In this document: one piece after another, positions 1-64,000 of the stretch
Layout of the letters: each line of letters opens with the position of its first letter
Position numbering within the stretch: the first letter of the stretch is position 1
Assembly: GCA_033442325.1 (NCBI GenBank)
Contig: JAWQFM010000004.1
Span: forward strand, 183,510-247,509
DNA length: 64,000 bases
Direction: 5' to 3'
Source: Salpingoeca rosetta
Lineage: Eukaryota; Protista; Choanoflagellata
Notes under the pieces: model-generated
Database searches by the model: none
What the model saw: the letters and a program-made list of their open reading frames with translations, nothing else
What the model was told of the DNA's origin: nothing
Program-made: the position numbers and the translations under genes

Positions 1-113
1 AGTACAAGACAATAAAACCACAACCAACAGTACACACACAAAAGCAAGCATCATTTTCCTCACTCTTTCCGCAATTTTCTTTCTCCCCTGTCCACCTCGT
101 CTGCTTGATGCAG

Positions 114-5277
<5,164 letters not shown>

Positions 5278-5290
5278 CCATCATCATCAC

Positions 5291-5321
<31 letters not shown>

Positions 5322-5413
5322 GCCATCATCACCACTCCTGCTGTCGTCGTCGCCATATCCACCGTTGTTGCTGTGCCCGCGCATGTGCGCGCGTGCTTGC
5401 ATGCAATATGCAG

Positions 5414-5725
5414 TTACGAGAGGTGTCGCCTCAGAATGTCGCCAGCCTTGTTCCACGCCTGCCGTGGTGGCGATGACGGCAATGCGAGGGGGAACAAGTC
5501 ATCGTACCAGTGCATGCAAGTGTATGAGCGTCGTGATAACCAACTATGTGCAAGAGTACATGACGTCCGCTGGCGGGCAATACACAATCCAAAGTCCGGA
5601 GCGCATGCACAGACAAGGGGGAAAAGTCTCAAAAACACGAATGACGGGAACATACACACCCCTACACCACGTATCTACACACACACCCCTACACCACGTA
5701 TCTACACACACACCCCTACACCACG

Positions 5726-5782
<57 letters not shown>

Positions 5783-7418
5783 CTGGGCGAGTGTCTGTTC
5801 GGTGATTGGGCCCTCGTCGCGGCTGCTGATGGTCGCGTTTACCGCCAGCGTCTCCGGATCGGCCTCAAGCACAATCCTGGACACACACGCACACGCATGC
5901 ATGGTGTTGGTGTGTTTGGTGTAGTTGTGTGTGTTTGTGTGTGGTGTGTTTGCGTGTGGTTGTGTGTAGTTCGTTGGCATGTGAGCTTGGACAGAGCGCT
6001 TGGCATAAGGAAGGGCGGGGGGCGGAGTTGGCACAACGGCACGGTTGCTGCGAGCGGTTGTGAAGCGGCGACAACAGCGCGATGGTTAACGCACCCGCCG
6101 TCCACAATTTCGTCTGTGATGAGCATGACTGCATCAAGATGATCCAGCACTGTTGTCTTCTCAATATTTTCTCTGCTCAGGGAAACGGCAAGGGGAGCAA
6201 AAGGGAAGATGTTGTGTGTGCGTGTGCGTGTGCGTGTGTGTGTGCGTGTGTGTGTGCGTGTGCGCGCGTGTATATACATGTGTATGAGCAAGTGCACGTG
6301 TGTATGCGGGCACGTGCGCAAATAGCGCTCATGTGCGTGCTCGCATGTGCAAGGGTCATACAAATGTGGCTGGAGATGTGTCTTGCAACACAGCGAGTAT
6401 TTCCTGACCTGACGACGATGCTGATGGCGTCGTAGAGTGTGTTGAGCACCGTTGCCAGCAGGAGCTACAGCAGGTTAACGATCATTGTTAACAACACCAC
6501 GAATCGATGTCAACCATGCACACATGGTCGTTGTAAACATACACAAACACATACACATACACATACACATACGCACGCAAACACACACAAAACACGTTCA
6601 CACACACATACGCGTACGCACGCAAACACACACAAAACACACGCACACACGAACCAGATACCCCAACCCACACAATGCTCCCACACCAACCTCGTTCTCT
6701 TGTGATGAGCCAAAGACGTAGAAGATGAGGTCAATGTTGCTTCGGAACACGCACGTGATGCCCTCAAACATGACAATCTCCGCTGTGTAAACACAATGCG
6801 CACATGCGTCCGCACACATGCACAGGACACAAACCAGTGAGCTGAGCGGCACCAATCAGCACACACAGTAAGCGCTCGCTAGTGCATGTCGAATCCATCG
6901 AAAACGACACGAAGAGCACAAACCGCAAATATGCGTGGCTCACCACTGGACTGGTTGGTCTTCTGAAACAGCTTCTTCTCAAATGCTCGCTGCTCCTTCA
7001 CCGTGGGCATGCTGTCATCGTAGTACTGTGCGCAGGGACAGCAGCGACAGCAGCGACAGCAGCGAAAGCAGCAATGTTTCGTATCACGCAGACAGTTCGG
7101 CAATCGTCAGCCATGCGCACACACAGATTAAGAGAGCAAGGGGATGCAGGGTCATGGACACAATTCATGAAGCTAGTACCAACAGTGTGTCGCACGCGCC
7201 TCTCTCACCTTGCTCAGCACCCTGTTGCCATCGTTGTCCAGGATCAGGATGCCCTTCACCGTGTAGAGAGACGCCTGCAAGAAACACAGCAACCATTAGG
7301 AGAGGACGCATCAATGTCCAACAATGTACGAAAAACAAACAAACGCGCTCGCTAACAGCTTGAACCACTCCCCGCAAGCAGGAGGAGGAGGAGCATCAGC
7401 AGCAGTCGTGTCCACCAT
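5414..7418 (-). CDS. COPZ1: Coatomer subunit zeta (sigma/zeta longin fold)
   Basis: Exons encode ASLYTVKGILILDNDGNRVLSK / YYDDSMPTVKEQRAFEKKLFQKTNQSS / EIVMFEGITCVFRSNIDLIFYVFGSSQENE / LLLATVLNTLYDAISIVVR / ENIEKTTVLDHLDAVMLITDEIVDGG / IVLEADPETLAVNAT...EQTLAQ / AWNKAGDILRRHLS*. The start is probably an ATG-only first coding exon at 7416-7418 (uncertain). Confidence 0.93.
5653..5730. repeat. 3 x ~27-bp minisatellite (ACACACACACCCCTACACCACGTATCT) in a COPZ intron
   Basis: Directly visible. Confidence 0.9.
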
Positions 7419-7717
7419 TCCCCCATACAGACACCCCCGCTGCCGGCCGGTCCACTCGCTTTGCTTTTGTTTGCTCAACCGTCCAAACCAACCATCTTGG
7501 ATGATGAAGATTTGCAAAAGATTTGGCAGAAAATGACCGAATATACTTTATCGTGTCGCTTACACCGCGTCGTGCAGCTGTCTGCTGTGGGTGTTGGATT
7601 TTTGTGTTTGTGCCAACGCAGCACGCAGCATGTATCTGTCAGATGCACTCCCGTTCACAGCTACACCGTATGGATGTTAGTGTCATCGTCACCCACGTCT
7701 CGCATGGCCACGTGCGG

Positions 7718-11355
<3,638 letters not shown>

Positions 11356-11431
11356 CACGCTCTTGTCTCCCGCCGATTTGTTACAGGAATTATTCACAAA
11401 GTTTCCCAACTTCACCCAACAAGACGCCGCC

Positions 11432-13358
<1,927 letters not shown>

Positions 13359-14255
13359 CAACTGCGAGCAACATACATGTGTGCGTGCGTGCGTGTGAAG
13401 TTGTCGCCACGCCACATCAATATCACTTTTCACTCTTGCCGCTTTTCCGTTAGACAGTGTGTATAGAAGAGAGGGACACGAGTGGGCAGCGAGGAAGGGA
13501 AGCCTCCCACAACCACAACACAAATACCAACACACACACACACATGCACGCATGCACGCGCGCAAACAGTGAAGAGAGCAAGAGCGACACAAGGAAGGGG
13601 CATGGCAGTTAACAACGCCACCCACGTCACACTCTGAACATGAAAACAGGCGCAGCAACAAAGCAAAACAAACGGGAAAGAAGAAGGGGAAAACGGGGAG
13701 AAAGTCAGCAAGTGCGGGGGCAGATGAAAGGGGGGGGGGGAAGGAAACAACACACAGGACCAACACGCTCTAGAACACAACACTGCAGCTCTAAACCCAC
13801 CACCACCACCACCGCTACAATGACAACAGCACCACAATGCTGTCAAACAAAAAGACAACAGCAGCCTCTCGACAACACAGCGACAACCAAAGCACATGCA
13901 CCCTCGTGTGAGCAGCAGCAGCACTGTCGCCACTGGTGTGTGGCACGCTGGTCGTGGTGAGGTGGAGCGAGGAGGAGAAAGGGGAGAGGGACGAGAGGAG
14001 GAAGGACTGCAACAAATAAAACAGGCACATCCTGCCGAGTGCAGTGCCAAGAATGGAAGGAAATCACACACAAAAAACAACGAAAAAGCTCAAGATAGAT
14101 CTCGTGTTCGGAGAGGCGAAGAAGGCGAAAGAAGAGGGAAAGAAGGGAAGAGAGATGAAGCAAACCAGGAGGGGGGGGGGGAGGGAAAGAGGGAACAAGA
14201 GGCAAAAACGGTAGCACAAGCACAATGCAGCCAGGCACGGCGTGGAGTGGCGGAT

Positions 14256-17200
14256 TTAGGCGTCAAAGCCGTAGCCACCCTCCTCGTTGCTGCCGGCCTT
14301 GAGCTTGATCGACGTCGACTTGGGAGGAATGCTGCGCGTACGCACACAACACAACAGGGTGAGGTGAGGTGAGGTGAGGTGAGGTGAGGTGAGGTGAGGT
14401 GAGGTGAGGTGAGGAATTGTTTTTTTTTTTTTTTGGTTGGAGAGAGGGGGTGGGTATGAAGGTGGGCACGAAGCAAGACACAGCACGACACAGCAAACAA
14501 ACACAAACAACAAACAACAACAAACAACCAACAACAAACACAAAACAAATCAAACAAAACAAACACAAAACAACGCAAGCCAACATACCTCGGAGGTGGT
14601 CTGCGGACGGGCGGTGCGCCTGTGGGCGGCTGTGCGTGGCCGTGGTGGACGCGGGTGGTGTCGCTGTCACTCTCGTTGCGCATTGGGAGCTGCGAGTCAA
14701 CCTCCTGCTGCAGCGACAGGCGCGGGGCCTTACCACCAGCTGGCATCGACGAGTACATGCTCTCCGGCTGGGCCTGCACCGGCGCCGACATGTCCAGCCA
14801 GTCCAGCACGACGCGGTACACAAACGCGTACTGGTCGGGCGTCTGGATCATGGCCATGCGCTGCGTGCGCATGTGCTTGGTCACCTGGTACAGGTCCATC
14901 TTGTTCTCCTCCCGCATGCGCTTGAGGCAGATCATGGCGGCAACAAACACGCCCGTGCGGCCAACGCCTGCGCTGCAGTGCACAACAAGCGGCTTCATCT
15001 GCTGCAGGATCGCCTGTAGCGCGTGCGTGCGTGCGTGCGTGCGTTTGTGTATGTGTGTATGTGTGTGGGTTTCGAGGTGAGCATACGACATGCAAACCAT
15101 GCAAGAGCAAAGAAACCACCGCCCACGCAGGCGACAAACAAACGCAAAAAATAAAATAAAAAAATAATCACCACCAATTCGGTCCCCCCTCTCTCCTCTC
15201 CCAAACCACCACCGCGACAACGACCACTACAACGCTGGCTACGCACGTGCTCGTTGATGATTTCGCGGTTGCCGTAGATGCTCTCCTCCTGCGGCATGAC
15301 CACGCGCGAGTTGGCGTACTGCTCAATCTCCTGGATCATGCGCACCAGGTTGGTGCCGGCCGTGGGCGTGCCCTGCGTCGGCCACTCAAGGTACTGCCAC
15401 TGCTTCACCTCGCGCGTCTCGTCCAGCAGCAGGTTCACCAGCATCATCGTGCGCTCCATGAAGAAGCCCCGGTTCACCTCGCTCAGCAGCGTCACCTGGT
15501 AGTCGCCAAAGTTGAGGGGCGGCTCGTCGGGGTCTGGCCAGTACTGCTCAGACTTGACCCGCCCGTTCTCCTCCAGGTGCGTCATCATCACCACAGAGTG
15601 CACACCCTGCTCCCACACCATGCGCCAAAAGTCCGCAAGCGTGTTCTCCAGCGGGCCCTGCGTGGCAATAAACGCGCCCTTCTGCTTGAACCCGTCAATG
15701 AAGCTGGCGTTGATGTAGTCCGAGCCGACAACGCCCGGCACCGTCTGCAGCTTCACTCGCGTGTTGTCAAACGGAAGAATGTTGTTGAAGCGGTTCTTCT
15801 CCTTGTTGGCCAGGATCTGCGCGCTGTCCGTGCGCACGGCGGGGGCCGGGCCCTGTGCCAAGCGGTTGAACTCCTGCTCCAGGTTGGACATGTTCGAGCC
15901 CGCCACGGGCCGCCGCAGCTCGTGGAAGTGCTTGCGCAGCGACTTGGGCGACATCTCCGTCACCGCCGTCGACAGCGCATCGCACAGCGACGAGTAGATG
16001 AAGATGTACTGGTCCTCCGTCTGCACCATCGTGTTGCGCTGGCGACGCATCATGTTCAGGCACCCAAAGATATCCACCCGGCTCTCCCGCGAGGCCTTGT
16101 CCAGGTTGTAGTCCAGCGCCAGGAAAGTACCCGTACGCCCGACACCGGCAGAGCAGTGCACAACCATGGGCCCGGCGTTGGGCTGCGACCGCAGCACCTT
16201 GGCCTTGCGCAGCATGGTGATGATCCCCGCCGTGCTGTCCGGCACGCCGTGATCGGGCCACGACACGTACTGGAACTGCGTCACCGTGCGCGACTGGCGG
16301 CCCACCTGCACCGTCAGCGTGCGGATAACAAAGTCCGGGAACTCCTCCTGCTTGGTGAACCAGATGCTCATGTTGGTGGTGAGCGGCAGCTGGTCGCCAA
16401 CGGCCTGCGGCCAGTACTGGTGGCACTTGATGCGGCCCTTCTCCTCGAGGCGCGTCACCATCACAATCACCGTCGTGCGGTTCTCCCAGATCATGCGCCA
16501 GAAGTCAATCACCGTGTGCGGCAGTGGACCCTGCGCCGCAATGTAGTACTTGGGCACAGAGTACCCGTCAATGTAGTTGGCGTTGATGTAGTCCGAGTTG
16601 GGGTCGCCGCCAATCACAGACAGCTTCACACGCGTGTAGTCGTACGCAAGAATGTTGGCGTAGCGGTTCTTGCTGCGGTTCGCATCCAGCTGCGACGACG
16701 TGCGCGGGAACTGGTCGCCCTTCTCAACACACTCGTACTCCTCCGAGAAGATGAAGTTGGAGTTGGCGCTCATCTGCTCAATCACCCGCGGCAGGTCCGG
16801 CACAGACACCTCGTGCCGCTGCACGGGTGGCATCTGCGGCGCACCAGCACCGCCCATGCTCGAGTAGATGGACGAGCTGTCGCCAGCCACAACCGGCGCT
16901 GCCATTGTGCCTGGCGGGCGCACGGGCACGGGCGGGCCGCCAAAGCTGGTCGACGCCATCGACGCGCCGGGCGGCTGCTGCACGGGCATGTTGCCGCGGG
17001 CAGCGAGCCCACCCTGCTGCTGCTGGTGGTGCTGGCCGTTCTGCGCATACCCCATGGGCGACATGGGCATGGACGACGCGCTCGTCTGCAGCGACGAAAC
17101 AGCCTGGCCATACCCGTTGGACCCGCCGTTGCCAAAGTACGGGTTGCCCTGGCTCGAGTGCACGTTGGTCGTGCCGTTCGACGGCGCGGAGGACTCAAAC

Positions 17201-19921
17201 AGCGGCGGCTTGGACTTCTGGTTGCGGCGGTACCGCACAAACAGGAACACCAGCACGACAATGATGAGCACAACGATGATCGCACCAACAATGGCGCCAA
17301 TGGGGCTGGCTGCGGGTGACGACGTGGACGCCTGTGGGGACGAGATCAGGCGGCCCTTCTCGTCATACACGGGCTCCTTGATCGGGCCAACCGTGTCAAA
17401 CATCTCGGTTCCGTCGCCAGACTGCGTGAAGGCGCGCAGGCGCACGGTGTACGTGGTGCCAGCGCGCAGCGGGCCGTTAAAGAAGCCGCCGTAGTTGAGC
17501 TCGTCGCCCACCACCAGCGAGCCACTCGTCTGCGTCGCGTCGTCACCGGTGTACTGCCGCTGGAAGGCAATGTACGCGCGCGGCGTCTGCTTGTTCACCC
17601 GCGCGTTCTCGTTCGTCTGCCAGTCGCCAAACGCACACTCGTCCTCGCCACTGGCCGACGTGCAGTTGTACATGGTGTTGAAGTGGCGGCTGTCCTCCGG
17701 CTCCACGATGACCTGCACCTGGCGCACGGGCCCAAAGCGCGTGTTGATGATGGGCCACGTGATGCGCAGCGTGGTCTGCTTGCTCTCGCCGTTGGGCCGG
17801 TCGTCGTGGAACTGCACCGTCGGCAGCTCCGCCGGGCGGAACGACCACGTCTGCACAGACTCCGTCGCGCTAAAAGGGCCCGGCGCAAACTCGGTGTTCT
17901 CGGGCGCCACCTTGATCTCGTACATGCGGTTTGGCTCCAGGTCCATCAGCGTCACAGAGGGGTTCTCCTCGCTGGCGTCGTAGGGCACAATCACGTCCGT
18001 GGCGTCCAGTTCCGGAGACGTGGCGCTCTGCCCGCCGTTCTCGACGTAATCCACCGCCAGCCCCTTATAGCTGACCACGTAGTGGCGCGGCGGGCCGTTG
18101 AAGTCGTGCATGGCAATGCGACCCCACTGCACCGTGATGCTGTGCGCGTCGTTGGAGCGGTCTGTGATCACGGGCGTGGCGGCTGGCGGTGCCGCCTCCG
18201 TGCGCACCGTGTTTGTCGTCAGCAGCGCACTGGCGTCAAACCCACCAGCCTGCTCCATGCCAACAAACACAGAGTTGATGGGGTACACGTCCACCTTGTA
18301 CTGCACGTACTCCTGCAGCCCGGAGAAGCTGACACTTGTGGTGGACGTCTCCTGCGTCGCCACCACGTGCTCCGCGGGCGTGTCCGAGTGGTCATCAGCA
18401 AGTTGCGTCAGAATCACGCGGTACTGCAGGCTGGCGTCGTTCCAGTCAGACACGGCGAGCGCGTTCCACGACACGTCCAGCGTGGTCGTGCCCTTGGTGG
18501 TGGTCAGCTGGCCCACACTGGCGCCGGGCAGCGCCGGCGACAGAATGCCGTTGTTGTCTGGCGTGGACACGGTCGTTGTGTCAGTGCCCTCGCCAATGGC
18601 TGTCAGTGGCGTTACCGAGAACGTGTACTTGTCATATGCGCCCAACGACGTGAAGCGCGTACTGAGGCCGTCACCCTGGTTGTTGCTGCCCAGTTCCGCC
18701 AGCGAATATGTGAGGTCGCTGTGCACCTGCGCCTGCGCCTGCTGGTTCGGCGTCACCCGCACGACAACGCGGTACTCTGTGATGATACCGTTGCGCGTTG
18801 CAAGGGTGGGTGGGTTCCACGTCAGCAGCACGCGCTTGGAGGCGTCTGTTTCGTCCGTCTCCTCCGCAGCCACCAGATTGAGCACAGGGCCGGTTGGAAT
18901 GTACTCATCGGTTGTCTTGGAGAAGGAGGGCGACGTGGGCGATTCGGGCGACACGGGCGCGCGGTTGGTGACCGTCGCCGTGAAACTGTACAGCACACCG
19001 GCCCGCAGACCATCAATGACGCGCGAGACAGTCGTGGTGGCGCGCTCCGCCGAAGTGAGCGGCGTCTGCAGCGTGGCCAGGTCGCCAAACGCGTCGTTGC
19101 CGTACTCAATTGTCAGGTTCTGCAGCACGCCGTTGCGGCGGTTGAGTGGACGGATGTTCACGCTCACGCGCACGCGCTTCTCCTGTGCAGTGTCATCTGC
19201 CAGCACCTGCACATTGGTAATGGCTGGTGCCGTGGGCGTTTCCTCCTCCGTCAGCACAGTGATGGTGTTGGCCTCACCGTCGCCCACGCTCGTGTGCGGC
19301 ACAACCTCCAGCGTGTACTCCATGAATGGCTGCAGGCCGGTGGCCTGGAACGTGATGGTGCTGTTGGGCTGGTTCTCAAACTCCGTCACAATGGGCAGGC
19401 TTGCAGCGAGCGTCGAGTCGATCCTCTGCGTGTAGAACGGGTCTGTGGAGATGGTGAGCGTGGCCGTGTAGGCAACAATGCCGTTGCGGTCGGGAACCGG
19501 GAGCGGGTCAAAGTCAATGTCGACTGTACGCGGCGTGACGCTCACGTCGCCAAAGACAACAGGGGCGGACGGAATGGCCTCGTCGGTGCGGATGACGAAC
19601 GTGGCTGCGGGCCCAATGCCAGCAGACGTCCACGCGCGGACCTCAACCGTGTATGTGACGTACGCCTCCAGGCCAACCAGCGGCCACGTGTACACCACGT
19701 CGCCGTTTGCGGGCACAAACGAGTTGCACACGGACGCAGGGCAGTTGTCCAGCGAGTCTGTGGCAACGCGTGGGTCGTCGTCCTGGCGCGAGTACACAAT
19801 GGTGAAGTTGGTGATGAGCCCCTTCCGCTCCAGCGGTTCCGGCAGCTGCCACTCCACCATCAGCGATGACGACGTCGTCGTCACGTCCGTGTTGGTCACG
19901 TTGCCCGTGGGTGCTGCGTGT

Positions 19922-19965
<44 letters not shown>

Positions 19966-20131
19966 CGAGAGTGAGTGAATGAGGGTACAGCTTGGATATG
20001 CGTGTGCTTGTGCATGTGACAGGGAGGTTCACCAGCAGTCACAAACGACTCAAATAACGGCAACCTCAACGAAAGCAGGAGGCAAGGGGCAGGCGCGTGC
20101 AAGTCACCAAAGTTCAACTTACACATACACA

Positions 20132-20176
<45 letters not shown>

Positions 20177-23100
20177 CTGATTCGAGGAGGCGAACTGTGT
20201 AGGTCTCGGACCATGGGCTGAGCAAAGATGACATGCTGCCTTCCGTCTGCATCTGGAACTCGTACACAATGGCGGGATGCAGCGGGTCCCCACTCTCGAG
20301 GGTGGTGAAATCCTTGGTGAATGTCTGCGCACTGTACCTGAACACGTGCCAGTCGTCAGCGCCACCAAAGTCAGCGTCCGTGATGGTTGTGTTATCGGCA
20401 TACGTGGTGTTGGCGGCACGACGCACACGCACGAGGTAGGCGACGAGGTCTGAGTTGTGCGTCTCGGGAGGGGGCGCCTCCCAGGTGATCGTGAATGACG
20501 TGTCTGAAGGGACAATGGACACCACCGCCGGTGGCAGGTCAGGTGGTGCATCATCCGTCTCAAACACAATTGCAGGGAGGTAAAACTCTGTGGCAGAGAT
20601 GGCAAAGCCAGTGTCCACGTTGGTGCGCGCCTGGATGGTCACGTTGTACTTCACGCTCTCCTCGAGGCCGGTAAACACGATTGATGATGCGGGGTGGTCG
20701 ACCGTGCGCACAAATTGGCTGGGCGCGTTCGGGTCGGCGTTTGGCTCATCATCCAGCCGCTGCACGAGCACGAGATACTGCACAACGCCGTTGAGGTCAG
20801 TCTCATCAAGGGGCGTCCACGTGACATTCACCGCAGTGGCGTTGATCACGGCGATGGCGTCAAGTTGCGGTGGCATGTTGGGCGTGTCCTAAACGTGTTG
20901 GCCACAACATCGCGTGAGTACAGGGCAAAGTCAAACGAAGGGCACACGCCAGGTGCAAAGCAAAGGAGGAGGAGGGGGGAGGAGTTCAGATAAATGGAGA
21001 ATTGAGCGATTCATCACAAGGGTGTAAGCAACAGCAGGACGAGTGGCCACAACACAAGCGATGCGTCTATTGCAAACAAACACAAACACACACACACACA
21101 CACACACACCAGTACACAACAGTGCAAAGACACACACACACACACATAACCACACATCAGTACACACGACACACACACACACACCTGATGCGTTTGCGCG
21201 GTTGCGGGTGTGGAGATGACACTGCGACGGTTGCCAAACTCGGCCTGCACCTGCACCTCGTATGTGTGATACGGCAGGATCTGGTCCGTGAGGTCAAGGT
21301 GCAGCGTGTTGCCATCCACGCTCTTCTCAATCACGGGCGCGCCCGTGACGTTGAGGTCGCGGTACTGCACAAAGTAGCGCGTGATGGCGTTGGGCGGCGT
21401 GGGTGGCGCCGTCCAGTCCAGCAGCAAGAGGTAGCCGTCAACGACGTTCATGGCATCCGGGTCAGGGCGGGTGAAGTCGGTGATGACGGGCCGGCGCTGC
21501 GCAAGACAGGTGGGCGTGTCCATCGTGTTGGTGAACGCACGAATTGGCGCATAGCCAAACGGCAGGAAGAGGGAGACGTTGGTGCCGTCGACGTCGAAGG
21601 AGGCATCAAGCGTGTTGTTGACAATCATGTCCTGGCGCGTGTGGAAGTTGTACGCGCCGCTGCCATCAACCTGCAGCACGCTCACGCCAAGCTGGTCGCT
21701 GGAGGCAAGCGGTGTTGACGCCTGGAGGAAGTATGCGCCCGTGTCCTCCGTCCTGTTGGTGCGGGCATACGGGATGCGCACAAACTTGAAGTTCGGACCA
21801 GGGGCAGTGGAGGCCGCAGCAAAGGTGGCATCAAAGTCACTGCTGGAGGCGACTCCAGCCACGTCGAGATACAGGCGCGTGTCGTCGGCTTCGGGGGTGG
21901 ACAGGGTGATGTTGGTCAGCAGCACGCTCACGTTGAAGGACAGCATGCAATCGGAGTCTGCGGCCTGCACGGTTGTGACGGCCACACGCCGCAGCGCAAC
22001 CAGGCGACCCGCCGCCAAAGACAGCAGGAAGGACACGTCGTCAAAGGAAACGATGCCGTCGCTGTTGGTGTCCGCGTCTGCGCCCTCTGCAAGGTCGTTC
22101 TCGGTCAGCCGGCCGCTGTACACATCGGACAGCATCAGCACATCCAGTACGTCCAACACGCCATCGCCGTTCATGTCAAAGGTCGGGTGGTTGGCGAGCA
22201 CCGTCGTGAGGGTGCCGCGGGGGCCGCTGCGACGACGGCGGGCAAGCGTGTTAGCAACCATGGCTGCAGCGTCAAGCTCAAGGTCGGCAGCACCGTCGCT
22301 TGTCAGGCTGCTGCGTCGGCGACGTGTCATCATCATCGGGGTGGTCTCCACAAACAGCGAGGACGTGGTGGCATCAAGCTCAACCAGGCTCGGGTTGCCG
22401 TTGGCGTCCACCTCAACCACGGAGCCGCCGAGCGAGAGCTGCGGGCTGGTGGTGGTGAGGTTGCGGGTGGTAAACACGGCCACGCCGAGCTCAAGGTCGT
22501 CGCTGGTGATGGCATTGCCGGGGATGACGACAAACACGCTCAGTTCACCAGGCGTACGCACGTTGAAGTCGAGGAACGCAAACTGCACGTCCGAGCCAAG
22601 CTCCACCGTGGCCAGCGCAAGGAGGGCCGGGTCGTACGTCAGGCTGAGCACGGCTGCACGCAGGTTCTCCGCCTCAACGTGAAGAGGAACACGCACGCGC
22701 GAGAAGGACGCGGCAGAGACGCCGTGCGGCCCAAAGCTGCCAGCACCCTCTGCGGGCAGGAGGGACGGAAGGCAGGTGACAGTGGCCTGCACGGTGCCGT
22801 TCACGGCGATGCCGATGGTCACCTCTGTCGCGCTGCCATCGTGCAGGGTGATGATGCCGTGTGCGTCCACGCTCAGGGCATCCGTGTTGCTGGACGTGAA
22901 GGTGACGAGGGATCGGATGGCGAGAGAGCCGTCATCAAGACGCACCTGCCCTGGCGACAGTGGCTCGCCGGTCACCTCGGCAGCAATGTCGAGCGTAAAC
23001 GTGGCATTCACCCGGCCAAGGAGAGGGAACGTGCCGTTTGCATTGGCCACAACATCAGCCACGCTGGCGCCCGTCACGCTCAGAGGGAGCGATGCATCGT

Positions 23101-26100
23101 CTCCCGCAGCAAACAGGACGGCGGTGGTGGCCGTGAGACCGCCAAAGGTTGCGGAGAGCGTGGCGTTGCCGGCAATGCTTGTGGTGATCTGCAGGCTGGC
23201 GTCAGCTGGCTGCAGGGCTAGCGCAGCGTCCTCCTGATCTTGCTGGTCGTCGTTGGCAGCGGTGAAGCTGGAGGCAAACACGGCCTGCGCCATTGTGGCA
23301 ACCTGTCGCAGCTGTACCGTCACTGCCATGTCCTGTTTGGTCGTGTTGAACACGGCAACGCAGCTGGCAGTGAGCGCTGGCCAGGCTGTGGCACCGGCGC
23401 CAATTGGCGGGACCTCAAACTGCTCTGCAGCGGCAGCGCCAGACGTGTGTGTGGCCGAGCCCTCAACACCACGGGCCGTCACCGTCATGCGCACAGCATC
23501 GAGCGCGTACTTGTTCACGGTGACAGAGGCCATGAGGTCGCCGTCAACCGTGGTGTACGTGCACTCGCTGGCAACGGCATCTGTCTCCAGCGCTAGCATA
23601 CCTGTGAAGTCACCACAGTTCTCATCGGCAGACGTGAAACTGGCAGACGTCACGGTCTCAACACTGCCGTCGCTGAGGGTGCGGGTGACGGTGAAGGCGG
23701 CCGATGACGGCAGCCCTGTCACAGCCTCGGCTGCGCCTGCGTTGGCAAAGGGCACGACCAAGTCAACGCTTGTCGGCGACACGGCGATGGACACGACAGT
23801 GGCATCTGTCGTGGTCACATTCACGGCGGCCTCAAACGTCTTCCTTGCACATGTGGCCTTCGGCCACTGGGCGGTGATGGCAGCAAGGCCCGAGGTTGCC
23901 GTGGTGGTGACGGTTGCCGGGTCATCGTTGCTCTGCGCCACAGTTGCCACGTCCGTGTTGTCGCTGGCAAAGGCGACTGCGGATGGCGCGAGCGCCAGCT
24001 GCTGCCTGTTCTCCGTGACCTGCTCCATGACGACGGCTGCCACGTAAAGGCGCGCCGCGTTGGCGCTGCTGGTGAAGCGGGGAAGGTTGCTGCTCGACAC
24101 GCTGACCGCGGCCGAGACCCACAGGTTGCCTGCGTCGTTGATGGTGGCGGTAAAAGTGGCGCCACCGACGGCGTACGCACGCACGCCGAGNNNNNNNNNN
24201 NNNNNNNNNNNNNNNNNNNNNNNNNNNNNNNNNNNNNNNNNNNNNNNNNNNNNNNNNNNNNNNNNNNNNNNNNNNNNNNNNNNNNNNNNNNNNNNNNNNN
24301 NNNNNNNNNNNNNNNNNNNNNNNNNNNNNNNNNNNNNNNNNNNNNNNNNNNNNNNNNNNNNNNNNNNNNNNNNNNNNNNNNNNNNNNNNNNNNNNNNNNN
24401 NNNNNNNNNNNNNNNNNNNNNNNNNNNNNNNNNNNNNNNNNNNNNNNNNNNNNNNNNNNNNNNNNNNNNNNNNNNNNNNNNNNNNNNNNNNNNNNNNNNN
24501 NNNNNNNNNNNNNNNNNNNNNNNNNNNNNNNNNNNNNNNNNNNNNNNNNNNNNNNNNNNNNNNNNNNNNNNNNNNNNNNNNNNNNNNNNNNNNNNNNNNN
24601 NNNNNNNNNNNNNNNNNNNNNNNNNCAGCTTCACATCGCGCGTGCGCGTGTCAACAATGGGCCTGCGGTTGCGCACCTGGAGGAACGAGTCAATGTTGCC
24701 GCGCAGCACAAGCATGCTGTCCTCTGCAGCAGGCACAGCGTGCACGGTGGCGGTGAACAGGCTGAAGGACCGCTGCTCAGAAAACTTTGGCTCGTCGGTG
24801 AGGTCGCGAGCAATGCCGGCAACAACGAGCATTTGCTCGCCCGACTCTTCGTCCGTGGTGACGGTGCTGCTGATACTCCAGGCGGCTGTGTTGGCCTCGC
24901 TCATCTCAATGCGGCAGTTGCCGCAGCGGAGCGAGACGCCAAACGAGTGCACGGCCCAGTCGTGGCGGGCAATCACCGCCACGTCCACGGTGTCGTTCTC
25001 GAACACGCTGTTGGTGGGGGTCACGACGGCGGCAATGCTGCTGCTCACACCCAGCACCTCCTGCTGCGTTGGGCCGAGCGTCAGCTGTCCGCACGCCATG
25101 TCGGGGCTGGTCTCGTAGCCCTCGCCGTCTGCGCGTGGCGTCGTGTACTTGAACGTGACATCCACGAGGCGTGGGCCTGCGGACGAGAACCACGCGTCTG
25201 CAAACGTGGTCCACGCGTTGCACACTGCAGGCCCGTCTGTGGGCATGGTGCAGGTGGCCGTCACCTCGGCGTCCTCGTCGTCTGCGGCGACAAACCGCAC
25301 GGTGACGTTTGTGCGCGCAACACGCGAATGCCCGCTGGCGTCCAGCGCGGCAAGCACCACTTGTGCAGTCGGATATGTCGCATACACGTTGTCGAGGACG
25401 GGCGCGCAGTCAACCTGCGCTGCCGGGGCGAGGGGGCGGGTCACCATCTGCGCACCATCCTCGGGCTCGCCGCTGACAGCGACCCATGTGCTCTCCCCTG
25501 GGGCGATGTTGGTGAACACAAACGAGCGGTTCACGCGCATGGACGCATCCATGGCCTGGTCTTGCTGTTGCGACGCGGCGGTTGGGAGAATGTGGTTGGT
25601 GTTCACGCCAATCACGTTCACAGGGGGCGCTGTCTCAAACTCGGTTGGAAGCGCGTTGCACTGCGCGTCGCTCGTGCCCTCGCACACGTTCGTCAAATAC
25701 TGGTCGAGCGAGCACTCCGTGCACTGCAGACACAGGCCGCCGCAGAAGCCGAGCTCCTGGTACAGCCCCGGGTGGGTCGTGGACCGACAGGGCTCGCAGG
25801 GAATGAACATGACGGGCTCGCCGTTTGGGGTGGGGCCAGCGGTGCGCTGCAATGAGGTGGTGTTGGCGGCATCAATGGCGGCAGCCATGGCGTTCAGGGC
25901 ATCTGTGGTGATGGTCAAGGCTGCATCGACGTCCACACGGAACAGCGCCGTGGTGGAGTATGTTGTCGTGGTTGCGTTTGTCGTTGTGTTGGTGGTTGTG
26001 GTGGACACTGTGCTGCGCTCCATAAATGTGGCGGTTGCGTCCGCATCCTCCGTCGCGTTCAACAAGAAGGCATCAAGCACGTCCAGAAGGTCGAGTTTCT

Positions 26101-28378
26101 AAAACAGGTGGCGTTGGGGAGAGGGAACAGGGGTGCAGGGACGAAGGTGTGACGGGGATGGCGAGATCGGTATGATGTTGGGAGGGGGAGGGGTTGGCTG
26201 ATGGATGTGTGGTTCCAGCAGAGAAAAGGAAAGGGGCGGTGGTGCGAAACGAAACATGCACGAGATGGCATGTGTACGTGCAGACACACATACACACGCA
26301 TGCACAACCGTAAACGCCTACACACAACGCACACGCATGCACCACCACAAACCCCTCCACACAACGTCACAGGCACACATGCGTACGCGCGCGCACCCAC
26401 ACACACACGCACACACACACGCGCACACACGCACACACGTGCGCACAGGCGTCATTCTGACCTGGATGTCGAATTGTGTTGATGATGCTGCAAACTGGAG
26501 ATCAAGGTAGACAAATTGCCGGCCCTCCGAGGGCACGTCGAAGCGTGACACCTGCGGCAGGTACGTCACCTCCGTGTTGTTGTACGCTGCATCGTCCAAC
26601 TTGCGCAGCTCGCGTGCGAGCGGGCCGTTGCTGCCGTCCTGGATGGCGGCCTCAATGGCGGCGCGCGTGGCGTCAATCTCCGTCTCCAGCGTGTCCACCT
26701 GCACCACGACGGTGACCGCGGCCTTGCGGAAGTCCAGACAAACGCGGTCCGAGGTTGGCGTGGGCGCATATCGCTCGCGCGAGTACCGGGGATCGCACGT
26801 GGTGATGGGGTCGCACGCGCGGTCAGCGGACGCCGCGCAGGGGCTGGACTCAAACTCCTCGCCAGCGGTGCACGTCCGGCACGCTGTGCACGATTCCAAG
26901 GTGTGGTCGTCGGTGTCCTGGAAGGTACCATCCTCGCACGTCGTGCAGACGGTGTTGGCCGTCAGCGTGCAGTTTGTGGTGAGCTTCTGGCCGAGGCCAC
27001 ACTTGGAGCACATCATGCACGTTGGGTCGAGGTGACCCGTCGCGTTCTGCCACGTGCCGCTGTCACACGCAACACAGGACGTGTTGCTGGTGGCGGTGCA
27101 CGGCGACAACAGGCGCTGGCCAGGGTCGCACCTGCCGCACTGCTTGCACTGCTCCTCCAGGTGGCTGCTGCTGTCCTGGTAGGTGCCGTTCTGGCACGCC
27201 GAGCACATGGCATCACTCGTGCGGTTGCAGGCCATTGCGAGAAACGTGCCCTGCCCACACATTGAGCAGGCCTGGCACTCCATCTCATAGTGGCTTGTCA
27301 TGTTCTGGAAGGTGGCGCCGGTGCACGCGCTGCAGTTGGTGTTTGTCGTGGCAGTGCAGGCGTCGGCAACAAACTGGCCCTGACCGCACATGCTGCAGTC
27401 CTTGCACGTGGAGCTGTTGTGCATCAGCAGGTCCTGGTAGGTGAAGCCTGTGCAGTTGTTGCACAAAATGTTCGATGTCGGGGTGCACTGCAGAAAGGCA
27501 AACTCGCCAGCGGTACACGTGTCGCAAGTGGTGCAGCTGGTCAGATTGTGGCTGTCTGCGGACTGGAACGTGTTGTCCGGGCACGCAGAGCATTGCGTGT
27601 CCATGGTGCGCGTGCAGGCGCTCGCCAGGAACGTGCCGCTCCCGCACGTGTCCGTGCACGGCTTGCACGACATTTCCAGGTGTGCAGTCATGCTCTGGAA
27701 CGTGCCATCTGTACAGTTGCCGCACTGCGTGTCTGTCATGCCACGGCAGTTTGTGGCCACAAACTGACCGGCATCACATGTGCTGCAGTCAGCGCACGTG
27801 GCATTGGTGATGTTTTGCGTTGGGTTGCATGCTTCCACCACATACTGGTTCTCAGCACACGTGCACGGGTCCATCGTCGTCGTCGTCGTCGTCGTGGTGG
27901 TGGTGGTTGCGTTGACAGCTGTCGTTGCGGGCATTGCTGTTGAGTTGGATGGCATGGTCGTGTTTGAGGCCGTGGTTGTCATGTTGGATGGCATGGTTGC
28001 AGGCACCGTTGTTGAGTTTGATGCCATGGTTGCGGGCATGGCTGTTGTGTTGGATGTCATGGTTGTGGTTGATGGTGGTGGTGGTGGTGACGGCATCGTC
28101 GCGTTTCTTCGACGCCGCTCCTGGGAACACGTGCTGCGCGTGATTGGGTCTGTGCGCGCATCAAAGCCAGTGGGCGTGCCAGAGTCACAGACGGTGTCTG
28201 CCTCACGCACCGTGACTTGCACGACGCTCGCGCCCGTCAGGTTGGCTGCAGCCACAAGGGCTTGCTCAAACTGCAGCGAGGTGCGTTGCACGCGATCAAC
28301 AGCAGGCTCGGCAGTGAGCCAACACGGAGGTAGGGCTTGTGTGCGAACCACACCAGGCAAAATGCTACGTCTCTCTCT

Positions 28379-28436
<58 letters not shown>

Positions 28437-28923
28437 TCACTCACACTGACCTCGGTCTGGTTGAAATCGTTGGCCATGAGGTTGTAAATCTCGATGGTGT
28501 GGTTGCGGTTCACGCGACATGCCTCTCCATCGCAAGCACGAGCTGCCGAAACATCACACGTGGTGTGAGATTCCAGCGAACAGGATATGGGCAGGCAGCG
28601 CGCCCAACGCAAGTCTCGTGTGCGTGTGTGTGTGCGCGCGCGTTAAATGCGAATGCGTGCGTGGCGGAGGCAAAACAGGCTGTGCGGCTGTGACGGCAAA
28701 GGATCGAGACACACCCAAAAGCAAGACCACACTGCTCACTCTGTGCGATGGCGAATGGCGTGAAGGATGCAAGAAGGGCGATGACAGCGAGGGCGGACAC
28801 GAGGGCCCAGGGGCGCGGTGTTGCGCTTGGGGCCGGCGCCTCTGTGCGGCTGCCAGCCTTTGTGCTCATGCCGCTGGCTCTGGCGCTTGCTCGGCCTTTT
28901 CGGCTCCCAGCACGCTGCGCCAT
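14256..28923 (-). CDS. Giant receptor-type protein tyrosine phosphatase (~4,300 aa): signal peptide, mucin-like stretch, TNFR-like Cys repeats, TMEM132-like/Ig-like region, cohesin-like domain, dockerin, ~9 FN3, TM helix, tandem PTP D1-D2
   Basis: Eight exons with phase-compatible GT-AG junctions: 28923-28740, 28543-28451, 28270-26462, 26098-21185 (contains an N gap), 20888-20177, 19913-15247, 15013-14589, 14331-14256. Signal WALVSALAVIALLASFTPFAIA; TM IGAIVGAIIVVLIIVVLVFLFV then RYRR. D1 has KNRY, WPDHGVP, HCSAGVGRTG, MVQTEDQY. D2 has KNRF, WPTQGTP, HCSAGVGRTG, MIQTPDQY. C-terminus ...EEGGYGFDA*. Confidence 0.93.
14361..14414. repeat. (GAGGT)n pentanucleotide repeat in the last PTP intron
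   Basis: Directly visible. Confidence 0.95.
22005..22185 (-). other. Dockerin-like domain (duplicated Ca2+-binding F-hand) within the receptor PTP
   Basis: FDMNGDGVLDVLDVLMLSDVYSG ... ADADTNSDGIVSFDDVSFLLSLAAG: two DxNxDGxxxxxD loops, each followed by a hydrophobic helix, with type I dockerin spacing. Confidence 0.85.
22390..22705 (-). other. Cohesin-like domain within the receptor PTP
   Basis: VRVPLHVEAENLRAAVLSLTYDPALLALATVELGSD...FNVRTPGELSVFVV...DLELGVAVF resembles the cohesin consensus V.VPV....F.L.YDP..L.V..V..G......G.I.F.......G.LA.I.F. Confidence 0.7.
24191..24625. other. Assembly gap (N run)
   Basis: Run of N inside the large exon of the receptor PTP. Confidence 1.
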
Positions 28924-29643
28924 GTCTATTGCGTGGCGTTGGCGTGACACGGACAGAGAGGATGCATGTGCGTGTGTGTTTGTTTGTGTGTGGTGGTGTG
29001 AGGGACAGCGAGAGACAGTGCAACAAGAGGACATGACATGAATGGGGGAAGGGCGCTGCAGCGTCATGCATCGGCCTCCACTCAGTTTGACACTCAGGCA
29101 CACGCGCGGACAGCTGCACAAAGCACGTTGCACATCACAGTTGCAGGTTCACGCCCTGATGCGAGACACAGACACATGCAGACAATCCGATCCGCGACAG
29201 TAAAACCATCAGCACCTGTGTTTGGCTTCCTACGGCTGGTCTGGCTGTCTTGCTCACGGGGGATGAGAGGATGTGCAAGGAAGAAGGGGGGGGGGGTGTG
29301 CTGTTGCTGGCTGAACGCACGCACACAGACACACACGGAGAGGGGAGAGAGACACACACCACACAGCAGAGACACACAGTCAAAGCTGGCTGATGATGGA
29401 ATGGGAGGAGAGGGTGTGGTGTGGAGTTGCGATGCTGATGGTGCACGTCAACCACCCACACACCATTCAGGACAAGAAAAATAAAATAAAAAAAATTGTT
29501 TGTGTTGTATTGTTGCGCTGTGTTGTGCTGTGCTTTGCTTTGTTTGGCTTGGGGTGTGTGTGGGCAGTTCACGGTAGAACGAGTCGCTCTAATGTGCATC
29601 CAGCTGGCGCTGATTTCCTAGAAATCATTGCAAACTTTCCGCA

Positions 29644-29988
29644 ATGGTGTTTGGTGACTCGCCCGCGTAAGTTTGTGCGGCGATGATGGAGGGCGGAAGC
29701 GCAGCCGGAGGAGGACAACGATGATGACAAGGACGATGCGGGAGGCTGCAGTGGTTGTGTTTGTGTTTGTTGTGTTTGGTGTGTGCGTTCATGTGGACAT
29801 GGTGTACATGTGTTCATGTTGTGTGTGTTGTGTGTGTGTGTGTGTGCTCATGTGTACATGTGTACGTTTTTTTTTCTCAGGATCAAGCAGGCGGTGGAGA
29901 CGGGCAATGCCATCCCCGCCGCACAGCTGAAGACCATTCTCAACCGCATCTTCTCCAGGCTCCTGACCAAGGTCACTCGCATGTGCTC

Positions 29989-30022
<34 letters not shown>

Positions 30023-30343
30023 ACTGTCACACACATACATACACACTCCCTCCCTTTCTCTCTCCCTTCCTCCCTCACACACACACCCTCTCTCGCTTCC
30101 TCCCTCACCCTCTCTCGCTCATGCTGCCATTTGTGCAACAGGAGGATGCGTTCTCTGCCACTGAGAAGCAGCAGCTCGCTGCAACCTTTGAGTTGGAGCT
30201 CAATGATGTGCAGCTTCTCGTCGATTCGCTCACGCTCATGATCCAAACTGTGTGTACCTCCAGCATCGCCTTTTTTATGTATTTGTTCCTGCTCGTTCGT
30301 ACAACACAGCACGGGCGATCTTGAAGCCAAGCCAGTGCTTCCC

Positions 30344-30442
<99 letters not shown>

Positions 30443-30646
30443 CGGTATCATGCATCACGTGCTCTTGGGTAATCACAGGCCGCCTATCACCAGCTGTCTG
30501 AAAAGGCGATGGCCAAGCACCTGACCAATGCTGGACTTGCAGAAGATCATGTTGGTGACAGCGCAGCGATTGTTCGCTCATGCTTTGCCATCTAATATCG
30601 TGCCCCGATTGTGTGAGCTCTTGATCTCGTCGCAGCCTCCCCCCCC

Positions 30647-30692
<46 letters not shown>

Positions 30693-31568
30693 CGCGCGCA
30701 GGTGATGGTGTTCACAAAGCAGTGGGCAAACAAATCAGCAGGCATCATCGACGCGCTGCGCAACAGTGGATTCTACAGCTCTCAGGTACGGCCCCACATT
30801 GTGTGTATGTGTGTGCACGTACATGTGTGCGTGCGTGTGTTCTGGTTGTGTGAAAGATTTGAGTCACTGTTTCCAGCGTGATGTCTGTTTTGCACACTCT
30901 GCAGCAACCCAGTCACCCACGTGCGACGCTCACGTTTTTTTTTTTTGACACCAACACCCACCATGCATCTTCCTTCCATGCCTCACTTAGCTGGAGACGG
31001 TTGCGTGGAGTTTGGACGTTGGTGTCGCAGACAGCGTTGCTGGCACCACCGCGCAGCCAAACGCCAAGCTCCAACTGGGCCTTTCCACCTCACAGGTGAA
31101 TCTTCCGTGTGCGTGCATGCATGTGTGTGTGCGTGTGTGAGCGCGTGTGTGTGTGTGTGTGCTTTGGGAAACGTACGCGCGCCCATACCAACGCTCACAC
31201 ATGCGCGCTTGCTGGGCAAACAATGCATTCTCACAAACATGTGCCGTGTGGTGCTGCCGTTGTATGGTAATGCAGGGAGGTACAGAGTCTATCACCGTTG
31301 CCATGACACAGCCCGAGCTGGAGCAGTTTTACGATAAGGTCTGTGGTGTGTGTGTGTGTGTGTGTGCAGTAGGCTGTGCGTTGTTCAAGCGAGTTGGCTA
31401 TCTCAAAGCTCTCGCTGCGTGTGTCCCTATCCCTCATCTCTTCACACCCCTCACGCTCGTCGTCGCGTATTTGCCGCCGCGTTCCTTCCTTTTTTCCCCT
31501 CGTTGTTTTCCCTCGTTCCTTCTGTGCAGTTGGAGCAAATCCAGGGCCAGCTTGATGCCCTGTCGTGA
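29644..31568 (+). CDS. COMMD10: COMM domain-containing protein 10 (Commander/CCC complex)
   Basis: Spliced: MVFGDSPAIKQAVETGNAIPAAQLKTILNRIFSRLLTK-EDAFSATEKQQLAATFELELNDVQLLVDSLTLMIQT-AAYHQLSEKAMAKHLTNAGLAEDH-VMVFTKQWANKSAGIIDALR..-LETVAWSLDVGVADS..PNAKLQLGL-..ITVAMTQPELEQFYDK-LEQIQGQLDALS*. Confidence 0.9.
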
Positions 31569-31909
31569 GCCACACCGCTGCCAACCACCAACGCTGCCAA
31601 TCACCAACGCTGATGATGATGATGATGATGGGAGATGGTGATGCAAGACGAAATATACTTTTCAGGCCCGGTCTGGGCGGTCACCCCTCTTTTTGCTGGC
31701 TTGCGTGCGTACTTCTCTTCTAGGATCCCTCTTGTTATGTGTCGTGTACGATCATCCAACACTGTGCTTCCCTCCCTTGTTATTGACGCTTTCCACCGCG
31801 GGTGTTTGAGCTGTTCTCACACCGTCGGCGTGGCCGTATGGCGACTGCATCATTAAACAGTCCCACACCAACCATTTCATCCATGCGTGTGTGCGTGTTG
31901 TGTGTGTGT

Positions 31910-31941
<32 letters not shown>

Positions 31942-32169
31942 CTGTGTGTCTGTGTGTGTGCGTGTGTGCGTGCGTGTGCGTGCGTGTGTGCGTGTGCGTG
32001 CGTGCGTGCGTGTGCGTGCGTGTGTTCTTGGAGTCTGTTTGTCGTGGGAAAAGCAACACAAACTTGTCAGTTGACTTGTCACATCATGTCATCTGTTCAC
32101 TTCAGTCATACAAACATTGGCACGCCAAAGCACTGCACCGTCCGCACTCGCCACACGGTTACATCAATT

Positions 32170-37476
<5,307 letters not shown>

Positions 37477-37895
37477 GGCTGTTCTTTGTGTTGTGCGCTT
37501 GCGCGTGTGTGCACCTCAGCCAACCCTCTCGCACACTGGCTCTCCTGCTTGCGCACACTGGCTCGCTGGCTCAGCTCGCAAACAACAAAGCACACAACAC
37601 ACCAGCCAGCCACACGAAAACACAAACAGCAACCTGTCCTCTTGTTCCACCAACTTGATGAAACTTATGTAAAGATATAGCAAATCGTCACTATCCACGC
37701 CAACTCTCTCGTGTGTGCTCTTCTTCTCTCGTTGCTCTCACGTGTGTGTTCTTTTCCTCTCCTCATTTCCCTTCTTGCGTGTTGTGTAACTGCTGCAGCT
37801 TGGCTGACCTCGTTCAGAGCGCACACATACATTGCTTCCAACGCCAGCAGCCACCGACCATTTCTTCCTCACCGACGCACAAGAAACCAAAGACC

Positions 37896-40066
37896 ATGGG
37901 TGGCCACGACGCCGAGATGGAGTTTGCAAGCGACAGCTTCAAGGCGCTTGTCAAGGAGAACGGCAAGCTCAAGTACCAGCTCGCCCACCTGCAGCAGGTG
38001 TGCATGTGTGCATGCGCGTGCGTGTGTGCGTGTGTGCGTGTACATGCGTGTGTGCGTGTGTGCATGTCTGTGTGTTCATGCATGTGTGTGCGTAGATTTC
38101 TTGTACTCGAGTTTTTTTTTTTTTTTTGGTGACCAGATTTTCGTGCGCTCACGTCCCTGTTTGTGTTGCTTGCACAGACGCTCGAGGAGCTCCGCAAGCC
38201 GGCCGAATTCAAGTTCGAGTGAGTGTTGCGCCTAAGATGAACCAATTCACGCTCGCATGTTACACTGCCGCCATCCTAGGGCGTCCTTGTCCCCTTTCAT
38301 CACACACACACTCACACGCACACACACACACACTCACACGCACACGCGCACACACGCACACGCGCACACACGCACACGCACACACATACACACTCTCTTC
38401 ACGCACATACCCCCCCCCCCCTCATAAGCACTCCCTCGCTCACTCACGCGCCCTTCCTCCCACCTCTCGCAGGGACAAGCCCGACCTCGCCGTTGATACG
38501 ATGCGCGTGGTCGCCGACCTGATGCGGTCCACCATCGGCATTGCCTTCCCGGAGTTTGCGGACGTGGACCCGAGCATCACCATCCCCGCCGCCAAGGTGA
38601 AGAACGCCGGAAGCTACCAATGCAACGCGGCCATGAACATCAACAACAAGCTCAAGAAGCAGGGCGTCAAGAGCAACCCGCGCGAGGTGGCGCAGAAGAT
38701 TGCCGACAGCCTGCCGGAGAACCCCGTCGTGGACAAGCTCGAGGTTGCCGGCCCGGGCTTCATCAACGTGCACGTTGCCAAGTCCTTTGTGCAGGCGCAG
38801 ACGAACAAACTCCTGCGCAAGGGCGCACTGGCCCCGCCCATTGACCGCAAACTGAAGGTGATTGTCGACTTTTCGTCACCCAACATCGCCAAGGAGATGC
38901 ACGTGGGCCACCTCCGCTCCACCATCATTGGCGAGAGCATTTCCCGCGTGCTTGAGTTTGCCGGCCACGAGACCCACCGCGTCAACCACGTTGGCGACTG
39001 GGGCACGCAGTTTGGCATGCTAATTGCGCACCTCAAGGACGAGTTCCCAGACTACAAGACCAAGGCACCGCCCATTGGCGATCTCCAGGCCTTTTACAAG
39101 GCGTCAAAGGTTTGTGTGTTGTTTGTGTGTCTGTGTGTGTGTGTGCGTGTGCGTGTGCGTGTGGGTGGGTCTCTGTGCCTTGCATGTTGTGGTGTGTTGT
39201 GTGTGTCTGTGTGTGTCTGTGTCTGTGCCTTGCATGTTGTGGTGTGTTGTGTTGTGCGTGCATGCATTGCTGCACACATGGACACTCGCGTGCTCTCCGT
39301 AGCTCGCCCCACACCCACCCACCACACACACCGCACACCAACCACACCCCACCGTGCAGGTTTTGTTTGACCAGGACGAGGAGTTCAAGAAGCGCGCGTA
39401 CGGGGAGACGGTGAAGCTTCAGTCTGGCGACCCGGACGTGACGCTGGCGTGGCAGCTCATCTGCGACGTGTCCCGCCGCGAGTTTCAGGACATTTACAAC
39501 CGCCTTGATGTGACGATTGAGGAGAAGGGCGAGTCGTTCTACCAGTCGCGCATGCAGGGCGTTGTTGAGGAGCTCACCAAGAAGGGCCTGGTCAGTTGAG
39601 CCGATGGTGGTTGTATGTTTGGCCGCGGGGGTGGCGGGGTGGGGGCGGGTGTTCGTAGTGGTTTGAAGCGCTGTCATGTGTCGTCTGTTTTGCCTGTGCT
39701 GTTGCGGAAGGGAATGAGTACAGTGATAGATGCACGTGCGTCTCCCTCAAATCCAACTCACCACCACGCTTCCGTGCACGCGTGCTTGTTCCTTTTCTCC
39801 CTTCGTCCCTCGCCCCCGGCCGCTGCAGGTGATTGATGACCCCGAGAACCCTGGCCGCAAGATTGCCTGGACCAGCGCTCGCGAGCAGACGAACATTCCA
39901 CTCATTGTCGTCAAGTCGGATGGAGGTGCGACCAACACATGCCCATCACCTGCTGCTGGGTTGTTGGCGCTGCTGCTGACGTGTAGACAAGATACTCACA
40001 CTCTCACACACACACACTCCCTCACACACACTCCCTCACTCACACACACAATCTACTTCACACGCA

Positions 40067-40110
<44 letters not shown>

Positions 40111-40243
40111 CACACACACACACACACACACCCTGTGTTTGTGTGCAGCGTACACGTACGACACGTCCGATCTTGCGACGCTCCGCTACCGCGTGCAGGA
40201 GGAGAAGGCCGACTGGGTCGTCTACGTCGTTGGACAGAGCCAG
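37896..40243 (+). CDS. RARS1: Cytoplasmic arginyl-tRNA synthetase, N-terminal about two-thirds only (KMSKS region and anticodon-binding domain absent in this sequence)
   Basis: [45 protein letters not shown] (HIGH), [57 protein letters not shown]. No further ArgRS exons are found downstream. Confidence 0.95.
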
Positions 40244-40333
40244 GTGCCAGGCAGTGGGAGGGGAGGTGGTGGCGAACTGAGCTTTTGTGGTGTGGTGCTT
40301 CCGGGATTCTGCTTGCTTGACCCTGTGTTGCAG

Positions 40334-40447
<114 letters not shown>

Positions 40448-40521
40448 GCACACAGTGCAGCGCCAAAGCTGAGATGCAATCACGATTGCTCACCCTTGGC
40501 TCTTGTTCCATCTTGCCAAAG

Positions 40522-43042
<2,521 letters not shown>

Positions 43043-43333
43043 CCGCATCATCACCTCACACCAAAACACACACACACACACATGCACGAGTGGAGAGGCC
43101 ATGGGCGTGCGTGTCAGTGTACATGTGCTTGTTCTGGCGCTTTTGGATTGGTGGTGGATGTGCAAGTGGAAGATGGGATGCCGAGAATGCAAGTTTGTTG
43201 CTGGTTCAGTGCAAGGGGTCGTGGCGTTGTGGTTTCAGTCAGATTACACAGCTTCTTAATGGGGAAGGGGTACAACCGTCACGCACGGCACGTTACTTAG
43301 GTATGGCACACTGGAAAGGGAAGAGAACGCTCA

Positions 43334-43427
<94 letters not shown>

Positions 43428-43482
43428 ACACCAACACACAAACACACACCAACACACAAACAAACACTACACTCCCATTACA

Positions 43483-43842
43483 TCATGACCGCGCAGCAGC
43501 AGCAGCAGCAGCAGCAGCCTGTTCCTTCTCTGCGCGCTCCCTCTCGGCCTCCTCGATGGCCTTTCGCAACTCGTACTCGCGCGTCCACTGCCGCTTTTTT
43601 GCCTGCAGCGATCGCGCAGTCGGCGTGTCGTACAGACACTCCTCCCCGCCTGAAGCACGCATGTGTGTACATATGTGGTGGGGAAAGGGAGTGAATGTGC
43701 GGTAAGCTGCTGGGCGTGTGCTGGATGCTTGCAGCACACAAACGTGACGCCAGACGGCACATCACCGCCCACCACCACCACCACCACCGCCGCCACCACC
43801 ACCACCACCACCACCACCACCACCACCGCCGCCACCACCACC

Positions 43843-43874
<32 letters not shown>

Positions 43875-44067
43875 CAACAACGACCACCACCACCGCCACC
43901 ACCCTCCTCACGCTTCTCCTCCGGCCATTGCTCAGTGCACCAGCGCTCCTCCCCGCACCGTCGCGAGCGGCGCGGCCCTTGCGAATGGCGAGCTCCATCA
44001 GGTACAGCATCAGGAACACCGTCAGCGATGCCGTCGCAATGCGCAGCCGCCCAAACGCAGAGTTCAT
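43483..44067 (-). CDS. Small single-pass membrane protein, FAM162/UPF0389-like C-terminal part; an upstream exon is apparently missing
   Basis: Two exons (about 44078-43959 and 43649-43483): MNSAFGRLRIATASLTVFLMLYLMELAIRKGRAARDG-GEECLYDTPTARSLQAKKRQWTREYELRKAIEEAERERAEKEQ...*. The TM followed by G(K/R)xA and a KK helix resembles FAM162. The first exon is preceded by a polypyrimidine tract and TTAACAG acceptor. Confidence 0.45.
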
Positions 44068-44227
44068 GGTTGCAAGGCTGTTAAGTGGTGGGAGAATGAA
44101 GGGAGGAGGAGGGTGAGGCGAAGGAGAGCAGATGAGCTTCAGCAACCACGAGTAGCAACGCAGTAGTGGAAGCAGGGCTGAAGCGAGCATGGCAAACACG
44201 GACACACACATTGTCACCACGCTTGTT

Positions 44228-44419
<192 letters not shown>

Positions 44420-44494
44420 ATGTATCCGCATGTGCGCACGCCTTTGCTGTTCCTCTCATCTGCCTCCCAAACACACACGTGCGCCCATGTCCAG

Positions 44495-49726
<5,232 letters not shown>

Positions 49727-49890
49727 CATGTCACTCACACACACTCACACACATCCACTCACACACACACACACACACACACACATCCACACACACTCAC
49801 TTGTTGGCGATTCATTAAAGATTTGGTTGAAGTTTCTGCAAACCCAAACAAAAGAAGCCACCACTGCCACAGCCAACCCCTTCCGCGACG

Positions 49891-60115
<10,225 letters not shown>

Positions 60116-60428
60116 TGGACACTAGAACGTGCTTCCCCACCCACGCCCAAAAACCATCCTCCTCCTCGCCTCGCTCGCTTATCGCTCGCTCTCGCTCTCA
60201 TGATTGGATGATTGTTGTAGCTGTTGCTTGTTTGTTATGAGAATCACACGCACGTACACCAGCCCAGTTTGGACGATTTGATGGTGATATCATGTAATTT
60301 TCGCCGGAACAAAGCCACAATCGCGCCCTTGCTCGCTCGCAACCCTTGCTTGCGGGTGTCATGTGCGTGATCAGCACAAGGACCACGTTGAAGGAGGTGG
60401 TTGGCTCTGTCTGTGAGCGTGTGCAAGG

Positions 60429-61033
60429 ATGATGATGCACGGGGTGTGCGCCGTGTACAAGCCACGTGGCATGACATCTGCCAAAACAGTGGCCATCATC
60501 AAACGAATCCTCCGCACGCACCAGGTGCGCATGACATGTGTTGTGTGTGTGTGAGGATGCAAGGGTGTGTGTGTGTGTGTGTGTATGTGTGTGTGTGCGT
60601 GTGTGTGCGTGTGTGTGAGGATGCAATGGTGCGTGTGTCTGTTGATGTTTGTTCGTCTCTGTGTATGTGTGTATATGTGTGTGTGTATGTGCGTGATGCG
60701 CACGTCTGTCTGTTCGTCTGCGTGTTTGTTTGTTCGTGTTTGGTGCATGACTTGCTGTGCTGACAACGACAGCATGGACAAACGCCCGCCGCACCATGCA
60801 GAAAGAAGCACTGGCAGCAGCACAGCAGCCACCAAACGCCGAGAACGAGCACACCTCTGCGCCACCAAAGCGGCTGAAGGTCGGGCACGGCGGAACTTTG
60901 GATCGGCTCGCAGAAGGCGTGCTTGTGATTGGTGTTGGGCATGGATGCAAGCATCTCAAGCACTTTCTCGGTGGAACGAAAGAGTACGTGGTACGTTCAT
61001 TTCCTCTATCCGTTGTGTGTGTGTGTGTGTGTG

Positions 61034-61081
<48 letters not shown>

Positions 61082-61328
61082 GTGTTTCTAAGTGCACGAA
61101 TAACATTTCAATCTGCAGAAAGAGAGACGTTCTCCACTGCGAAATTATCGTGCCCGTACATCTGTGCTACACCCTTCCATACAGCAAGCTAAGCATCTGG
61201 ATCCTCGCCGGCTTCGTACACTTGTAAGTTAGTTGCATGTTTTATAAGTGCGTGGCCACATATCTGGAATAGTGTCCGAAGGTCACTAAACGCAGGGTTC
61301 TCTCAAAATCAACGCAATGGGATGCGGA

Positions 61329-61367
<39 letters not shown>

Positions 61368-61635
61368 CTGCGTCGATGGGTGGAGCGCAGCTGCCCTCAA
61401 GCCAGAACGACCGGCGCCGCTTGCTCATCATCGTTCCTTCTTTGCTTCCTTGTTTGCTTCCCTGTGTTCGATGCCTGTGTTCAATAACTGCTGATCTGCG
61501 GCAAACACATAGGTGACGGCTGAATTGGGCAAGGAGACAGACACATACGACATGGACGGCGCCGTGACAGCCCGGTCCCCGTTCCAGCACATCTCCCTCG
61601 CGCAGACGTTGGTGCGTACAGAGCACTGATGTTGC

Positions 61636-61685
<50 letters not shown>

Positions 61686-62100
61686 TAATCAGATCACGGC
61701 ATGCATCATCTCTTGGCCAGTGCCTCAAGTGACAAAGCATTCATGCTCGATCGATCACAAAAACACACACAAACACAAACACACAATCGCACACACTTTC
61801 TCCTTTTTCACATCTCCCGCGCCTCATTGTGGTGCAGAGCGCATTGCATCAGTTCCGTGGACAGTTCATGCAGACACCACCGCTGTTCTCCGCCCTCAAA
61901 ATCCACGGAAAGCGATTGTCAGACTACACGCGCGCTGGCGTGCATGTGGAGCCACGCGCAAGGCTCGTGCACGTCACACAGCTTGACTTGTGCTATTTTG
62001 CTCCGCCAGAGGTGACGCTGCATATCGCTTGCAAGTCCGGTCTCTACGTGCGCAGCCTCGTCCATGATCTTGGAACAGGTATGCTAACAACTGTGGGACC

Positions 62101-62132
<32 letters not shown>

Positions 62133-62722
62133 TGTGCTGTGTTTTGTGTGTCTGTGTCTGTGTGATGTCTGTGTGTGTGTGTGTGTCTGTGTGTGCCTGT
62201 GTGATGTGTGTGTGTGTGTGTGTGTGTGTCCGTGTGTGCCTGTGGCTGTGTGTCTGTGTGACTGTCCCCCTGACGGTATCCTTCCTTGCTTTTTTCCTTT
62301 GCTACGCTCCCACCTGCTCAGCCCTCTCCTACACGTCAACACACTCTCACCCGCAACGCACAACGAACGCACGCTACACCACCTGCAGCCCTCGACAGCC
62401 ACGCGAGCGTGACCACGCTCATCAGGACGCGCGTAAACAACTTTGGTCTCTTGGATGCACTTCAGGTCTGGGATATGAGGTGGCTGTGTGTGTGTGTGTT
62501 GTGTTGTGTTGTGTTGTGTTGTGTTGTGTTGTGTTGTGTTGTCTTGTGTTGTGTTGTGTTGTGTTGTGTTGTGTTGTGTTGTGTGCTGCAATATGGCATG
62601 GTGCAATACTGTACTAACACGCTGCAACCTTATGCACGTGCTCTTGTCAGCCCGACAACTGGACGCCGCAGCACTTTGAACGTGCCTTCAGGCGTTATCC
62701 ACTTTCATTTGCCAAAGACTAG
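60429..62722 (+). CDS. TRUB1: TruB-family pseudouridine synthase
   Basis: [105 protein letters not shown]; stop TAG at 62720-62722. Confidence 0.93.
62496..62583. repeat. (GTGTT)n repeat in a TRUB1 intron
   Basis: Directly visible. Confidence 0.95.
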
Positions 62723-62727
62723 GACAG

Positions 62728-62796
<69 letters not shown>

Positions 62797-63633
62797 CTGT
62801 TTTGACAAGTCTTCCCACTCCTCTGTCACTCCTTCGACGCACATGAGATGCAATGGACCGTAATTTTCTTGCCACATGCATGATCAGACACCCACATCCT
62901 GCTGCGGTGTGCTCAACACCAGCATGATGCACGTGCTTATCGGTATTTAAGGCGCTCACGTCAACCACCATCATACCGGCATCAACCCAAAGTACAAGAG
63001 TCAATCAACCTTTACGTGAAACGCAAGCCACAGGAAGAACGGCACATCATGCACTGCCAACCCACATACCCCACGTACCAAAGTTGCTTTCATTGCTACG
63101 TTGTCACGACGTGTTGGTGGGGCCGCACAACATGTGTGAAGAGAGTCACGCATTCCCGAACCGTTTAAAAGAGTGGAGTCACATCACAACACAATACCAC
63201 CACAACACAATCGATACCAGCACAAGCTCAAAAAAGTCAGGAGGCAAACAAGATTGCAGCATTGATGCAATGTTATTTGTGCTAAATGCATTTAAACGCG
63301 CAAATGACATGAGACAAACTGCAACCATCAAAACAAGGATGGTTCAAAAGCAAAGAAGACAAGCACAAGCATGTGGTGTGACAACGGTGCATGTGTAAAT
63401 TGCGTGCAATACACAGCGAACATGCACCTCATGCACGCTGCTGCCGCTGCCACAGAACAAAGAGTAGACAGCGCGGTTCAGGAAGAGCGACGCTGACACA
63501 CGCCTATGGAGAGAGCACGGTGGCGCAATCGACACAAAAATGGCAACATGACACTGTGTCATCCACAGTGGACAGGCGTATATGTAACATGAAGAACATG
63601 GCGTATGTAACATGGAACAAAGCCATGAGTGGA

Positions 63634-64000
63634 TTAGCTTGGGGTGGAGGGGGTTGCTGGAACCGATAGGCTGGATTTGGTGGTGCGAGTCCCGCTGTTG
63701 TCGGACGAGTCAACACCGTTCTTCGAGGACAACACTTCAACTTTTTCTTGTTGCAGCATGTTTGCCAACTCGTCTGGATTCGCAACTACGCCCGAACCGG
63801 TGGTCACTGCAGCGGCTGTGGTTGGGGTGGTTGTGGTCGTGGTTGTGGTCGTGGTTGTGGTCGTGGTTGATGTCGCTGTTGTTGCTGTTGTCGCTGTTGT
63901 TGTTGTATCAACTGCAGTGGCTGTTGTTTTGGCCGTCGTCGTCGTCGTCGTTGCATCTGTCGTCGATCCCGTACTTGCAACATCAAGAATGGTCCCTTTT
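63634..64000 (-). CDS. 3' end of an unidentified gene with a Thr-rich low-complexity C-terminus (continues beyond the window)
   Basis: Open frame KGTILDVASTGSTTDATTTTTTAKTT...NPDELANMLQQEKVEVLSSKNGVDSS...PATPSTPS*, ending at TAA 63636-63634. Confidence 0.55.
   Translation of the reverse strand, partial: KGTILDVASTGSTTDATTTTTTAKTTATAVDTTTTATTATTATSTTTTTTTTTTTTTTPTTAAAVTTGSGVVANPDELANMLQQEKVEVLSSKNGVDSSDNSGTRTTKSSLSVPATPSTPS

What the first reader, a model, noticed from the sequence alone, without database searches (positions are those of the whole stretch)
22005..22705. Cohesin - double furin site - dockerin 'clasp' inside a receptor tyrosine phosphatase ectodomain
Seen in sequence: a cohesin-like domain (VRVPLHV..LSLTYDPALL..) is followed by a short linker with two tetrabasic sites, TRRRR|SS (22313-22324) and ARRRR|SG (22229-22240). 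Directly after these comes a two-loop dockerin (DMNGDGVLDVLD 22177-22142; DTNSDGIVSFDD 22072-22037), then FN3 repeats, TM and PTP domains. Established: cohesin-dockerin pairs are the high-affinity, Ca2+-dependent, mechanically strong couplers of bacterial cellulosomes; R-X-K/R-R is the furin/kexin consensus; several animal RPTPs are furin-cleaved into non-covalently joined subunits; cohesin and dockerin domains have been reported in some choanoflagellate cadherins. Inference: cleavage would excise the linker and leave a distal ectodomain of over 2,000 aa ending in a cohesin, re-attached to a membrane-bound PTP subunit that begins with a dockerin. That would be a Ca2+- or force-releasable, possibly exchangeable tether, comparable in role to SEA, GAIN or Notch NRR modules but built from cellulosome parts. 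The freed dockerin could also capture cohesins of other proteins or neighbouring cells. I do not know of this mechanism being described.
Basis: partly seen in the sequence, partly recalled or inferred. Interest (0 to 1): 0.9.

Follow-up and report, generated by a model that had tools for sequence, protein, structure and literature searches.

The report
Cohesin-dockerin clasp in receptor phosphatase
A giant receptor tyrosine phosphatase of a choanoflagellate carries a bacterial-type cohesin and dockerin joined by a floppy linker with two conserved convertase cutting sites, so the protein is probably cut in two and held together by this plug-and-socket pair.

Summary
The first domain folds as a cohesin and the second as a two-loop dockerin. 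The 45-residue stretch between them is predicted disordered and holds RRRR (22313-22324) and RRRR (22229-22240).

The decisive result is comparative. The same cassette (cohesin, RRRR, a 23-45 aa spacer, RxRR, dockerin) recurs about 22 times in this 55-Mb genome, in cadherins, EGF- and TNFR-repeat proteins. It also occurs in the ortholog from another organism.
- At 18-25% identity between copies, the P4, P2 and P1 arginines of site 2 are invariant, while P3 varies. That is the furin pattern.
- Site 1 is kept in 12 of 13 aligned copies.
- The four calcium-loop aspartates are invariant.

The genome encodes a furin-like convertase. A complex model pairs this cohesin with its own dockerin (0.71 against 0.02 for the best control). 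RNA reads and an 11.7-kb spliced transcript contig put the cassette and the phosphatase in one mRNA.

Cleavage and holding are inferred, not shown. Release by calcium is unlikely in sea water.

The scan found the same clasp before on other DNA of this genome (s1-435889, s1-435919). I found no published description.

The parts
22358..22705 (-). Cohesin domain (beta-sandwich), the last domain of the distal ectodomain
   Evidence: AF2 strands at residues 21-134 of window:21980-22759(-), pLDDT about 90. Top 45 Foldseek PDB hits are all cohesins. The family profile hits cohesins at E 3.4e-8. Pfam Cohesin E 0.006, below the cut-off.
22313..22324 (-). Site 1: RRRR followed by S, directly after the last cohesin strand; putative convertase site
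   Evidence: Present in 12 of 13 aligned cassettes and in the ortholog. pLDDT below 50.
22241..22312 (-). Spacer of 24 residues between the sites; putative excised connecting peptide
   Evidence: In other copies the span from the site-1 cut to the site-2 cut (spacer plus site 2) is 23-45 aa, and 0 in one copy where the sites are fused. The sequence is not conserved and is low-complexity. Predicted disordered.
22229..22240 (-). Site 2: RRRR followed by SG; putative convertase site before the dockerin
   Evidence: R at P4, P2 and P1 is invariant in all 13 aligned cassettes, and P3 varies (A, V, L, K, H, M, T, R).
21998..22228 (-). Dockerin: two 12-residue Ca2+ loops (22177-22142 and 22072-22037), each followed by a helix
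   Evidence: AF2 pLDDT 81-90. Top 37 Foldseek hits are all dockerins. The profile's best PDB hit is a type I dockerin at 2.2e-7. Four loop Asp are invariant. It is the most conserved segment against the ortholog, at 59%.
21497..21997 (-). Conserved post-dockerin domain of about 165 aa, no Pfam family
   Evidence: Follows the dockerin in all cassettes. 40% identical to the ortholog. No Pfam hit.
21184..21496 (-). First FN3 repeat and the end of the long exon
   Evidence: Pfam fn3 E 6e-7. The exon end at 21184 is set by the spliced reads.
20888..21183 (-). Intron, GT..AG on the minus strand
   Evidence: Joint 20887/21184 seen in 4 + 27 stranded RNA reads and in transcript contigs of two other runs.
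17302..20887 (-). FN3-repeat stalk, two exons, with a second intron at about 19914-20183
   Evidence: Pfam fn3 E 1e-34. The transcript contig X1 spans it.
17236..17301 (-). Transmembrane helix
   Evidence: A 22-residue hydrophobic run followed by RYRRNQK.
15985..16680 (-). PTP domain D1 with HCSAGVGR (16158-16135)
   Evidence: Pfam Y_phosphatase E 1e-134, two stretches.
14256..15795 (-). PTP domain D2, continued in the next exon with a second HCSAGVGRTG
26318..28612 (-). Upstream exon with seven TNFR cysteine-rich repeats, part of the distal ectodomain
   Evidence: Pfam TNFR_c6 E 6e-55, 7 stretches. A signal-peptide-like start lies in the ORF 28510-29133.
22706..26080 (-). Rest of the long exon upstream of the cohesin (Ig-like region; assembly gap 24191-24625)
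   Evidence: One open frame. No Pfam family at 22721-24190. Paralogs carry a Pfam TMEM132 sixth domain at the matching place.

Best explanation
This is a cleave-and-hold joint inside a type I receptor tyrosine phosphatase. The proposed sequence of events is as follows. (1) In the Ca2+-rich secretory pathway the cohesin and the dockerin fold, and the roughly 45-residue disordered tether lets the dockerin dock onto its own cohesin in cis. (2) A furin/kexin-type convertase then cuts after RRRR (site 1) and after RRRR (site 2) and removes the spacer, much as the C-peptide is removed from proinsulin. (3) The mature receptor is a non-covalent heterodimer. One subunit is a distal part of about 2,000 aa (TNFR repeats, Ig-like domains) that ends in the cohesin. 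The other is a membrane part that begins with the dockerin and continues through a conserved beta-domain, the FN3 stalk, the TM helix and two PTP domains. (4) The joint can then part under load or after further proteolysis, uncoupling the ligand-binding part from the phosphatase. Shown here: the domain identities, the disorder of the linker, the conservation of the sites, the presence of a convertase gene, the single mRNA and the predicted pairing. Inferred: the cleavage itself, that the halves stay together, and any signalling consequence.
For: Folds: cohesin; dockerin. A protein language-model search also lands on cohesin/dockerin clusters, score 0.95. Linker pLDDT is below 50 over residues 140-184. 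Sites: the cassette is found 24 times, about 22 cassettes, by the profile in this genome. Among 9 invariant columns of 383, three are the site-2 arginines and four are Ca-loop Asp; RRRR of site 1 is kept in 12 of 13. P3 is variable and P1' is small or polar. The extra copies show the same pattern. The ortholog P0001 keeps both sites around a spacer that differs in length and sequence. R-x-K/R-R occurs 41 times in the 181-aa linker zones against 24 times in 21,762 flanking residues, and those 24 sit mostly in three loci; all 3 sites in the 3,320 aa of L025 lie in its cassette. Convertase: four P-domain loci, and L022 has S8 plus P domain with furin as best PDB hit at E 3.5e-40. Pairing: ipSAE 0.71 in three runs against 0.02 for the best of 3 controls. 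That mark was reached by 51 of 78 solved complexes and 2 of 108 mismatched pairs. The runs agree in at least 96% of contacts, the partner's pLDDT is at least 76, and the contacts run through dockerin helices 1 and 3 onto one cohesin sheet. The single-chain AF2 model has pTM 0.68 although 27% of it is disordered. One gene: stranded reads, the intron joint, and an 11.7-kb spliced contig reaching from upstream of the cassette past the TM and D1. Topology: signal-peptide-like start and TM helix.
Against: No protein-level data exist: cleavage, subunit association and Ca2+ dependence are untested. The complex score may reflect the model's memory of solved cohesin-dockerin complexes, and the tool says a pass shows likeness, not that this copy binds. 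This copy is below both Pfam cut-offs. The dockerin profile also hits calmodulin EF-hand pairs at about 1e-6. Conservation outside this genome rests on one ortholog of unidentified origin; three wider searches found nothing more. One cassette has a single site and one has none, so excision of a spacer is not obligatory.
Confidence: 0.58

Rival explanations
1. Cleave-and-exchange network. The cuts free the cohesin C-terminus and the dockerin N-terminus so that they pair in trans with dockerins and cohesins of the other roughly 20 cassette proteins, on the same or neighbouring cells. This would build a cellulosome-like extracellular scaffold or cell-cell links rather than re-joining the same chain.
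For: About 22 cassettes lie in at least 12 large surface proteins, and some proteins have three cassettes in a row. Cellulosomes work by trans pairing (established knowledge). The tool notes that close cousins of a true partner also pass its test.
Against: Cohesin and dockerin are always adjacent in a 1:1 ratio and in the same order, which fits a cis pair. The tether favours cis pairing before cutting. Predicted interface positions are more variable between paralogs than the rest of the domains (entropy 2.28 against 1.91, and 2.14 against 1.69) but similar in the ortholog, which suggests private pairs. No cross-pair was modelled.
Confidence: 0.17
2. Cleave-and-shed. The convertase cuts release the distal ectodomain as a soluble or matrix protein. 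The cohesin and dockerin serve other partners and do not hold the halves together.
For: Convertase-type sites in a disordered linker. Ectodomain shedding is common for animal RPTPs (established knowledge).
Against: A single site would be enough for shedding. It would not explain why a cohesin and a dockerin flank the cut in every one of about 22 cassettes, nor the confident cognate model, nor why the dockerin is the most conserved segment.
Confidence: 0.1
3. An uncut static joint. The cohesin binds the dockerin in cis as a rigid structural elbow, and the arginine runs serve another purpose, such as binding sulfated glycans of the matrix or theca.
For: Poly-arginine can bind polyanions. No cleavage data exist.
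Against: At site 2 the conserved positions are exactly P4, P2 and P1 with a free P3, which is the furin rule and not a charge patch. The motifs sit in disordered segments at fixed places at the domain edges. A furin-like enzyme is encoded.
Confidence: 0.12
4. Chance resemblance: the domains are a generic Ig-like sandwich and an ordinary EF-hand pair, not a cohesin and a dockerin.
For: This copy is below both Pfam cut-offs. Calmodulins score close to dockerins with the sequence profile.
Against: The fold searches return only cohesins (45 of 45) and only dockerins (37 of 37) at the top. No helix precedes loop 1, unlike an EF-hand. Paralogs pass both Pfam cut-offs, at 51 and 33.6 bits.
Confidence: 0.03

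Closest known systems
Type I cohesin-dockerin pairs of bacterial cellulosomes, and the Clostridium perfringens NagJ/NagH pair
   Same: Same two folds. There are two 12-residue Ca2+ loops with a full ligand set. The predicted contact runs through dockerin helices 1 and 3 onto one sheet of the cohesin.
   Different: Here both modules lie in one eukaryotic polypeptide, adjacent and in a fixed order, with convertase-type sites between them. The setting is a signalling receptor, not an enzyme scaffold. After cutting, load would pass through the cohesin N-terminus and the dockerin C-terminus; in the cellulosome the enzyme-borne dockerin is loaded through its N-terminus (my knowledge).
Furin-processed animal receptor PTPs (LAR, PTP-sigma, PTP-delta, PTP-mu) and Notch S1 in the NRR
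   Same: Type I receptors cut by a convertase at R-x-K/R-R in the ectodomain, with the two subunits staying together non-covalently (established knowledge). This protein has the same FN3 - TM - tandem PTP layout as the LAR type.
   Different: In animals the cut lies within or next to an FN3 or HD domain, whose own fold holds the halves. Here a dedicated plug-and-socket pair flanks the cut, there are two cuts, and the joint lies about 1,350 aa from the membrane.
SEA and GAIN autoproteolytic modules
   Same: A cleave-and-hold logic in giant adhesion receptors, which allows subunit separation under force.
   Different: SEA and GAIN cut themselves inside one fold. Here an external protease is needed and two independent domains do the holding.
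Proinsulin C-peptide
   Same: Two basic convertase sites flank a poorly conserved connecting peptide, which first tethers two parts so that they pair and is then excised.
   Different: Insulin chains are held by disulfides. Here the holding would be non-covalent, by cohesin-dockerin.
Coherin, lefftyrin and hedgling cadherins, and the TMEM132 block (Nichols 2012, cited in PMC6030884; Sanchez-Pulido and Ponting 2017)
   Same: Cohesin domains in choanoflagellate giant surface proteins are known. Cassette-bearing paralogs here carry cadherin repeats and the Pfam TMEM132 sixth domain.
   Different: PMC6030884 describes a cohesin that precedes three BIG domains. It mentions no adjacent dockerin and no cleavage sites, and it states that dockerins are not detectable in vertebrates. 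This gene showed no cadherin repeat in the exons scanned.
Bacterial proteins with both a cohesin and a dockerin
   Same: The nearest ESM Atlas clusters are proteins of 184-281 aa that carry both Pfam Cohesin and Dockerin_1; the clusters with recorded taxa are bacterial (Chloroflexota, Bacillota, Minisyncoccota).
   Different: None of the prokaryotic hits I inspected has an R-x-K/R-R site. They were not studied further.

Membership tests
Cohesin (Pfam PF00963) | Sequence match to the family profile above the curated cut-off | tested here: inconclusive
   This copy scores 17.2 bits against a cut-off of 24.1, E 0.006. Sixteen paralogous copies pass, up to 51.4 bits. The profile of 13 cassettes hits only cohesins in the PDB, at best 3.4e-8.
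Cohesin (Pfam PF00963) | Elongated beta-sandwich (jelly-roll) fold | tested here: met
   AF2 pLDDT about 90. The top 45 Foldseek PDB hits are all cohesins, E 3.4e-7 to 1e-3, TM by target up to 0.72. The Atlas fold search gives cohesin clusters.
Cohesin (Pfam PF00963) | Binds a dockerin through one sheet face | tested here: inconclusive
   Modelled only: ipSAE 0.71 against 0.02 for the best control, and possibly from memory of solved complexes. No binding assay.
Dockerin type I (Pfam PF00404) | Sequence match above the curated cut-off | tested here: inconclusive
   20.9-21.4 bits against a cut-off of 22.9. Paralogs reach 33.6 bits. The best PDB hit of the profile is a type I dockerin at 2.2e-7, but calmodulins follow at about 1e-6.
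Dockerin type I (Pfam PF00404) | Duplicated segment: a 12-residue Ca2+ loop followed by a helix, with no entering helix | tested here: met
   Both loops follow D-x-N-x-D-G-x-x-x-x-x-D. Four Asp are invariant in 13 copies. Helices follow each loop, and no long helix abuts loop 1.
Dockerin type I (Pfam PF00404) | Dockerin fold | tested here: met
   The top 37 Foldseek hits are all dockerins, TM by target 0.78-0.80, rmsd 2.0-2.3 A over 57-59 residues. E is only 0.04 because the domain is small.
Dockerin type I (Pfam PF00404) | Ca2+-dependent folding and binding | not testable with these tools
   Needs ITC or CD with and without EGTA.
Proprotein convertase (furin/kexin) substrate | R-x-K/R-R motif in an exposed, luminal segment | tested here: met
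   Two RRRR motifs lie in a segment with pLDDT below 50, between a signal-peptide-like start and the TM helix. P4, P2 and P1 are invariant and P3 is free.
Proprotein convertase (furin/kexin) substrate | A convertase in the same organism | tested here: met
   Four P-domain loci. L022 has Peptidase_S8 plus P_proprotein, with furin as best PDB hit at 3.5e-40.
Proprotein convertase (furin/kexin) substrate | Actual cleavage | not testable with these tools
   Needs westerns or N-terminomics. RNA reads show no splice that removes the linker.
Receptor-type protein tyrosine phosphatase | Single TM helix and cytoplasmic PTP domain(s) with the HCx5R motif | tested here: met
   Y_phosphatase E 1e-134, two domains. 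HCSAGVGR in D1 and in D2. TM at 17236-17301.
Lefftyrin / coherin cadherins | Cadherin repeats in the ectodomain | tested here: not met
   No Cadherin hit in any exon scanned, although 145 aa lie in an assembly gap. Cadherin repeats do occur in three of seven paralogous cassette carriers scanned.

The most novel reading that the evidence does not exclude
The cassette is a pre-metazoan mechanical fuse and identity code. Each of the roughly 22 cohesin-dockerin pairs would be a private, Ca2+-loaded joint with a set rupture force. Pulling on the distal ectodomain by prey, substrate or a neighbouring cell would part the joint and switch the membrane stump; here that means phosphatase activity or clustering. 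The exposed dockerin or cohesin could then be re-plugged. This would be a third, independent solution beside GAIN and SEA for force-gated receptors, built from parts of bacterial origin in the closest relatives of animals.
Probability: 0.15. Interest if true: 0.92.

Novelty: new variant of a known kind. Interest (0 to 1): 0.8.

Why it matters
Receptors that are cut and then held together, such as Notch, adhesion GPCRs, mucins and LAR-type phosphatases, are central to how animal cells sense contact and force. This cassette would be another way to build such a joint. It uses the strongest known non-covalent protein pair, which was until now tied to bacterial cellulosomes. [quoted passage not shown]

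It gives a concrete function to the long-puzzling cohesin domains of choanoflagellate cadherins. It shows that their partner dockerin sits next door. It is also directly testable in a genetically tractable organism. The small size and modularity of the cassette could make it useful as an engineered cleavable tether.

Tried and rejected
1. Word-indexed protein searches. I searched with a 3,320-aa cassette carrier (region on the cassette), with the ortholog, and with the 13-row alignment. They gave only bacterial dockerin proteins, the query itself, or nothing. Conservation outside this genome therefore rests on one ortholog.
2. Metagenome scan. The single protein found no relative.
4. Nichols et al. 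2012 and Peer et al. 2009 are not held. What they say about dockerins in choanoflagellates is known to me only through PMC6030884 and from memory.
5. Pfam TMEM132 families did not hit this gene's upstream region, only the paralogs.
6. EF-hand pair reading: rejected on fold ranking and helix layout.
7. Lefftyrin membership: rejected, no cadherin repeats.
8. Ca2+ as a physiological release signal: judged unlikely for a marine cell surface. This is my reasoning, not a test.
9. Cross-pair specificity could not be modelled, because only one complex job is allowed.
Full report
WHAT IS THERE. The window is G000:C4:183510-247509 of a 55.4-Mb assembly in 68 contigs. Its size and gene content fit the choanoflagellate Salpingoeca rosetta.

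The finding lies on the minus strand inside one long open exon frame, 26080 down to 21184, which is interrupted only by an assembly gap at 24191-24625.
- RRRR codons at 22324-22313 and at 22240-22229.
- Dockerin loops at 22177-22142 and at 22072-22037.

Downstream come a conserved domain with no Pfam family, FN3 repeats, a TM helix (17301-17236) and two PTP domains, each with HCSAGVGR. Upstream lie seven TNFR cysteine-rich repeats and a signal-peptide-like start. The distal part that ends at site 1 is about 2,000-2,100 aa. The exact number is uncertain because of the gap.

ONE GENE, EXPRESSED. Stranded RNA reads cover the region in the orientation expected for a minus-strand gene. The intron 20888-21183 (GT..AG on the minus strand) is bridged by 4 and 27 reads in two raw RNA runs and by contigs of two other runs. 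One spliced contig of 11,676 letters runs from about 5 kb upstream of 22800 to about 4 kb beyond 19700, which is past the TM helix and PTP D1. The second intron (about 19914-20183) lies in CA repeats that the tool skipped. The contig holds 7 further letters there, which by my arithmetic keeps the frame. No joint removes the linker.

ARE THEY A COHESIN AND A DOCKERIN? On its own this copy falls just short of both Pfam cut-offs: Cohesin 17.2 bits against 24.1, Dockerin_1 about 21 bits against 22.9. Four lines of evidence nevertheless support the two assignments.
- Paralogs in the same genome pass both cut-offs, up to 51.4 and 33.6 bits.
- A profile of 13 cassette cohesins hits only cellulosomal and NagJ cohesins in the PDB, at best 3.4e-8. 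The dockerin profile's best hit is a type I dockerin at 2.2e-7, with calmodulins close behind.
- In the AF2 model of the whole cassette, pLDDT is about 90 over the cohesin (residues 20-135) and the dockerin (185-254) and below 50 over 140-184. Its top 45 Foldseek PDB hits are all cohesins. The dockerin modelled alone has pLDDT 81. Its top 37 hits are all dockerins, with TM by target 0.78-0.80 and rmsd about 2 A, and no EF-hand protein ranks above them.
- A language-model search lands on clusters annotated with both cohesin and dockerin, score 0.95.
Both Ca2+ loops have the full D-x-N-x-D-G...D ligand set.

THE KEY RESULT: A CASSETTE FAMILY WITH INVARIANT ARGININES. Searching the genome with Pfam Cohesin and then reading downstream showed that every cohesin hit is followed by the same series. 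The series is RRRR right after the last strand, a low-complexity spacer, R-x-R-R, often a short Cys-rich stub, a dockerin, and the same unnamed beta-domain. A profile of 13 cassettes finds 24 matches, about 22 cassettes, in at least 12 very large open frames. Three frames have two or three cassettes in a row, on C7, C6 and C4. The newly found copies show the same pattern, with three exceptions: one copy has a single RTRR, one has the two sites fused into eight arginines, and one is degenerate.

The copies are only 18-25% identical to ours, and the alignment has 9 invariant columns of 383. Three of those are the site-2 arginines at P4, P2 and P1. Four are the Ca-loop aspartates and two are cohesin glycines. 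The four arginines of site 1 are kept in 12 of 13 copies. P3 of site 2 is A, V, L, K, H, M, T or R, and P1' is S, A, D, N, E or R. That is the furin/kexin rule R-x-K/R-R (established knowledge), not a mere basic patch.

The motif is nearly confined to these linkers. There are 41 starts in the 181-aa zones of 20 loci against 24 in 21,762 flanking residues, and most of those 24 lie in three loci. In 3,320 aa of one carrier, all three sites lie in its cassette.

The exhaustive representative search found one ortholog, P0001, from Logan assemblies of two SRA runs of an organism I could not identify. It keeps both sites, while its site-to-site stretch is 41 instead of 28 residues and barely alignable. 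By segment, identity to it is as follows:
- cohesin 32%
- dockerin 59%, the best-kept part of the exon
- post-dockerin domain 40%
- FN3 40%

CAN IT BE CUT, AND WOULD IT HOLD? The genome has four P-domain loci. One open frame combines Peptidase_S8 with the P domain, and its best solved relatives are furin (3.5e-40) and kexin.

The two domains were cut exactly at the proposed sites and given as separate chains with two Ca2+. They were modelled as a pair with ipSAE 0.71 in all three runs, against 0.02 for the best of 3 controls. That mark was reached by 51 of 78 solved complexes and 2 of 108 mismatched pairs. The runs agree in at least 96% of contacts, and the partner's pLDDT is at least 76. The contacts use dockerin residues 27-40 and 62-75, the two helices that follow the loops, against one sheet of the cohesin, as in type I complexes. 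The tool warns that families with solved complexes can pass from memory. I therefore read this as "looks like a working pair", not as proof.

The predicted interface positions vary more among paralogs than the rest of the domains but are similar in the ortholog. This hints at private pairs. The sample is small and this is an inference.

MECHANISM. The best reading is cis docking in the secretory pathway, helped by the tether, followed by convertase cuts at both sites and loss of the spacer. The result is a non-covalent two-subunit receptor. Because one copy has the sites fused and one has a single site, the chain break seems to be what is selected, rather than the peptide. Ca2+ is probably structural rather than regulatory at a marine cell surface (my reasoning). 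Separation by force or by further proteolysis is possible but untested. The rivals are trans exchange, pure shedding and an uncut elbow; they are listed with their tests.

WHAT IS KNOWN. Cohesin domains in choanoflagellate and sponge cadherins (coherins) and in TMEM132 are published. PMC6030884 places a cohesin before three BIG domains, states that dockerins are not detectable in vertebrates, and says nothing about cleavage. Full-text searches gave no description of this arrangement. They combined dockerin with choanoflagellate, furin, proprotein convertase, Monosiga/Salpingoeca/cadherin and sponge/holozoan terms. Nichols 2012 and Peer 2009 could not be read, so prior mention there cannot be excluded.

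Two earlier reports of this scan describe the same clasp on other DNA of this genome: a 7TM protein and a receptor phosphatase, the latter probably the 99% identical copy on C18. My cassette count and reading were reached independently and agree with theirs. Their sponge copy was not tested here.

VERDICT. It is a new variant of the cleave-and-hold receptor design, and it is genome-wide rather than a single oddity.

Noticed in passing
L002 / L041 = G000:C18:326540-330316: A 99% identical second copy of this exon, cassette included, lies on another contig. Minor variants in the RNA reads (for example 21973 T>G in 15 of 45 reads) match that copy. So it is either an expressed recent duplicate or a second haplotype assembled separately. 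C12:51006 and C5:1866062 form a similar near-identical pair.
   Followed up: partly
window 21497-21997 (-), and after every cassette (e.g. L015, L018): A conserved domain of about 165 aa with no Pfam family always follows the dockerin (40% identical in the ortholog). It may brace the dockerin, as an X module does in type II/III pairs. It was not folded here.
   Followed up: no
G000:C7:2027075-2037655; C6:1969803-1980449; C4:1897918-1905807: Single open frames of 6,100-7,600 aa hold two or three cassettes about 1,600-2,300 aa apart. If all sites are cut, these proteins would be chains of three or four pieces linked only by cohesin-dockerin pairs.
   Followed up: partly
L010, L012, L007, L008, L016, L017 and others, just after site 2: Most paralogs have a short Cys-rich stub (C-x-x-P-P-C-x-x-C-like) between site 2 and the dockerin, and a Cys inside loop 1 (G-D-x-N-x-D-C). 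This gene and three others lack both. It could be a disulfide staple of the new N-terminus.
   Followed up: no
L030, L032 (about 370-460 aa upstream of their cohesins): The Pfam 'TMEM132 sixth domain' (PF23487) hits upstream of the cassette in paralogs (E 1.8e-8 and 1.4e-5). So the cassette sits at the C-terminal end of a TMEM132-like Ig array. No such hit was found in this gene's own upstream region.
   Followed up: partly
window 26318-28612 (-): Seven TNFR/NGFR cysteine-rich repeats (E 6e-55) lie in the distal ectodomain of a receptor PTP. This combination is not found in animal RPTP subtypes as far as I know.
   Followed up: no
L026 / L027 (Logan contigs of SRR14727191 and SRR14727189): The only ortholog found comes from an unidentified organism's assembly. 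The contig ends just after the same exon boundary (…HQV), so it looks genomic or unspliced. Identifying the organism would date the cassette.
   Followed up: no
ESM Atlas clusters: Proteins of 184-281 aa that carry both a cohesin and a dockerin form several clusters; those with recorded taxa are bacterial (Chloroflexota, Bacillota, Minisyncoccota). They are a possible source of the eukaryotic cassette by gene transfer.
   Followed up: no
window 19914-20183, 20948-21157: Both introns next to the cassette exon are filled with (CA)n/(GT)n repeats, which read as long Cys-Val runs when the exon frame is translated through.
   Followed up: no
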